From the UHGV virus genome UHGV-0144499: 46,145 bases of DNA; one strand, 5' to 3'. The stretch is from a virus. Both the position numbers and the translations under genes were made by a program. This document shows, piece by piece, positions 1-46,145 of the stretch (positions are counted from its first letter, which is position 1; the number at the start of each line of letters is the position of its first letter). Under the pieces are notes generated by a model. That model made no database searches. It was given only the letters and a program-made list of their open reading frames with translations, and had not been told where the DNA came from.

Positions 1-92
1 GAACAGCAAGACCCGGCGGATTTTTTCTGTGCTGTTTATTCAGTTGATGGTGTTGTATCTGCATTAAATAAACATGGATTAAAGGTGAAATC

Positions 93-437
93 ATGAAACT
101 ACAACTTAACGAAATCATGGAAGCAACAATCAGCGAACTGGATGACATTGATATGACGCTTGCCTTTGAGATTGAGGCTATCGAGCGCCAGCTTTCTGGA
201 AACCATGATGCAGGCAGGGCATGGAAAGAGAAGGCCATGAAAGCGCGAGACCACATGCAGCGCACCCGCGCGCTGGTTCGCACTCGCCTTGATAAGCTCT
301 ACTACGGTGAAGAAAGAATGTTGCATGGCGCCATTCTGGCTGAAATCCGCAAAACGATGCCTGTCGGGAAATTCATGGATGCCGTAAACCGCGCAAAAAT
401 TAACTGCGGAATGCTAAATAAGAATAGTCCTCAATAA
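93..437 (+). CDS. hypothetical protein (114 aa)
   Basis: Intact ORF from ATG at 93; continues the + strand small-gene cluster seen at the window end; no recognisable motif. Confidence 0.5.
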   Translation: MKLQLNEIMEATISELDDIDMTLAFEIEAIERQLSGNHDAGRAWKEKAMKARDHMQRTRALVRTRLDKLYYGEERMLHGAILAEIRKTMPVGKFMDAVNRAKINCGMLNKNSPQ

Positions 438-481
438 ATCTTCATCCGTGGCTGTTACCTTGCACTCAGGAGGTAGCAGCC

Positions 482-604
482 ATGCCAATCATACTGATAT
501 CATTCTTTGCTACTCTTTTCGCTTTTACCGCATCTCCGCTTTACCTTCTCGCGTCCGTTTCGTGGTGCATATTAATGGTGTGTTATAATCCGGGCATAAA
601 GTAA
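482..604 (+). CDS. small hydrophobic membrane peptide (40 aa, MPIILISFFATLFAFTASPLYLL...)
   Basis: ATG preceded by a consensus RBS AGGAGG at optimal spacing; product is almost entirely hydrophobic; below the ORF-track size cutoff. Confidence 0.4.
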   Translation: MPIILISFFATLFAFTASPLYLLASVSWCILMVCYNPGIK

Positions 605-619
605 GCACGGAGAAAGGTC

Positions 620-2020
620 ATGATTGTCAAAATTGGCGACAAGTGGGTCGTTAAATCTAAGGATGGCTCGCACCAGTTTGGCGAGTACAACACCGAAGAG
701 GTGGCGAAAAAGCGCCTTGCTGAGGTGGAGGCATTCAAGCACATGAATAATAAATTACAGGTTAACATCCTGTACACAATCAACTCAGCCAGCAACATCA
801 GTGAAAAAATCATTGATGGCGACCCGCATTATGTCATCAAGAATGTTGTGCCGGTGGTGGATGACATCGTCATGAATGGCGGTCTGTACCCTGGCGATGA
901 GATTAAAAAGTCATTCCATGGTCTTGACGGGAAACCGGCGCCATATGACCACCCGAAGATTGATGGCAAATATGTGTCAGCCAACATGACGCGAGCCGCC
1001 AATCAGTTCAGCGTTGGTGCATGGATTGAGAACTCATCTCATGACGGCAGCAAAGCACTGGTAGACCTTTATATTAACAAGGTGGTGGCTGAGCGCTCTG
1101 ATAAAGGCAGGGAATTGCTGTCGCGCATTGACGGACTCAAAGTTAACAGCGCCGATGCTGAACCTGTTCAGGTGTCCACCGGTCTGTTACTCGACCGCGA
1201 GCAGGCATCAGGAACTTCTAAGGGCAAAAAATATTCCTGGATTGCCCGGAATATGGAGTGGGATCACCTCGCCATTCTTCCACCTGGCATTCCAGGTGCT
1301 GGCGGCCCTGCTGATGGTGTCGGTATCTTTGCTGCTAACGGCGAAGACATTGAGCGCGTTGTAGTTAACCTTGAGGAATCAGCAATGACCGACGAAAGTG
1401 CAAACAAAATCAAATGGTGGCAGCGCGCCATCAATCGACTGACTGGGAATCAGCTGTCATTCACTGATATTACTGAGCAACTCCGCAATATCATCAAGGC
1501 AGAGACTCAGTCTGATGTATGGCCCTATATCGTCGCCGTTTATGATAATTACTTCGGCGTTGAGATTGACGGCACCATTTATATGCAGTCCTACATCGTC
1601 CGCGAGGATATGGTAGAATTAGTCGGTGAACGGGTTAAGGCTGTTTATAAGACAGAGCTTGAACCGGTAAAAACAACTCAAGGGGAAATCTCAATGACTA
1701 ACGAGGAATTACAGGCTGCATTAGCCGACGCCCTCAAACCGGTTCAGGAATCGTTGACCGCAGTCAACCAGAAACTGGCCGATGTGGAGGCGCAAAACAA
1801 AACCCTGCGCGACCAGCTTCAAGCCAATGCCGCACAGGAAGAAACCGCAATGCGCGCCGCCATTATGGCTGAGCTGAAGTTGCCGGAATCTGCTGTTAAT
1901 GCGCTGACTGGCGAAGCACTGCGTGAAACCTATGCGCTCACCAGTAAAGCGGCTCCGATTTCCGGCGGGTTCCAGCCGAACCGTGCCGAAGAAGATTTTG
2001 ATATGGAGGCACCTGAATAA
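620..2020 (+). CDS. putative head scaffolding / prohead maturation protein (466 aa)
   Basis: First large gene of the head operon, immediately upstream of the decoration-like and major capsid genes; C-terminal ~120 aa are coiled-coil, Ala/Glu/Gln-rich, scaffold-like; TAATG coupling to next gene. Confidence 0.45.
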
Positions 2021-2484
2021 TGGCTACTATCCGTTATGGCACCATCATCGGCGGCCCGGCCCGCAAAAACGACCCGCAGTTGCGCGAAGGGCTGATGAAC
2101 GTCGCTCTGCAACCTGGCGCACTGGTCGACTTCAACTCCTCTGACAAAATCATCGCGCATGCGACTGCTGGCGGTCATGGTTTCCCTTACGTTCTGCAAC
2201 ACAACTATGTTGGCGGCGGTGACGTGAGCGAGGCTGTACCGGCAAATGCTACCGGCATGGCAGTACAGTGCGAATTTGGCGTAACGTATCACGCTCTGGT
2301 TGCGGCATCCTCCGAGCTGGTAAAAGGTACTCCGCTGGCAAGCGATGGCTCCGGCGCGTTAAAGGTTGCAGAAGCAGGAGAAAATATCCTGTTTTATGCG
2401 TATGAAGCCTACACCGTAGCATCTGATGGCGCTGAACTCGTTGCAGTTCGTCGTGCTGGCAATGCTGCAATGCCTGCGGCGTAA
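2020..2484 (+). CDS. putative head decoration / capsid accessory protein (154 aa)
   Basis: Small Gly/Ala-rich protein between scaffold-like gene and MCP, the usual decoration-protein position; translationally coupled (TAATG). Confidence 0.35.
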
Positions 2485-2495
2485 GGAGCCGAACA

Positions 2496-3584
2496 ATGGA
2501 AAAGATTATCTTTACGAAAGGCTTAATCACCAATTCGCAGGTGGTTAAAGAGCAATGGCGTCACCTGACTGTTGACCGCAAGGTTTTCATCAATGGTGAA
2601 AACGCTCTGGCGAAAGAATACGGCGTGAACGCCACCGCGCTGGTAACGAAAGACTACTGGCGCGAAGTGGACGATGTGACCACCCGCGTGTTCCGCAACG
2701 AGTCCGGCATGGACATGATGGCCGACCTGATGACGCTGGCGACCAACATCAACATCGGTAAGACCGTGGCAATTAGCCGCATGGCCTCCGATGCTGGCAA
2801 GGTTGTGCGCACCATCTCCGGGCAGGAGCCTGAAGACCTGGATAAAACCCGCTATTCCTACAGCGGAGATGTAATCCCGATCTTCAAAACCGGTTATGGC
2901 CGCGAGTGGCGCGAGCTGATGGGTATGCAGTCTGAAGGTTTCGACCCGCTGATTGATGACCAGGAAAGCACCACCTTTAACCTGCGCGCAGACATGGCGG
3001 ATTATCTGCTGGTCGGCGATGCAAGCCTGAACGTGAACGGCGTTTATACTGCTTACGGCATCACCAACCACCCGAACACCGTGCAGCTCAACCTGGGTGC
3101 CTCCGGTACTGGCGCGCTGAACATCGACCTGCAAACTGCAACCCCTGATGAAATCGTTGAGTTCTTCAACCAGGGTTTCCAGGCGGTTCTGGACGCGCAG
3201 AACGTGTTCGAGCCGGTTACTCTGTGGGTTTCTCCGTCTGTGCGCCGCTCCTTCAGCCGCCCGTACTCCAACGCGGCAGGCTTCAAAGGCGGCACCATTG
3301 AGGATTATATCCTAGCATTCGGCAAAACCGGCAACGTTGGCCGCATCGCGTCTATCGGCACCAACTTCAAGCTGACCGGGAACCATTTCGTCGGCTACGT
3401 GAAGAATGCTCTGTATATCCGCCCTCGCGTCGCTCAGCCGGTATCCACCTATGCAGAGCCGCGTACCACGCCGCACGCTAACTTTAACTTCCTGACCTGG
3501 GCTGCTATGGGCCTGCAAATCCGTAAGGATTTCAATGGTCGAAGCAAAGTTTTCAACGGCTACGGCACGCAAACCGCGCTGTAA
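2496..3584 (+). CDS. major capsid protein (362 aa)
   Basis: Strong RBS AAGGAG 6 nt upstream; size, position after scaffold/decoration genes and strong terminator immediately downstream typical of MCP. Confidence 0.65.
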   Translation: MEKIIFTKGLITNSQVVKEQWRHLTVDRKVFINGENALAKEYGVNATALVTKDYWREVDDVTTRVFRNESGMDMMADLMTLATNINIGKTVAISRMASDAGKVVRTISGQEPEDLDKTRYSYSGDVIPIFKTGYGREWRELMGMQSEGFDPLIDDQESTTFNLRADMADYLLVGDASLNVNGVYTAYGITNHPNTVQLNLGASGTGALNIDLQTATPDEIVEFFNQGFQAVLDAQNVFEPVTLWVSPSVRRSFSRPYSNAAGFKGGTIEDYILAFGKTGNVGRIASIGTNFKLTGNHFVGYVKNALYIRPRVAQPVSTYAEPRTTPHANFNFLTWAAMGLQIRKDFNGRSKVFNGYGTQTAL

Positions 3585-3587
3585 AAA

Positions 3588-3612
3588 TAAAGGGGGCGTA
3601 TAGCCCCTTTTA
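3588..3612 (+). terminator. rho-independent terminator after MCP
   Basis: aaaggggGC-gtata-GCcccttt stem followed by TTTTAAC. Confidence 0.6.
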
Positions 3613-3625
3613 ACTATCAGAGGTT

Positions 3626-4003
3626 ATGATGACCAGTAAAGGCATTGAGCAAGAAATTAAAGATAAAGGATTGACTGCTCCACGCGTTACTCTGGAGCAT
3701 ATTCATTCGATTATTGTTGGTGAGTATTACTTTACTGCATCAGATGGCGTGCAGCAGGCTTTCCACGAGCAGGATGAATTGACTCGGATGTGTGGGGCTC
3801 ATGATGAGTTGAAATTTCTTACCTTTTGCGTCTTGGTACTGAAAAACGGCTTCACCGTGACAGGAGAAAGCGCCTGCGCCAGTCCAGCTAATTTCAATGC
3901 CGAGATTGGTCGCAAGATTGCCAGAGAGAATGCGGTAAATAAAATATGGATGCTTGAGGGGTACCTCCTTAAGCAGAACCTTTCGGAGGTAAAAAATGGC
4001 TAA
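3626..4003 (+). CDS. hypothetical protein (125 aa)
   Basis: ORF with RBS, in head module. Confidence 0.5.
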   Translation: MMTSKGIEQEIKDKGLTAPRVTLEHIHSIIVGEYYFTASDGVQQAFHEQDELTRMCGAHDELKFLTFCVLVLKNGFTVTGESACASPANFNAEIGRKIARENAVNKIWMLEGYLLKQNLSEVKNG

Positions 4004-4190
4004 ATATGAAGTAATCGCTAGCGGAATCTTTGTCAAGGATAAAGACGGTCGTCTGCGCGAGCTTGCCATTGGCGACGTGATTGACGAATCCACTCCGCAC
4101 ATTGAGTCAAAACTTCGCCCGGTTAGTGAGAAAATTCTGGAAGTTGCAACTCCGCAAGAATCGCAGCCAAAGGCGAAGAAAACCAAGTAA
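3996..4190 (+). CDS. hypothetical small protein (64 aa)
   Basis: ATGGCTAA overlap coupling with upstream gene; Lys-rich C-terminus. Confidence 0.45.
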   Translation: MAKYEVIASGIFVKDKDGRLRELAIGDVIDESTPHIESKLRPVSEKILEVATPQESQPKAKKTK

Positions 4191-4194
4191 AATA

Positions 4195-4219
4195 AACCCG
4201 CAAACAAGCGGGTTTTTTA
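4195..4219 (+). terminator. rho-independent terminator
   Basis: aacccgc-aaacaa-gcgggtt stem followed by TTTTTTAT. Confidence 0.6.
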
Positions 4220-4305
4220 TTGGGGGTTATCATGGCTGTCAGGTACGAAATAAACACAACTCCGGCTGACGGAGAGGTTTTGCTTAGCGAAACCATGTCA
4301 GCAGA

Positions 4306-5052
4306 TTGGGGGCTGCATTGCAGGTGCAGATTGTGCCATTAAACTCTTCCGGCGGTCACGCACCATTAACAAGCGGCTCTGTTTCCGTAATGGTATCGCC
4401 GTTTGCATCTGGTGACTTCTGGGTTGACGTCAACAATAATAATTATTATGGCGTGGCATTGCGACTGAAAGTAATCAAGTCGCAGCTTCCTGCTGGCGTT
4501 GCATCCCTGAAAGTCCTGGTGTGGCGAGCTGATACCTCAGTGCCATCAAGCCAGGTTGTCGCGCAGTCCTACTCGGAGCTTGCCAACAAGCAGGGAAAGC
4601 TATTCACCGCATCGCGTCGCGTTACTGATGTCTCTGGTGGGTCTAACCTTGACAGCATTTTTATTACCGGCTCAAAACAGGTTGTGTTTAACCAGCGTAT
4701 CATCGGATACACCGGAAAAGGTGTCGTGGCGTCAATCTACCGTGGAGCTGTAGCCACTGGCGGCACCGCTGCGGAGATTAATAACCCAAATGATGTTGCT
4801 CCGCATACTGCAACAGCGCAGCTTCTGACTGGCTCTACGATTACAAGTATTGGGCAGCTGACGGTGGCTGCGACGTATAGTGAAGGGAACGCATCGAATC
4901 AGGGTCAGGGTAATTCGCAGGCAAAACTTGGTGAGCAGGTCATCATGGCGCCTAATACTACCTACCTGTTGCGTATCACATCGCTGGATACTGCGGCGCA
5001 AAATATCAATGCTTACGTTTCGTGGTTTGAGGATGACGCTTATCTTCCTTGA
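4306..5052 (+). CDS. hypothetical virion-associated protein (248 aa; non-ATG start or frameshifted N-terminus)
   Basis: Long Ser/Thr/Gly/Val-rich beta-type ORF; frame opens at 4288 with no ATG, TTG at 4306; a 36-codon ATG ORF (4232-4342) overlaps in the -1 frame across a TTGGGGG run. Confidence 0.45.
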   Translation: MGAALQVQIVPLNSSGGHAPLTSGSVSVMVSPFASGDFWVDVNNNNYYGVALRLKVIKSQLPAGVASLKVLVWRADTSVPSSQVVAQSYSELANKQGKLFTASRRVTDVSGGSNLDSIFITGSKQVVFNQRIIGYTGKGVVASIYRGAVATGGTAAEINNPNDVAPHTATAQLLTGSTITSIGQLTVAATYSEGNASNQGQGNSQAKLGEQVIMAPNTTYLLRITSLDTAAQNINAYVSWFEDDAYLP

Positions 5053-5086
5053 TAAAAGAAAAGCCCCGGCAGGGGCTTTGTTTATT
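5053..5086. terminator. bidirectional rho-independent terminator
   Basis: gcccc-ggca-ggggc hairpin flanked by A-run upstream and T-run downstream; sits between convergent genes ending 5052 (+) and 5082 (-). Confidence 0.55.
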
Positions 5087-5360
5087 GGCGTTCCTGTAAC
5101 TTATCACGAAGCTTACTTAAAGCATCAACCATAACCTTAACATGCCAAAGCTCCTCTTCCTCATAAGCTAGCTTATTCTTACCAATTGACGTCGTCACGC
5201 AAGTTGTGATTTTGTTTCTCATGATGTCGGAGAGCTTCAGCAACTGCCTTTCATCACCACATTGCAAAACCAAATCCACAAGCTCGGTATATTCCTTGTT
5301 GTGTTCTTCGTAACTTCCTTTAACCACTCCACAGCAAAGGCATCTTTTCATATCGGACAT
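5082..5360 (-). CDS. hypothetical Cys-rich protein (92 aa)
   Basis: ORF; CLCCG...C...QCG cysteine pattern suggests metal binding; last gene of reverse-oriented cassette. Confidence 0.5.
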   Translation of the reverse strand: MSDMKRCLCCGVVKGSYEEHNKEYTELVDLVLQCGDERQLLKLSDIMRNKITTCVTTSIGKNKLAYEEEELWHVKVMVDALSKLRDKLQERQ

Positions 5361-5386
5361 TTTCTAAATCCTCATTGGCATAACTG

Positions 5387-5560
5387 TTATTTTTTGTTCT
5401 TGATGTAATGCTGCTTTGCAATATACAGCATCTCATCAAATGATTTTCCGGTAACGCTTCTGCATTGTCGATAGTGTTGTAACGCAGCCTCTATGGCCGC
5501 GTTGTCGATGCCTGGCAGTTTTTCGCGCAGGTTTTTCTCTATGAATTGTTCGGGGTTCAT
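5387..5560 (-). CDS. hypothetical small protein (~57 aa)
   Basis: Hand-translated ORF MNPEQFIEKNLREKLPGIDNAAIEAAL...; below track cutoff. Confidence 0.35.
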   Translation of the reverse strand: MNPEQFIEKNLREKLPGIDNAAIEAALQHYRQCRSVTGKSFDEMLYIAKQHYIKNKK

Positions 5561-5646
5561 CTTTGCCGCCTAAATGAAATATTACTTCCACCTATTGCAA
5601 CGTAACGGAATTTTCCGCAACCTTTTTTAACTCTGCACTTTCTGTA

Positions 5647-5814
5647 TCAGTATCGTCGAATTTCATGGTATGCCTTTTCTGTTAAAAGGAATGTGAATCC
5701 TTTATCAATGGCGCCAGCAATCTCAATAACAGCTTTAGACATTTGATCAATAATGTCTTTGGTGCTCATCGAAGACCAATCAACGCCATTACCGCTATTG
5801 ATTAACCCTTTCAT
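5647..5814 (-). CDS. hypothetical small protein (55 aa)
   Basis: ATGA overlap with stop of the ParB-like gene (translational coupling); hand-translated. Confidence 0.35.
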   Translation of the reverse strand: MKGLINSGNGVDWSSMSTKDIIDQMSKAVIEIAGAIDKGFTFLLTEKAYHEIRRY

Positions 5815-6629
5815 CACAGCTTCTCCAGAATGGCTAACACTTCACTCAACTCAGCGGAAGGAAGGCGCAAAAATTCTTCTGTCTCCTGTGCCACATGGCC
5901 CTCAGCGACAACCATGTGATCTGCTTCTTTCAGCAACTGAATCAGGCGGTCAATCGGCTTAACTTTTTTGGCTTTGAGCGTTTTAGCCGTCACTTTATCC
6001 TTGCCCTGCGCTTTCGCTTCCTCAACGGCAGCATCAATAACGTTAACGGCATCATCGCCATGCTCGCGCGTCACTGCAACGGCGTTGGCATAGCTGATTT
6101 GGCCTGCATTGATGCGTTGCTTGATGGCATCAGGAACATCACCAAGTGACAGGTGCATCTGCACATCAGAAACTGAGCGGCCTACTTTTTTGGAGATTTC
6201 TTCATTCGTCCATCCGAACCCTTTGAGGCGCACATAAGCCTTTGCACGCTCAAGCGGGTCAAGCTGTTTGCCCTGACTGGATGACACCATGAAGGCGATT
6301 TTATCCGCTTCATCTCCGGTGAAATCTTTGCACTCAATGCGCGCAATTGGTACGCCGCGCTCAATGGCACGCAATGCGCCAAGGTAACGATGCTGACCGT
6401 CAAGAATCTTGATGCGCTTTCCGTCGGCATCAGGAATAACAGTTAACGCCGGGATTGGCTGGCCTGATTCCCAGCACTGCGCGAAGTACTCGACATGCTG
6501 CTCATCGGCTTCGCGGATGTTGTACCCCGGCTCAAGATAAAGCTGATCGACAGGAACCTGATAACCTTTGTTGACCACGATTCCGCCGCGAGTTTCTTTG
6601 TCTGAGTAAATTTTTCCGAGAGATGTCAT
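5814..6629 (-). CDS. ParB-like nuclease/CTPase-fold domain protein with HTH (271 aa)
   Basis: ParB N-terminal domain motif ILDGQHRYLGALRA (GxxRxxA arginine finger region) and downstream HTH; start set at ATG with AGGAA RBS (MTSLGKIY) rather than the RBS-less upstream ATG at 6665. Confidence 0.65.
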   Translation of the reverse strand: MTSLGKIYSDKETRGGIVVNKGYQVPVDQLYLEPGYNIREADEQHVEYFAQCWESGQPIPALTVIPDADGKRIKILDGQHRYLGALRAIERGVPIARIECKDFTGDEADKIAFMVSSSQGKQLDPLERAKAYVRLKGFGWTNEEISKKVGRSVSDVQMHLSLGDVPDAIKQRINAGQISYANAVAVTREHGDDAVNVIDAAVEEAKAQGKDKVTAKTLKAKKVKPIDRLIQLLKEADHMVVAEGHVAQETEEFLRLPSAELSEVLAILEKL

Positions 6630-6636
6630 CTTTTCC

Positions 6637-6753
6637 TCACTTTGATAAACAGATTGCGCTGGCAATGGCGAATCCGATAACGATTAATGCCAGCTTGATT
6701 TTGAACTTGTCCCACGCCTTCAGTTCTTCTTTTCGGATTTCGTGGCGAATCAT
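6637..6753 (-). CDS. small membrane ORF (38 aa)
   Basis: Hydrophobic core LALIVIGFAIASAI; its TGA overlaps the RBS of the ParB-like gene. Confidence 0.3.
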   Translation of the reverse strand: MIRHEIRKEELKAWDKFKIKLALIVIGFAIASAICLSK

Positions 6754-7031
6754 TTGGATTCTCCGAGTGCTTTTGCGATTGCGGCATGAGCCTTGCTCAA
6801 GGCAGCGGCATTCCTTTTTGTTGGCGTAGTGAAGACGATCAACATTTCCAGTGCTTCAAATAGTTCAGAAATAACCATATCGCGATGGCCAAGTTCTGCT
6901 GCAATATCAGTCTTGGTGAACAGACCCTCTCTAGTCATTGCTGACACATGTCGTGAATAAAATCCACCAACTTCATCTAAAGACTCAATGTCTCGTCTTG
7001 CGTATTCAAACTTAATGCTCATCTTCATCAC
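6750..7031 (-). CDS. hypothetical protein (93 aa)
   Basis: ORF in reverse cassette. Confidence 0.5.
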   Translation of the reverse strand: MMKMSIKFEYARRDIESLDEVGGFYSRHVSAMTREGLFTKTDIAAELGHRDMVISELFEALEMLIVFTTPTKRNAAALSKAHAAIAKALGESK

Positions 7032-7051
7032 CTATAACATTTTTCATTAAG

Positions 7052-7399
7052 CTACCACTGCTCCGCCCATGCGAAAAACGGCATTGGGGCATCGTAAGTT
7101 GTTGCATCTTCCATTGAATCCCACTCCGAGTAAATCCAGTTTCCTCGATTGTCAGCTCCAACCTCTATGACTTTGCCGTTTTTACAGGTTACTAAATTTG
7201 AATTTAATTGACCCCTCAGATACTTACCAAGTGGATAGAATGCAGAATTCTTCCCTGACTCATTAAATTCAGCAGACACCATTTCGGCCAATTCCTCACC
7301 GCGAACACTCCACATTGAGTGAATTGCAGGCTTAACAAATGAGCCGTGTTTTTCTTTCCAGTTTTCTACATATGCATCATATTGCTGGCGCTGGTTCAT
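7052..7399 (-). CDS. hypothetical protein (115 aa from MNQRQQY)
   Basis: ORF; start moved to ATG with GGTGGTGA RBS; first gene downstream of the cassette promoter. Confidence 0.5.
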   Translation of the reverse strand: MNQRQQYDAYVENWKEKHGSFVKPAIHSMWSVRGEELAEMVSAEFNESGKNSAFYPLGKYLRGQLNSNLVTCKNGKVIEVGADNRGNWIYSEWDSMEDATTYDAPMPFFAWAEQW

Positions 7400-7426
7400 T
7401 TTCACCACCCCTAACATTTATTGTTG

Positions 7427-7484
7427 TTTCTACGTCATCACTATAGCGACACCCTCAATCTACGTCAACACTTTATGATAAAAT
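7427..7484. promoter_or_regulatory. divergent promoter/operator region: tandem TCTACGTCA repeats; minus-direction TTGACG-17-CTATAG; plus-direction extended -10 TGATAAAAT
   Basis: Two copies of (T/A)TCTACGTCA(T/A)CAC 22 bp apart (7427-7440, 7455-7468); reverse strand reads TTGACGtagattgagggtgtcgcTATAG; plus strand TGATAAAAT at 7476-7484. Confidence 0.45.
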
Positions 7485-7629
7485 TAAACCAACAACACTC
7501 ACCCCGCGCTGTTCCGTCCTGAAAAACGTAAGGCGGCGAAATTGGATATAGCAATCGGCGTTATCGTCATAGCGTTTTTGCTGGTTCAGGTGTACAGATG
7601 CTGGAAGTTCATCATTCGGAGAATAATTA

Positions 7630-7917
7630 ATGAGAGACGCGCTTCAGCACGCCGCAAACCAGATAATTAGTGGCACTGTCAGCCAGGTAATCGACAAAGC
7701 CGGTTATACATCCATCGGCACGGGTCTTGGCCTGAAGGTGGCAGAGCAGACGCCAGTAGCACAATCATACATTGCCTCAATGATCCCCCATTCGATTACC
7801 GAGTGGGCGGCAGTAGCCTCTATACTTGGCGCGCTGTCACTGGTGGCAAAAAACCTTTTTGAGATGTGGTGGAAGATTCGGGAGAGCAAAAAGAATGGCA
7901 GCACCGACAGCAAGTGA
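7630..7917 (+). CDS. hypothetical membrane-associated protein (95 aa)
   Basis: ORF with hydrophobic segments; first gene of connector/neck operon. Confidence 0.5.
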   Translation: MRDALQHAANQIISGTVSQVIDKAGYTSIGTGLGLKVAEQTPVAQSYIASMIPHSITEWAAVASILGALSLVAKNLFEMWWKIRESKKNGSTDSK

Positions 7918-8287
7918 ACTTGTCGCCGCCATGGCGTCAAGAGGCGTAACTATCACCACGGCGGACGCAACGGGCATCCTGTGCCTGGTGGCGAGCATCA
8001 CAGAGTGCCTTGAGCTTAATTACCCTGAAGACACATGTAGGCAGGATGCAATTCTGCTATGGGCCTCAATCCTTATCGCCTCAAATACAGCCGGAAGATA
8101 CATAACCAGCCACCGGGCGCCATCTGGTGCGTCGCAGTCATTTGGCTATGGCAGTAAGCCGTGGATGGCCCTTTACAATCAGATGAAGCTACTCGATACG
8201 GCAGACTGCACAGGCGACCTTGTGGAAGAGCCTGATGGGGCAGCAAAGCCGTGGTTTCGTGTTGTCACCGGGAGTAAGTGCAGATGA
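7895..8287 (+). CDS. hypothetical protein (130 aa), head-tail connector region
   Basis: Start moved to MAAPTASEL ATG overlapping upstream stop. Confidence 0.45.
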   Translation: MAAPTASELVAAMASRGVTITTADATGILCLVASITECLELNYPEDTCRQDAILLWASILIASNTAGRYITSHRAPSGASQSFGYGSKPWMALYNQMKLLDTADCTGDLVEEPDGAAKPWFRVVTGSKCR

Positions 8288-8418
8288 AAACGTCAACATT
8301 AACTGTAAATATCGCAATCCGTAAATGGTGCATGCCGCTGCTGGTTATTCTGGTATTGCTGCGCCTTCCTGTTCCGCGCTGGATTTATACTATTGAGGCC
8401 GCACCATGTCAGCAATAG
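8284..8418 (+). CDS. small membrane ORF (44 aa)
   Basis: ATGA overlap; hydrophobic CMPLLVILVLLRLPV. Confidence 0.3.
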   Translation: MKTSTLTVNIAIRKWCMPLLVILVLLRLPVPRWIYTIEAAPCQQ

Positions 8419-8750
8419 CGAGATGGAGCTATACGCAGCCATGCACAATCTGGCGACTTACTGGCAAGGATAAGTATGGTAAGCCGACGTTTGCCGCGCC
8501 AGAGTCCATCATGTGTGATTATGGCTTCGATAAGAATCTGACCACCGGCACAGCTGGCAATGAGATTGCACAGAAAAACACATTCTGGACGGAATACCAG
8601 GATGCGTCTGTTGGCGACTTCATCATGCTTGGCACCATTACCAGTGCTGACCCTTTGGCTGCCGGAGCTGACCAGATTAGAAACGTCGTGAATTACGGCA
8701 ATACACTAAATCGCAACGACCTTCCTGATTTTGCGCTGGTAACGGGGTAA
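8406..8750 (+). CDS. putative head-tail joining / head completion protein (114 aa)
   Basis: Position and size in neck module; RBS GAGG. Confidence 0.4.
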   Translation: MSAIARWSYTQPCTIWRLTGKDKYGKPTFAAPESIMCDYGFDKNLTTGTAGNEIAQKNTFWTEYQDASVGDFIMLGTITSADPLAAGADQIRNVVNYGNTLNRNDLPDFALVTG

Positions 8751-8753
8751 TGT

Positions 8754-9170
8754 ATGGCCGCCAAAATGAGAGGTATCCAGCAGGCGATTAAGCGCACCCA
8801 GCAGATAGTCGGCGAGATTACTGGTGAGAAAGCGGTGTCAGCAATAAAAGCCGCTACCTACATCATCAGGACTGAATCGGCGTCTATGACTCCAGTAGCT
8901 ACATCTGCGCTGATAAACAGCCAGTTTGACACCGTTGAGGTTAATGGCACTCGCATAACTGGCAAGATTGGGTATGCTGCCAATTACGCCCTGTATGTCC
9001 ATAATGCACCTGGTACGCTGCTGGGCACGAACACGCCACGCACAGGGAGACTTAAAGGAAAGGGAAATGTATGGGATAAGAGCGGCGAACCTAAATTTCT
9101 TCTCAAGGCTGGCGAAAACACACGCGAGCTTGTCGATCAGGTAATTAAAAAAGAGATGACGCTAAAATGA
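8754..9170 (+). CDS. HK97 gp10-family tail component / head-tail connector (138 aa)
   Basis: YAxYVHxG-type motif (ANYALYVHNAPG) characteristic of the HK97 gp10 family; neck position. Confidence 0.55.
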   Translation: MAAKMRGIQQAIKRTQQIVGEITGEKAVSAIKAATYIIRTESASMTPVATSALINSQFDTVEVNGTRITGKIGYAANYALYVHNAPGTLLGTNTPRTGRLKGKGNVWDKSGEPKFLLKAGENTRELVDQVIKKEMTLK

Positions 9171-9550
9171 GAGATATGCTTGAGCTTGTTGACCAGTACC
9201 TCAGCGATGCCGGTCTTTATGATGGGTGGACTTCTCAGCTTGAGTTCTGGAACGATACCGAAGTTGGCACAGACCGGTTTATGGTGCTGCAATCCAATGG
9301 CGGCACGAACGTAAGCAAAGACCTCAGCAATGATTATTATTTTTCGCTCTATATTGTCGGCCAGCAGGGTCAGTACAACATCGAAGAAACAAAGGCAAAA
9401 GCGCTTGATGTCATCGCATACATCAAAGAACATCCAGTTGATAGTTGTATTGGCATGATTCAGTTGCAGGCTCCGCTTGGTCGCCCTACGCTTACGACAG
9501 AGCAACGGCCTGTTTATGAGTTATTGCTGAGGGTTGTTTTTGGTGAGTGA
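9167..9550 (+). CDS. putative tail terminator / tail completion protein (127 aa)
   Basis: ATGA-coupled to previous gene; last neck gene before tail tube. Confidence 0.4.
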   Translation: MRDMLELVDQYLSDAGLYDGWTSQLEFWNDTEVGTDRFMVLQSNGGTNVSKDLSNDYYFSLYIVGQQGQYNIEETKAKALDVIAYIKEHPVDSCIGMIQLQAPLGRPTLTTEQRPVYELLLRVVFGE

Positions 9551-9627
9551 TGGTTCCCGCGACAGGATTCGAACCTGTAATCATCCGATTATGAGCCGGG
9601 TGCTTTAACCAGTTAAGCTAAACGGGA
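9551..9627 (-). tRNA. tRNA-Met/Ile2 (anticodon CAT), encoded CCA
   Basis: Hand-folded cloverleaf: acceptor tcccgtt/cgcggga (one mismatch), D-arm gctt...aagc, anticodon loop ctCATaa, T-arm acagg-ttcgaat-cctgt, 3' CCA. Confidence 0.6.
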
Positions 9628-9630
9628 ATT

Positions 9631-9707
9631 TGGTGCACCATACTGGATTCGAACCAGTTACCGATTGCTTAGAAGGCAATTGCTCTATCCTGATGAGCTA
9701 ATGGTGC
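9631..9707 (-). tRNA. tRNA-Arg (anticodon TCT), encoded CCA
   Basis: Perfect cloverleaf: acceptor gcaccat/atggtgc, D-arm gctc...gagc, anticodon stem attgc/gcaat with loop ctTCTaa, T-arm actgg-ttcgaat-ccagt, disc A, CCA. Confidence 0.8.
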
Positions 9708-9798
9708 GTTGTGTTGTTGATTCGAATCTACACCACCAATCAAAACCTGTCAACATGATATAATGCGATTGTTTAGCTAAACACAGAGGATTCTAAAC

Positions 9799-10554
9799 AT
9801 GGCTATTTGTGCAAATGATAACGGCATCATCACAGGTCGCCAGTCTCTCATTGAGCTGGCTGATGGCTGCTGGGATGCTGTGCCAGCAGAGGAAGACTGG
9901 AAGTTTTTTGCTCCCATGACCTCAAAAGGCGTCGACTTCAGTCCAAGCACCACCACTTCAGAGGCTGATGATGGCGATGGCTTTGTCGCCACGCTGGTCA
10001 CTACGGCAGACCTCACCATTTCCGGTGATTTTGAAGTTCGCAAGGCTGACAAGGCTGATGAGTATGGCGTGCACAACCTCATCAAATACTTTGTCACCGA
10101 AGTAAAAGCGCGTCGCCAGCCGTCGCTGTGGGTTCGCCAGACCACCGGTAATACTGTTGTCGTGGCTTACTGCAACATTACCGCTCTGAGCTACGATGGC
10201 GGCACCAACGACATCATCACCGGCTCTGTTGAATTCAAGCCGTATGATGGCTCTACCGTTGACGTGTCCAGCATCGAAGACCTGACGCTGACTACTGATA
10301 TCAGCAAAACAAAAAGCGTTGCCACTGGCGCCACTCTGACGCTCGGTCCGGTGGTTGCGGCTGGCGGTGTAGAGCCTTATACCTACCAATGGTATAAAGG
10401 CGCCACGCCGATCAGCGATGCTAATACCAGCACGTTCACCAAGGCCACTGCTGCCGCAGGTGATGCTGGTACGTACTTCTGCCGCGTGATGGACTCGGCA
10501 ACCAGTCCTGATTACGTTGACTCTACTAAGTGTGTCGTCACCGTGACCGGATAA
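9799..10554 (+). CDS. major tail (tube) protein with C-terminal Ig-like (Big_2-type) domain (251 aa)
   Basis: Preceded by extended -10 TGATATAAT and RBS AGAGGA; C-terminal ~85 aa (TTDISKT...PYTYQWYKGATPISDANTSTFTKATAAAGDAGTYFCRVMD) is a typical bacterial Ig-like fold decoration; strong terminator follows. Confidence 0.7.
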   Translation: MAICANDNGIITGRQSLIELADGCWDAVPAEEDWKFFAPMTSKGVDFSPSTTTSEADDGDGFVATLVTTADLTISGDFEVRKADKADEYGVHNLIKYFVTEVKARRQPSLWVRQTTGNTVVVAYCNITALSYDGGTNDIITGSVEFKPYDGSTVDVSSIEDLTLTTDISKTKSVATGATLTLGPVVAAGGVEPYTYQWYKGATPISDANTSTFTKATAAAGDAGTYFCRVMDSATSPDYVDSTKCVVTVTG

Positions 10555-10555
10555 A

Positions 10556-10584
10556 GAAAACCCCCGAAAGGGGGTTTATTTTTT
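10556..10584. terminator. bidirectional rho-independent terminator
   Basis: aaaccccc-gaaa-gggggttt followed by ATTTTTT. Confidence 0.6.
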
Positions 10585-10618
10585 CAGCAATGAAGATGCG
10601 TGGACTATTGAAGTGGCA

Positions 10619-10897
10619 TCAATGACCATCACCGCTATCCTCACTACTAATCGCTTCATCAAGTTGCCGTCGCAACATGCACAGCGCACCATGCGGCATA
10701 AACTGATTAGCCATGCCATCGAATATCTGGCGGTTTAATTTATTATCAATGCGCGGCCTTATTGCAGACCAGCATGACCTGATTGCACGATTTACTGGTC
10801 GGCGGTCCAGCATTGCGAGTCGTGCAGCTAACTCAATGGTCACAAGCGCATCAAGATACTGTTCGCAGGCATAGCGATTTTCGTTATCCATCATCAT
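10619..10897 (-). CDS. hypothetical protein (92 aa)
   Basis: ORF downstream of HNH gene in reverse cassette. Confidence 0.5.
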   Translation of the reverse strand: MMMDNENRYACEQYLDALVTIELAARLAMLDRRPVNRAIRSCWSAIRPRIDNKLNRQIFDGMANQFMPHGALCMLRRQLDEAISSEDSGDGH

Positions 10898-11379
10898 TTA
10901 CCATGGTTCTCATGAAAATCATACTTAACCTCCGCCTTTCTCCTTGCTTCAGCGGCCATATTTAAGTCAGAAAACAATCCAAGATGAATCTTTACGCCAT
11001 CAACTTTTATGTTTGAGGCCCATTTTTTATGTTGTTTATCCCATGAAACACCAGTAACACCTGATTTGTTTGTCACCCTGAACTTCATGTTGTGATTATT
11101 CTCTTTTGGAGTGACAAGCCTGAGGTTATCTATCTTATTGTTTGTTTTATTGTGGTCTATATGATCAATCTGCATTCCGTCAGGAATTTTCCCATTATGC
11201 ATTTCCCAGATGATGCGATGAACAAGATACTTGACGCCATAGATTCCAACAATCTTATATCCATTGCCTCCTACCGCCTTCACCTCGCTTCCGATTTTCA
11301 CTCTGTTTGAGGTTCTTATCTTCCAGTAAATAGCCCCATCACAATAATAAAAAATATCTGACCAATCAGTTATTTTCAT
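10894..11379 (-). CDS. HNH-AP2 homing endonuclease (161 aa)
   Basis: HNH_3 motif DHIDHNKTNNKIDNLRLVTPKENNHN followed by AP2 DNA-binding domain (VTGVSWDKQHKKWASNIKVDGVKIHLGLF); free-standing between tail-tube and chaperone genes. Confidence 0.75.
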   Translation of the reverse strand: MKITDWSDIFYYCDGAIYWKIRTSNRVKIGSEVKAVGGNGYKIVGIYGVKYLVHRIIWEMHNGKIPDGMQIDHIDHNKTNNKIDNLRLVTPKENNHNMKFRVTNKSGVTGVSWDKQHKKWASNIKVDGVKIHLGLFSDLNMAAEARRKAEVKYDFHENHGK

Positions 11380-11500
11380 CGAATGTCACCCCTACCATTG
11401 CAAGTAATTTTTTCGCCATCAACTCGGCCTCATCATAGGTAAACCCGCAATCAACGTACAGGTCGATGTAAAATCTCAAATCAGCATCAGTCTCGTTCAT
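11378..11500 (-). CDS. small ORF (40 aa)
   Basis: ATGA overlap with HNH gene start; hand-translated. Confidence 0.3.
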
Positions 11501-11528
11501 ATGTCAAACCCTCAATCACCTTATGCTT

Positions 11529-11569
11529 TCAATCTACGTCAGTTTCGCGCCCCCTGTCAATGGTATAAT
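11529..11569. promoter_or_regulatory. promoter region: TCAATCTACGTCAG motif (minus-direction -35) and plus-direction extended -10 TGGTATAAT
   Basis: Motif 11529-11542; TGGTATAAT 11561-11569 upstream of chaperone/TMP operon. Confidence 0.4.
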
Positions 11570-11597
11570 TACATCATTATGAAAACAGGATTTAGAC

Positions 11598-12305
11598 ATG
11601 AGACAACGCACACCGCTAACAGAAATCGGAGAGATGCGCATCTCCCTGGCTGACAAGTCTTTTTTCTTCAAGCCATCATTTGCGGCGATGAATGATCTTG
11701 GTTCACCGAAAGAGATTGTCGAGCTGTACGCTACGCTTAATGGCTATGAATACGCGGCCATACTCGGCGCCATTCAGTCATTGCCATATGGCGCGCAGAT
11801 TCAGGTGGCAAAAATCCTGTCACGTCCTGCCTATGGCAAGAAAGTGCTCAGCGCCGCCTGTCTCATCATGCAATCCTGCTGCGATGATGATGTTTCGGTG
11901 CTCATTGGGTCATGGAAGCCGACTCTGCGCGGTGTGAAGTACATCACCGGAAGAATGCCAGTAAATGACATTATTATTATTGCTCGCAACCTGATGGAGC
12001 ATGGCATCATCGGCAAGTCTCCGCTCAAGGTTCCTCAGCGCTCGGAAAACCAAAAGCGTACAACCAGTGAGTTGAGAATGTCGGATTACATCATCTCAGC
12101 TCGCACCCATTTCGGAATCACCCGTGAGGAAGCCGAAGACCTGACCATGACCGAGTATCAGCAGATGATAAAATCAAAATACCCGGAACCGGAAGGCATG
12201 ACGCGCGAGCAGTATGATGCGTCTTATGAACGGGCCAAGCTGAATAAACAGAAACTGAAAGAGAAAGCCGCCAGAAAGGCCGCTAAAAGCAAAGGAGCAA
12301 AATAA
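11598..12305 (+). CDS. tail assembly chaperone (235 aa)
   Basis: Only gene between tail tube and tape measure; TAATG-coupled to TMP; Lys-rich C-terminus. Confidence 0.5.
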   Translation: MRQRTPLTEIGEMRISLADKSFFFKPSFAAMNDLGSPKEIVELYATLNGYEYAAILGAIQSLPYGAQIQVAKILSRPAYGKKVLSAACLIMQSCCDDDVSVLIGSWKPTLRGVKYITGRMPVNDIIIIARNLMEHGIIGKSPLKVPQRSENQKRTTSELRMSDYIISARTHFGITREEAEDLTMTEYQQMIKSKYPEPEGMTREQYDASYERAKLNKQKLKEKAARKAAKSKGAK

Positions 12306-15300
12306 TGGCAGAAGAAGTTGGCGGCATTGTCTATGAGGTTGGCATTGATACATCTCAGTTAGCGGCTGGCAGTCGTGAAATAGAGTCAATGCTAAATGAC
12401 CTTAGTGGGAACATGGGGCGGCTCGAGGCCAGTGTAAACAGGACGGAGCGCTCTATAAGCTCAATGGAAGGAACCATGTCGAGCCTCACCGGGGTTGCAA
12501 AAGGCTTGCTTGCCGCGCTCTCTGTGCAACAGGTCGGAGCCTACGCTCAGGCGTGGCAGGATATGAGTAACAAACTCTCTAACGCCGTCAGAGATTCGGT
12601 TCCGCCGTTTGAAACCCTTGCCGATGTAACTAATCGTGTTTTTGATATCGCGCAAAAAACACGCTCAGGACTGGACGCAACGGCCACCCTGTACGCCAGA
12701 CTTGAGAGGTCTACCAGAAGCTATGGTGTAAGCGTGGAAGACCTGACAAGGCTGACAACAATAATCAATCAGGGTTTTGTTGTATCAGGAGCGTCAGCTG
12801 AGGAGGCGAGCAACGCAATTATACAGCTTGCACAAGGCATGGCATCTGGCGCCCTTCGAGGAGATGAGTTTAACTCAGTAAACGAGCAGGGAAACCGGCT
12901 CATGATAGCTCTTGCCGACTCTCTTGGCGTTGGGATTGGCGAGCTTAGAAATATGGCCGCCCAAGGCAAATTGACAACTGATGTTATAGTTAATGGCCTT
13001 CTTTCGCAGGGAGACAGTATTGGGAGGGAGTTCGCCAAAACAACTTCTACCATCAGCCAGTCTCTGGAGATAGCCGGAAATAACGTTGCAAGATTCTTTG
13101 GGGAAAACGCAACGGTAAAAACAGGCGTAAAAATCTTTAGCGACTCAGTGATACTGGCCAGTGAAAACATTCAGGCTCTCGGTACAGCGCTAACCATTGT
13201 AGCTGGCGTAATGGGGAGCCGTTATGTTGGCGCGCTGGCAATGTCCACTGCCGCGAAAATATCAGATATAGCAGCATCAAGACAGCAATTAATAGCTGAG
13301 AACCAGCAGGCACAATCAGCACTTGTGGCTGCAAATTCCGCGCAGAGGAAGGCTTTAGCTGATAAAGAGGCGGCGCTATCATCTCTGGCGCTTGCTCAGG
13401 CTGAATATAACGTAGCAAAAGGCAGTGCAGCCGAGATGCTGGCGCTTGATGCTCTGGTTGCAGCAAAATCAAGAGCTAGTGCCGCGTCACTATCCCTTGC
13501 TCAGGCTGAAAACGCACAGGCTACGGCATCAGCGAGAGCAGCATCCGCGGCAAGCGCTGCATCGGTAGGAATTGGCCTTGCCAGAGGTGCTCTTTCATTG
13601 ATAGGCGGGCCAGCAGGCGCGGCGATGTTAGCAGCGGGGGCAATATTTTACTTTTGGCAGAAAGCACAGCAAGCCAGAGAAGAAGCAATCCGCTTTGCCG
13701 ATAGTCTGGACAAAGTAAACGACTCAATGAAGGCGATGAATAATACCCAACTCAGGGGGGTGATAGCTGACGCCAATATTTCAATTTCGGCGCAAAAGGA
13801 TACTGTGAGAAATCTGCAAAGTGAAGTTGATGCACTTCGTGAGAGGTATCTCAGCTTCACCCCCGCCGCGCAAGAGGTGGCAGAATCTCTTGGTCAAGGG
13901 TCGCAATTTGCTTCTGATCAGGAAAGGGTGCTCAATGAATTAAATAAAAAATCAAGAGATTTAGCTGATGCTCAGGATAAACTAGCAAGAACTCAGGACA
14001 CGGCAGCAGAAGCAAGCAGAACCCTAACAAACAACATGCTTACCTCAATGGGGGTACATGATGGCCTGATTGAGAAAGGCTCGACTCTTGAGGGAGTGCA
14101 GGGGGCGGTGGCAAGAGCATTTGGATTGACTGCCGATGAGATAAACAGAGCAAACCAAGCCGGGCAAAACTTCAACCCCAAATCCTTGCAGGTGTCAGCC
14201 CCAACAAAAGAAGCTGATAAGATGATTCTCAGTCTTGAGGAGCAGGCTCAGCTTTTAAAAATACAGGATGAAAGACAGAGGGCGGTAACAAAAGCACGAC
14301 TGGAGGCTCAAAAGGTAACTGATAACCCCAATCAGATAGCTAGAGCTGCTGAACTTGCGGGCCAGATATATGATTTAAATGAGGCTGAGAAAGCAAGAGA
14401 AAAAGCGCAAAATGATTCTCAATCAGCGGCCCAAAAAGCCGCCACAGAGCAGGAGAATATCGCTAATAAACTTGAGCAACTCCGCCAGAAGTCACTGTTT
14501 ACCGCTGAAAGTACAAGAGAGCTTAGCCGTGAACAGTCAATACTGGCTGCTCAGCAATCCCTTGGCAAGGGCGCCACTCAGGAGCAAATTAACCTTGCCG
14601 GGCAATATGCGGCTAAAGCATGGGATAATGCCAACGCGATAAAGGCGCAGGCAGAAGCGGAGAAAAAAAGAGTCGAAGCTGTCAAGGGGTTCGCTGCATT
14701 AAAATCGCAGACATCACCAATGTTTGCTGTTGAAACAAATTATCAGAAAGATTTAGCAGCGCTCAATGCTTACGCAGTAGCTTACCCGCAAAAGATAGCG
14801 GAGGTTGAGCAGGCCAGAGCAGCTATTGAGGAACAATACCGCCAGCAGCGTCTTGATGCCATGTGGCAGGAGTGGAGCCAGCAGAACGCGGCTACGCAAG
14901 CGGCCGCTGCTGCATTTGATGCTTTTGGGCAAACCGCAAGCAATGCCTTAACTGGCGTTCTGACTGGCTCAATGTCTGTTAGCGAGGCGCTACAGTCAAT
15001 CGGCAGCACTGTATTGAACGCTGTGATTAACTCATTCGTTCAGATGGGCGTGGAGTGGCTTAAATCGGTGATTATGGGTCAGGTTGGGATGACCGCAGCC
15101 GCAGGAATGGCGGCGGCTCAGGCTCAGATAATTGCAGCGGCAATGGCACCAGCAGCAGCAATGACCTCACTTGCTACAGCTGGTGCGAACGCAATCCCTG
15201 CACAGGCTGGCATTGTTTCCACCGTTGGTGTAGCTCAAGCAATGTCGGTTGCTGGAGCATTGAAGAATGGTGGACCTGCGCAGGCTGGCTCAATGTATCA

Positions 15301-15598
15301 GGTCGGCGAGAACAACCTCCCTGAAATCTTCCAGGCCAGCAATGGCAATCAGTACATGATACCCGGGGACAACGGAAAGGTTATCAGCAATAAAGACCTT
15401 ACCGGCGGCGGCAGTGGTATCATTATTTATAATAATGTCACCAATAACAGCAGCGGAGCAACAACAACTACCAGTGCCAGAGACAATGGAGATGGGTCTG
15501 TTACAATTGAGACGATTGTGGCAGATATCGAGGCTGGCGGGCCGATATCAAACGCGATTACCAGCCATACTACTGCAACCAGAAGGGCAACAGAGTAA
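12305..15598 (+). CDS. tail tape measure protein (1097 aa)
   Basis: RBS AGGAG; very long Ala/Gln-rich coiled-coil protein with hydrophobic C-terminal segments, directly downstream of chaperone. Confidence 0.85.
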   Translation: MAEEVGGIVYEVGIDTSQLAAGSREIESMLNDLSGNMGRLEASVNRTERSISSMEGTMSSLTGVAKGLLAALSVQQVGAYAQAWQDMSNKLSNAVRDSVPPFETLADVTNRVFDIAQKTRSGLDATATLYARLERSTRSYGVSVEDLTRLTTIINQGFVVSGASAEEASNAIIQLAQGMASGALRGDEFNSVNEQGNRLMIALADSLGVGIGELRNMAAQGKLTTDVIVNGLLSQGDSIGREFAKTTSTISQSLEIAGNNVARFFGENATVKTGVKIFSDSVILASENIQALGTALTIVAGVMGSRYVGALAMSTAAKISDIAASRQQLIAENQQAQSALVAANSAQRKALADKEAALSSLALAQAEYNVAKGSAAEMLALDALVAAKSRASAASLSLAQAENAQATASARAASAASAASVGIGLARGALSLIGGPAGAAMLAAGAIFYFWQKAQQAREEAIRFADSLDKVNDSMKAMNNTQLRGVIADANISISAQKDTVRNLQSEVDALRERYLSFTPAAQEVAESLGQGSQFASDQERVLNELNKKSRDLADAQDKLARTQDTAAEASRTLTNNMLTSMGVHDGLIEKGSTLEGVQGAVARAFGLTADEINRANQAGQNFNPKSLQVSAPTKEADKMILSLEEQAQLLKIQDERQRAVTKARLEAQKVTDNPNQIARAAELAGQIYDLNEAEKAREKAQNDSQSAAQKAATEQENIANKLEQLRQKSLFTAESTRELSREQSILAAQQSLGKGATQEQINLAGQYAAKAWDNANAIKAQAEAEKKRVEAVKGFAALKSQTSPMFAVETNYQKDLAALNAYAVAYPQKIAEVEQARAAIEEQYRQQRLDAMWQEWSQQNAATQAAAAAFDAFGQTASNALTGVLTGSMSVSEALQSIGSTVLNAVINSFVQMGVEWLKSVIMGQVGMTAAAGMAAAQAQIIAAAMAPAAAMTSLATAGANAIPAQAGIVSTVGVAQAMSVAGALKNGGPAQAGSMYQVGENNLPEIFQASNGNQYMIPGDNGKVISNKDLTGGGSGIIIYNNVTNNSSGATTTTSARDNGDGSVTIETIVADIEAGGPISNAITSHTTATRRATE

Positions 15599-15606
15599 AC
15601 TATTTG

Positions 15607-15632
15607 ACCCCGCTATTGCGGGGTTATTTTGT
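15607..15632. terminator. bidirectional rho-independent terminator
   Basis: accccgc-tatt-gcggggt then TATTTTGT; stop codon of the minus-strand gene lies in the loop. Confidence 0.65.
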
Positions 15633-16503
15633 CTATCTCCATCATCAAGTCAGGAGTTCTAATCACCCACTCTGTACATCCATCAAAACCAGAAAGACCA
15701 GCCGATTTAAATTTGCTGTGAAAGTGCGACTCTATTTTTGCAGCATTAAATCCAGTTGTTTTTATCATCTTGATGACATTGAATTGGAATGGGGTATTTT
15801 TTGTTAATCTTCTAATCCTTTCAATTTTGTTGTGCGTGACGCCAATTTTAATCACCCCCAAAGACACAGACTCAAGGAAGTAAACATATGCTTTTTTTGT
15901 TGTTCTTTTGAATCCGTATTCTGCGCAATCCGGGCAACCCTGTCCATTAAGATGATTTGACGGTGCCTGCATGAAAACCCCATGCTCTTTGCAGGTGATG
16001 GCAACACTTTTGTTAGCTGATGTATAATCAACAAGAGAGTAATCATATTTGTTACCATGAACGGTGGCTGCTTTTATTACAAACTCTATAGTATTTGATC
16101 TGGTGCCTCCGCCGCAAAAATGACAACCGTGCCCAACCAGGTGCTTTTTCGGTGACTGCATGAAGTCACCGTGTATTCGGCAACAAATAACCATCTTATT
16201 AGATGTGTTTTTGTACGTATCTTTTTTATATGAATATCTTTCACCATGCACACTTATTGCTTTGCTAACGAAGTCATCGAAGGTCATCCTCCTTGAAGAC
16301 GTAACTATATCCCTAGCGCAATAATTACACCCAAATCCATACATGTGGTTAGATGGCGTTTGCTCAAAATCACCATGCATTGGACAGGTGATAATTACCT
16401 TTTCCTTTGAGTTAACGTACACGGATTTATCATAAATGTATTTGTCACCATGTACCGCTTTAGCTTTGGCAATAAATTCTTCGGTAGTTAGCTTGCGCAT
16501 CAT
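15613..16503 (-). CDS. T5orf172 (GIY-YIG-like) domain protein with three N-terminal Cys/His repeats; homing-endonuclease-like (296 aa)
   Basis: Three tandem ~45-aa repeats HG(D/E/N)KY.Y....................C..HG.F.Q.P..H..G.GC..C; C-terminal YVYFLESVSLGVIKIGVTHNKIERIRRL matches T5orf172/MUG113 core; inserted in reverse orientation between TMP and minor tail genes. Confidence 0.55.
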   Translation of the reverse strand: MMRKLTTEEFIAKAKAVHGDKYIYDKSVYVNSKEKVIITCPMHGDFEQTPSNHMYGFGCNYCARDIVTSSRRMTFDDFVSKAISVHGERYSYKKDTYKNTSNKMVICCRIHGDFMQSPKKHLVGHGCHFCGGGTRSNTIEFVIKAATVHGNKYDYSLVDYTSANKSVAITCKEHGVFMQAPSNHLNGQGCPDCAEYGFKRTTKKAYVYFLESVSLGVIKIGVTHNKIERIRRLTKNTPFQFNVIKMIKTTGFNAAKIESHFHSKFKSAGLSGFDGCTEWVIRTPDLMMEIDKITPQ

Positions 16504-16636
16504 TGAATCCTCGGTTAAAGGTGGTTTGAAGTGATGCAGCAGGCGATAACCAATCGCTTTTCGTCTGGCCGGACTAGCTGCACTGTGATTGTACCATCAA
16601 CGTGCTAAAATACAACAATACAAAATGGAGACCGCC

Positions 16637-17107
16637 ATGCCTATACCTTACCCGAGCTGGTTGCCTTTAGCGCAAAGAGCCAGCAAAAACCTAACGTTTC
16701 AGACTCCTTTCAGAAAGGATACGCCAGCTGTTGGCGCACCAATATTTCAAAAGTTAACTACCGATGTTGCAGTAACATGGAGTTTGACGTGGGTTTTTAC
16801 TCTGGAGCAAGACCGGGCTTTCATGCAGTGGTTAAGGAGTCCCAAGTATCTCAATAAATGCAACGAATGGTTTACAATGGATGTTGATCTTGGAGGTAGT
16901 GGAAGACAAAACCAGACATTGCATTTTACTGACTATCCAGTTCAAACCAGCATCAATGGTGGCGTCGTGACATGGACAGGAAATGTGATAGCAAAAACGC
17001 TAAACAATAGCGATGATGATTATGATGACATTATCGTAGAGTATCCACCAAACCAAAGATTGTGGCTTGATGAGATTGTTAACAGAGACTGGCCGGAGTA
17101 TCCATAA
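16637..17107 (+). CDS. minor tail protein (lambda M-like position)
   Basis: First gene after TMP; start moved to ATG with GGAG RBS (MPIPYPSW). Confidence 0.5.
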
Positions 17108-17577
17108 TGCCAACATTGCGTGAATACCAGTCGAAAAGGCCAAACTGGAAGCTGTATGACACCATAACCTTTTATCATTCTTCATTTGGTTACGTCCGAC
17201 TAGTTGGCAACGAGTTTTCTGATATTGTACTTGGCGGTCAGACTTACCAGCCAGTGCGCATGGACGTAACCAGAAGTCAGCAATCAAACACGCCGGTAAT
17301 CAATGCCACGCTGAAGTTTGCAAGACTGGCTAATGACTTTAAGCAATATTTAAAGTTATGGTCAGGGTCTGGACGCATTGAGCCTATCACTGCGTTATAC
17401 CAGCGTTTTGACGAGACTGACAAAAACACACCATTAAAACCATATACGCTTTATGTTAACGATGTGACGCTTGATCAGTCTGATGTAACGGTCTCCATCT
17501 CCATAAAAAACCCAATCAATGGAAACGTGGCAAAACTTTATGACATCACAGAATTCCCCGGACTGCGTACCGTTTGA
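17107..17577 (+). CDS. minor tail protein (lambda L-like position)
   Basis: ATAATG coupling; synteny TMP-M-L-K-I/J. Confidence 0.5.
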
Positions 17578-17593
17578 CGATTTTGAGCGGCTG

Positions 17594-17998
17594 ATGGCTG
17601 GAAAGCCATATGTTGACAGATGCTGTCACGTTGATGCAGTGGACTGCTGGGGTCTGGTAGTGCTGTTCTATCGCCTGTGCATGAATGTTAATGTCCATCA
17701 TGATGATTCATACTCAAATGGCGGCGATTTTGTTACGTGTTTCAATGGGGAAGTTTCATTCTGGAAAGACACCGATCGGCCAAAAATTGGCGATGTGGTG
17801 GTCGCATATCGCGGGAGTCATCCGGTACATGTCGCGCTGTGGTGGGGTCGTGATAAAATACTGCATGCGCGAGAGAAAACGGCAGTCAAGACAGACCGCC
17901 TTAAAACACTCGAAAAATTATCAACAAAATTAAGGTTCCTGACTTATGCCGGTTATTCACATTCAGAAGATGCCAGGAGTTCCAAAAGAGACGGGTAA
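17594..17998 (+). CDS. tail assembly protein, NlpC/P60 peptidase-like (lambda K-like)
   Basis: Cys-His-His arrangement DCWGLV...[11 protein letters not shown]...ILHA typical of NlpC/P60; start ambiguous (17519, 17540 or 17594). Confidence 0.55.
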
Positions 17999-20435
17999 TG
18001 TTCCTGCTGGCACAAATCTGTGGAGATGGCTGGAGAATTCCGGTCTTCCATCTGACATCAGGATTGCACTGAATGGCCGCATTTTTGGCCATGATGATGA
18101 ATTGTCGATATCGTTAAAGCAAAACGATATTGTTAACATTTACTGTCAGCCTCGAGGCGCCATTGGCGACCTTATCAGCACGATACTCAAGCCTGTAACG
18201 AAGGTGCTTTCTTTTCTGTTGCCGAAAGCATCAACGCCGTCAATCAACTCAGAAACATCAAAGTCATCGCCAAACAACTCACTCAAAGCTCAGACAAACA
18301 CGGCAAGAAATGGTGAGGCCAGACCTGATAATTTTGGGCAAGTCAGGAGTTATCCAGACCTGATTCAAGAGTCACTTTTTGAATACATAAATAACATAAA
18401 ATATGTTACAGAAATAATGAACTTCGGGCTTGGGAAATACACCGTCTCATCAGTCAGGTATTCAGAGTCAAACCTTGGCTCGCTTGCTGGTGCATCATAT
18501 ACAATATATAACCCTGGAGAAATTATACCTGTGATATATGAGCCTTATGCTTTTGATGATGTTGATGGTCAGGAATTATACGGACCAAATGAGTTGAGTG
18601 TTGACCCTCCTCCAGTGCAAATTGAGACAGCTACCACGACAACGGTAAGTGATTCCGACTTTGCATCCGGAGAGCTGCTCATAAAAATACCAAAAAATAG
18701 TGATTTCGACTATTTTGTAGACCTTACCATGCCGCATGCTGTTGTTTTTGAACTAAACATAACCTACCCAACTCCTGGGGGTAGCACAACAGCGGATGTT
18801 ACATTATCTGGAAACCTAACATTCGCGGAAGAAAAAAATGATGGATTAATACCTCCTGTGGATTACTGGTACGAATTTACAATAAACTCAATAAATTATG
18901 GCGGAGCGCCAATCTCATCCCTTGATGGGGTTACAATAAATAATACGTTATTTTCATTAACTGACAATCAACCGCTGGTATCTGGCCCATATTTCTCGCC
19001 AATAGAGGGGGGTGAGCTTTGGGTGCATTTCATAGCACAACTTGGAGATAAAGACTATGCAAATGTGAAGATTGAGTGGTGGAAAGTCGATGATAACAAC
19101 GAGCAAATACCAGAGACAAAGGAGGAGCATTTTTTTGAAACTGGAGCAGCACCAAGGACAGACAATTACTTTTACACAATAAAATTAACCCCATCAGCTG
19201 GATTCGGGAGATATGCAATACAGTTTTCAAGAACCAACAACAGCAATGACCACTCAATCATTCAGGTTGACGAGGTTCACACAATAATAAAGAGGGAAAA
19301 TGTATCCTATCATGATGACACAATTGTTAAGGTAGTTGTTAGAGCGACAGAAAACGCCACCGGGAGCAGGGAGAGAAAGTATAACGCGCTGATCACCCGC
19401 TGGACTATCGGATACAATAGAACAACCGGGACAGTCGACTATACGTTAAGGCCATCAAGAAGTTTTGCAGATTCAGTGCTGCATAACTGGCTTATTACCG
19501 CTGGTCAGTCTGAGAACACCATTGACGTTGGAAGGCTCTATGAAATAGCTGATTCGCTGCCTGATGAGCGTCTTGGGTACTTTGATTACACCTTTGACGA
19601 TGATGATAAGTCCATTGGTGAGCGAATTCAGACCATCTGTGATGCAGCTCGCGTAACGGTGTTTTGGGATGATGGTGTTTTATCTTTTTCAAGAGATGAG
19701 CAAAAATCAACCCCTGAAACTGTGTTTAATACCAGAAACACGCAGGCTGATGGCTATAAAATGTCTTATGACATGACTTTGCCGGGGTCATATGATGGCG
19801 TAAGTGTTCAGTACCGCGACCCAAACACCAATAAACAGGCTTACGTTTATTATAAAGTGGGCACTTCTGGTATCGAACCGGGAGAGCCAACTAAGCCGAA
19901 AAAATTCGACATGCTATATGTTCGAAACCTGTATCAGGCAACAGACCGGGCCATGCTTGAGTGCAATCGTCTGATGTACTCACGCCGAGGGATGGAGATA
20001 AAGGCGCTTGCTGATGGCGAGTGGGTGAACATTGGCGATATGATTTCTGTTGTCGACATTTATGATTCAGTGCAGCAGACTGGCGTTATCCGCTCAAGGT
20101 CTGGAAACGTATTAACCACCAGCGAGCAACTCACAGCAAGCAGTGGCTTGTTTGTAGTTATCACTGGCGCCAATGGGAATGTGTCAGAACGTCTGGCTTG
20201 TACTGTTACTGGATTGAACACATTCGAATGCGCATTGCCATCTGACTTCGAGTTAAACATTTTTGATGGTGTTAATGTTCAGTCAGAATCAAGATATGCC
20301 ATCTCAACAGAGGTTGAGCTTGACTCTACGCTATGGACAGTAAGTCAGAAAACTCCAGGTACAGATGGCACAGTGTCTCTAACCGTAACTGAGTACAATG
20401 ACGCCATGTACGCCTACACCAACCCTGTTGCATGA
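17946..20435 (+). CDS. tail tip protein: N-terminal lambda I-like assembly domain fused to J-like central fibre/host-specificity protein (829 aa)
   Basis: N-terminus [13 protein letters not shown]...[12 protein letters not shown]...[14 protein letters not shown] resembles tail assembly protein I; remaining ~600 aa large beta-rich tip protein in J position. Confidence 0.5.
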
Positions 20436-20473
20436 TACAATAGGGCAATTAATGATTATGGAGATTGCAGCCA

Positions 20474-23443
20474 ATGGCTACTACCCCAACTAACAATCCA
20501 GTCCCATCAAACGACCTGAATGATTTTAGATTCAACTGCGAAAAAGTTGATGAGATTGTAAATTCAGATAGTGAGAAATACACTGATAGATTAGGTGTAG
20601 AAAGATATACCATTGATGGTGTAAGAAAAAATCTTATTCCTCTTGGTAAGCAATATATGACGCTATCTGATGCACAGGCTGATATTGCTAATATACCGGT
20701 TAACTCTTACACCTATGTGCGAGACGCATCTGGCGCTGCTCTTGCTTCCGAGTACCAGAATGTCGCCGGGGTATTAACAGCGACTGGCCGAAAAATGCCG
20801 TCGTATGACTCAATAAAAAGATCAAATATCCTTTTTGACACATTCAATGAACAATCATCAGCACAGTTAACTTTTGCTAATTGGGACTGGTATAAAGGGG
20901 CGACCCCAACTTTTTCAACAAGCGACTCTAATCTACCGCTTCCAACACCTGTTATTCAAGCTTCTGGTGTAACATCGTTTGATAAATATTACGATGTGTC
21001 AAAATTACAGGTAAAACCAGGAGACACTTTAGCTTTCTCTGTTTTGGTATGGTTCGAGAACGCTGGAGGCAAGTTACAGATTTATTGGCTTGATTCAGCA
21101 GGAGCAACCATCACTACAGGGGAAGCATCTCCACTGGTTGCTGGCATATCCTCTCCGGTTGTGGTCATTGCTGTGCCATCTGGCGCATCATCCATACGAA
21201 TTCGGGTGCAAAACACTGTGTCAGGGGCGTTCAAAATCGGCGCCTATGCCGCAGCTATTGGTGATGTTACTCCTGAATTCACAAGGTCTTTCCCTTCAAA
21301 AGCGCACCAGGAGGCATTGGGTACCCCTGATAACCTCGTATACGACCCATTTGGCGAAATGCTGGCAGTACGTCCAAAACAAGGACTTCCTGCAGGTGTT
21401 GTGGATGCAATGAGTTATGCCGGAACCCTGATCCAGAACAGCACAAATTCTCCATGGGGTAAAACAGGTATCCAGAACGCGGCCGGGGTGGGTTCTGACC
21501 GCATAATCTCTCTCAGCTCGATGGGCGTTAAGCCAGGAGACACTATCACTGTCCGTCTGGCGGCCTGGTTCGCATCAACGGGTGGCACGTTTCAGGTTTT
21601 CTGTCGTAATGCATCCGGAGCACTTTCCTCGGCAACTATTGCCGCATCAGCATCCGGCTTTAATGATGGAAGTACCACGCTGACAATACCAGCATCAACG
21701 ACATACCTTACGCTTCGCGCATCAGGGGCTATGGTCAAGGAGCTGGTTGCCATAGGTGTAGCTTTCGGACGATCTCGCCCTGAGTTTATTTACGGTAGCC
21801 TTCCAGCAGAGTATTCAGGGTACCAGCGCCAGCAGATTAACCTGTGGCCTGATCCCTGGTATCGCCGCTACGAATGTGGCGAAACAAGAATAGACGGATG
21901 GGGACCAGCTCAGGTTGCCGGGGTTTCGCTTCCGGCCTATGTTGGCGATTATTCAGGTAGCCCTTTCCTGCGAAAGAAATCACTGATTATCCCGGTTGGT
22001 GGTGGCCAAACAGATATCAACATCTCGGCTAAACGACTTGGGCTTCGCGCAGGTGATTCACTGACAGTAGCACTTGGAGTAGTAGCGTCACAGGCTATCA
22101 ACCTAGCTGCTTATTTCCGAACCTCATCCGGGGCAGTAATCAGCGACTCGACATCTCAACTGTTTCAGTTTCCATCGCAACAGTACCAAACGCTTGTGAA
22201 AACAATCACTATTACCCAAGCGATTGTGGATACTGCAGGTTATCTCCAAATAAGGCTGATGAATGCTCAGACAGTAGGCGCTGCTGGCGTCTATGTTGTT
22301 GCCAGGGGGCTTTTTGTCGGAAACGGATCGCCAGTTCTTAGCGATGACACCTATCAGCAGGATTCCGACCATTATTTGGAGAAAACATATACTCTGAATA
22401 GAGATTCGCTCCGCGAGACGCATAAACGTCTTATGAGCAGAAAATTATCTCAATCTGCAACATTGGTTACGGCTCATATAGGTGATAGCTGGACTCACCT
22501 GTGGAACCGTTGGAGTGGTATATTTGCCGGAAAAATGCAGGATGACTACGGAAGTGCTGGTATTGGATATATCGGCTTTGGCTATCCGTCTGAGGCTGGT
22601 TTCGGGCAGTACAACGGCAATATACTTGGTCAGATAACTTTGACCAAAACAGGAACATGGACTCCGACATATGCGGCAGCACAGAGCGCAGATATTTGTA
22701 GCGTCTCGTCTTCTGATACCACCGCTACTTTCAGGGCGAACGGTATACCGGCAAACGCATCGTCAGTCCGCCTTTTTGCTAAACCGCAGGGGAGTGTTAA
22801 ATACAGCACAGATGGTGGAGTTAACTGGACAACTATCGACCTGAGCACGTTCACTGACCTTGCGGTTGTCAGTCTCACGGTGCCTGCAACAGCTTTCAAT
22901 ATCTGGTTCAGTCCGGTATCAGGAACCGTTGAACTGTACGGCCTGGATGTGCAGACCGCTACAGATGGTGTCCGGTCTCACAAGCTGGGTGCGACGGGGA
23001 GTTCTGCTAAACAATGGGCTGCGCAAGTTACCAGTGCAACATGGCAGGCTGCACTCACCGCGCTGGCCCCCAACCTGGTGACTATCCTACACGGGACGAA
23101 CGACCAGACATCCTCGCGCGACCCTGCGGCGTTTGCTGCCGATATTCAGACGATAATCACAGCAGTTCGCACCGCATGTCCATTGTCTGATGTCCTGGTG
23201 ATCATGCCATGTGAAAACCAGAGAAATAACAATGTGGCAATGGCTGCTTATGCGTCAGTGGTAATGGAAGTTTGCGCGCTAAACAGGGTGGCTTACCACA
23301 ATCTTCAGATCGATTATGGCGATAAGCCTTCTGATTATGCGTCAACCTCTCCGCGCAACTGGTTTAACGCAGATGGAATACATCCTGACCCCGCGACTGG
23401 AGGTGGACTTCCTATAGTTTCTGCTGTATTAGGTCTTGTTTAA
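20474..23443 (+). CDS. tail fibre / tailspike with three tandem ~170-aa beta-sandwich repeats and C-terminal SGNH/GDSL hydrolase domain
   Basis: ATG at 20474 with GGAG RBS; repeats marked by KPGDTLAFSV (21013), KPGDTITVRL (21530), RAGDSLTVAL (22047); SGNH blocks I AHIGDSW, III HGTNDQ, V DGIHPD. Confidence 0.7.
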   Translation: MATTPTNNPVPSNDLNDFRFNCEKVDEIVNSDSEKYTDRLGVERYTIDGVRKNLIPLGKQYMTLSDAQADIANIPVNSYTYVRDASGAALASEYQNVAGVLTATGRKMPSYDSIKRSNILFDTFNEQSSAQLTFANWDWYKGATPTFSTSDSNLPLPTPVIQASGVTSFDKYYDVSKLQVKPGDTLAFSVLVWFENAGGKLQIYWLDSAGATITTGEASPLVAGISSPVVVIAVPSGASSIRIRVQNTVSGAFKIGAYAAAIGDVTPEFTRSFPSKAHQEALGTPDNLVYDPFGEMLAVRPKQGLPAGVVDAMSYAGTLIQNSTNSPWGKTGIQNAAGVGSDRIISLSSMGVKPGDTITVRLAAWFASTGGTFQVFCRNASGALSSATIAASASGFNDGSTTLTIPASTTYLTLRASGAMVKELVAIGVAFGRSRPEFIYGSLPAEYSGYQRQQINLWPDPWYRRYECGETRIDGWGPAQVAGVSLPAYVGDYSGSPFLRKKSLIIPVGGGQTDINISAKRLGLRAGDSLTVALGVVASQAINLAAYFRTSSGAVISDSTSQLFQFPSQQYQTLVKTITITQAIVDTAGYLQIRLMNAQTVGAAGVYVVARGLFVGNGSPVLSDDTYQQDSDHYLEKTYTLNRDSLRETHKRLMSRKLSQSATLVTAHIGDSWTHLWNRWSGIFAGKMQDDYGSAGIGYIGFGYPSEAGFGQYNGNILGQITLTKTGTWTPTYAAAQSADICSVSSSDTTATFRANGIPANASSVRLFAKPQGSVKYSTDGGVNWTTIDLSTFTDLAVVSLTVPATAFNIWFSPVSGTVELYGLDVQTATDGVRSHKLGATGSSAKQWAAQVTSATWQAALTALAPNLVTILHGTNDQTSSRDPAAFAADIQTIITAVRTACPLSDVLVIMPCENQRNNNVAMAAYASVVMEVCALNRVAYHNLQIDYGDKPSDYASTSPRNWFNADGIHPDPATGGGLPIVSAVLGLV

Positions 23444-23445
23444 AT

Positions 23446-23470
23446 AAAAAGGGCCGCAAGGCCCTTTTCT
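23446..23470. terminator. bidirectional rho-independent terminator
   Basis: aaaaagggcc-gcaa-ggccctttt between convergent tailspike (+) and ssb (-). Confidence 0.6.
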
Positions 23471-23472
23471 CC

Positions 23473-23976
23473 TTAAAAAGGAATATCATCATCAAAATCC
23501 ATCGGCGGCTCGTTTACCGGTGGTTTTTGTGTGCTTGATGTTTGCTGAGGTTTACCCCATCCTGTTTGCTGATTGCTTCCTGACTGTTGGGGTTGTTTTG
23601 ATTGTTGGTTTCCATTATCACTTGATTTACCACCAATCATTTGCATGACGCCGTTCATAGGCTGCAAGACGATTTCAGTGGTGTATTTTTCAACTCCGCT
23701 TTGGTCTGTCCATTTTCGAGTGCGTAATTTACCTTCTACATACACCTGAGAGCCTTTGCGCAGGTATTCGCCAGCCACCTCTGCCAGCTTTCCGAAGATA
23801 ACTACACGATGCCATTCAGTTTGCTCTTTCTTTTCACCTGTGGCCTTGTCATTCCACTGTTCTGATGTTGCCAGAGACAGATTGCACACAGCGCCGCCAG
23901 ATGGCATATATTTAACCTCAGGGTCTTGTCCGAGAGTGCCCAAAATGATTACTTTGTTGATTCCGCGAGATGCCAT
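23473..23976 (-). CDS. ssb: single-stranded DNA-binding protein
   Basis: Canonical OB-fold SSB ([41 protein letters not shown]...) with Gly/Gln-rich linker and acidic tail DFDDDIPF. Confidence 0.9.
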
Positions 23977-23985
23977 AATTTACCC

Positions 23986-25026
23986 TTAAAAGTTTTCGAT
24001 GTTCTGTTGAGATGTTGATGGCTTCTCTTCGTTTGCAGATGACACAGGCGCATCTGCTTTCTGGAGTTTTGCCGGGTTGAAATCGTCCTGCGGTGTGATA
24101 GTTACCGCTGCTGGCGATTCATCATTAATAAATGATTCAATGCGCTCATACTCTTCTGCTGATGCCTTCAATGTAGGCCAGATTGCACGAATTTTTGCTT
24201 TCACTGAATCAGGCAAGTTAACTGCCTCGGCAGTTAACGCAGCAACGCCTTTTGACGCAGTCATTTGAAGTTTAGAGCGCCAGTGCTCAAACTCTTCGTC
24301 GACCTTGACACCTGAATCCACCCATTTAATTAAGCCTCGCCCATGAGCCTCGCCTAAATATCCTTCGTGTACACTATCACGGCCTGAATCAAAGAAAATT
24401 GGGCGCAACTCTTCTGGTAGCTTGGTAAATTCCTGAATTTTTCCATTATCATACATCATCATGCTTACTGTCATTTCAAACATAAAATCTTTTTCGCATA
24501 CAGCATGCAATCCGAGGGATTCAGGTTTCTTGGGGTTTTTAAAGCTCGTTTTTTCTCTGGCGCGTAAACATACAATGATATGCATATTGCTCTGCAAAAG
24601 AGCGCTCATGAATTTTTTATGTTCAGACTTGGCTCGCTTCCAGTCTGCCATTGCCTTACCCTGCAATAGTGGTTGCTCTGCAATATCATTGCATCCGCCT
24701 TCACCTTCCCATTCGTGCGATCCTGAATCAATAACCAGAACCTTAACGCCAGCCTCCTGAAATTCCTCGATAGCCTGGCGGTAACGGGCAGGGCTAAATG
24801 GCGCATAAAGATCAGCGTGCATAAATGGACCGTCAAGCTCTCCAGAATAAAGCCTTCCGCGACCATTTTCAGAGTCGAGAAATCCAATTTCTTCTGGTTT
24901 ATCGACCATACCTCGCGCCATCTTTAGTGCCGTAAGTGTCTTACCGCTACCAGACTGACCTGAAATGCCAATCACTACACGAGAACCAGAGCGCTCTGCT
25001 GGCTTAATGTTTAAAATACCCATCAC
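23986..25026 (-). CDS. RecA-like / Sak4-like recombination ATPase (346 aa)
   Basis: Walker A GISGQSGSGKT and Walker B VLVIDSGSH; adjacent to ssb and exonuclease. Confidence 0.5.
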   Translation of the reverse strand: MMGILNIKPAERSGSRVVIGISGQSGSGKTLTALKMARGMVDKPEEIGFLDSENGRGRLYSGELDGPFMHADLYAPFSPARYRQAIEEFQEAGVKVLVIDSGSHEWEGEGGCNDIAEQPLLQGKAMADWKRAKSEHKKFMSALLQSNMHIIVCLRAREKTSFKNPKKPESLGLHAVCEKDFMFEMTVSMMMYDNGKIQEFTKLPEELRPIFFDSGRDSVHEGYLGEAHGRGLIKWVDSGVKVDEEFEHWRSKLQMTASKGVAALTAEAVNLPDSVKAKIRAIWPTLKASAEEYERIESFINDESPAAVTITPQDDFNPAKLQKADAPVSSANEEKPSTSQQNIENF

Positions 25027-25046
25027 TTCACCTCATTTACTATTAA

Positions 25047-25985
25047 TTACAGATTAAATTGCTTTTTGAACCACTCAGGCGTCTCCATTTCGATGACCGG
25101 ATTACCCATTGAGTAACCGGGCCATGAATTGGCTTTTTTGCATGCCTTGTAGATTTCCATCGCGCTGCGCAGCTGAATGCGACCAATGCGTAACTGCTCA
25201 TCCGTCAGACGAATCAGTGCAGGGATGAATGGAGACTTTTTCTCCTGCACCAAAAGGTTTACCGAGCGAGGAGCATGCCCATAAGCCTCTACAAACATGT
25301 CGTGCTGCATCGCCATCTTCATAAAGTACCCGAGACGCGCTGCATGGCGGAAAAACTCATCAGGCTTTGCGCTCACCGATGTTTTGTAGTCGATGATATC
25401 GCCACCGCGAGTAAGGCAGTCAAAGCGTACTTTTGATGGCTCGCCAAGCAACTCACCGAGAATTGACACCTCGGAATAAGCACCAGAAAGCAGGCTGCTG
25501 TAATAGCTGTTTGCATGGATTACGGCGCGCATCTGCATGATGGCGTCATAATCATCGCCTTCCAGCAAAATTCTTCCTTTTGCATTGAGTTCAGCAAATA
25601 GGCGCTCTTCATCATAGATTCTAACTGGCTCACCAGTTGAGCGGATGATTTTAATCACCTCAGCCTTTGTTTTGCCAGAAAGCCCCTTAATGCCGCGCTC
25701 TTTCGCCCATGAGTTCATATCGCTCACAGTAACAAGCAGTTCCGCGCCGAAATCCTCTTTCGTCGGCATGCGGGCATATTCTGCTTCGAAGCGCTCAGGC
25801 TCAAGCAGGGCTGTATGGCTTCCTGTGCCGAAGACAAGAGCCTTTGACTGCTCATCTTCTTCGTCTTTGTAGCGCCACGCTGCCGGACAGCGGTCATAGA
25901 TGTTCCACAGACCAGAGCCATTGATGTGCTCTGTGTCAGCGTGGTACTGCTCGTTACTGAGTTCGTTGTTTAAATAAACTTTCAT
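25047..25985 (-). CDS. PD-(D/E)XK family exonuclease (recombination)
   Basis: GDIIDYKT (D-x-D/E-x-K) nuclease motif; recombination-module context. Confidence 0.5.
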   Translation of the reverse strand: MKVYLNNELSNEQYHADTEHINGSGLWNIYDRCPAAWRYKDEEDEQSKALVFGTGSHTALLEPERFEAEYARMPTKEDFGAELLVTVSDMNSWAKERGIKGLSGKTKAEVIKIIRSTGEPVRIYDEERLFAELNAKGRILLEGDDYDAIMQMRAVIHANSYYSSLLSGAYSEVSILGELLGEPSKVRFDCLTRGGDIIDYKTSVSAKPDEFFRHAARLGYFMKMAMQHDMFVEAYGHAPRSVNLLVQEKKSPFIPALIRLTDEQLRIGRIQLRSAMEIYKACKKANSWPGYSMGNPVIEMETPEWFKKQFNL

Positions 25986-26029
25986 CCATCACCTCTTTTT
26001 ATTGTTAAATCAATCTACATCAAACCACG

Positions 26030-26446
26030 TCATTCATCAAGCCCAAAATAGAATAACGTCGCTCTTTTTATCCCTTCAAGACCATAAGCAATAGCGCCAA
26101 AGTGACCCTCTGCAATGGCGCACTCAAGAACCTCAATCTGCGATGGCGATACCTTTGATTTTGTCTTATCACGCCTCTTCAGCTCAATCAGGCCGCATTT
26201 ATGATTAATGCCGTGAGTTAGTATCACATTGTCGCTTACACCGCTCCTGACGCCCATTTTGCGGCGTTTTTCGACGAATTGAGGGCCACTCTTTGTTCCT
26301 GTCTCATTAGGGACATGAAACCACAGGACATCAGGAAATCTGTGTTGCATCCAAAGGCCATACCCCATCTGGTCAGTCTCTTCTTTAGGGCATTCTCCAC
26401 GATAACCACTGTCGAATACCCATATCCCGCTATCAAGCTGCTTCAA
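26030..26446 (-). CDS. VRR-NUC domain nuclease (138 aa)
   Basis: HVPNET...GLIELKRRDK pattern consistent with the VRR-NUC PD-(D/E)XK variant. Confidence 0.5.
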   Translation of the reverse strand: MKQLDSGIWVFDSGYRGECPKEETDQMGYGLWMQHRFPDVLWFHVPNETGTKSGPQFVEKRRKMGVRSGVSDNVILTHGINHKCGLIELKRRDKTKSKVSPSQIEVLECAIAEGHFGAIAYGLEGIKRATLFYFGLDE

Positions 26447-28370
26447 TTTGTTCTCCTATGAAATCCTTGCGGTGGATGACATCGCGGCCCTTATCGTTAA
26501 AGCGATGCGTGATGCGTTTAGGTGCTCTGATTAACCCGGCGTAATGCATGAAAGTCTTCGCATCATGACAGTCCATCATTTTCTTCATCATTGATTTATC
26601 TTCCAGATGCGGAAGCAGAGCTTTCATTTTAAACATGTCGCGCAGGTGCTTTGGCTTGCCTCCAAACGGATAAAACACTTCATTTGCCCAGCCGGTCTTG
26701 CCATCAGCTTTTACCACCAGGTAACGATAAAGAACCCCTTCAGCGTCTTTGGTGAGCTCTACTTTGAATTCTTTTACGTCAGTCCATTCATTATCCGTAT
26801 AAGCGCGCTCATTCAGCGCCGCATTAGGGTCGCGCAAAACGTGATCGCATTGACGGCAATAACGAGCTGTCGGGTCGTTCTTTGTTCCACATCCATCATC
26901 AAAAATGCGGATGCCGTGCTTGTCAAAACCACAGCGAATGAAGCTGAAAAACTCTTCGCATCGTCCGTCTGGCGATGTTGCATCTTTACCGATGCAGCGC
27001 CGTGCATATGGGCTGTTCATCGTCTGGCATTTAGGGCATGGAATCTGCTCTCCACTGCGCTTGGCGCGCTGTGCTTCTGCTTCCTCAAGGATGGGATCTT
27101 CGTAGAGTTGTCCAAGCTCAAACATTGTTCCCGAGAAATCGAGAACTAGATGATCTTCTTTATGATACCCTGCTTCTATGTGTTCTTTTTTAAGTAGTCG
27201 CATACCCCTGCCCAATAATTGGACAAGAAGAGTTAACGACATTATTTTCCTTAGTATGACGCTTACATCCCACAAAGGTATGTTTACACCTGTTGTTAAC
27301 GCCGCAATTTGGAATGTGTATTTTATTTTTCCAGTGTAGGCATCTTTTAGAGCCTTACGGCGAGCTTTCATGCCCATATCTTCAGTTACTATCGCATAGC
27401 TTCCTTCTGGTAAATATTTAGCGGCTTCCAAGCAATGCTTTTTCCCGGCACAGGTAATCAATACACCATTTCTGTCTTTGGTAAGCTCCATGACCTTCAT
27501 CATTATTTTTTGAGTAAGAGTGCCTTGTTCTAATATTTCCTTCTGCATCTGTTTTAGTTGCTCAGCGGTAAAGTCTTGAGTTCCATCAACATCCGAACCG
27601 TGAAAATCAGAAAGGTCATACTGTAAATCATCGACATCATGAAGGCCGAAGATTGTTGGGACAACAAATCCTCGATCGACCATGTACTTTGTATCAATGT
27701 TTATTATTTCGTGCTTCCAGTAGGCACCCTTCATTGACTCAGTGCCACGGAAAGGGCTTCCAGTAAAAGCGATAGTGATCATGTCGTGTCCATACTTTTC
27801 TTTGCAGCGCCGGTTTAGTTCAGTGAGTATTACTCCATACTGAGTTGTTGGGTTGTCACTGACTACATCCTGCCACGGGACCTGATGCCCCTCATCGCAA
27901 AGGCAAAATCTAGGTGTGTAATCTGAAAGGTCTGATTTTTTAATCACTTCACCAGATTCGTTTTTCTTGTCAAAAAGAGCATTTATAATTGTTCCTTCTG
28001 TTGCGCAGATTATTGGGTAAGCAGTGCTCTTTCTTCCTAGCGATGCACTATAAAGTGAGTTCTTAACTCCAAAATTCCAAAGCTCACTTGCATCCTGGTC
28101 GATAATCTCAGACTGTCTAGCTATTACCAGACCTTCCCACCCCATATCCTGGAATCGACTGCACAGCATGGAAATCATTACCGTCTTACCTGATGAAACT
28201 GACGCTGTTACGTAGCTAGGCTTGGGGTCTTTGCCAAAATTACGAATAACCTCTGCGCACTTGGCATACACCAGCCACTGGTAATCATATGGCTCTATGA
28301 GTCCAGGCTTGATAGATTGCTTTAACTTTTCAATGTCAAGCTCTGCAATCATTTTGTCTATTTTATGCAT
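26433..28370 (-). CDS. SF2 (DEAD/DEAH-like) DNA helicase with C-terminal zinc ribbons (645 aa)
   Basis: Motif I ASVSSGKT, motif II DEGH; C-terminal CPKC...C and CxxC...CRQC zinc-ribbon pairs. Confidence 0.7.
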   Translation of the reverse strand: MHKIDKMIAELDIEKLKQSIKPGLIEPYDYQWLVYAKCAEVIRNFGKDPKPSYVTASVSSGKTVMISMLCSRFQDMGWEGLVIARQSEIIDQDASELWNFGVKNSLYSASLGRKSTAYPIICATEGTIINALFDKKNESGEVIKKSDLSDYTPRFCLCDEGHQVPWQDVVSDNPTTQYGVILTELNRRCKEKYGHDMITIAFTGSPFRGTESMKGAYWKHEIINIDTKYMVDRGFVVPTIFGLHDVDDLQYDLSDFHGSDVDGTQDFTAEQLKQMQKEILEQGTLTQKIMMKVMELTKDRNGVLITCAGKKHCLEAAKYLPEGSYAIVTEDMGMKARRKALKDAYTGKIKYTFQIAALTTGVNIPLWDVSVILRKIMSLTLLVQLLGRGMRLLKKEHIEAGYHKEDHLVLDFSGTMFELGQLYEDPILEEAEAQRAKRSGEQIPCPKCQTMNSPYARRCIGKDATSPDGRCEEFFSFIRCGFDKHGIRIFDDGCGTKNDPTARYCRQCDHVLRDPNAALNERAYTDNEWTDVKEFKVELTKDAEGVLYRYLVVKADGKTGWANEVFYPFGGKPKHLRDMFKMKALLPHLEDKSMMKKMMDCHDAKTFMHYAGLIRAPKRITHRFNDKGRDVIHRKDFIGEQIEAA

Positions 28371-28373
28371 AAC

Positions 28374-28939
28374 TCACCCTAAATTAACAAACTCTTTATG
28401 GTTAACCACCATGAATTCACTAATCGCCTTCTCTGCTGATTCTATGGTATCAAACAATCCAATATGAACCCTCTTCTTGTTTATTGAGGTTTGCGCTCGC
28501 CATTTGTTGCATCTTTTATCAAAATGCACGCCTTTTACTCCGGATTTATTTGTTGATTTCTTTTTCATGTTGAACATGTTTTGTTGATGACTGGAAATTC
28601 TAAGGTTGCAAATTCGATTGTCTGATTTATCACCATTTATATGGTCTATTTCATGACCATCGATATCTTCTCCATAAACATAAATCCACGCCAATCTATG
28701 CGCGAAAACAGCCTTGATCCAACCCTTATTTTTATGTACCCACGTGAATTTTTATATCCAGCAATATCTCCTGGATTGACATTTCTTGAGTTGCCATTAA
28801 TCCAGGTAAACACCCCAGTGCCAGGGCTGTAATCAAGAACCTGCATCAGCCTTTCCCGTGAAATTTTTACTCCTTCTTTCTTCCCTGAATTTTTTAAGCC
28901 TGCATCCTGAGCAGCAGAACTCAGCTCTTGATGTTCCAT
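28374..28939 (-). pseudogene. second HNH-AP2 homing endonuclease, split into two frames by the ORF track (28646..28939 NUMOD-like N-terminus; 28374..28694 HNH + AP2)
   Basis: N-terminal part GTGVFTWINGNSRNVNPGDIAGYKNSRGYIKI and C-terminal part GEDIDGHEIDHINGDKSDNRICNLRISSHQQN + AP2 (KSGVKGVHFDKRCNKWRAQTSINKKRVHIGLF) are collinear with the intact paralog at 10894-11379; frames differ by 1 nt in an A-rich run near 28676-28686, and the C-terminal ORF lacks an ATG. Confidence 0.45.
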
Positions 28940-29059
28940 GAAATTCTCTCCCGCAGTGTTTGCACTTCTTCAATGTGATAGCCATTTGTTAACCTCAATA
29001 TTAAACTCAGTTGCGTTTCATGTCAAGAACGCTTGCGCGTTTCATGTGAGTAAATTACA

Positions 29060-29986
29060 ATGAATCTACATCATAGTCAACTGGAAGAAATTATGCGATA
29101 CGACTGGAAGGATATAGAGCCTTTAATGGTAGGTAACTGGGAGGCTGCTCTACTCTCAATAGTGAATATTGACAGGAATGTTTTTAATGGAAAGCATCAG
29201 CCATGCCCTCATTGCATGGGTAAGGACAGGTTTAGGTGGGATAACAACTTCGAAACAAAAGGTGACGGCGGCGCCATCTGCAACCAGTGCGGAAACGGCA
29301 GCGGAATCACCTGGCTAATGAAGCTGTCAGGAATGACGTTTCCTGAGTCAATGGAAGCACTGGCCGGATTTCTTAACATGCATCCAAGAGAAAAACTTGA
29401 GGCGATTAGAAAGCAACTTCCGAAGGTCAACCATGCTTCTGACTACCTGACAGAGGCAGAAGTGGCGGCCATAATGGAAAAAGCAGGAGGCGACACCATA
29501 ACCGGCAAAACTGGTGAACTGGTGGCGATACCACTCTATATGGCTGGAACTATGACGCCATGCAATGTGGCTTTTATGGCTGATGATGAAACCGTTTCAT
29601 TTCGAGCGGGGTTCAGCCATGAATACACTCGCGGAAGGCTAACGCGCGGCGCAGTGACACCCATCGGCGATAAGACGGAGTGGACATACCTTGTGTCCAA
29701 TTACTTTGACGCATGGCGAGCGCATCGGCTTACCGGCGCCCATGTCTGGTGCTGCTGGTCTCCTGAAAACATGTGGGAAGTTGTGCGCAATGTGAGCGAT
29801 GAGCAGCGAGCCAAACTACGCTGTATCATTAATAATAATTTCGATGAGGTATGCGCAGCCGAGAATGCAGATATTCCGATACTGATTACTGATGATGGTC
29901 ATGATATTCGTTACAGCGGCGCCATCAGAAAAAGACTATATAAACCAGAAGAGCTATTTGAAGCACTAAAAAATAAACCCTCCTGA
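29060..29986 (+). CDS. DNA primase-like protein with DnaG-type CHC2 zinc-binding domain (308 aa)
   Basis: QPCPHCMGKDRFRWDN...GAICNQCGNGSGITWLMKLSGMTF matches the DnaG zinc-binding signature; lone + strand gene inside the minus-strand replication block. Confidence 0.55.
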   Translation: MNLHHSQLEEIMRYDWKDIEPLMVGNWEAALLSIVNIDRNVFNGKHQPCPHCMGKDRFRWDNNFETKGDGGAICNQCGNGSGITWLMKLSGMTFPESMEALAGFLNMHPREKLEAIRKQLPKVNHASDYLTEAEVAAIMEKAGGDTITGKTGELVAIPLYMAGTMTPCNVAFMADDETVSFRAGFSHEYTRGRLTRGAVTPIGDKTEWTYLVSNYFDAWRAHRLTGAHVWCCWSPENMWEVVRNVSDEQRAKLRCIINNNFDEVCAAENADIPILITDDGHDIRYSGAIRKRLYKPEELFEALKNKPS

Positions 29987-30000
29987 TGGAGGGTTTTTGT
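29975..30000. terminator. bidirectional rho-independent terminator
   Basis: aaaccctcc-tgat-ggagggttt then TTTGT; the primase stop codon lies in the loop. Confidence 0.5.
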
Positions 30001-30356
30001 TACTCAAGATTGTACTTTTTGACGGCAGCATCAATAGCCTTGCAGCAGTGCCTTATTGCTCTCATTTTTGTGTTTGATTTGCCACACGCATGTATCTGGT
30101 GAGCACCGTCATGGAGATAAATTAAATCAGTAGCGATGGCTCTCCAGTCATTATCGTGAGACGTAACTCCACGCCTAAAGCAAAGAAAATAATGACCATT
30201 AAAGCATTCCTGAGTAAGATCCATTACCTCAGAATGAAATACGGACGCATCAAATAAACACTGGTCTGCCGCGCCTTGCAACCCGAACCACATGCCATCA
30301 TGAGTGCCTGACATGGCGTAATAAACTGCGGCAGTAACGCGAGTATTAACTTTCAT
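30000..30356 (-). CDS. hypothetical protein (118 aa)
   Basis: ORF ATGA-coupled with upstream replication gene. Confidence 0.45.
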   Translation of the reverse strand: MKVNTRVTAAVYYAMSGTHDGMWFGLQGAADQCLFDASVFHSEVMDLTQECFNGHYFLCFRRGVTSHDNDWRAIATDLIYLHDGAHQIHACGKSNTKMRAIRHCCKAIDAAVKKYNLE

Positions 30357-32008
30357 TTCAGACCTCTCATGAATTTCATCCTGTTAACAGCAGCTGAAAG
30401 TATGTTTCTCACCGAGGCATTCATTCGCAAACCAGACCAGGAACCTTCATCCCTGAATACGATTTTTGACCCGCCATTAATAGCAGAAGCCTCAATGTCG
30501 ATAGGTGAGTGTCTGTTTTCTGTAATGGAAACCAGAACCTCAGAAATGAACCTGTCAGGCGTTACCTGTAAATGATTTGAGTTTGCCGCCTTGATGATTG
30601 TCTCAATTCGACCACGGCACAATCCGCTTTTCAGTACGGAAGTGTAAGGCTTATTAATGAATTTTTTCCCGGCCATCACCTTTCTCATTTTGGCAATGAT
30701 GTTTTCCCACTCATCCTCTTCAAGGCCACTGAATGCAACGTCACCTTCTATATAATCACGAAGCGAGCGAAGGTGATTTATCACTGTCATATAAGCCCAT
30801 TCAAGATGCCTGTCGCACAAAATTGGCGTCATTCCATTGCGACTCGAAAGGTCTGCAAATGCGCATATCGAGGCAAGGTCTACGATCATCTGCCCGGCGC
30901 GCGGGACAACATCGCCAATTACACCATCTACATTTCCGAGACATTTCTCAAGGTGGCACGTAAGCTCATAACGCCTGTCGTTTACCTTTTCACTTTCAAA
31001 TTCAACGCGGGTTATTGAGCGGAGGATTCTTTGCTTCCATTCATTTACTATTCTCCTGTTTACCTCACCTGCTGGCTGCTCTCTTTTTAGTAATGGCATT
31101 TCCTCGTCATCGCCATGACCAAGGATGAACAACGTCCTGCCCATGCCACCATCCTTCTGCCATGACCTTACCGCATCAATACCCTGAACTGGCGTTACAG
31201 TGATGAGCGGAATAAATCTTGCGTTCTCAATACCTCCATCTCGCGTGCATAATTCATGCTCTGCCATCACTTTTTTCAGGTTCCTGCCGACACTGTGATC
31301 CATCTGAGACAATCTTTTATAGTCAATCATCCCATCCTGCGCACCGCCAATACGCGGAACAATCCAGCCTTCCGCCATAGCAACACTAACTATCGTCTTG
31401 GGGTTCATGGCTTTAGCCATATTCTCCTCAATATCCCTGATTATTGTCCTGGTTGGAACCCACCCACCTTCATCAGTCAAACTGCGATACCACGGCGCAG
31501 TTCCGCCAAGATATGCGCTTCTCGGGTCATTCCATGAGTCAATATGCTGCTTGTCATCGTTTACGACGTAAAGCAGAGAGCCATCACCTTCAATCATGCT
31601 GGTCTGTATCTGCTTTAATGATGTAGCAGTAGTGGTGCAAAGGCGGTCGCTTATCATCAGGGCTTCGGCATATTGCTTTATAAAATTAACTGGCGCCTGC
31701 TTGCCAGCTCCAGACCTCGCCACGAGGAAAATCCCAGTAGAGCACTTACTCCCAGTGGGGCCAATAATAAATCTACCAGCCATTATCTGAGCAAGTCCAA
31801 GCGCGCCAACAAGTCGATATTTTTCGCCATCATCACGGCGCTCGAAATTTTTCTCTATCTCATCGATGAACTCCCCAAGTGAACCGGGTGGGATCTTGTA
31901 TTTCTCTCTGAACTCAGGAATGTCAGCCTCATCGAGCGGGTCTATTGATGAATCCGCTTTCCCGACGGATTTTTTCATGGCGATAATTTCGTATGTATTC
32001 ATCAGCAA
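30353..32008 (-). CDS. putative DNA replication protein (551 aa; P-loop-like GPTGSKCS / ARSGAGKQ)
   Basis: Largest gene of the replication block, first gene downstream of the iteron region; function inferred mainly from context. Confidence 0.35.
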   Translation of the reverse strand: MLMNTYEIIAMKKSVGKADSSIDPLDEADIPEFREKYKIPPGSLGEFIDEIEKNFERRDDGEKYRLVGALGLAQIMAGRFIIGPTGSKCSTGIFLVARSGAGKQAPVNFIKQYAEALMISDRLCTTTATSLKQIQTSMIEGDGSLLYVVNDDKQHIDSWNDPRSAYLGGTAPWYRSLTDEGGWVPTRTIIRDIEENMAKAMNPKTIVSVAMAEGWIVPRIGGAQDGMIDYKRLSQMDHSVGRNLKKVMAEHELCTRDGGIENARFIPLITVTPVQGIDAVRSWQKDGGMGRTLFILGHGDDEEMPLLKREQPAGEVNRRIVNEWKQRILRSITRVEFESEKVNDRRYELTCHLEKCLGNVDGVIGDVVPRAGQMIVDLASICAFADLSSRNGMTPILCDRHLEWAYMTVINHLRSLRDYIEGDVAFSGLEEDEWENIIAKMRKVMAGKKFINKPYTSVLKSGLCRGRIETIIKAANSNHLQVTPDRFISEVLVSITENRHSPIDIEASAINGGSKIVFRDEGSWSGLRMNASVRNILSAAVNRMKFMRGLK

Positions 32009-32283
32009 ACCTTCCAGATGTACAGGAATTTACCCATCGGGCCATTTTTGGTCTTAATGTTCATGTTATGCGCAATGGCAATCTTTGCAGCATAGGAGCG
32101 GAACATGTTTCTGTTCATCCGGTACTGTGGGGGGATATCAGATAATCTGCACTCCTCTTTGTAACCCCTGACTACTGAATCTGATAAATCATTTTCGAAA
32201 TGGACGGATATCACCTCCCCGCTCTTCATGGCGGCAAGGTGGTCATAAACGAACTTCATCTTTGAGCCTTCTGCGTGCATCAC
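32002..32283 (-). CDS. hypothetical protein (93 aa)
   Basis: First ORF of the leftward early operon, RBS GGAGGAAG. Confidence 0.45.
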   Translation of the reverse strand: MMHAEGSKMKFVYDHLAAMKSGEVISVHFENDLSDSVVRGYKEECRLSDIPPQYRMNRNMFRSYAAKIAIAHNMNIKTKNGPMGKFLYIWKVC

Positions 32284-32397
32284 TTCCTCCTTCTTGCGTT
32301 ATACAAATTGTACTGAACAATATGCACTCGCGCAAACACTTTAATCGACATAAACCACCGGCATCGACGCAGTATGTATAATGGTCAATTTTTAACC

Positions 32398-32664
32398 AGT
32401 TCCCAAGAGTTCCCGCGCATTTGGGAACTCGCAGACCGCGCGTGGCAAGGCTTGCAGAGGAGTTCCCGAGTTCCCTGGGAATTCCTCTAGTAAAAAAGTA
32501 ATATATACCTTTAATAGATGTTGTTGTTTTTATTAGTGAAAATAGAATTTCTAATTTTTGGGAAAATTCATTTCTAAGGAAAAAGCTGGGAACTCGGGAA
32601 CTCTTTGATTTATAACAATAAATCGCGGGAACTCGCCCGGGAACGGCTGGGAATTACGGGAACA
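32398..32664. repeat. iteron array (about 12 copies of GGGAAC/GTTCCC) flanking a ~100-bp AT-rich core: candidate replication origin / operator cluster
   Basis: Left cluster 32399-32483 (GTTCCC x4, GGGAAC, GGGAAT); AT-rich 32490-32585 (>80% AT); right cluster 32588-32663 (GGGAAC x5, GGGAAT); at the divergence point of leftward replication genes and rightward genes. Confidence 0.55.
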
Positions 32665-32705
32665 CTGAATGAATGTACAGTATTATATTTATTTTCACCA
32701 TCATA

Positions 32706-32734
32706 TTGACGTAGATTGAGCGCCATCGTATAGT
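32706..32734 (+). promoter_or_regulatory. sigma70-type promoter TTGACG-17-TATAGT (rightward) containing the recurring motif in inverted orientation
   Basis: TTGACGTAGATTGA at 32706-32719 (reverse complement of TCAATCTACGTCAA), TATAGT at 32729-32734. Confidence 0.6.
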
Positions 32735-32764
32735 TACCACACCAACAACAAAGAGGTGATGAAA

Positions 32765-32875
32765 GATGAGCAAGAAAACACAATTTTCAGTAAGTAACTT
32801 CCATAATGAGCATGTCATGCGCTGGCACTGGCAGAAACTAAAAGAGAAACACCTTGCATCAAAGGGTAAATAAAC
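32765..32875 (+). CDS. small ORF (36 aa)
   Basis: RBS AGAGGTGA; MSKKTQFSVSNFHNEHVMRWHWQKLKEKHLASKGK. Confidence 0.3.
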
Positions 32876-32919
32876 AACATAGCGCCACTTCGGTGGCGCA
32901 TAATCAGAGGTAATGAAGA

Positions 32920-33105
32920 ATGACAAAAGCAATCTACACGCGCACTCAGCTGGAACCAGAAATGGGCGCAGTGAAAGCGCAAAACTTTATGATTGCGCAG
33001 GCGATGCATGCATACAGCAACGGTAAGCGCGTATGTCGCGTTTTTAGCGGCGAAGGAAAGCAGAGAGTGCTTGAGCAGGTTATCGTGTCATCTGTTGGAA
33101 ACTAA
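32920..33105 (+). CDS. hypothetical protein (61 aa)
   Basis: ORF with RBS AGAGGTAA. Confidence 0.45.
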   Translation: MTKAIYTRTQLEPEMGAVKAQNFMIAQAMHAYSNGKRVCRVFSGEGKQRVLEQVIVSSVGN

Positions 33106-33120
33106 ACCGGTTTAGCAACG

Positions 33121-33399
33121 ATGAATAAATTACTTGCAGTGGTTCTACTGGTTATCGCTAACGCGGCAAGCGCTGAAACGATATGGGTCACAAAGTATGC
33201 ATTGACCCGTGGCATTCAGAAGTACGAAAGCGCACAGCTATTTGCTGATGGCCAGGTGGCTGTAGTTGGCGATGTTTACTTTAACCGTGGTGAATACTGG
33301 CTTGATGAGCAGCAGGCAAAAGAGCATGCAGAGACTTTGCGGCAACGCCGTGTATCTGCGCTGATGCGTGAGCTTGAGCGTTTGCAGGCGGTTAAGTGA
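33121..33399 (+). CDS. secreted (SPase I signal peptide) small protein, 92 aa
   Basis: N-terminus MNKLLAVVLLVIANAASA|ETIW is a classical Sec signal peptide; no lipobox. Confidence 0.55.
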   Translation: MNKLLAVVLLVIANAASAETIWVTKYALTRGIQKYESAQLFADGQVAVVGDVYFNRGEYWLDEQQAKEHAETLRQRRVSALMRELERLQAVK

Positions 33400-33405
33400 G
33401 GATTT

Positions 33406-33981
33406 ATGGATATCGAAATTAACGAAGTTCAGGAAATTATTAAAAACCTTGAGGGCAGCGGTGAACTCTCAATCAAAGAGGAAAAATACCTCAAGGTTGC
33501 AAAGCTGTGCATGCAGCTGGCTGCGGAGAATGTGGCTCTGAAGAACGCCATTACAGACCATATTCATTCGGTTCACTTCTGTGACGTTTGCGGAAAGGAT
33601 GATCCGTGCAGCACTGACGATGTTTGTTATGCGCTGAAAAATATCCCCGCCACCTACCGCATCGTAGCCGGGATTAAGGCTGATGCCGCAGCAGAACGGG
33701 AAAAGACAATCACATTCACGGCAGCTAAAAAGCGCACGCAGGATGGCGTAGCGTTAATCGCTATCGGAAAGCCTTATAAAATTCACAACGATGATGTGAT
33801 CGGCGAATTCTTCATCGGTGAGCGTGGGCGCTACGGCGTAATCACCATGGACCGTATCAATTACTTCACAACGTCTGACGAATACGCATGGGAGTTTTCT
33901 CTGCGCGATGGGGCCAACTGGATGCGCCAGCATATCATTGACTCCACATTAGCTGCCGCACCGCAGGAGGATAAACCATGA
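33406..33981 (+). CDS. hypothetical protein (191 aa)
   Basis: ORF; Cys cluster CDVCGKDDPCSTDDVC. Confidence 0.5.
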   Translation: MDIEINEVQEIIKNLEGSGELSIKEEKYLKVAKLCMQLAAENVALKNAITDHIHSVHFCDVCGKDDPCSTDDVCYALKNIPATYRIVAGIKADAAAEREKTITFTAAKKRTQDGVALIAIGKPYKIHNDDVIGEFFIGERGRYGVITMDRINYFTTSDEYAWEFSLRDGANWMRQHIIDSTLAAAPQEDKP

Positions 33982-34073
33982 AGCCATACATCATCCACAG
34001 ACTGATTGCCGTATCAACTCTGGCATTCTGGATTTTTGTTGCGTTAGCCATCTGGTTTATCTTGAGGTGATTT

Positions 34074-34232
34074 ATGCTTTGGAGCGACATTCAGGCTGCA
34101 TGTGAAGAGGCTGATTTTCTTTATGAGGAGACCGGAAAGCATCACGCCGTCATTCAGGTTGGCAGTATGATGCTTGTCGTCGAGCATAACAGCATTCTTC
34201 GGCATATGTACTCAACGACGAGGTATCAGTGA
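34074..34232 (+). CDS. small ORF (52 aa)
   Basis: ATGA overlap with next gene; hand-translated. Confidence 0.3.
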   Translation: MLWSDIQAACEEADFLYEETGKHHAVIQVGSMMLVVEHNSILRHMYSTTRYQ

Positions 34233-34426
34233 TGCCGCAAAAATCAAAGCAGGAGGTTTGGAAGGCTGCGCAAATTGAAGGTGTCGACCACTTTATAGCA
34301 GCAATCGCCAAAGCCTTTCCTGATGCGATTGAGGTGGTTCACGTTAAAAGCAATAACTGTAATGTTTGGTGTTATGCGAAAACTGATGTACAATCATCTC
34401 ATCAATCATCACCCACCACCATTTAA
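34229..34426 (+). CDS. hypothetical protein (65 aa)
   Basis: ORF followed directly by terminator. Confidence 0.45.
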   Translation: MMPQKSKQEVWKAAQIEGVDHFIAAIAKAFPDAIEVVHVKSNNCNVWCYAKTDVQSSHQSSPTTI

Positions 34427-34449
34427 CCCGCTTCGGCGGGTATTTTTTA
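34426..34449 (+). terminator. rho-independent terminator
   Basis: acccgc-ttcg-gcgggt then ATTTTTTAT. Confidence 0.55.
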
Positions 34450-34527
34450 TGGCTCATGCGGCATGGTGTGGAATCTGATACAATATCCAATAACGGAAAA
34501 ATAGCGGAATATTGATGGGTTTTATCT

Positions 34528-34944
34528 ATGGCTAAAAAACTATTCAGTAGCGAAAATCAACCACAGAACAAACGCGGGAAGGACAAGAGAAAGCTGCTTG
34601 TAGAGGCTCTTGAGCGCAAGGGATTCAGCGAGGAAAAGCTGTACGATACCATTATTGAAATGGCAATGATTGAGCGCGATACCGCAATGATGAAAGAGCT
34701 TATCGTGCGGTTCAACCCCCTACCCAAGCCTGTAGCCCCTGTGTTTGAGGTCGACTTCCCGGATGATGGAACTCCGGTAGAGAAGATTGACGCAGTCATT
34801 CGCGGCATTGCATCCGGCATTATTCCCGCCGACCTTGGCAAGATGTTTGCCGAAGTTATTAAGACCGGCCTTGACGTCGCGGAAGTAACAGAGCTTGCGG
34901 TGCGCCTTGAGCGGCTGGAGAAGCTACTGGAGCAGCAACAGTAA
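34528..34944 (+). CDS. terminase small subunit (138 aa)
   Basis: Basic N-terminus (NKRGKDKRK), coiled-coil C-terminus, immediately upstream of large terminase. Confidence 0.5.
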   Translation: MAKKLFSSENQPQNKRGKDKRKLLVEALERKGFSEEKLYDTIIEMAMIERDTAMMKELIVRFNPLPKPVAPVFEVDFPDDGTPVEKIDAVIRGIASGIIPADLGKMFAEVIKTGLDVAEVTELAVRLERLEKLLEQQQ

Positions 34945-35043
34945 CTGATTTATAATAATTAATGCGGCTAGGGGGCACCCGAAAAGCGACTCATCACCGC
35001 CTGCTGCATTCACTTCAATGATGCCCTGATGAGGAATCTATAT

Positions 35044-37563
35044 ATGGCACGCAAAAGACTGTCAGCACCAGCAATTGAAAAACTTGAAGAGATTATTGGC
35101 GATGGCGTGATTGATGCGCCTGAATCTGCGGTGTTCGGTGTTGTTAATACAGATAAGCAGATTGTTCGCAAACTCAAAATGACGCAAAGCGGAGTTGATG
35201 ACGTTAGCGACTCTGATATTGGCGTTGATCACCTGATACCAGAAAAGCTGGAAAAGCTACTTTACCCCAAGAGAAATAAGATTGTGTTTGGCGGGCGCGG
35301 ATGCTTAGCCATCGGCACGATGGTGAGGATGTTTGATGGTGGCCTAAAACGCGTAGAGGATATCGTTGTTGGCGATAAGGTTATGGGTCCAGACAGTAAG
35401 TCACGAAATGTTTTAAGCATCTGTCGTGGGTTTGATGACATGTACACGGTTCATCAAAAATATGCCGATAACTACACCGTCAACTCAAGTCACATACTGT
35501 CATTACGAAAGATTCCATCTGCTATCAGTGACGAGACAAAAACACCGGATGGTAAAAGAATTTATCGTTATTACCCAAATGAACCTGAAGTACTGAACAT
35601 CGGTGTTTCAGAATATTTATCGCGCGCAACTTCTAAAAAGTTCCGCCATGTCTTTAAAGGGTGGCGAACAGGGTGGGATTTTAATGAGCAGAGCGTTCCA
35701 GTTGACCCGTACTTCCTTGGTTTATGGTTAGGTGATGGCTCATCTCGTAGTGTTGAAGTATGCACGCCTGATCAAGAGATAGTTGACTACCTTCACAGCA
35801 TAGCAAACCAATACGGGATGCAATTAAAGGCTCGGGATAAAGACAGATGTCCTGTCTATGCGATAACTAATGGCCGAACTGCTGGCATGGGGGAAAACAC
35901 CAACCCGTTACTAACTAAAATGCAGCAGCTTGGGGTGATTAATAATAAACACATACCTGACTGCTATATCAAAAACAGCAGAGAGGTAAGACTTCAGATT
36001 CTGGCTGGGCTATTGGATACTGATTCGCATTACCACAAAGAAAAGAAAAGCTATTGTTTTACATCAATAAATAAAGATATAGCCTTCTCTTTGATGGATG
36101 TAGCAAGATCGCTTGGTTTCAAGTCAAGCATAATCAAAAAGACTGATGTCACCTTTGAGTATAAAGGCGAGAAAAGAATATACGAAAAGGATGTGTGGGA
36201 GGTGTTCGTTAGTGGTGACCTTCATACAATCCCATGCCGAGTAAAAAGGAAGATAGCAGAGAGAACCAAGTCAACTCGCGGGATGATGACTGAGGTGTCA
36301 TTGTCTTATGCCGGGCATGGTGAATACGCTGGGTTCACTCTTGATGGCGATCATCTTTTCTTGCTTGCTGACGGCACAGTTACACACAACAGCGGAAAAA
36401 CAAGAACAGTAACTACAATACTTACGGAGCGTGCACGTTTCAAACCTGACAGGATGGCTTGTTTTCGTGAGATTCAGCAGTCTATTGAGGATAGTTCATA
36501 TCAGGAACTGAAAGACGAGATTGACAGGAAGGGCGAGACAAAAGAGTTCCGCGTCATCAACAACGAAATAACGCACAAGGTAACGAAAGCAAAGTTCCGC
36601 TTTAAAGGGCTGTATCGCAACCAGACGACCGTAAAAGGCTTCGCTGGCATTACAGTAGCTTGGGTCGAGGAGGCGGAAAACGTCAGCCAGACAAGCTGGG
36701 AAATCCTCACCCCAACAGTCCGCGCTGAAGGGTCAGAGATATGGGTGACTTTCAACCCAAATAAAGAGCATGACCCGACGTGGAAAATATGGGTTGAGCC
36801 TTTTTATAATAAATTGCGCGAAAATGGCGGCATCTATGAGGATGATGAAAACCTGATTATCGAGTGTAATTACTCAGACAATCCGTGGTTCTGGGATACT
36901 CCGCTCCCAAGCCAAATGCAGCGCATGAAAGAAACCGACTTCGACCGCTATCAATGGGTGTGGGGTGGGCGCTTTAATAAGCGTAATGATGAGCAGGTAT
37001 TTGGCGGTAAGTGGCGCGTTGCTGATTTCGAGGTTAAGCCGGAATGGCATGGGCCTTACTTTGGCATCGACTTTGGATTCTCGCAGGACGCAACGGCGAT
37101 GGTTGAGGTTTACATTGAGAAACTTCCTGATGACCGCCGCAACCTTTACGTCGCGCGCGAATACGGCCGTGTAGGCCTTGAGATTACCGACACACCTACA
37201 GCGATGGAGCAATCATTCCCACTCTCCAGGAAGGCAAGATGGTATGGGGACTGCTCTCGGCCAGAAACAATCAGTCACATCAAACGCGCAGGATTTGATA
37301 TCCATCCATGCAATAAGTGGCCCGGGAGCGTGGAGGAGGGTGTAACCTGGCTCAGGGGTTGCGACAGCATCATCATTCATGACCGCTGCACACAGACTCA
37401 GGAAGAGTTCACTATGTACAGTTACAAGGTGGACAAGCTGACGGGTAACGTGCTCACAAATATTGTGGATGCGTGGAACCACTTCATTGACGCAATCAGA
37501 TATGCATGCAACGATCACATCGTACAGCGTGGCTCTGGATGGATTAGAAGGGGCAGGAGATGA
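35044..37563 (+). CDS. terminase large subunit, interrupted in-frame by an intein (extein about 476 aa)
   Basis: Walker A split as VFGGRG | intein | SGKTRTVT; Walker B ITVAWVEEAEN; C-terminal nuclease-type region; start at ATG with GAGGA RBS (MARKRLS). Confidence 0.85.
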   Translation: MARKRLSAPAIEKLEEIIGDGVIDAPESAVFGVVNTDKQIVRKLKMTQSGVDDVSDSDIGVDHLIPEKLEKLLYPKRNKIVFGGRGCLAIGTMVRMFDGGLKRVEDIVVGDKVMGPDSKSRNVLSICRGFDDMYTVHQKYADNYTVNSSHILSLRKIPSAISDETKTPDGKRIYRYYPNEPEVLNIGVSEYLSRATSKKFRHVFKGWRTGWDFNEQSVPVDPYFLGLWLGDGSSRSVEVCTPDQEIVDYLHSIANQYGMQLKARDKDRCPVYAITNGRTAGMGENTNPLLTKMQQLGVINNKHIPDCYIKNSREVRLQILAGLLDTDSHYHKEKKSYCFTSINKDIAFSLMDVARSLGFKSSIIKKTDVTFEYKGEKRIYEKDVWEVFVSGDLHTIPCRVKRKIAERTKSTRGMMTEVSLSYAGHGEYAGFTLDGDHLFLLADGTVTHNSGKTRTVTTILTERARFKPDRMACFREIQQSIEDSSYQELKDEIDRKGETKEFRVINNEITHKVTKAKFRFKGLYRNQTTVKGFAGITVAWVEEAENVSQTSWEILTPTVRAEGSEIWVTFNPNKEHDPTWKIWVEPFYNKLRENGGIYEDDENLIIECNYSDNPWFWDTPLPSQMQRMKETDFDRYQWVWGGRFNKRNDEQVFGGKWRVADFEVKPEWHGPYFGIDFGFSQDATAMVEVYIEKLPDDRRNLYVAREYGRVGLEITDTPTAMEQSFPLSRKARWYGDCSRPETISHIKRAGFDIHPCNKWPGSVEEGVTWLRGCDSIIIHDRCTQTQEEFTMYSYKVDKLTGNVLTNIVDAWNHFIDAIRYACNDHIVQRGSGWIRRGRR
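35302..36390 (+). mobile_element. intein with LAGLIDADG homing-endonuclease domain (363 aa) in the terminase P-loop
   Basis: Begins CLAIGT (block A), TVNSSH (block B), LGLWLGDGS and LAGLLDTDSHY (LAGLIDADG blocks), ends ...VTHN followed by extein Ser (block G); insertion precisely between GRG and SGKT of Walker A. Confidence 0.8.
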
Positions 37564-37583
37564 GATGAGACCCCAGCAGGGGT

Positions 37584-37873
37584 CTATTTATAAAGCCAGC
37601 AATGAATCCCCGCATTGCGCATGGCCGCGTAAATAACATCATCAGAAACGACCGCCATTGCCACCCTGTCAGCGTCAACCTGCTGGTGCGAAGCCATGAT
37701 GTCATCATAGAAAACATCGTTAGCATGCAGCCACTCATACGCATGCTTTGCCCTCATGATAAGCACATCATGCCCGGCAGAGTAGAGCGACTTAGCCAGC
37801 GCAATGTTGCCAGCAATAGCATTCCTTCAGCATCGCGCAGCACGCCATCAAGCTCGAAAATGACACATTTCAT
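37584..37873 (-). pseudogene. remnant of a HAD-superfamily phosphatase gene (frameshifted/truncated)
   Basis: Frame a (37754-37873): MKCVIFELDGVLRDAEG, a HAD motif-I-like start with the first Asp replaced by Glu; frame b (track ORF 37584..37766): ...AVVSDDVIYAAMRNAGIHCW, a HAD motif-IV-like C-terminus; total far too short for an intact HAD fold. Confidence 0.35.
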
Positions 37874-37899
37874 AAGATTTCTCCGAGAGGTTTCATTTT

Positions 37900-37941
37900 A
37901 ATCTACGCCATGCTAGAATCTACGTCAAGGCGCATTGACAT
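37900..37941. promoter_or_regulatory. promoter/operator: AATCTACGCCA + GAATCTACGTCAAG tandem motif; minus-direction TTGACG-17-TAGATT
   Basis: Copies at 37900-37910 and 37916-37929; plus strand TTGACA at 37936-37941. Confidence 0.4.
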
Positions 37942-37961
37942 AACTACATCACCGGGGCATC

Positions 37962-38201
37962 ATGAAGGCATACTCATCTTTTTCGTGGGAGCAGAAGGAA
38001 AAAATATACTCACTCGCAAGAGCTGGCGTATCGGATGAGGCGTTGTGCGAAAGGTACGATGTGGATGAGGCCATCCTGCTGCGCATGTATGATGAAGTGC
38101 TGTGTGAGTTGCAGCGACGCCGTGGTTATAGTGGTCTGAAGACGATTAATGGTTTCTTTCGTAATGTTGAGTTAAATAACGATGAGGGTGGTGATTTATG
38201 A
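37962..38201 (+). CDS. hypothetical protein (79 aa)
   Basis: ORF. Confidence 0.45.
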   Translation: MKAYSSFSWEQKEKIYSLARAGVSDEALCERYDVDEAILLRMYDEVLCELQRRRGYSGLKTINGFFRNVELNNDEGGDL

Positions 38202-38232
38202 AGGGTATCGTATTTATGATTGAGGTGATGAA

Positions 38233-38721
38233 ATGACAACAATTGCATGGGATGGGGTTACGATTGCGCACGATAGTCAGTCCACTGCCGGAAGCCTGAT
38301 TATGGCTAACCAGCAGAAGTCTTTTGTACTTGATGAAAATGATAAGTTTTTTATTTGCGGTGAGCTGGCTGTATTGATTGTTGGTAGTGGTGCTGCTGGC
38401 GATGAACGATATGCGAAGCAGTTCATGCGTCGGGCCGTTGATGACATTATGGAGATGCCAGAAGAGCTGGACTTTACTCAGTGGGTATTCACAGATAAAG
38501 GGAACTGTTTTGCCATCCAGAAGATTCCTGACAATAAATATCCAGCTGTTTACGCAGTCATTCCTCCGCTTGCTGCTGGCTGTGGGCGCGACTTTGCTAT
38601 GACCGCGATGTATCTTGGGCAGACGGCTGAACAGGCGGTAATTACTGCGTCAGTTCTCGATGCTTTCACTGACTCGAATGTTAAAACATATAAATTTAAA
38701 CACGGTGAGGGGATGAAATGA
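38233..38721 (+). CDS. HslV/proteasome-beta-like Ntn-hydrolase (threonine peptidase T1-like), 162 aa
   Basis: MTTIAWDGVTIAHDSQSTAGSLIMANQQKSFVLDENDKFFICGELAVLIVGSGAAGD aligns motif-for-motif with HslV N-terminus (TTIV...V.IA.D.Q.T.G...M.K......NDK.I.G.AG...D): catalytic Thr directly after Met, conserved Asp, Lys and NDK block; RBS GAGGTGA. Confidence 0.6.
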   Translation: MTTIAWDGVTIAHDSQSTAGSLIMANQQKSFVLDENDKFFICGELAVLIVGSGAAGDERYAKQFMRRAVDDIMEMPEELDFTQWVFTDKGNCFAIQKIPDNKYPAVYAVIPPLAAGCGRDFAMTAMYLGQTAEQAVITASVLDAFTDSNVKTYKFKHGEGMK

Positions 38722-38882
38722 TTATTGAAGGTGAAATTTTTGAGGATATATCAACTACAGAGATTAATCCGCAGTCGATGAACATCAATCAAGATGGCGA
38801 CGCAATCGTCATCGACAGACACCAGGCCGCGCAGCTCATCGAGGTCCTGCAACGCTGGGTTGATGGCGAGGAGGTTGAGTGA
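38718..38882 (+). CDS. small acidic ORF (54 aa)
   Basis: ATGA-coupled; hand-translated. Confidence 0.3.
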   Translation: MIIEGEIFEDISTTEINPQSMNINQDGDAIVIDRHQAAQLIEVLQRWVDGEEVE

Positions 38883-39067
38883 TGAGTATTTACTTTATTC
38901 ATGCGGAAGTTCTGAGTGAAGGAAAGGTGGTGGCGAAGGCTTGCGCCATTGCGTACTCCGACTCTGCCGATGATGCTTTTGATTGGTTTATGGGCAGCGA
39001 AGAGGTAGCAAGATATAAGAATGGCGGGAGAGATGTAGTAATTGATAAACTAGAAAAGGTGGAATGA
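38879..39067 (+). CDS. hypothetical protein (62 aa)
   Basis: ORF, GTGATGA coupling. Confidence 0.4.
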   Translation: MMSIYFIHAEVLSEGKVVAKACAIAYSDSADDAFDWFMGSEEVARYKNGGRDVVIDKLEKVE

Positions 39068-39267
39068 TGAAGAGATTCCTTTTGGCGTGGTTATATCTCT
39101 TTGCAGTGTACGTGATATGCCTTGCTCTGGCCTTCCCGGTCTGCTGGTTCATCAAGTGGCAGCCACCGATGCTAAGCGATATCATGAATATCGGTGTACT
39201 GCGTATCGCGGTGTTTATGCTGATAACTTCTATGGTTGGCGCGTTGTTTCTTAGTAGAATTGATTGA
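39064..39267 (+). CDS. small membrane protein (67 aa, 2 TM)
   Basis: Two hydrophobic helices. Confidence 0.45.
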   Translation: MMKRFLLAWLYLFAVYVICLALAFPVCWFIKWQPPMLSDIMNIGVLRIAVFMLITSMVGALFLSRID

Positions 39268-39276
39268 GGTGGGGTA

Positions 39277-39474
39277 ATGACAAGAAAAGAGATTCATGAT
39301 GTGGCGGTTGGATGCAGGAAATGGATTGAGGAGATATGGTTTAAGCCTGGATTCAGTGGGAAGCGCTATAAATTGTACGCCAAGTGTTGCGGTTTGGTTC
39401 TTGGGGATAGAATAGAGCTTGCTATATTCCACCACAATGATAAAGCTCTCCATGATAGAGCCTTTGGTGACTGA
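39277..39474 (+). CDS. hypothetical protein (65 aa)
   Basis: ORF. Confidence 0.4.
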   Translation: MTRKEIHDVAVGCRKWIEEIWFKPGFSGKRYKLYAKCCGLVLGDRIELAIFHHNDKALHDRAFGD

Positions 39475-39482
39475 TACCATGC

Positions 39483-39514
39483 TATAATCCCATCTATGCG
39501 ATGGGATTTTTTAT
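39483..39514 (+). promoter_or_regulatory. extended -10 (TGCTATAAT) fused to hairpin atcccatc-tatgc-gatgggat + T6 directly upstream of portal gene
   Basis: Perfect 8-bp stem and TTTTTTAT tract 10 nt before portal ATG; TATAAT at 39483-39488 overlaps the stem. Confidence 0.4.
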
Positions 39515-39523
39515 GGTGACGAA

Positions 39524-40972
39524 ATGTCAAAGTTAGAGGCGGTAAACGCCTATATTCAACAGAGAGTGGCGAACAATAACAGGCTCATCGAGCGGCAGCG
39601 CCGGGAGTTTGGCGGTGTAAACATAGACCAAAAGCACACCAGACTGTATGTCGAATGTGGCTACCCTGAAGAAATCACCGCCGAGATGTTCCGCTATGCC
39701 TATGAGCGCTATGCACCGGCAACTGCTGGCGTCAATCGCGTGCTCGATAAGTGCTGGCAGACTCCGCCGCAAATTCTCGAAGAAGGCGCCGATGATAAAG
39801 CAAGCACTCCGTGGGAGAAGGCCACCAACAAGCTGTTTAAGCGTGCTGCGCCATTCATCAAGGATGCAGACCGCCGCAACCTCATCAATCGCTACTCCGG
39901 CCTCATCCTGCAAATCCGTGATGGAAAGCAATGGAATGAGCCGGTAGACACCACGAAAACAAAACGCATAAAGGATGCTGCCATTGTCCGTTACATTCCG
40001 GTGTGGGAAGAACAGCTTCGCGTTAGTGAGTGGGAAAATGATGAAGCCAGCGAGGACTATGGTCAACCGAAGATGTACGAATATCAGGAGTCGGTAGTCG
40101 GCGCCTGCAACAGCGACGGCAAACCAACGCGCTCCCTGAGCATTCATCCCGATCGCATTATCGTATTTGCCGAGGGTGCGATGGATGGCTCCATTTACTC
40201 TGGCGTTCCGCTTCTGCGTGCCGGGTACAACCACCTCATCGACATGGCGAAAGTCACTGGCTCAAGTGCAGAGGGATTCCTGAAGAATGCCAGTCGCCAG
40301 CTAAATGTTAATTACAACAAAGAGTCAGTTTCCGCTCAGTCTCTGGCGCAGCAAATGGGCGTGCCGCTGGAAGAGCTGGCAGATGTGCTCAATGAGGATG
40401 TGGTGCGCCTGAACGAGGCAATAGACGCCGCTATGTTTAGCATTGGAGCCGATGTCAAAGTGCTCTCAGTGACGCCAGCAGACCCAAGCCCAACGTGGAC
40501 TATTGCAGCCAACCAGTTTGCAGCATCCATCAAGAAGCCATTCACCATCCTGTTTGGTCAGCAGACTGGCCGCCTTGCGTCCGATGAGGACAAAACCGAT
40601 GACGCCATGAGCGCCAAGCAGCGCCGTGAGGACTGGCTGGACTACATCATCTCGGTATTCATTGACCGGATGATTTCCTTTGGCATTCTGGATAAAGCGC
40701 CAGAGAGCGGTTATTACTGCAAATGGGATGACCTGCTTGCGCCTTCCGAGCTGAACAAGGCCGACTTGCTGGTTAAACTCGCCACTGCAAACAAAGCTGT
40801 ATTCGACGCAGGGCAGATGGCTCTGATGACCGCAGATGAGATGCGCGGCATTGTTGGCATGGAGCCTCTGGAAGAGCAGCTTCCTGAAGGATTGCAGGAA
40901 GGTCAGCAGCAGGACCAGCAATCGCAGCAGGACCAACAGCAGGGCCAAACCGATGCGCCTCCTCAAAATTAA
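39524..40972 (+). CDS. portal protein (482 aa)
   Basis: Size and position between terminase and Mu-F-like head gene; acidic Gln-rich C-terminal tail. Confidence 0.65.
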
Positions 40973-41897
40973 TGCCCGGCTTCCGCAGCCAAAATTAAGC
41001 ATAAGCCTGACAGACCCACTCGGCGCAGTGGGTCGCGTCAATAAGATGGTGCGCGACGTTGACGCCAGATATGTGACGCTAAAATCGCAGGTTGCCGAGC
41101 TGTTCCGCACCATTCCCGTGGCGACTGGCAATGCTGAGGCTGGAAATTATTATTATGATTTCTCAGCCTACCGCGCATCGACATTCTTTGATGAGCTTCA
41201 GCGCATTCTTGATAGTCAGTTGCTGCAAGGCGATGATTTCACGCACGGAAGGTTGTGGGCATCATCCTATGTCAGCGACGCCATGTATGCTGGTGCGCAG
41301 AAGGCAAACTCAGACCTGAGTGACCTGTCGTCGGCATACAAAGACAGCAGGCCGCTTGCTGAAATCCTGTACTCTCAGCCGTATCTCGACAGGCTTCAAC
41401 TTGCGTACACGCGCACGTATAACGACTGGGGTGGCCTCTCTGATTACACGCGGCAGCAGGTGGCAGAAGTCATCACTGCTGGCATTGCAAATGGCGACGC
41501 TCCTGGAGTGGTTGAACAAAACATCGTTAACCGCATGGACGTATCAAGGAGTTACGCGCGCTCCATTGCTCAAACTGAAATCACCAACACCCTGCGTGAG
41601 GCTAACAGGCGCGAAGTGAAGGAGGCGCAGGTAACGCTGGGTATGGATACCATCATGCTCTGGCAGTCGGCGTTGATGAAGACCACCCGCGTTACTCATG
41701 CCGCGCGTCATGGGAAGTATTACACCCCGGAAGAGATTGATGAGTTCTACAGCGAAGGCGCAAACCGCCGTAACTGCCACTGTGCGCAAACCCCAGCACT
41801 GGTGATGGATGGCAAGCCTGTGATACTTGAAAAAACGCAGGAAAGACTCGATAAGCAGCGTGAAGCATGGCAGGATACACACAAGAAAACCGCCTGA
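40953..41897 (+). CDS. head morphogenesis protein (Mu F / SPP1 gp7-like), 314 aa
   Basis: Follows portal with overlap; start at ATG 40953 (MRLLKINA) rather than track start inside portal. Confidence 0.55.
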
Positions 41898-41949
41898 TGG
41901 CGGCTTCTGTCAAATATTACTTTTCTTGTTGTGAAGGGTGTGCATAGAC

Positions 41950-42090
41950 TCAAGCCATTCTATTTTGTTCATTTAAATAAACCTCTCTAAGTTCACCCAT
42001 CACGCTCAGCCATGCTGCATGCTCATCCATGCCGCGCATCACCAGCCTTGCGTAGCGATTACGGGCCTTAAACATCAGTAGCGGGCACAT
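41950..42090 (-). CDS. small ORF (46 aa)
   Basis: TAATG coupling with upstream secreted-protein gene. Confidence 0.3.
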   Translation of the reverse strand: MCPLLMFKARNRYARLVMRGMDEHAAWLSVMGELREVYLNEQNRMA

Positions 42091-42380
42091 TATTTGTCAC
42101 CAATCGTTGACAGGCAGACTTCACGTGCGACGGCGGCCACTTCTTTCGGTGTCTTGTCTGTCATTTTGTATGCCCCATCAACGATGGCCTTGCTGAGTTG
42201 GTTAAATTCAGCGCCATACTGGCCTCCAAAAGAAACAATCAGCGCGAGCTGCTTTGATACGCCAGCATCACGGGCTTCTGCTGCCGCTTCACCGAACTCA
42301 CCAACTGCATTGCAAAACTCGCCAGCCGACGCACCAAATGAAGCCATTGCGAATACTGCTGCTGCGATTAATTTTTTCAT
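42090..42380 (-). CDS. secreted small protein (96 aa) with SPase I signal peptide
   Basis: MKKLIAAAVFAMASFGASA|GE signal peptide; RBS AGGAGAG; reverse-oriented moron next to lysis cassette. Confidence 0.55.
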   Translation of the reverse strand: MKKLIAAAVFAMASFGASAGEFCNAVGEFGEAAAEARDAGVSKQLALIVSFGGQYGAEFNQLSKAIVDGAYKMTDKTPKEVAAVAREVCLSTIGDK

Positions 42381-42403
42381 TTTTTACTCTCCTGTGTTTG
42401 TGT

Positions 42404-42455
42404 ATCTACATCATCGCTTACGATTCAATCTACGTCAAGACTATTGTGATAAAAT
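42404..42455. promoter_or_regulatory. divergent promoter/operator: ATCTACATCA + TCAATCTACGTCAAG; plus-direction TGATAAAAT extended -10 for lysis genes
   Basis: Copies at 42404-42413 and 42425-42439; TGATAAAAT at 42447-42455; near-identical architecture to 7427-7484. Confidence 0.45.
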
Positions 42456-42479
42456 AATCTGCATCACCGGAGGTAACAA

Positions 42480-42914
42480 ATGAAACTATCGCAGCGCGGC
42501 ATTGATTTAATCAAACAATTCGAGGGTTACAGCTCGAAGGCATACCCGGACCCAGCTACTGGCGGCGCACCGTGGACTATCGGTTACGGCACAACCCGTG
42601 GCGTTAAGCCAGGCATGGTTATCACCGCAGAACAAGCGGAAAAGATGCTGCGTGACGACGTAGCAAAATTTGAAAGCGGCGTCTCGTCACTCATCACTGC
42701 CCCAACAACTCAGGGCCAGTTTGATGCAATGGTGTCGCTGGCCTATAACATCGGCCTTGGTAACTTTGGCAAATCAACGCTTCTGAAAAAGCATAACGCC
42801 CGCTGCTACACCTGTGCCGCCGACCAGTTCCGGGTATGGAATCGCGCTAATGGCAAGGTCATGAACGGACTGACCAAGCGCCGCGCAGATGAACGTCAGG
42901 TCTACATGTCATGA
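42480..42914 (+). CDS. endolysin, GH24 lysozyme (144 aa)
   Basis: FEGYSSKAYPD...GAPWTIGYGTT...GLGNF: phage lysozyme catalytic Glu/Asp/Thr arrangement; RBS GGAGGTAA. Confidence 0.85.
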   Translation: MKLSQRGIDLIKQFEGYSSKAYPDPATGGAPWTIGYGTTRGVKPGMVITAEQAEKMLRDDVAKFESGVSSLITAPTTQGQFDAMVSLAYNIGLGNFGKSTLLKKHNARCYTCAADQFRVWNRANGKVMNGLTKRRADERQVYMS

Positions 42915-43156
42915 GGCGCCTAACTAACTGGCTTATCGGCACTTGGGCGTCATTCTGCTCGCTGATTCATCTCTGGCCTGACGCTATGGTTCATGTATGG
43001 GCATTCATGCCGGAAGACTTAAAGTCTTCCATTCCACCGATTGCGGTCAAGGCGATCAGCTACAGCATCCTTATTGCCTCGCTGTTTGGAAAAATGCACG
43101 GCATGAAGAAAGAGATTAAGGCGCTGAAAAATGATTCTGCAAATCCTCAAGGCTAA
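42911..43156 (+). CDS. putative holin (81 aa, two hydrophobic helices)
   Basis: ATGA-coupled to endolysin; two TM segments; between endolysin and spanins. Confidence 0.4.
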   Translation: MRRLTNWLIGTWASFCSLIHLWPDAMVHVWAFMPEDLKSSIPPIAVKAISYSILIASLFGKMHGMKKEIKALKNDSANPQG

Positions 43157-43625
43157 CTGGAAAATCATTGCGGCTATCATCGGTGTCGCACTCCTGGCGC
43201 TGATTATCTACGGAAAGTGGGTCAATTACGGGAAGGCGAAATATCACTCTGGATATCTGGCCGCCGTGGAGGCGCAGAAGGTCAAAGATAAAGAGGCAAG
43301 CGAACAACATGAGCAAGACAAAAAGACCATCGAGCAGGAAGCACAAAACCGCATTGATGCCGCGCGTGCTGATGCTTCCGCTGCTGCTGCTAAGTCTGGC
43401 AGGTTGCAGCAACAGCTCGCCACAATCAGAAAGCAGCTCCTCGATTATTCCCGCACTGAGTCCATTGGCAATCCAACCTCAAACACCGGAGTTTTGCTTG
43501 CCGACGTGCTCAGCAAATCTGTCGAAAGAAACAGACAACTGGCAGAATATGCTGACTCAGCAAGAGAGGCCGGATTGACTTGTCAGGCGCAATATAACTC
43601 CCTGCGCAATAAAAAAGCCCCGTAA
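43131..43625 (+). CDS. i-spanin (Rz-like), 164 aa
   Basis: N-terminal TM IIAAIIGVALLALIIY followed by long charged coiled-coil periplasmic domain. Confidence 0.6.
   Translation: MILQILKANWKIIAAIIGVALLALIIYGKWVNYGKAKYHSGYLAAVEAQKVKDKEASEQHEQDKKTIEQEAQNRIDAARADASAAAAKSGRLQQQLATIRKQLLDYSRTESIGNPTSNTGVLLADVLSKSVERNRQLAEYADSAREAGLTCQAQYNSLRNKKAP
43357..43578 (+). CDS. o-spanin (Rz1-like) embedded in +1 frame of i-spanin
   Basis: MPRVLMLPLLLLSLAGC: signal peptide with lipobox LAGC; Pro/Ser-rich mature part; entirely inside i-spanin gene. Confidence 0.6.
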   Translation: MPRVLMLPLLLLSLAGCSNSSPQSESSSSIIPALSPLAIQPQTPEFCLPTCSANLSKETDNWQNMLTQQERPD

Positions 43626-43640
43626 AGGGGCTTTGTTTTA
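43611..43640. terminator. bidirectional rho-independent terminator
   Basis: agcccc-gtaaa-ggggct then TTGTTTT, preceded by A6. Confidence 0.55.
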
Positions 43641-43659
43641 ACCTTCTCCGTAGCCAATG

Positions 43660-43875
43660 TCACGCATAAAGCGCCTCCATTTTGTAAGCAAACATGATTG
43701 CATTCTGATGCTCAACGCTACCAGCAAAAGCCAGATAGCGGCGCCCACGATTGCTGGTGATGATGTAGGCTGCTGGTTCGCTGAACCTCGGAATGTGGTA
43801 ATCGCGCTGCGCAGGTTCCTGTAACTCCACCATGTCAATTTCAATGCGTGGCACGGGGTCTTGTATTGGCATCAC
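43660..43875 (-). CDS. hypothetical protein (71 aa)
   Basis: ORF, ATGA-coupled. Confidence 0.45.
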   Translation of the reverse strand: MMPIQDPVPRIEIDMVELQEPAQRDYHIPRFSEPAAYIITSNRGRRYLAFAGSVEHQNAIMFAYKMEALYA

Positions 43876-44345
43876 TTCACCTCCCCATTCAGTTCATTAA
43901 CAATTAATGTTGCATAGCCAGCAATGTCCTTCCAGCTATCGTCGTATGTCGGGTCGCCATTCAGGATTCTACCGATTTTATGCTGAATCATGTCGAGTGC
44001 CTCCCTCTGGCTCGCCGTCAGGGTATTCCAGCCGTCAACGTCGCGCATGGTGTCTTTCAGTGACTGCATGATATCTGCGCCATATTTGAATTTGCCATAA
44101 CGGCTGCCGCGCTCGGTGATGAGGGCTTCTGTGGAGCTGGCGCGCCCATTCAAGTCATCATCAGTTACTGGCTCACGATGAGCGATAACAATATCGCCAG
44201 ACTTTTCGATATCCTTATCTCGCCCTGCATAATCCGCGCTGAGGTAGTGGATTTTGCCACTGGTTGCTGATTTTACAGCAAGAACGGCATCTTCATGGCC
44301 ATTAAAATAATCAGCACTTCCCTTCAGGTATTTGTATTTCATCAC
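43872..44345 (-). CDS. hypothetical protein (157 aa)
   Basis: ORF in leftward early cassette. Confidence 0.5.
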   Translation of the reverse strand: MMKYKYLKGSADYFNGHEDAVLAVKSATSGKIHYLSADYAGRDKDIEKSGDIVIAHREPVTDDDLNGRASSTEALITERGSRYGKFKYGADIMQSLKDTMRDVDGWNTLTASQREALDMIQHKIGRILNGDPTYDDSWKDIAGYATLIVNELNGEVK

Positions 44346-44542
44346 TCCACCCTCAGCGTAACCTTGTTTTTCTCATCCACACTGAAGTGTTCGCGCACAA
44401 ACGCATACATTTCTTCAGCGCTCCATTCCCGCATTGCTACATAGCAGTGCGCGTAATATCTGACATCTCGCAGGCTTAACGGCTGGCGCTTAGCGATAAT
44501 TTCAGTCAGTGCTTCCAGTGGTTCTTTGCGTTGTCTCGCCAT
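44342..44542 (-). CDS. hypothetical protein (66 aa)
   Basis: RBS AGGAGAG; first gene after promoter. Confidence 0.45.
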   Translation of the reverse strand: MARQRKEPLEALTEIIAKRQPLSLRDVRYYAHCYVAMREWSAEEMYAFVREHFSVDEKNKVTLRVE

Positions 44543-44565
44543 TGTCGCTCTCCTGTGAAATCATC

Positions 44566-44612
44566 TTGACTAATCTACGTCAATTAGTCAATACTAGGTG
44601 TTGTAGATTGTA
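44566..44612. promoter_or_regulatory. divergent promoter/operator: TTGACT + AATCTACGTCAAT motif, inverted half copy TTGTAGATTG
   Basis: Motif 44572-44584; inverted copy 44601-44610; lies between divergent genes 44542 (-) and 44638 (+). Confidence 0.4.
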
Positions 44613-44637
44613 TCATAGTTGCGAGAGGTGGTGTGGA

Positions 44638-44853
44638 ATGAAGAAGTGGCAGGAGGTGACAGAAGTTCATAAGCGCGATTGCCGGGAGACTCTGCAAATG
44701 CTTAATGTGCCAGAGTCAATCATTAAATCTATCGAGCAGCGCATTGACCTCGCTGCTATGGAGGCCGCCCATGAAGCCGAGGAAGCGCAAATGTTGTCAT
44801 GGATGGACAGAACTCTACCGGGCGTTTTACGTCGTGGTAAGACTACCGATTGA
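44638..44853 (+). CDS. hypothetical protein (71 aa)
   Basis: Start at ATG 44638 with RBS GAGGTGGTG. Confidence 0.45.
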   Translation: MKKWQEVTEVHKRDCRETLQMLNVPESIIKSIEQRIDLAAMEAAHEAEEAQMLSWMDRTLPGVLRRGKTTD

Positions 44854-44936
44854 AGATGATGACGGGTATCTGCACAGCCATAGTCAGGTGCTCAAATATT
44901 ATGGCGTTCACTACAAAGTGCTGATGGAGAGAAAAA

Positions 44937-45128
44937 ATGAATGCTGATCAGGTGTACGAAAAAGAGTTGCTGAACAAGCTGGAGGAACTTGACCGTACTC
45001 GAGCCTGGGTTGAAAGCGAATTGCGCGAGGTTCGCAACCGCATGCAACGGCAGGTTAACCGCGAAATTATTGAGTGGCGCGAAGGGCGCCCGCATTTCAG
45101 CAATATTGGTGAATGGGTGGCGAAATGA
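44937..45128 (+). CDS. hypothetical protein (63 aa)
   Basis: ORF, coiled-coil. Confidence 0.45.
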   Translation: MNADQVYEKELLNKLEELDRTRAWVESELREVRNRMQRQVNREIIEWREGRPHFSNIGEWVAK

Positions 45129-45361
45129 AACCAATGATGAATGATGAGAAATTACTAGGGTGTCCGTTTTGCGGTAGCGAAAATTCCATGCGGAACAAGG
45201 ATGGGCAATGGCATTTTGTAGTATGCCAGGATTGCGGCTGCCGTACTGATGACTGGATGGTTGCGGCGACAGCAATCATTAAATGGAATACCAGAAATGG
45301 CCACCTCTATACCGCTGACGACTACAAGCAAGATGCAATGGAGCGCGCAAATGGACTTTAA
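45113..45361 (+). CDS. zinc-ribbon protein (82 aa)
   Basis: CPFCGSEN...CQDCGC four-Cys ribbon. Confidence 0.5.
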   Translation: MGGEMKPMMNDEKLLGCPFCGSENSMRNKDGQWHFVVCQDCGCRTDDWMVAATAIIKWNTRNGHLYTADDYKQDAMERANGL

Positions 45362-45821
45362 AACGCAAATACTCACGGTGATAGAGCGCTGCGGCGGCGC
45401 AACCAATGCCATGATACGCAAGCAGACTGGCATGACAAACCGAGCCAGCGTTACAGGCTATCTGATTGAGCTGGAGAGCATGGGATTTATTATTAAGGAG
45501 GAAAGCGTCAGCTATGGCAGGCGCTGCTTTAAGTATTTCCTCAATCCAGATAATACCGCGCTTGACCTGGCAATTCAGGCCTATCTTGAGGCGAATCCGG
45601 GACGCAAGAGCAAGCAGATAGCAGAGGCTGTAGGCGTCAATTACACCATTCTCAAGGCACGCATGCGCTATCTGGCAAGCATTGGTCAGGTTGACCGTGA
45701 AATGCTTCCCGGCGGTGCATGGAAATATTACTGGCAGGAGATCATCCCGTTTGGCATGAGCCGTGACAGGATGATGTTTGAAAAGCTGCTTGCCGGGGCA
45801 CGTCAGTCATGTGGGCGGTAA
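45351..45821 (+). CDS. putative winged-helix DNA-binding protein (156 aa)
   Basis: Two HTH-like segments; start chosen at ATG 45351 with GGAGCG RBS. Confidence 0.4.
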   Translation: MDFKTQILTVIERCGGATNAMIRKQTGMTNRASVTGYLIELESMGFIIKEESVSYGRRCFKYFLNPDNTALDLAIQAYLEANPGRKSKQIAEAVGVNYTILKARMRYLASIGQVDREMLPGGAWKYYWQEIIPFGMSRDRMMFEKLLAGARQSCGR

Positions 45822-46021
45822 AGCATAAATCAGGAACCGTGCTGTTTGTCACCAACTGTGAGCGTACGGCTAGTAATCGCAGAGAGATGGGGTGGATAGT
45901 GGAAGAAACAGAATGCCCGCACGAATGGGTTAGCAAGGGAAGCTATCCGGATATTTATTATGTATGCATGTGGTGCGGAGAGTGCGCTGATGACGAAAAT
46001 GACGAGCAGAGAGCAGTTTGA
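45809..46021 (+). CDS. zinc-ribbon protein (70 aa)
   Basis: CPHEW...CMWCGEC cysteines; acidic tail. Confidence 0.45.
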   Translation: MWAVKHKSGTVLFVTNCERTASNRREMGWIVEETECPHEWVSKGSYPDIYYVCMWCGECADDENDEQRAV

Positions 46022-46145
46022 AGGGTGGGCAACCAATGCCGGTTTTATTGTTACCACTAAAAATGACGGCTACTTATACCCAGCAACCAATAGCGCATGG
46101 CAAGCATGGCAAGCATCACGCGAAGCCATTGAGATTGAACTGCCA

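Follow-up and report, generated by a model that had tools for sequence, protein, structure and literature searches.

An operon read from the minus strand occupies positions 5082-7399 of the window (the whole 46,145-nucleotide stretch of viral DNA analyzed here), between a terminator (5060-5079) and a σ70-type promoter (7440-7468). The source phage is a lytic Klebsiella siphophage of about 46 kb, belonging to the Skatevirus/Roufvirus group. The operon lies inside the head-to-neck region, among plus-strand structural genes, as the original prediction of a reverse-oriented accessory operon had it. It is preceded by genes for the major capsid protein (2496-3584), an N4 gp49/Sf6 gp66-family protein (3626-4003) and a phrog_5335 protein, and followed, toward the neck, by genes for a membrane protein and a DUF7370 protein, then by the neck genes. 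In one relative, the DUF7370 protein is annotated as a head-to-tail adaptor.

Features of the locus are listed in Table 1. All seven genes announced in the original prediction exist as ORFs, but one is a pseudogene-like truncation, another is a recent insertion, and the start of a third, given as a 93-aa gene (6750-7031), had to be revised. The tight coupling proposed for them holds at two junctions, namely an ATGA overlap of 4 nt between the 38-aa gene and the gene upstream of it (6750/6753), and a TGATG at 5814, whereas the others leave 7-26 nt between genes. The gap of 86 nt at 5561-5646 is explained by the 55-aa ORF being a copy of an 85-aa gene cut short by a nonsense codon. Overall, the cassette is an accessory operon with a semi-conserved core, made of the ParB-like gene and usually the 57-aa phrog_4439 gene, and three exchangeable slots.

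Table 1. Features of the minus-strand cassette and its boundaries
Feature	Position	Strand	Description
Bidirectional intrinsic terminator	5060..5079	both	8-bp G+C-rich stem with 5 G-C pairs, 4-nt loop, T-runs on each strand
Cys-rich small protein, 92 aa, terminal variable slot	5082..5360	-	ORF
57-aa phrog_4439 protein	5387..5560	-	PHROG profile match, E = 6e-17
55-aa ORF, nonsense-truncated copy of 85-aa gene	5647..5814	-	TGATG coupling to ParB
Orphan ParB/KorB-like DNA-binding protein, 271 aa	5814..6629	-	phrog_1033, E = 3.7e-86
38-aa protein, hydrophobic C-terminal segment	6637..6753	-	Sequence ends ...LALIVIGFAIASAICLSK
90-aa protein (phrog_34533, C-terminal part phrog_1273)	6750..7022	-	PHROG matches; revised start
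Cassette leader and RBS, second copy	7024..7042	-	Downstream boundary mark of ORFan insertion
Promoter-proximal near-ORFan, 115 aa	7052..7399	-	Insertion specific to the window phage
Cassette leader and RBS, first copy	7401..7419	-	AAATGTTAGGGGTGGTGAA directly before ORFan ATG 7399; conserved in relatives
Cassette promoter	7428..7468	-	TTGACGTAGATTGA gives -35, 17-nt spacer, TATAGT

The terminator closes both the plus-strand head operon and the minus-strand cassette. Its folding energies are -16.0 and -13.7 kcal/mol (z = -2.56 and -2.75), and the stem is accompanied by U-tracts on both strands, in agreement with the bidirectional terminator first proposed. The motif promoter is real as well: TTGACG-17-TATAGT, from 7468 to 7440 on the minus strand, matches the consensus at 10 of 12 positions, and TGACGTAG occurs 7 times where 0.58 are expected, a count reached in no shuffle. 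A second copy of the motif, TGACGTAGAA, is found 30 nt downstream of the TTGACGTAGATTGA copy, around +1. This double-motif arrangement is also present in Skatevirus, in KlebP_265, and in the ParB-less phages ST44, KE13, VLCpiS13a and VLCpiS13d. Roughly seven to nine transcription units of the genome carry the promoter motif TTGAYGTAGATTGA, the cassette among them, so that it is not a singular oddity. In the window, KlebP_265 and Skate, promoters of this class also precede the exonuclease/AAA/SSB operon, the helicase operon and units of small genes. Because the replication and recombination operons carry the same motif, the cassette is best read as part of an early regulon, its timing being suggested by promoter class only; no transcriptome that would bear on early timing was found.

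The cassette leader is present twice, as part of a 24-nt repeat with 83% identity (7019-7042 versus 7396-7419), and a search for it returned 2 matches against 0.03 expected. Since the conserved leader, AAATGTTAnnGGTGnTGAA / AAATGTTATAGGTGATGAAG, precedes ATG 7022, this start (90 aa) is more likely than GTG 7031 (93 aa), and KlebP_265 shows the same leader and start. In relatives, the 90-aa gene is the first of the cassette; its 5' part in the window is unlike that of every relative compared, and the segment 6788-7394 is missing from all of them. The promoter-proximal slot is occupied by an anti-restriction protein in Skateviruses, and by the near-ORFan here. For this 115-aa protein, tblastn against 50,697 phage records gave no match, and 17 matches at E≤1e-3, only 2 of them close, were obtained among 1.84 billion representatives. 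The repeat suggests that the near-ORFan was inserted by recombination at the leader, of which the duplicated copy would be the footprint.

Profile searches of the cassette proteins assigned the ParB-like protein to phrog_1033 and two others to phrog_4439 and phrog_34533/phrog_1273, leaving the 92-aa and 55-aa products without a PHROG family. The 38-aa product is probably a small tail-anchored membrane protein, to judge from its sequence; phages of the Klebsiella clade keep it immediately upstream of ParB, and five relatives have a 117-nt gene annotated at this place. The truncation of the 55-aa ORF results from a CGA to TGA change: SCNJ1-C, KP591P1 and Tbat1_6 read through it, with a 258-nt gene annotated, and the dead 3' part extends in the window to about 5556. 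In relatives, this slot, coupled to the ParB stop codon, contains DNA methyltransferases or small ORFs. For the 57-aa phrog_4439 protein, modelling gave a bundle of three helices (pLDDT 77), for which a structure search returned nothing informative at E≤0.001. It occurs in 144 phage records, every one from this group, and its gene usually follows ParB within the cassette. The 92-aa Cys-rich protein has matches in 16 phage records and is identical only in SCNJ1-C; homologues with about 60% identity are annotated as "zinc finger protein" in four records from Kagunavirus-type E. coli phages, and no significant family was found in Pfam, PHROG, NCBIfam or PADLOC. This terminal slot encodes RusA, endonuclease VII or other small ORFs in relatives.

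Synteny and modular variability were compared across 12 loci. Every Skatevirus/Roufvirus-type relative examined has the cassette at the same position, the ParB core being retained in most of them. The original prediction had named synteny in all relatives, joined to a structural role, as grounds against an accessory cassette: the first is observed, and nothing suggests the second. A near-full-length ParB homologue was detected in 192 phage records, identity being 98-99% with proteins of close Klebsiella phages and about 81% with Skatevirus proteins. The ParB gene was already annotated in relatives. Their variable cargo comprises DNA methyltransferases, RusA/endonuclease VII, the anti-restriction protein and ORFans.

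The ParB gene is missing in the natural isolates VLCpiS13a and VLCpiS13d, as well as in Macdonaldcampvirus-type phages, and is thus not essential. Every genome-minimised clone of Skatevirus seszw examined (down to 37.4 kb, PMC9825161) keeps it, either intact or with an in-frame deletion of 45 nt (15 residues), a retention that may partly mirror the authors' choice of target genes. The gene upstream of ParB is also kept in these clones, and both neighbours are deleted; the phrog_4439 gene is deleted in minimised clones that keep ParB. Selection seems to maintain ParB in one Salmonella system; some Klebsiella isolates can dispense with it. A Pantoea lambdoid prophage, mEp390, MD8 and another siphophage carry more distant homologues, which likewise lie in early or nin-like accessory regions and have no ParA beside them.

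The 271-aa protein is a true member of the ParB/KorB/Noc family. It consists of a ParB/Srx N-domain (residues ~22-120), an HTH (~125-205), a Lys-rich linker and an alpha-beta-beta-alpha C-terminal domain (225-270), which on the predicted fold is of the dimerisation type and may mediate dimerisation. The phrog_1033 match spans residues 12-282 of a longer, 283-aa form of the ORF (TTG start at 6665). Among Pfam families, HTH_ParB (PF17762) scored E = 2e-10 and 41.2 bits (cutoff 22.6), and KorB (PF08535) 24.2 bits (cutoff 22.3), while PF02195 gave no match at E≤0.1. NCBIfam scores were below cutoff for TIGR00180 parB_part (41.6 bits versus 58.45) and far below for TIGR04285 Noc (32.1 versus 315). 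The best sequence matches in the PDB are Spo0J, ParB, Noc and KorB, with HMM alignments to Spo0J/ParB covering residues 25-200 (1vz0 at E = 4e-11, or 1e-15 with the family profile; also 6t1f, 7bnk and 7nfu), in the same domain order including the alpha-beta-beta-alpha domain. The AF2 model (pLDDT 84) has ParB, KorB and Noc as top Foldseek matches (TM by target up to 0.75). Among phages, the protein is a direct member of PHROG 1033, "ParB-like partition protein" (RefSeq proteins of KP591P1, BUCT610, MK54, pIS4-A, KFS-SE2, Bas79 and others), whose members share its length, genomic slot and neighbours; the window differs only in the surrounding cargo. No published or experimental function for this family was found in the literature searched, in line with the initial description of lone ParB-like proteins as functionally uncharacterised.

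The nucleotide pocket departs from the canonical one. The conserved arginine patch, which the original prediction had proposed to check by alignment, is largely absent, although ILDGQHRYLGALRA had been quoted as if it were canonical. What survives is limited to the GxxR P-motif in its minimal form and the N-x-R of Box I. In Box II, GERRxR is replaced by GQHRYL (G78-Q-H-R81-Y-L-G), which retains the GxxR core and one Arg out of three, the position of the catalytic Glu being Gln or His. In Box III, ENLQR becomes SSSQG, with loss of the Asn. Box I is probably N37-I-R39, with an offset of one residue in the HMM alignment. Across the wider family, the only conserved residues are G35, N37, R39, G78 and R81. 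The same analysis that defined Box II as GxxR reported that Box III is frequently lost in orphan ParBs, and that nucleotide specificity is not reliably predicted from sequence or from AlphaFold3 (PMC12704722). The strong conservation of N37-x-R39 and G78-x-x-R81 suggests that the pocket could bind a nucleotide; loss of the catalytic Glu, and of the Asn of Box III, makes a canonical CTP-hydrolysing switch improbable.

The first proposal of a lone ParB-like protein is supported. No ParA/CbiA-type gene was found among 20 of the larger ORFs of the window, and the annotations of two complete genomes, KlebP_265 and Skate, list no ParA. The ParA-interaction motif, (L/F/I)G(K/R)G(L/F/I) as defined in PMC12704722, is absent: the N-terminus, MTSLGKIYSDK, contains an LGKI without the second Gly, and its G5 shows no conservation in the family. 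Compared with Spo0J, ParB and Noc, the protein has the N-domain, HTH and, from HMM alignments and the predicted model, the C-terminal domain, but neither canonical CTPase Boxes I/II/III (GERRxR, ENLQR) nor a ParA-binding peptide, and no ParA gene or parS was found to go with it. Searching the window for parS-like sites or multi-copy palindromes was negative, a result compatible with a single degenerate site. Palindromes common to the window and Skate were only terminators, sites in coding sequence and single-copy sites, and none was common to the window and the distant loci with a ParB homologue, which were compared over 6-13 kb each, so that phage-borne sites may exist there. Homologues from the L024 siphophage and the Pantoea prophage have nearly the same recognition helix, RSV(S/A)DV.xHL; outside the head-gene module these genomes are unlike the window, and no DNA motif is common to them and the window. 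The sole enriched promoter-associated motif, TTGAYGTAGATTGA, is non-palindromic. Nor is it tied to ParB: relatives without ParB retain it, and distant loci whose ParB has a nearly identical recognition helix lack it.

The explanation we favour, which we hold to be about an even bet, is that of an early accessory operon encoding a non-partition, ParB-like regulator or organiser. In this strictly lytic Skatevirus/Roufvirus-type siphophage, the operon would form an early-class unit in a fixed head/neck hot-spot. Host RNA polymerase would most likely transcribe it from the TTGAYGTAGATTGA-class promoter and stop at the shared bidirectional terminator. The ParB-like protein would then bind DNA in the manner of KorB, Noc or HerB, and tune transcription or DNA transactions early in infection. 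KorB of plasmid RK2 (PDB 8qa8, 8qa9, 1r71) provides the regulator precedent (PMC11790492). Besides the N-domain, HTH and above-cutoff Pfam match, the model as a whole superposes best on the KorB-KorA-DNA complex (TM by target 0.69), and the window protein, like KorB, would be an orphan-style regulator on a mobile element. KorB, however, is a CTP-dependent sliding clamp and global repressor with a canonical CTP pocket, twelve palindromic OB operators, KorA as partner and the ParA-type IncC, whereas the window protein has lost the catalytic Glu and Box III, with no repeated palindrome, no recognisable KorA-like partner and no ParA found. The co-conserved 57-aa phrog_4439 protein was considered as a small clamp-locking repressor of the KorA or TrbA kind. 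A weak wHTH protein is encoded elsewhere in the genome, at 45249-45821, and could instead be the phage's regulator.

Host takeover, anti-defence and DNA modification, the roles initially put forward, are conjectures with some context in the relatives, where methyltransferases, an anti-restriction protein and RusA/endonuclease VII are found. If the ParB-like protein acted on the host, it would bind the nucleoid and reprogram or silence host transcription early. HerB (YfjB), from the leading region of the F plasmid, is the precedent: this HTH-bearing orphan ParB-like protein is induced early, being the first produced on entry of the element, is encoded beside anti-restriction-type genes, has no partition role, and is shown to bind the host chromosome (PMC13370423). 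The cassette, in a presumably early unit, is likewise next to genes of the anti-restriction and other takeover types, the search for a site on the phage gave no candidate, and the recognition helix is nearly invariant in distant homologues despite the lack of a common DNA motif. Yet HerB is a four-domain protein of 632 aa, with extra D3 and D4 domains (D4 being a dimerisation module) and CTP-gamma-S binding at a canonical pocket, whereas the 271-aa protein comprises the ParB core and, beyond it, no more than a short C-terminal domain; moreover, the limited span of the distant loci leaves room for phage-borne sites. We consider such a host-directed factor unlikely.

The neighbourhood of methyltransferases raises another scenario, in which DNA-loaded ParB would recruit or activate an enzyme of the stop-coupled slot, or RusA/endonuclease VII, as a cofactor of DNA modification or repair. 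A DNA methyltransferase begins at the ParB stop codon in KlebP_265, BUCT541 and Bas79 (the KlebP_265 and Bas79 enzymes belonging to phrog_363), and one is annotated under or beside the cassette in Bas77, ZCEC08, VLCpiS13f, RSU-F4K5 and HC6. ParB-methyltransferase fusions are enriched in phages (PMC12704722), ParB176 activates the thymine dioxygenase 5mYOX176 on dsDNA (PMC13229309), and the conserved N-domain residues suggest a working pocket. These phage ParB-fold proteins linked to DNA-modifying enzymes, however, are fused to their enzyme or, for those of the ParB176 type, lack a DNA-binding domain, whereas the protein studied here is separate, has an HTH, and is adjacent to no modification enzyme. 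The window cassette has no methyltransferase, and a scan of the larger ORFs revealed none; in most relatives examined, unrelated small ORFs occupy the coupled slot, minimised seszw clones keep ParB after loss of the downstream genes, and BASEL Skateviruses are reported to be markedly sensitive to restriction-modification systems. Taken with these points, a cofactor role appears rather unlikely.

Quite improbable, in our opinion, is that the divergent N-domain (DGQHR, H45, E99-C100-x-D102) is a nuclease or another catalytic domain. His, Asp, Glu and Cys residues around the pocket are invariant in the clade, and some proteins of the ParB/Srx fold are enzymes (Osa, sulfiredoxin, SerK; PMC12704722, PMC13370423); there is also a weak match to the DGQHR-domain family DndB (TIGR03187, E = 0.0023). 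That match, however, is far below its cutoff (17.7 bits against 58.85) and covers residues 73-118 only; residues of the H45 and E99-C100-x-D102 type are not conserved in the wider family, H80 is Arg in the MD8 and mEp390 homologues, and the complete HTH and C-terminal architecture is that of DNA-binding ParBs. Genuine partition or centromere binding, for instance in an episomal carrier state using a host or plasmid ParA, would fit the Spo0J/ParB likeness in sequence and fold and the RefSeq/PHROG label, but is most improbable given that no ParA (in the window or annotated relatives), LG(R/K)GL motif or parS-like repeat was found, that TIGR00180 is below cutoff, that relatives are described as lytic, and that the phage has no repressor or telomerase module and no integrase among the larger window ORFs or in the two fully annotated relatives (KlebP_265 and Skate).

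Beyond the non-partition early regulator or organiser that we favour, a more specific proposal, doubtful at this stage, is that the ParB-like protein works as a hydrolysis-deficient, nucleotide-gated DNA clamp. It would be used early, either for silencing or re-organisation of the host nucleoid or for long-range control of the phage's own interleaved early and late operons, and the translationally coupled slot downstream would supply the DNA-bound platform with exchangeable enzymes, methyltransferases for instance. If true, such a nucleotide-gated clamp would be a function of the ParB fold so far undescribed for lytic phages.

The 46,145-bp window is nearly the entire genome of a lytic Klebsiella siphophage. 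Its cassette region is 98% identical to that of vB_KpnS_SCNJ1-C and 93-95% identical to those of KP591P1, BUCT610, MK54, KlebP_265 and Aeromonas phage pIS4-A, assigned to the genus Roufvirus in the BASEL paper. Window proteins share about 80% identity with those of Salmonella and E. coli Skateviruses, and the BASEL paper joins Skatevirus and Roufvirus in a single cluster of small siphoviruses of 46-48 kb. Neither integrase, repressor module nor ParA was found among the larger ORFs of the window or in two fully annotated relatives.

The minus-strand operon was recovered in outline as the original prediction had described it: all seven ORFs are present, they interrupt the + strand structural gene series, and they lie between a promoter and a bidirectional terminator (see table). 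Three aspects had to be amended. The tight coupling proposed for these genes amounts to true overlaps at two junctions only, the 93-aa gene probably has a later start, and one of the seven ORFs is not an intact gene. SCNJ1-C, KP591P1 and Tbat1_6 have an uninterrupted 85-aa gene here; in the window a CGA to TGA change shortens it to 55 aa, which explains an 86-nt gap that appears non-coding. No Rfam match fell in the cassette upon a scan of the window, and none of the seven proteins hit a PADLOC defence model.

Coordinates of cassette features and of other features of the window
Feature	Position	Strand	Remarks
Genes before cassette		+	Major capsid protein, N4 gp49/Sf6 gp66-family protein, phrog_5335 protein
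phrog_5335 gene	4234/4306-5052	+	
VLCpiS13d deletion (equivalent)	4412-6555		Takes most of phrog_5335 gene
GTTGACGTCAAC + ATAATAATTATTAT	4423-4449		Adjacent perfect palindromes in phrog_5335 gene, encoding VDVNNNNYY
Bidirectional terminator	5060-5079		8-bp G+C-rich hairpin with a U-tract on each strand, z about -2.6 to -2.8
Cassette ORF	5082-5360	-	
57-aa phrog_4439 gene	5387-5560	-	
55-aa ORF	5647-5814	-	Nonsense-truncated copy
Original 85-aa frame	5556-5814	-	
ParB-like gene	5814-6629	-	271 aa
13-mer repeats	6330, 6367		Within ParB-like gene
38-aa gene	6637-6753	-	
93-aa gene	6750-7031	-	Start probably ATG 7022, behind conserved leader
115-aa gene	7052-7399	-	
Leader/RBS copies, 19-24 nt	7024-7042, 7401-7419		Flank 115-aa gene
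Direct repeat of leader/RBS, 24 nt	7019-7042, 7396-7419		
Cassette promoter	7468..7440	-	TTGACG-17-TATAGT
TTGAYGTAGATTGA	7428, 7458		Cassette; one copy at -35, the other 30 nt on, about +1
42-aa ORF	7542-7670	+	TTG start, hydrophobic segment; divergent region upstream of neck operon, overlaps start of 95-aa membrane-protein gene
Genes after cassette		+	Membrane protein, DUF7370 protein (head-to-tail adaptor annotation in KlebP_265), neck genes
TGTTTAGCTAAACA	9756-9783 (9770)		Perfect 14-bp palindrome at +1 of major-tail promoter, about 15 nt before major tail gene
Homing-endonuclease-type genes	10894-11379, 15613-16503	-	Free-standing, tail module
TTGAYGTAGATTGA	11532		Second reverse cassette, tail region
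GAGATGCGCATCTC	11631-11644		Perfect palindrome (18 bp with one mismatch)
TTGAYGTAGATTGA	26013		Exonuclease/AAA/SSB operon
TTGAYGTAGATTGA	29064		Helicase operon
TTGAYGTAGATTGA	32708, 37918, 42404/42428, 44573		Small-gene units
CTAAACCGGTTTAG	33102		
int-alpA sRNA match	34961-35024	+	Rfam, 37.4 bits (gathering score 35.8)
TerL gene	35029-37563	+	844 aa
190-aa gene	45249-45821	+	HTH_24, 22.0 bits (cutoff 21.9)

The promoter motif on which the original prediction relied is real, TGACGTAG occurring 7 times in the window against 0.58 expected. Its class is captured by TTGAYGTAGATTGA (TGAYGTAGA(T/A)), with 10 copies against 1.4 expected. The majority of these directly precede transcription units, some being doubled 24-30 nt apart, and equivalent units carry the motif in two relatives, with 9 copies in KlebP_265 and 12 in Skate. 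TTGACG (TTGAYG) fits as the -35 in some units; TAGATT fits better as the -10 in others. Because the motif is common to all these units, the cassette shares its promoter class with replication and recombination genes, and from this membership we infer that the class would be an early one. The 190-aa protein encoded near the end of the window has a weak winged-helix match; it is another candidate phage regulator and could read the motif.

We compared the cassette among relatives. Its slot is the same in every relative examined, and its content is modular. The ParB-like protein (hereafter ParB) is the anchor, with the 57-aa phrog_4439 gene as its usual companion; a role of the 57-aa protein as a KorA-like partner gained no support, its predicted three-helix fold being generic and matching no structure at E<=0.001. 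The slot that starts at the ParB stop codon encodes a DNA methyltransferase of phrog_363 in KlebP_265 and Bas79, and in BUCT541 a C-specific methylase; annotations suggest a methyltransferase there in several other relatives. In KP591P1, SCNJ1-C and Tbat1_6 the slot is taken by an 85-aa ORF or by a further small ORF, and in KFS-SE2 by a 120-aa ORF. RusA, endonuclease VII or small ORFs occupy the terminal slot, and the promoter-proximal slot of Skateviruses holds an anti-restriction protein (phrog_14587). In the window the promoter-proximal gene is a near-ORFan. Its 115-aa product has no homologue in 50,697 phage records and just two close relatives among 1.84 billion representative proteins, its other relatives being marginal, so that no function can be proposed. 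The leader/RBS sequence flanking this gene on both sides (2 matches against 0.03 expected) makes it likely that recombination at the leader brought the gene in. Elsewhere around the cassette, Skate has a 39-aa gene annotated at the place of the 42-aa ORF.

ParB belongs to PHROG 1033 (E = 3.7e-86) and scores above the Pfam thresholds for HTH_ParB and KorB. Its closest solved structures by sequence are Spo0J, ParB, Noc and KorB, and an AlphaFold2 model (pLDDT 84) superposes best on Caulobacter ParB and on KorB-KorA, both in open, DNA-bound forms; in the model a lysine-rich linker leads to a C-terminal domain of alpha-beta-beta-alpha type. The protein nevertheless departs from canonical ParBs in several respects: it has no match to PF02195, scores under the TIGR00180 cutoff and lacks the ParA-interaction peptide, and Box III reads SSSQG in place of ENLQR. 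The arginine patch, which the original prediction expected to be conserved, is not canonical either (GQHRYL in place of GERRxR). The distant members MD8 and mEp390 still have GHRRRR, and the patch has therefore been eroded within the subclade of the window protein. What is retained is a minimal GxxR P-motif and an invariant N37-x-R39, which probably corresponds to the Q-P-R of Box I; G35, N37, R39, G78 and R81 stay invariant among homologues down to 26% identity. According to a 2025 survey (PMC12704722), Box III loss is frequent in orphan ParBs, and the fold can bind CTP, ATP or GTP with a specificity that sequence does not predict. Given these points and the minimal motifs that remain, nucleotide binding is possible and canonical CTP hydrolysis unlikely, as judged from the residues.

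Is ParB needed? The evidence is mixed, natural losses speaking against and retention in seszw for. In VLCpiS13a the deletion takes residues 1 to about 223; VLCpiS13d keeps no more than the first 25 residues and has also lost the remaining cassette and the greater part of the neighbouring phrog_5335 gene; and in the Macdonaldcampvirus-type phages ST44 and KE13 an HTH protein and an HNH endonuclease replace ParB. On the other side, CRISPR-driven genome reduction of the Skatevirus seszw found 53 of 81 genes removable, not every gene having been targeted by the authors (PMC9825161). The deposited clones examined, down to 37.4 kb, have lost genes on both sides and retain the ParB gene and the gene upstream of it; in two inspected clones, ParB is full-length in one and 254 aa long in the other. 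Two mutant alleles are not knock-outs but in-frame 15-residue deletions, one past the recognition helix (residues 162-176) and one in the N-domain (55-69), and look like CRISPR escape alleles preserving the reading frame. We take ParB to be unnecessary for plaque formation, yet kept under selection in at least one host. The VLCpiS13d deletion also implies that the conserved "structural-region" phrog_5335 gene is dispensable for plaque formation, since most of it is removed.

We then searched for a DNA target of ParB. No recurrent palindrome was found in the window; those common to the window and Skate are terminators, intra-coding sites or single-copy sites, such as GAGATGCGCATCTC. The two copies of TTGAYGTAGATTGA 30 nt apart at the cassette promoter made this motif attractive as an operator. 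It was rejected as ParB-specific: both the deletion isolates and the ParB-less phages ST44 and KE13 keep the double motif, and the motif is absent from another siphophage (L024) and a Pantoea prophage, despite a nearly identical ParB recognition helix. The palindromes TGTTTAGCTAAACA and CTAAACCGGTTTAG, which resemble KorB OB or parS sites, were rejected as single-copy with unconvincing near matches. A cis-site inside the ParB gene was suggested by a 21-nt stretch identical with distant homologues and by the 13-mer repeats; both are explained by preferred codons for the invariant RIECKDF motif, for which KFS-SE2 uses other codons. The large intergenic gaps near distant homologues (Pantoea prophage, ep3, MD8) gave no convincing repeat family of parS arrays, and nothing beyond chance or codon preference is common to the window and the distant ParB loci.

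Some of these sites deserve mention in their own right. TGTTTAGCTAAACA follows an extended -10 element (TGATATAAT) at a distance of about 5 nt, occurs once in the window, is conserved in KP591P1, KlebP_265 and VLCpiS13a, and could be the operator of a late promoter. GAGATGCGCATCTC, identical in KlebP_265 and Skate, is 33 nt inside a gene whose KlebP_265 counterpart bears the annotation tail assembly chaperone, and adjoins the second reverse cassette's divergent promoter. The adjacent palindromes GTTGACGTCAAC and ATAATAATTATTAT may simply reflect coding sequence. Apart from these sites, TerL, about 474 aa long in relatives, appears to carry an intein in the window, with a Hint domain (PF05203) and LAGLIDADG domains (PF05204, PF14528) at about residues 92-375, N-terminal to Terminase_3 (454-648) and Terminase_3C (681-828). 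The int-alpA match stands immediately upstream of TerL, an unusual context for this family. Of the two homing-endonuclease-type genes, one encodes a T5orf172/MUG113 (GIY-YIG-like) protein with treble-clef zinc fingers, and the other, in the second reverse cassette, an HNH_3 protein.

On the best-supported account, the cassette would be an accessory operon of the early class, placed at a hot-spot of recombination; its anchor would be a ParB/KorB-family DNA-binding protein that has no part in partition and most likely acts as a DNA-bound regulator or organiser; we give this composite reading an even chance. Precedents exist among orphan ParB-fold proteins of mobile elements, KorB in long-range silencing (PMC11790492) and HerB in host reprogramming (PMC13370423). 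A HerB-like, host-directed role is compatible with the regulator/organiser composite; the absence of a phage-borne candidate site modestly favours a host-side or low-specificity target, and we regard this role as a minority option. A little less probable still, and equally compatible, is a cofactor role for neighbouring DNA enzymes; ParB activators of DNA dioxygenases provide another non-partition use of the fold (PMC13229309). That ParB is itself catalytic seems improbable. Distant homologues lie in the early-left accessory region of mEp390, amid regulatory and accessory genes in MD8, in the nin-like region of Pantoea lambdoid prophages, between replication genes and the Q antiterminator, and among small genes preceding the head genes in the other siphophage; ParA was never found beside them, and a true partition role is highly improbable. 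Going beyond the regulator/organiser reading, ParB might be a hydrolysis-deficient, nucleotide-gated clamp with which a virulent phage would regulate its host or, over long range, itself, a proposal that we consider speculative and rather unlikely.

RefSeq and PHROGs already annotate the gene family, and the orphan ParBs of phages form a class that is recognised yet uncharacterised; the window cassette, with its one pseudogene and one ORFan, is typical among the variants of this annotated module. The family is common in enterobacterial phages (316 matches at E<=1e-5 in phage records, 192 of them with a near-full-length copy at at least 80% identity). The ParB and methylase genes go unmentioned in the KlebP_265 paper, and the 2025 survey, which used the PF02195 and TIGR00180 models (PMC12704722), may have missed the family because it falls below these cutoffs. 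The cassette is a clear example of a positional hot-spot swapping early accessory genes. Genetically tractable lytic phages carry the family (BASEL Bas77-81, seszw), and both natural knock-outs and genome-minimised derivatives already exist; these offer a practical system for studying, in a virulent phage, the role of a ParB fold that lacks the canonical CTPase site.

Follow-up and report, generated by a model that had tools for sequence, protein, structure and literature searches.

A conserved, asymmetric 11-bp motif in the promoter regions of Roufvirus-like phages and related genera, and a predicted class of extended -10 late-type promoters

The regulatory DNA of a Klebsiella siphophage genome carries a dispersed, asymmetric 11-bp unit, 5'-TGRYGTAGATT-3', which on balance we read as a cis-regulatory site embedded in promoters that would also be the operator of a sequence-specific, most likely phage-encoded protein. 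The clade-wide 11-mer, which is accompanied by a distinct class of predicted extended -10 promoters, is real and is undescribed in the searchable literature, where we found nothing on transcriptional control in the Roufvirus/Skatevirus group, no transcription start, binding or expression report for any member of the clade, and the motif sequence in no paper except for one unrelated primer.

The stretch of DNA analyzed here (the window, 46,145 nucleotides) is a near-complete, circularly permuted 46-kb Klebsiella siphophage genome of the Roufvirus-like type. Over the one 6-kb stretch tested, 75-90% of which aligned, it is 92-95% identical to Aeromonas phage pIS4-A (genus Roufvirus), to Klebsiella phages ZCKP8, KpV2811, and BUCT541, and to others. 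Farther relatives are the Salmonella phages Skate and seszw (Skatevirus), Escherichia phage C1 (Deseoctovirus), and LPSTLL (Segzyvirus). Relatives are called lytic in the titles of papers devoted to them, and neither an integrase nor an immunity repressor was found in the annotations of relatives or among the window proteins scanned. Short leftward groups of non-structural genes interrupt the long rightward structural and lysis operons; each of these blocks has a bidirectional terminator at its 3' end, and its 5' start faces a rightward operon.

An earlier note on this DNA had described a recurring 12-14-mer, (T)CAATCTACGTCAA, which is the complement of the unit. Its recurrence beyond chance was borne out: with up to two mismatches allowed, CAATCTACGTCAA has seven matches against 1.2 expected, a number reached in 0 of 100 dinucleotide shuffles. 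The 9-mer TCTACGTCA has seven exact occurrences in the window, and 16 copies of the 7-mer core AATCTAC compare with 4.2 expected from shuffles. The unit itself proved shorter than proposed. Among the aligned copies of the window, exactly 11 positions carry high information content, which drops to zero on either flank, and the same 11-position profile was found independently in Skate. The extra T that completes TTGACG carries almost no information over all copies and is not conserved overall, and the aligned copies have no dyad within the 11-mer.

Thirteen copies were located in the window, 11 on the minus strand (7437, 7467, 9735, 11541, 26022, 29073, 37910, 37927, 42413, 42437, and 44582) and two on the plus strand (32707 and 44599). 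The coordinates given earlier for motif copies were all confirmed, and the sites then listed were correct; the copies at 26012-26022 and 29063-29073 had been missed. The copies and the roles predicted for them are as follows.

7427..7437, minus strand: motif copy TGACGTAGAAA, over the predicted +1 region of the leftward ParB-cassette promoter
7457..7467, minus strand: motif copy TGACGTAGATT, which with T7468 makes the -35 TTGACG of a leftward promoter with its -10, TATAGT, at 7440-7445
9725..9735, minus strand: variant motif copy TGGTGTAGATT, the -10 of TTGACA (9748-9753)-17-TAGATT
11531..11541, minus strand: motif copy, the -10 of TTGACA (11555-11560)-18-TAGATT, leftward HNH cassette
26012..26022, minus strand: motif copy TGATGTAGATT (AATCTACATCA), the -10 of TTGATG (26035-26040)-17-TAGATT
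29063..29073, minus strand: motif copy TGATGTAGATT (AATCTACATCA), over the predicted start of the rightward primase promoter
32707..32717, plus strand: motif copy, which with T32706 makes the -35 TTGACG; -10 TATAGT at 32729-32734
37900..37910, minus strand: motif copy TGGCGTAGATT, the -10 of a tandem-pair leftward promoter (TTGACG-17-TAGATT)
37917..37927, minus strand: motif copy TGACGTAGATT, the -35 of the tandem-pair leftward promoter
42403..42413, minus strand: motif copy TGATGTAGATA, over the -10/+1 of the leftward promoter at the lysis junction
42427..42437, minus strand: motif copy, which with T42438 makes the -35 TTGACG, 17 bp from GATGAT (42410-42415)
44572..44582, minus strand: motif copy, left half of an inverted pair, within the spacer of the rightward TTGACT-18-AATACT (junction J6)
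44599..44609, plus strand: degenerate copy TGTTGTAGATT, right half of the inverted pair, overlapping a leftward extended -10

All 13 copies fall in non-coding regulatory DNA, 12 of them at operon starts, where they lie on core promoter elements; no Rfam RNA family overlaps any copy. Eight of the nine divergent junctions carry the motif, as does one internal leftward promoter upstream of exoVIII. In 11 of the 13 copies the strand reading TGRYGTAGATT faces non-structural genes, with the head, tail, and lysis operons behind it; the genes it faces are those of the ParB cassette, the tRNAs, the HNH cassette, recombination genes, small early genes, and the Lar/winged-helix cluster. At seven units the start codon lies 22-30 nt downstream of the nearest copy. 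This placement, together with promoter scans, upholds the view that leftward cassettes, and the rightward early operon at 32706, have the motif at their promoter regions. The further claim that every reverse-oriented cassette has it was too broad: the sole divergent junction lacking a copy flanks a free-standing homing-endonuclease gene of the T5orf172/GIY-YIG type (15613-16503, minus strand), which has its own extended -10 promoter.

Promoter hexamers were located by an independent consensus scan, and the pair at 26022 by a separate script. Eight copies join a -35/-10 pair spaced at 16-18 bp (7467, 9735, 11541, 26022, 32707, 37927, 37910, and 42437). Among the best matches of the scan were TTGACA-18-TAGATT (11560 to 11531), TTGACA-17-TAGATT (9753 to 9725), TTGACG-17-TATAGT (7468 to 7440 and 32706 to 32734, each scoring 10/12), TTGACG-17-TAGATT (37928 to 37900), and TTGACG-17-GATGAT (42438 to 42410). 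Since the scan finds the motif as a -10 and as a -35, it is used in at least three registers. In class A (9735, 11541, 26022, and 37910), TAGATT is the -10 and a separate -35 lies 17-18 bp upstream. In class B (7467, 32707, 37927, and 42437), (T)TGACG is the -35 and the -10 follows 17 bp downstream. Class C copies (7437, 42413, 29073, 44582, and 44599) have no partner hexamer in the direction of the arrow, and a promoter role for these five is assumed from geometry alone. The earlier assignment of TTGACG as a -35 hexamer 17 bp from a -10 fits the four class B copies and fails at the other nine, the motif giving the -10 in class A and neither hexamer, in the arrow direction, in class C. That the two halves of the motif serve as sigma-70 promoter hexamers is nonetheless well supported by sequence. 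Tandem copies offset by exactly 17 bp even make up a complete predicted promoter from two motifs, an arrangement seen in three genera (window 37927/37910; Skate 2221/2204 and 45162/45179; C1 38351/38334).

Several of these predicted promoters can be tied to particular genes. The one at 9735 would serve tRNA-Arg and tRNA-Met (9551-9707, minus strand), with a predicted start ~11 nt before the 5' end of tRNA-Arg. The copy at 26012..26022 belongs to an internal promoter of the leftward recombination operon, upstream of exoVIII (25047-25985, minus strand; J5), and the one at 32707 to the rightward early promoter (J7). At the primase promoter, which has TACAAT at 29054-29059, the copy at 29063..29073 sits 19 nt 5' of the conserved primase ATG.

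Absence or lack of conservation of the motif in relatives had been set beforehand as an observation that would overturn the proposal. The motif is kept in four genera, and because the 11-mer is conserved at orthologous junctions, the proposal stands on this count. The other Roufvirus-like phages, Skate, seszw, C1, and RSU-F4K5 have 7-10 exact 11-mer sites per genome, which fall at orthologous junctions; LPSTLL has two exact and four one-mismatch copies in the 17-kb stretch examined, and 69 IMG/VR loci of the clade have a density of 4.2 copies per 10 kb. T1 and Jilinvirus ep3 lack the motif. When nine orthologous junctions from Roufvirus-like phages, Skate, and C1 were aligned, no block was better conserved than the 11-mer at J2, J3, J4, J5, J7, and J9, and the flanks diverge. 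At J3 (11531..11541) the -35 and the motif are conserved and the spacer has diverged; at both J3 and J4 every genus has the TTGACA -35 17-18 bp from TAGATT, with differing sequence in the spacer. The copy at 7427..7437 (J1) is in the same place in Skate, C1, RSU-F4K5, and VLCpiS13d, the variant at 9725..9735 (J4) is kept in RSU-F4K5, Skate, C1, and the Segzyvirus LPSTLL, and the inverted pair at J6 is perfect in RSU-F4K5, Skate, and C1. Copy number at J7 and J9 differs between genera (one versus two) with the unit sequence unchanged; at J9, the primase junction, KpV2811 and VLCpiS13d have two copies.

A scan of IMG/VR with the exact 14-mer returned mostly single chance matches, plus members of the clade and one E. 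coli prophage near thrW, in which the 11-mer pair stands as an inverted repeat although the prophage is unrelated and shares no proteins with the window; the scan was uninformative as to the protein that would read the site. The prophage match came from a very large collection and may be due to chance. It could also be taken in favor of a different explanation, in which the motif is a recombination or exchange boundary flanking variable cassettes, as in the promoter-stem-loop cassettes of T4-type phages, or the site of a host transcription factor common to enterobacteria. In keeping with exchange, the leftward cassettes bounded by motif and terminator vary in gene content between close relatives, and the 5' leader at J1 is identical across genera though the first gene differs. 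We consider this explanation highly improbable: 11 bp is too short for homologous exchange by itself, the exact register with promoter hexamers would go unexplained, the copies at the tRNA and exoVIII promoters are not at cassette borders, and the 11-mer is not known to match the consensus of an enterobacterial factor.

A closer competitor to the operator reading is that the motif is a rigid sigma-70 consensus of early or cassette ('moron') promoters, with host RNA polymerase as its sole reader; extra conservation would then reflect effects of promoter strength or context, or concerted evolution of paralogous promoter cassettes. Both halves do match hexamers at the canonical 17-18 bp spacings, and TAGATT and TATAGT are interchangeable as the -10 at J7, where TATAGT of the window is replaced, in the Skate and C1 orthologues, by the TAGATT of a second motif copy. 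That the motif does not vary across genera fits an invariant reader, such as the enterobacterial RNA polymerase, and both candidate phage regulators are dispensable in viable phages.

Other features of the copies make us regard this reading as fairly unlikely. At class A sites the upstream bases T-17, G-16, R, Y, and G-13 are as conserved as the hexamer, with T, G, and G invariant, and they sit elsewhere than the known TGn extension; at class B sites (J1 and J2) TAGATT is conserved though it lies within the spacer. Sigma-70 is not known to make contacts that would fix T-17, G-16, and G-13, or a TAGATT right after the -35. The first T of the -35, as noted, is not conserved over all copies, and five copies have no partner hexamer. 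Moreover, copies overlap the -10/+1 of oppositely directed promoters at 37911, 29054, and 44615 in the window (TGCTAGAAT-CTACGTCA at 37911, TACAATG-AATCTAC at the primase promoter, and TGATACAAT-CTAC at 44615) and at 2290 and 11331 in Skate (TATAAT-CTACATCA and TGGTACAAT-CTACGTCA). At J1 and J2 a second copy covers the -10/+1 of the leftward promoter. The one at J2, the lysis junction, is direct in the window and in RSU-F4K5 and inverted at the same position in Skate and C1, so that its place is conserved and its orientation is not. Such flipping is tolerable for an operator and not for a promoter element.

The full 11-mer is unchanged in Roufvirus-like phages, Skatevirus, Deseoctovirus, and Segzyvirus, whichever half is used. 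Because of this, we take it to be also the operator of a sequence-specific DNA-binding protein; taken together, the features above are those of a protein-binding site that came to be used in promoters, or the other way round. The earlier note had suggested cooperative binding from copies duplicated 16-24 bp apart; such binding with a fixed spacing is not supported since spacings and orientations vary: pairs do exist, with direct offsets of 17, 24, and also 30 bp and inverted offsets of ~27 bp.

The second element, TGnTAnAAT, occurs 14 times on the plus strand of the window against twice on the minus strand, with 3.8 expected per strand. Relatives show the same bias (Skate 11:2; C1 1:10, the C1 record being in reverse orientation). 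Ten copies lie directly 5' of structural or lysis genes, and none of these ten predicted late promoters has a convincing -35. The genes behind them encode capsid, connector, major tail, tape-measure, minor tail, tail fibre, small terminase, portal, and lysis proteins. These ten are listed here together with the one extended -10 that points leftward at J6.

7476..7484, plus strand: extended -10 TGATAAAAT, rightward head-tail connector operon, overlapping a leftward promoter that bears the motif
581, 9756, 11561, 16603, 20433, 34476, 37911, 39480, and 42447: the other extended -10 late promoters
37911..37919, rightward: extended -10 TGCTAGAAT, the 37911 element, interleaved with the tandem motif pair 37900-37927
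44607..44615, minus strand: leftward extended -10 TGATACAAT

By their sequence and position, the TGnTAnAAT elements are a predicted late-type promoter class that is separate from the motif; we infer the early or late timing of the units from their gene content. The motif adjoins only five of the ten extended -10 late promoters, the other five having none nearby. Where the two adjoin, they are 11-13 nt (J1 and J2), 22-23 nt, or 31-32 nt apart, and the distance varies between genera (22 versus 31 nt; 23 versus 27 nt). A general pairing of motif and extended -10 is thus contradicted by the motif-less half and the unconserved distance; the narrower statement that an extended -10 follows the 14-mer by ~8 bp is right for 7476 and 42447 (7-8 bp) and wrong for 11561 (19 bp).

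In another reading the motif would be the activator box of a modified RNA polymerase, with a phage factor recruiting the polymerase to -35-less promoters in the manner of sigma appropriation by MotA. In its favor, the box has many copies, no symmetry, and a length of about one helical turn; its J1 and J2 copies are 11-13 nt 5' of a -35-less extended -10, centered near -30, and five copies have TAGATT without a -35 in the arrow direction. Against this, every second extended -10 late promoter is without the motif, the distance is not conserved between genera, and many copies sit not at -30 but on the -10 or +1. No protein of the MotA or AsiA family was found among the ~40 window proteins scanned, and the activator reading appears very unlikely to us. 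A late-promoter activator site kept in helical phase, which the distances had at first seemed to show, was rejected in view of the orthologues at 23 versus 27 nt and of the motif-less half.

Where an extended -10 abuts a leftward promoter that bears the motif, the two promoters share their upstream DNA back to back. At 37900-37927 the leftward motif promoter and the rightward extended -10 interleave completely, and polymerase occupation of the two should therefore be mutually exclusive. With the 11-mer read as an operator, a bound protein would cover the -35, the -10, or the +1 of motif promoters and so shut them off, which would make it a temporal or autoregulatory repressor. The DNA shared at back-to-back junctions would be left to the -35-less extended -10 late promoters; protein on the motif would, we infer, favor the late direction. 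The earlier suggestion of a phage regulator that switches divergent transcription fits this anatomy and is the reading we favor, on what the arrangement of sites suggests. A more specific version, which we put forward as speculative and rather improbable, regards the motif as a fused -35/-10 mimic (TGACG plus TAGATT), so that one 11-bp sequence would form the early promoters and also allow a ParB/KorB-like silencer to shut all of them together. In full, the near-universal ParB/KorB-like protein with its CTPase fold would be a global silencer in the style of KorB, a ParB-family timer reading asymmetric half-sites in variable arrangements. If true, a lytic phage would have a member of the ParB family as its transcriptional timer.

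Two phage proteins are candidates for the reader, and both of their genes would be transcribed from predicted promoters that bear the motif.

5814..6665, minus strand: candidate reader 1, ParB/KorB-like helix-turn-helix (HTH) protein of 283 aa (Pfam HTH_ParB 2e-10, KorB 3e-5)
45351..45821, plus strand: candidate reader 2, tandem double winged-helix protein of 156 aa (PHROG 1687; MarR-like in the annotation of relatives)

The ParB-like gene is in the first cassette downstream of the double-copy promoter 7467/7437. Its product can be aligned with Spo0J, ParB, Noc, and KorB through both the N-terminal domain and the HTH, has its GxxR motif altered to GQHR, and is ~82% identical in Skate and C1; the gene is present in 54 of 55 clade loci in IMG/VR. 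VLCpiS13d has lost it and keeps all motif copies. This loss does not exclude the ParB-like protein as reader, since the deletion looks recent: a 31-aa remnant is 100% identical. Jilinvirus ep3 has a 50%-identical homologue and no motif. A separate candidate for the site of this protein, the GGGAAC repeats at 32399-32663, was rejected, as they occur only in the window and are tied to a replication module specific to it. We regard the ParB/KorB-like protein as the somewhat likelier of the two candidate readers, though as less likely than not.

For the tandem winged-helix protein, an AF2 model (pLDDT 85.5) has two winged-helix domains in one chain, and a Foldseek search with this model matched tandem winged-helix proteins and MarR. 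Two winged helices in one chain, as modeled, would suit an asymmetric site. Across genera the protein has diverged to just 35-38% identity, and the motif is unchanged; the second recognition helix of the protein is conserved (Y98, K102, R104, and R106). The gene is distributed exactly as the motif-bearing clade is. It is deleted in the viable, genome-reduced Skatevirus seszw_290S, in which the motif copies persist; in the seszw genome-reduction study the authors did not target 'likely regulatory elements'. Both gene losses, in seszw_290S and in VLCpiS13d, may be too recent for decay of the motif to show. This protein is a possible reader, slightly less likely than the ParB-like one; we think it unlikely that there is no reader beyond polymerase, and a little less likely still that some other phage or host protein fills the role.

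Phylogenetic profiling does not discriminate among readers, because the tandem winged-helix gene and the motif share the same clade distribution and the motif is invariant across genera. Proteins of the ParB/KorB and MarR types normally read palindromes. The 11-mer is asymmetric, not a palindromic 13-16 bp site of the parS or OB type, and copies form inverted pairs, variably spaced, at J6 and, in Skate and C1, at J2, and nowhere else. Nor does the second candidate look like a MarR-type homodimer on a palindrome, its AF2 model being a tandem winged-helix monomer and the site asymmetric.

Conserved promoter and operator motifs are common in phages, and we claim no new principle. Roufvirus, Skatevirus, Deseoctovirus, and Segzyvirus include many Klebsiella, Salmonella, and E. 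coli phages under study for therapy and biocontrol, and for these the analysis offers a testable promoter map, with about a dozen motif promoters, about ten -35-less late promoters, and two candidate regulators. Such a map could be of use in phage engineering, for placing payloads and choosing deletions, and in reading the mosaic structure of cassettes.

The arrangement recalls several known systems. Phage P1 is temperate, and its C1 protein, which maintains lysogeny, has an asymmetric 17-bp operator. Like the motif, the P1 C1 operators are more than ten dispersed, asymmetric copies over promoters, some of them tandem or inverted, and the motif is indeed non-palindromic, present in 13 copies, and overlaps promoters. 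The P1 operator, however, is 17 bp long and unrelated in sequence, and the motif phage has no integrase or recognizable repressor among the genes examined; the temperate lifestyle and immunity of P1 are not seen in the window phage. The stoperators of phage L5, read by gp71, are 13-bp asymmetric sites in many intergenic copies oriented to transcription, one of them on the early promoter. The complement of a stoperator has a -35-like TTGACA, as the motif has its TTGACG-type half. L5 stoperators lie mostly within operons and block elongation, whereas 12 of 13 motif copies are at operon starts, and hosts, site sequence, and lifestyle differ, L5 being temperate.

With KorB and OB of plasmid RK2 the window phage shares a ParB-family HTH protein, about a dozen promoter sites, and a regulator gene under its own site. 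OB, in contrast, is a 13-bp palindrome, while the motif is asymmetric, the candidate has its GxxR altered (GQHR), and its gene has been lost in a few viable relatives. The MotA box of phage T4 resembles the motif at J1 and J2, being a short, asymmetric replacement of the -35 with 11-13 nt spacing. This geometry holds at only those two junctions, the motif elsewhere lying on the -10/+1 or 22-32 nt away, so it is not found near -30, 12 +/- 1 bp 5' of the -10, at all promoters as a MotA box would be. Protein p4 of phi29 (A2b/A3), finally, acts from a site between back-to-back early and late promoters, the late one without a -35, as seen here, and in such an arrangement one protein could repress one direction and favor the other; its sites are inverted repeats upstream at a single locus, whereas the motif is asymmetric and stands at eight junctions. 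Because each of these systems differs from the motif in a defining feature, we file it under none of them.

The structural and lysis operons of the window are preceded by a class of extended -10 promoters, TGnTAnAAT, which lack a -35 element:

581-589 (+), TGnTAnAAT extended -10 promoter
9756-9764 (+), same class
11561-11569 (+), same class
16603-16611 (+), same class
20433-20441 (+), same class
34476-34484 (+), same class
39480-39488 (+), same class
42447-42455 (+), same class

TGnTAnAAT is biased in strand: it occurs 14 times on the plus strand of the window and twice on the minus strand, the ratio is 11:2 in Skate, and C1, whose genome is reversed, has 1:10. A strand-biased class without a -35 suggests that contacts by sigma region 4 would not be needed for late transcription.

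An extended -10 element also accompanies one of two homing endonuclease genes in the window, the first of which is free-standing:

15613-16503 (-), T5orf172/MUG113 (GIY-YIG-like) homing endonuclease with zinc-finger domains
28374-28694 (-), HNH_3 and AP2-domain homing endonuclease, flanked by the helicase gene and the primase junction

The former sits as an insertion between the genes for the tape measure and the minor tail, and its junction is the only divergent one without the 11-bp motif. Its extended -10 and leader, TGGTACAATcacagtgcagctagtccggccagacgaaaag (16588-16611), were found again before a homologous homing endonuclease gene in Skate, at a different locus (4698, +). A leader is conserved at J1, the orthologous junction that carries the leftward ParB-cassette promoter. 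Here, the leader of the leftward unit, beginning TGACGTAGAAACAACAATAAATGTTAGAGGTG (7417-7445, -), is identical in the Roufvirus-like phages, Skate and C1, even though these phages differ in the first gene that follows it. This leader may act as a signal in translation or at the RNA level, or else mark a recombination boundary.

Further peculiarities of the window lie in the terminase region:

35029-37563 (+), large terminase, 844 aa (about 480 aa in ZCKP8)
37584-37873 (-), sole leftward gene between the terminase and the portal cluster, 96 aa

Within the large terminase lies an intein that carries a LAGLIDADG homing endonuclease; its Hom_end_hint match spans residues 92-178 and Hom_end/LAGLIDADG residues 309-375, and the terminase domains start at residue 454. 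The leftward gene, annotated in relatives as a polynucleotide kinase or phosphatase, is broken in the window into two frames of 39 and 60 aa, either by a frameshift or by an error in sequencing. The stretch 34961-35024 (+), located between the genes of the two terminase subunits (small and large), matches the Rfam int-alpA RNA motif just over threshold (37.4 bits versus a gathering score of 35.8).

To the left of the early promoter, a large non-coding region holds a repeat cluster found in none of the relatives checked:

32399-32663, GGGAAC/GGGAAT/GTTCCC repeats (n = 12)

These repeats adjoin a replication module (30000-32283, -) for which Pfam gave no match and tblastn found nothing in ZCKP8, pIS4-A, Skate or C1. 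The repeats probably represent iterons, or else the origin of a replication module that was swapped in.

Outside these phages, an inverted motif pair, AATCTACATCAA-N7-TTGACGTAGATT, followed by TTGACG-17-TAGACT, was identified in an E. coli prophage near thrW/proA on the D8 chromosome (locus L131, 9203-9233), where a small serine recombinase gene lies about 200 bp upstream of it, and also at loci L015, L029 and L074. Of 5426 complete E. coli genomes, 576 have a match to the 801-bp region with the pair, in 170 cases over at least 80% of its length. The prophage is unrelated to the window, with no proteins in common, and the pair may reflect either chance or a wider use of the motif site.

In Escherichia phage ep3, whose ParB-like protein is homologous to that of the window at 50% identity, a palindrome occurs in seven dispersed copies, six of which extend to ACAATSATTGT:

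1470, 4740, 23315, 28382, 33463, 37341 and 39279 (ep3), CAATSATTG

One copy lies directly upstream of the ParB-like gene, after which comes an ATPase gene, and the palindromes may be parS-like sites of the ep3 ParB-like protein.

Follow-up and report, generated by a model that had tools for sequence, protein, structure and literature searches.

Inteins inserted into the P-loops of DnaB, MCM, RFC, PhoH and other proteins have been described previously (Novikova et al. 2016, PMC4760082). For large terminases, the closest counterparts are TerL1-a and TerL1-b of mycobacteriophages, two Walker A P-loop inteins with a patchy distribution among related phages, whose LAGLIDADG endonucleases cleaved partner alleles lacking the intein in experiments (Kelley et al. 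2016, PMC5050341). In the same study, all five terminase inteins tested in a reporter spliced readily. In terms of architecture, the closest described system is PI-SceI, the VMA1 intein of S. cerevisiae (1VDE, 1DFA, 1LWS, 1LWT), which combines a HINT splicing domain with a two-motif LAGLIDADG endonuclease. The locus reported here is found in UHGV virus genome UHGV-0144499, the whole 46,145-nucleotide stretch of which is called the window in the following. Very probably, it represents a PI-SceI-type class-1 intein with a two-motif monomeric LAGLIDADG endonuclease in the P-loop of a P22-gp2/PBSX-type large terminase (TerL), a reading which would cover both splicing and the mobility of a larger cassette. 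As with TerL1-a and TerL1-b, splicing is needed to make the ATPase. In contrast to these actinophage inteins, which reside in Terminase_1 and Terminase_6 proteins and for which splicing and cleavage were assayed, the present one belongs to a Terminase_3 protein of Enterobacteriaceae phages and is known from its sequence. Furthermore, the insertion registers differ, TerL1-a being located at GK/T (the slash marks the junction) and TerL1-b one residue away, while the present intein interrupts G/SGKT three residues upstream of K/T.

The longest open reading frame at this locus spans 35029-37563 on the plus strand and reads KIVFGGRG/CLAIGT at the first and GTVTHN/SGKTRTVT at the second junction. 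The real start of terL is likely the ATG at 35044 rather than 35029, because a GAGGA Shine-Dalgarno sequence is present at 35031-35035 and the annotated starts of all relatives (MARKRL) agree with it. The precursor gene (35044-37563, plus strand) thus defined by reading frame, profile matches, relatives' starts and Shine-Dalgarno sequence comprises 839 codons plus stop and would yield a protein of 96.4 kDa. Predicted sizes of the spliced TerL (476 aa) and the intein are 55.3 and 41.2 kDa, in agreement with the approximately 55 and 41 kDa estimated in the earlier, sequence-only reading of this DNA. The precursor matches Terminase_3 (6e-32) and Terminase_3C (1e-13) of Pfam as well as TIGR01547 for PBSX-type TerL (6e-37; 128 bits at a cut-off of 105), and is hence a terminase of the Terminase_3/PBSX/P22 gp2 type with an ATPase at the N-terminus and an RNase-H-like nuclease at the C-terminus (PF04466, PF17288). 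After in-silico splicing, P22 gp2 (4IDH) and the SPP1 nuclease (2WBN) are matched with E-values of 1.6e-39 and 3e-10, respectively. The N-extein of 86 residues (35044-35301, plus strand), delimited by sequence and relatives, ends in KIVFGGRG and thereby contributes the first half of the Walker A motif (GGRG, 35290-35301). The C-extein of 390 residues plus stop (36391-37563, plus strand), delimited by Pfam, relatives and the P22 gp2 alignment, opens with Ser+1 (AGC, 36391-36393) as part of the second half (SGKT, 36391-36402), followed by the remaining ATPase domain and the nuclease domain. The gene just upstream of terL (34528-34944) was considered as small terminase; its sole match is phrog_9747, a family of unknown function.

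Between both exteins lies an in-frame insert of 1089 nt or 363 codons, which breaks the Walker A motif between its fourth and fifth residues (GGRG/SGKT) and extends from Cys1 (TGC, 35302-35304) to Asn363 (AAC, 36388-36390), preceded by His362 (His362-Asn363, 36385-36390). Inspection of the open reading frame and its sequence places the insert at 35302-36390 on the plus strand, to the base where the sequence-only reading had put it, and the motifs quoted there (NSSH, LGLWLGDGS, LAGLLDTDS and a terminal HN followed by Ser) are all present. The N-terminal part of the HINT domain (residues ~1-130, 35302-35691, plus strand), which is covered by Hom_end_hint over residues 1-87 and aligned to PI-SceI 1-56, holds block A with Cys1 and block B (N61-S-S-H64, 35482-35493). 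Its C-terminal part (residues ~311-363, 36232-36390, plus strand) was assigned by alignment with the PI-SceI C-terminus and by TIGR01443; it contains Lys317 and blocks F/G and ends in ...FTLDGDHLFLLADGTVTHN, aligned to ...DHQFLLANQVVVHN of PI-SceI. The profile search that had been proposed as a check returned Hom_end_hint (PF05203; 5e-20), Hom_end (PF05204; 1e-9) and LAGLIDADG_3 (PF14528; 9e-7) for the intein. Among the NCBIfam intein models, TIGR01443 (intein_Cterm) was marginal on the full protein (16.4 bits at a cut-off of 15.6), and no N-terminal model matched in TerL. Decisive for intein identity are therefore Pfam and structure, the NCBIfam models being marginal. An AF2 model of the intein (pLDDT 93.2, pTM 0.90) was compared with the PDB by Foldseek, and the top 11 matches are chains of PI-SceI (E 8.6e-28, TMq 0.77); after these come the Tli and Pho VMA inteins, PI-PfuI, Prp8 inteins and I-DmoI. 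A HINT fold is hence predicted by Pfam, the AF2 model and these structural matches alike.

Sequence comparison with PI-SceI points in the same direction, with an E-value of 2.6e-19 and both termini aligned, and together with the Pfam matches this lies far outside what chance would give. Common to both proteins are Cys1, block B in its N-x-x-H variant and the terminal HN, although identity is only ~23% and PI-SceI is considerably larger (454 aa compared to 363 aa). Residues 57-132 of the phage intein replace residues 57-205 of PI-SceI; hence, the splicing domain of the phage protein has a far smaller DNA-recognition region. Moreover, the host proteins differ, and the +1 residue is Ser in the phage intein and Cys in PI-SceI. 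That the VMA1 intein might occupy the same P-loop register (GAFG/CGKT) was ruled out, since its precursor in PDB 9COP reads AIIYVG/CFAKGT at the first and VVVHN/CGER at the second junction, which is not a P-loop. In an alignment of 87 full-length intein relatives, the splicing residues are strongly conserved, with Cys1 found in 86, Asn61 in 80, His64 in all 87, His362 in 82 and Asn363 again in all 87, and the present intein carries the consensus residue at every mapped catalytic position. With nucleophiles at both splice junctions (Cys1 and Ser+1), and with Pfam, PI-SceI, family alignment and fold in agreement, the insert qualifies as a class-1 intein of canonical type, for which autocatalytic excision and extein ligation are predicted.

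Further evidence comes from relatives in which the insert is missing. Four intein-less TerLs, those of KP591P1, GP-1, VLCpiS13a and VLCpiS13c, read FGGRG/SSKTRT and lack exactly residues 87-449, i.e. the 363 codons in question, as revealed by the alignment of extein-only sequence to terminases without the insert that had been suggested earlier. The in-silico spliced TerL aligns with P22 gp2 without any gap over the junction (KVAKGGRGSGKSWAI in TerL, KIVFGGRGSGKTRTV in P22 gp2), and its match to Pfam Terminase_3 improves from 111 bits before to 128 bits after in-silico splicing, with the P-loop end of the profile now covered. The Walker A motif GxxxxGK[ST] is complete only once the intein has been removed in silico, so that the claim of a restored GGRGSGKT holds, given the exact gap in relatives and the P22 gp2 alignment. 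The same intein at the same site is carried by seven cultured, plaque-forming phages, and the occupied junction pattern was found in 12 IMG/VR contigs. The 19 copies known so far all have full length, with no mini-intein derivatives among them and no stop codons in the 12 from IMG/VR. These data also bear on the notion that the 363 residues form a permanent, non-splicing domain of TerL or merely reflect an assembly or annotation artefact. In its favor, GenBank presents the gene product as one 839-aa 'terminase large subunit' and mentions no intein, as seen in the records inspected or listed among 11 GenBank records of the seven intein-carrying phages. Against it stand the splitting of GxxxxGK[ST] between its fourth and fifth residues, the conservation of all splicing residues, the existence of intein-less orthologues and the recurrence of the same insertion in seven isolates sequenced independently and in 12 contigs from metagenomes. 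This notion is thus effectively refuted and retains next to no probability.

The LAGLIDADG homing-endonuclease domain (residues ~131-310, 35692-36231, plus strand) was delimited by Hom_end, LAGLIDADG_3, the PI-SceI alignment and the I-DmoI fold. It comprises motif 1 (LGLWLGDGS, 35716-35742) with Asp145, Lys216 (35947-35949) and motif 2 (LAGLLDTDS, 36001-36027) with Asp241. Together with Lys317, these residues correspond to D218, K301, D326 and K403 of PI-SceI (in the order D145, K216, D241, K317), K301 and K403 being presumably auxiliary active-site lysines. Conservation among the 87 relatives amounts to 86 for D145, 83 for K216, 85 for D241 and 83 for K317. Two further positions deviate, as PI-SceI D229 is replaced by Cys154 and T341 corresponds to Ser255. 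For the intein as a whole, dN/dS is 0.15-0.26, and for the endonuclease part 0.17-0.38, several-fold above that of the exteins; the intein including its endonuclease part is thus under purifying selection. Considering the conserved catalytic residues, the predicted fold and this selection, the earlier view that the endonuclease looks intact is supported, and the predicted enzyme is apparently intact.

A cognate empty site, with the same flanks but no intein (in synthetic form AAGATTGTGTTTGGCGGGCGCGGA/AGCGGAAAAACAAGAACAGTA, also written AAGATTGTGTTTGGCGGGCGCGGAAGCGGAAAAACAAGAACAGTA), yielded 0 hits in IMG/VR and 0 in JGI metagenomes with a strict 29-nt pattern, the occupied junction in its 12 IMG/VR contigs serving as positive control. 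Due to the strictness of the pattern, this search counts as weak negative evidence only. Natural intein-less sites, as in KP591P1 and VLCpiS13a, read ...TTCGGAGGGCGAGGGTCATCGAAGACC..., and of the 30 nt around the insertion site, 12-13 differ in the known intein-less alleles. Taken together, the missing cognate site and the mismatches leave present-day homing without a demonstrated target, and the endonuclease could be active, idle or decaying. Hence, it may be asked whether splicing is intact but the endonuclease inactive or target-less, the intein being a fixed, vertically inherited passenger and the mosaic of the gene the result of ordinary modular recombination. Absence of the empty allele from IMG/VR and JGI metagenomes, the poor match of intein-less sites and the elevated dN/dS of the endonuclease part speak in favor of this scenario, while the retention of D145, D241, K216 and K317 (each at least 95% conserved family-wide), a dN/dS well under 1 and the full length of 19 out of 19 copies argue against it.

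The footprint of transfer around the intein has to be considered here as well. Identity bins, dS, GC3 and homology breaks delineate a mobile cassette or co-conversion tract at 34933-36660 (plus strand), which takes in the intergenic region upstream, N-extein and intein as well as roughly 270 nt at the start of the C-extein. The intein is thus flanked by ~370 nt upstream and ~270 nt downstream, with edges that are approximate and a right edge that is a gradient. This cassette is common to intein-containing phages of three genera at 92-99% identity. Within it, the N-extein shares 98-99% nucleotide identity with all intein-containing alleles, but only 58-59% with all intein-less ones, and homology to intein-less phages breaks off at 34932 to return at 36397. 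In the Salmonella phages ST46 and Segz_1, identity is 92-98% for ~270 nt past the intein and then drops to 61-88% (90-nt bins). Compared with ST46, dS is 0.17 in the intein but exceeds 2.6 (saturated) in the distal C-extein, and relative to intein-less KP591P1, identity is 71% beside the site and 90-98% farther off (90-nt bins). Additionally, GC3 is 41-43% in N-extein and intein as opposed to 56% in the C-extein. A near-identical cassette in a terL gene with otherwise saturated synonymous sites is therefore read as a footprint of homing or co-conversion. Horizontal spread with co-converted flanks is indicated by these comparisons, ordinary recombination remaining formally conceivable as its cause. 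In particular, the pattern is asymmetric relative to intein-less alleles, as the whole N-extein is replaced whereas homology is back 6 nt past the 3' end of the intein. Such asymmetry would also fit ordinary modular recombination in which one breakpoint lay at the intein, as opposed to classical symmetric co-conversion, and the divergence boundary no more than 6 nt from the intein 3' end, with the whole N-extein differing on the opposite side, again suits a passenger. On the C-extein side, however, identity decays with distance from the site, as co-conversion predicts. Overall, a mere passenger with an idle endonuclease is regarded as possible, yet rather unlikely.

According to the favored reading, that of a splicing and mobile PI-SceI-type intein, terL would be translated as a 96-kDa precursor with its P-loop split into GGRG and SGKT by the intein, and a precursor split in this way should consequently be unable to bind or hydrolyze ATP. 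Splicing by the HINT domain would start with an N-S acyl shift at Cys1, followed by trans-esterification of the thioester onto the Ser+1 hydroxyl. Cyclization of Asn363, assisted by His362, would then free the intein, and an O-N shift would establish the Gly-Ser peptide bond, giving a 55-kDa TerL with intact GGRGSGKT along with the free 41-kDa intein. During mixed infection, the endonuclease of the free intein may cut a cognate intein-less terL allele, and repair with the intein-bearing allele as template would transfer the intein along with extein DNA on its flanks. Such homing, or endonuclease-stimulated recombination, may have carried the cassette of intein plus flanks across at least three phage genera. 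Since packaging depends on the ATPase activity of TerL and seven plaque-forming phages carry the intein, we infer that it must splice in vivo.

In its structural part, the sequence-only reading is fully borne out. From the need for splicing, it had gone on to a 'post-translational checkpoint on DNA packaging', which finds no support in the sequence. A checkpoint implies regulated or conditional splicing, and what speaks for it is limited to the plain fact that splicing is required. Some inteins of bacteria and archaea do splice conditionally, and dependence on redox state, metal ions, temperature, DNA or TerS binding could in principle let the intein time or gate the assembly of the packaging motor. 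Its position in the catalytic loop, which necessarily renders unspliced TerL inactive, is in line with this idea, and a regulatory role was raised earlier, as speculation, by Kelley et al. (2016, PMC5050341). Contrary to this, the intein follows the standard family consensus with no sensor indicated in its sequence, close relatives whose C-exteins are 97% identical package their DNA without an intein, and the terminase inteins of Kelley et al. spliced readily in five out of five cases. In many NTPases, moreover, inteins of this family sit in the P-loop as a rule, a location equally explained by an endonuclease targeting conserved DNA along with the difficulty of precise intein deletion. A timer or checkpoint function is thus judged improbable. 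The same low credence applies to the specific version in which splicing awaits the presence of procapsids, TerS or concatemeric DNA, or is redox-sensed via one of seven cysteines. If it were true, the intein would time assembly of the packaging ATPase, and would be kept and spread with its matched N-extein for the benefit of the phage instead of by pure selfishness.

With respect to its wider family, the intein described here is related over its full length, at 30-44% identity, to inteins in P-loops of NTPases from at least twelve unrelated families. Host proteins include DnaB, thymidine kinase, PhoH, AAA_24, AAA+, dTMP kinase, ABC, DEAD/ResIII, RuvB, Clp and Terminase_3, mostly with the register GK/[ST]; a minority, including the present intein, uses G/[ST]GK[ST]. 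At no more than 44% identity to any non-terminase member, the terL intein is a distinct member of this P-loop family. A rough NJ tree of 87 inteins groups it with other Terminase_3 inteins of the GK/S register, a grouping to be taken as a hint only in view of long, star-like deep branches without bootstrap values. Terminase_3-type terminases hence carry related inteins at two registers of one P-loop. Siphophages of the same host range are also known to contain inteins in a helicase instead of the terminase, namely Jerseyvirus-like Salmonella phages (St162, 'putative intein-containing helicase') and Klebsiella phage MEW1; these inteins belong to the same family, but are distant from the present one (37-38% identity over all of its 363 residues). 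A tblastn search for a second intein in the window found none, and the helicase of the window (26433-28370, minus strand) is intein-free.

The terL intein of this Klebsiella-type phage is real and is unannotated in the records of related phages. Literature searches turned up no description of an intein in the terminases of pIS4-A, pYD38-A, KpV2811, Segz_1, Roufvirus or Klebsiella siphophages. At the same time, the element is nothing out of the ordinary among selfish elements of a well-known kind, terminase P-loop inteins being already well described, and it leaves the current understanding of inteins unchanged. From an applied perspective, the compact PI-SceI-type intein may serve as splicing or meganuclease scaffold, and several of the relatives are phage therapy candidates. 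In practical terms, these terL products, labelled only 'terminase (large subunit)', are annotated ~363 aa too long, by implication also in this genome. Terminase phylogenies, as routinely used for phage classification and the prediction of packaging strategies, will be distorted if the intein and the flanks transferred with it are not stripped out. For the phages themselves, the locus offers a clean natural case in which an intein has travelled with its flanks between siphophage genera of Klebsiella and Salmonella.

The large terminase is encoded by an ORF at 35029-37563 (+) matching Pfam Terminase_3, Terminase_3C and TIGR01547 (PBSX-type), with the ATG at 35044 as real terL start, judging from GAGGA at 35031-35035 and the annotated starts in all relatives. 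Its product reads ...KIVFGGRG / CLAIGT...GTVTHN / SGKTRTVT..., where Cys1 (35302-35304) and Asn363 (36388-36390) are the first and last intein codons and Ser+1 (36391-36393) the first C-extein codon. These junctions are the ones given in the sequence-only reading, and the motifs that it named are found on the (+) strand: NSSH (35482-35493), LGLWLGDGS (35716-35742) and LAGLLDTDS (36001-36027). Using the terL gene as megablast query against 50,697 phage records, full-length matches were obtained in 11 records representing 7 phages, while 26 records gave partial matches starting only at query base 1369 or beyond, base 1369 being window position 36397, six bases past the insert. Protein alignment with TerL of the intein-less Klebsiella phage KP591P1 contains a single gap of exactly 363 residues, bordered by FGGRG and S(S/G)KTRTVT, and three more intein-less alleles behave in the same way. 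TerL spliced in silico (476 aa, 55.3 kDa) aligns gap-free over the junction with the solved large terminase of phage P22 (KVAKGGRGSGKSWAI vs KIVFGGRGSGKTRTV, E 1.6e-39), and splicing lifts the Terminase_3 score from 111 to 128 bits, with the match then extending to the P-loop end of the profile. Hence, the Walker A motif GxxxxGK[ST] is split between residues 4 and 5, and the P22 alignment bears out the proposal that removal of the 363 codons restores it.

The insert itself is a standard class-1 intein. An HMM search returned the Pfam families Hom_end_hint (5e-20), Hom_end (1e-9) and LAGLIDADG_3 (9e-7), and among solved structures the VMA1 intein of yeast, PI-SceI, is the closest relative (E 2.6e-19). 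Insert residues 1-56 and 133-363 align with PI-SceI 1-56 and 206-454, which places both splice junctions in register. Compared to PI-SceI, the window intein is 91 residues shorter, and nearly all of this difference falls where the splicing domain of PI-SceI has its DNA-recognition insert. An AlphaFold2 model based on 60 relatives (pLDDT 93.2, pTM 0.90) gave PI-SceI chains as all of the best 11 Foldseek matches in the PDB (E 8.6e-28, TMq 0.77), followed by the Tli/Pho VMA inteins, PI-PfuI, Prp8 inteins and the two-motif LAGLIDADG enzyme I-DmoI. PI-SceI residues N76, H79, D218, K301, D326 and K403, which we take to have catalytic roles, correspond in the alignment to intein N61, H64, D145, K216, D241 and K317. 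At these six positions as well as at C1, H362 and N363, the window carries the consensus of 87 full-length relatives, with conservation ranging from 80/87 to 87/87; the block A/G hallmarks named from sequence are thus conserved. Pfam matches, PI-SceI alignment, key residues and predicted fold all support the intein assignment, and the endonuclease, as far as its sequence tells, is apparently intact.

With the intein alone as query, 5.8 billion proteins were searched and 191 matched at E <1e-5. Full-length relatives share 30-44% identity and are hosted by many protein families, including DnaB, thymidine kinase, PhoH, AAA_24, AAA+, dTMP kinase, ABC, DEAD/ResIII, RuvB, Clp and Terminase_3. Essentially all extracted junctions fall within the P-loop; in public metagenomes, a single intein family is found in this loop in at least a dozen NTPase families unrelated to each other. 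Most relatives use the register GK/[ST], with insertion between K and S/T, and a minority share the G/[ST]GK[ST] register of the window intein, e.g. in PhoH (GRAG/SGKS) and an unnamed family (GSSG/SGKS). The other Terminase_3 inteins found (P0013, P0015, P0020 and P0041) lie in the GK/S register, three residues downstream, and the window intein groups with other Terminase_3 inteins in a rough NJ tree lacking support values. Identity of the register with the yeast VMA1 site was rejected, as the VMA1 precursor reads AIIYVG/C...HN/CGER. In five family members (P0048, P0086, P0089, P0090 and P0109; GKPG/TGKS), the C-terminus is V-K-N or L-R-N where H-N is usual, so that the penultimate His is missing. 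In the phage collection, 592 records hold relatives at E <1e-10, including helicases of Jerseyvirus-type Salmonella phages and 267 mycobacteriophages.

With ~46 kb, the window is the genome of a siphophage close to the pIS4-A / KpV2811 / KP591P3 group of Klebsiella phages, Roufvirus included, and has genes for capsid protein, tape measure, portal, helicase, primase and two tRNAs. The latter, tRNA-Met (CAT) and tRNA-Arg (TCT), lie side by side at 9551-9707 (-), as in related phages. In the tail-gene region, a 992-aa ORF (20465-23443, +) ends in a GDSL/SGNH esterase domain (Pfam Lipase_GDSL_2, 4e-13), and its product may be a tail fibre or spike deacetylating or cleaving surface polysaccharide. 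Terminase and portal genes are spaced by ~2 kb of small ORFs, and between them lies a 162-aa ORF (38233-38721, +) matching the PHROG 'peptidase HslV family' (phrog_1040, 3e-27). Phage pIS4-A, like the Klebsiella phages, is ~93% identical to the window across most of the first 25 kb, and terL of both pIS4-A (JF974294) and pYD38-A (JF974312) is 95.4% identical to that of the window; their recorded hosts, Aeromonas and Vibrio respectively, look surprising for such close relatives.

Intein-containing phages span three genera, Roufvirus, Macdonaldcampvirus and Segzyvirus. All their alleles share 98-99% identity in the N-extein (258 nt), and against every intein-less allele the figure is just 58-59%. 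In comparisons with Salmonella phages ST46 and Segz_1, the N-extein is 98-99% identical and the intein 82-100% per 90-nt bin (94-95% overall), and identity is 92-98% in the first ~270 nt of the C-extein and 61-88% beyond, with synonymous divergence of 0.17 in the intein vs >2.6 (saturated) in the distal C-extein. The 90 nt adjoining the site are 71% identical to intein-less KP591P1, and identity rises to 90-98% farther off. Homology of intein-less phages with the window ends at 34932 and restarts at 36397, and GC3 is 41-43% in N-extein and intein and 56% in the C-extein. Taken together, identity profile, synonymous divergence, homology edges and GC3 delimit a cassette of ~1.7 kb (~34933-36660) that has been exchanged among otherwise diverged phages. 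This pattern is the trace that would be expected of homing with co-conversion of flanks, with the caveat that the tract is asymmetric; alternatively, endonuclease-stimulated recombination would lead to such a cassette.

As to targets for homing, a cognate empty site was not found in IMG/VR or JGI metagenomes. Since existing empty alleles differ at 12-13 of 30 nt around the site, the intein may be out of susceptible targets within the sampled population, and these alleles may resist cleavage. In the first two codons after the insertion point, intein-bearing alleles read AGC GGA and intein-less ones TCA TCG (6/6 bases differ). Such codon differences could reflect endonuclease resistance or merely separate ancestry. 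Walker A deviates in the intein-less alleles (L001:2737-4167 and loci L006, L007 and L008): it reads GGRGSSKT, with Ser where Gly before Lys is usually conserved. The 86-aa N-terminal segment of TerL occurs in two very different versions with ~58% aa identity (window 34933-35301 vs the same four loci), which track intein presence or absence perfectly. Intein-less phages have an additional 51-aa ORF over the terL start (e.g. L006:2092-2247) that the window lacks. The window gene upstream of terL (34528-34944) is 89% similar to its counterpart in intein-less phages, which places a recombination joint near 34858-34932.

Seven independently isolated, plaque-forming phages (pIS4-A, pYD38-A, KpV2811, ST44, ST46, ST65 and Segz_1) carry the same intein at the same site. 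Because the packaging ATPase cannot do without an intact P-loop, we infer that splicing must work in vivo. All 12 IMG/VR metagenomic copies are full length, have zero stop codons and retain C1, HN and S+1. Nei-Gojobori dN/dS is 0.15-0.26 for the whole intein, 0.17-0.38 for its endonuclease part and 0.01-0.14 for the exteins; judged from these ratios, selection on the intein is purifying, yet looser than on the terminase. Two 90-nt bins within the endonuclease domain, 35764-35853 and 36034-36123, show 82-89% identity, clearly below the rest of the intein, the former diverging from all four compared copies and the latter from KpV2811 and pIS4-A only. Amino-acid changes are locally concentrated in both bins, which may be surface or DNA-contact regions.

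Terminase inteins are long known. Terminases are a common phage intein target, and inteins sit in the P-loop of many ATPases (Novikova et al. 2016, PMC4760082). Kelley et al. 2016 (PMC5050341) found that mycobacteriophage inteins occur most often in TerL and that the sites used most, TerL1-a and TerL1-b, lie in Walker A. They showed reporter splicing and cutting of intein-less partner alleles by the endonuclease, pointed out that pentamers cannot assemble before splicing, and suggested that a regulatory role is possible. The post-translational "checkpoint" on DNA packaging proposed from sequence is unsupported speculation already present in the literature. In a 2025 preprint (10.1101/2025.01.02.630785), 293 of nearly 800 actinophage inteins are located in TerL, and extein switching via common nucleotide-binding motifs is proposed. 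The specific points of the present case are modest: a Terminase_3 (P22 type) host protein, the register G/SGKT and enterobacterial siphophages as hosts. The intein of these phages is mentioned neither in the GenBank records inspected or listed nor in the literature searched. It is a so far unannotated intein of a well-known kind, and its locus is a good natural example of the traces left by transfer between genera.
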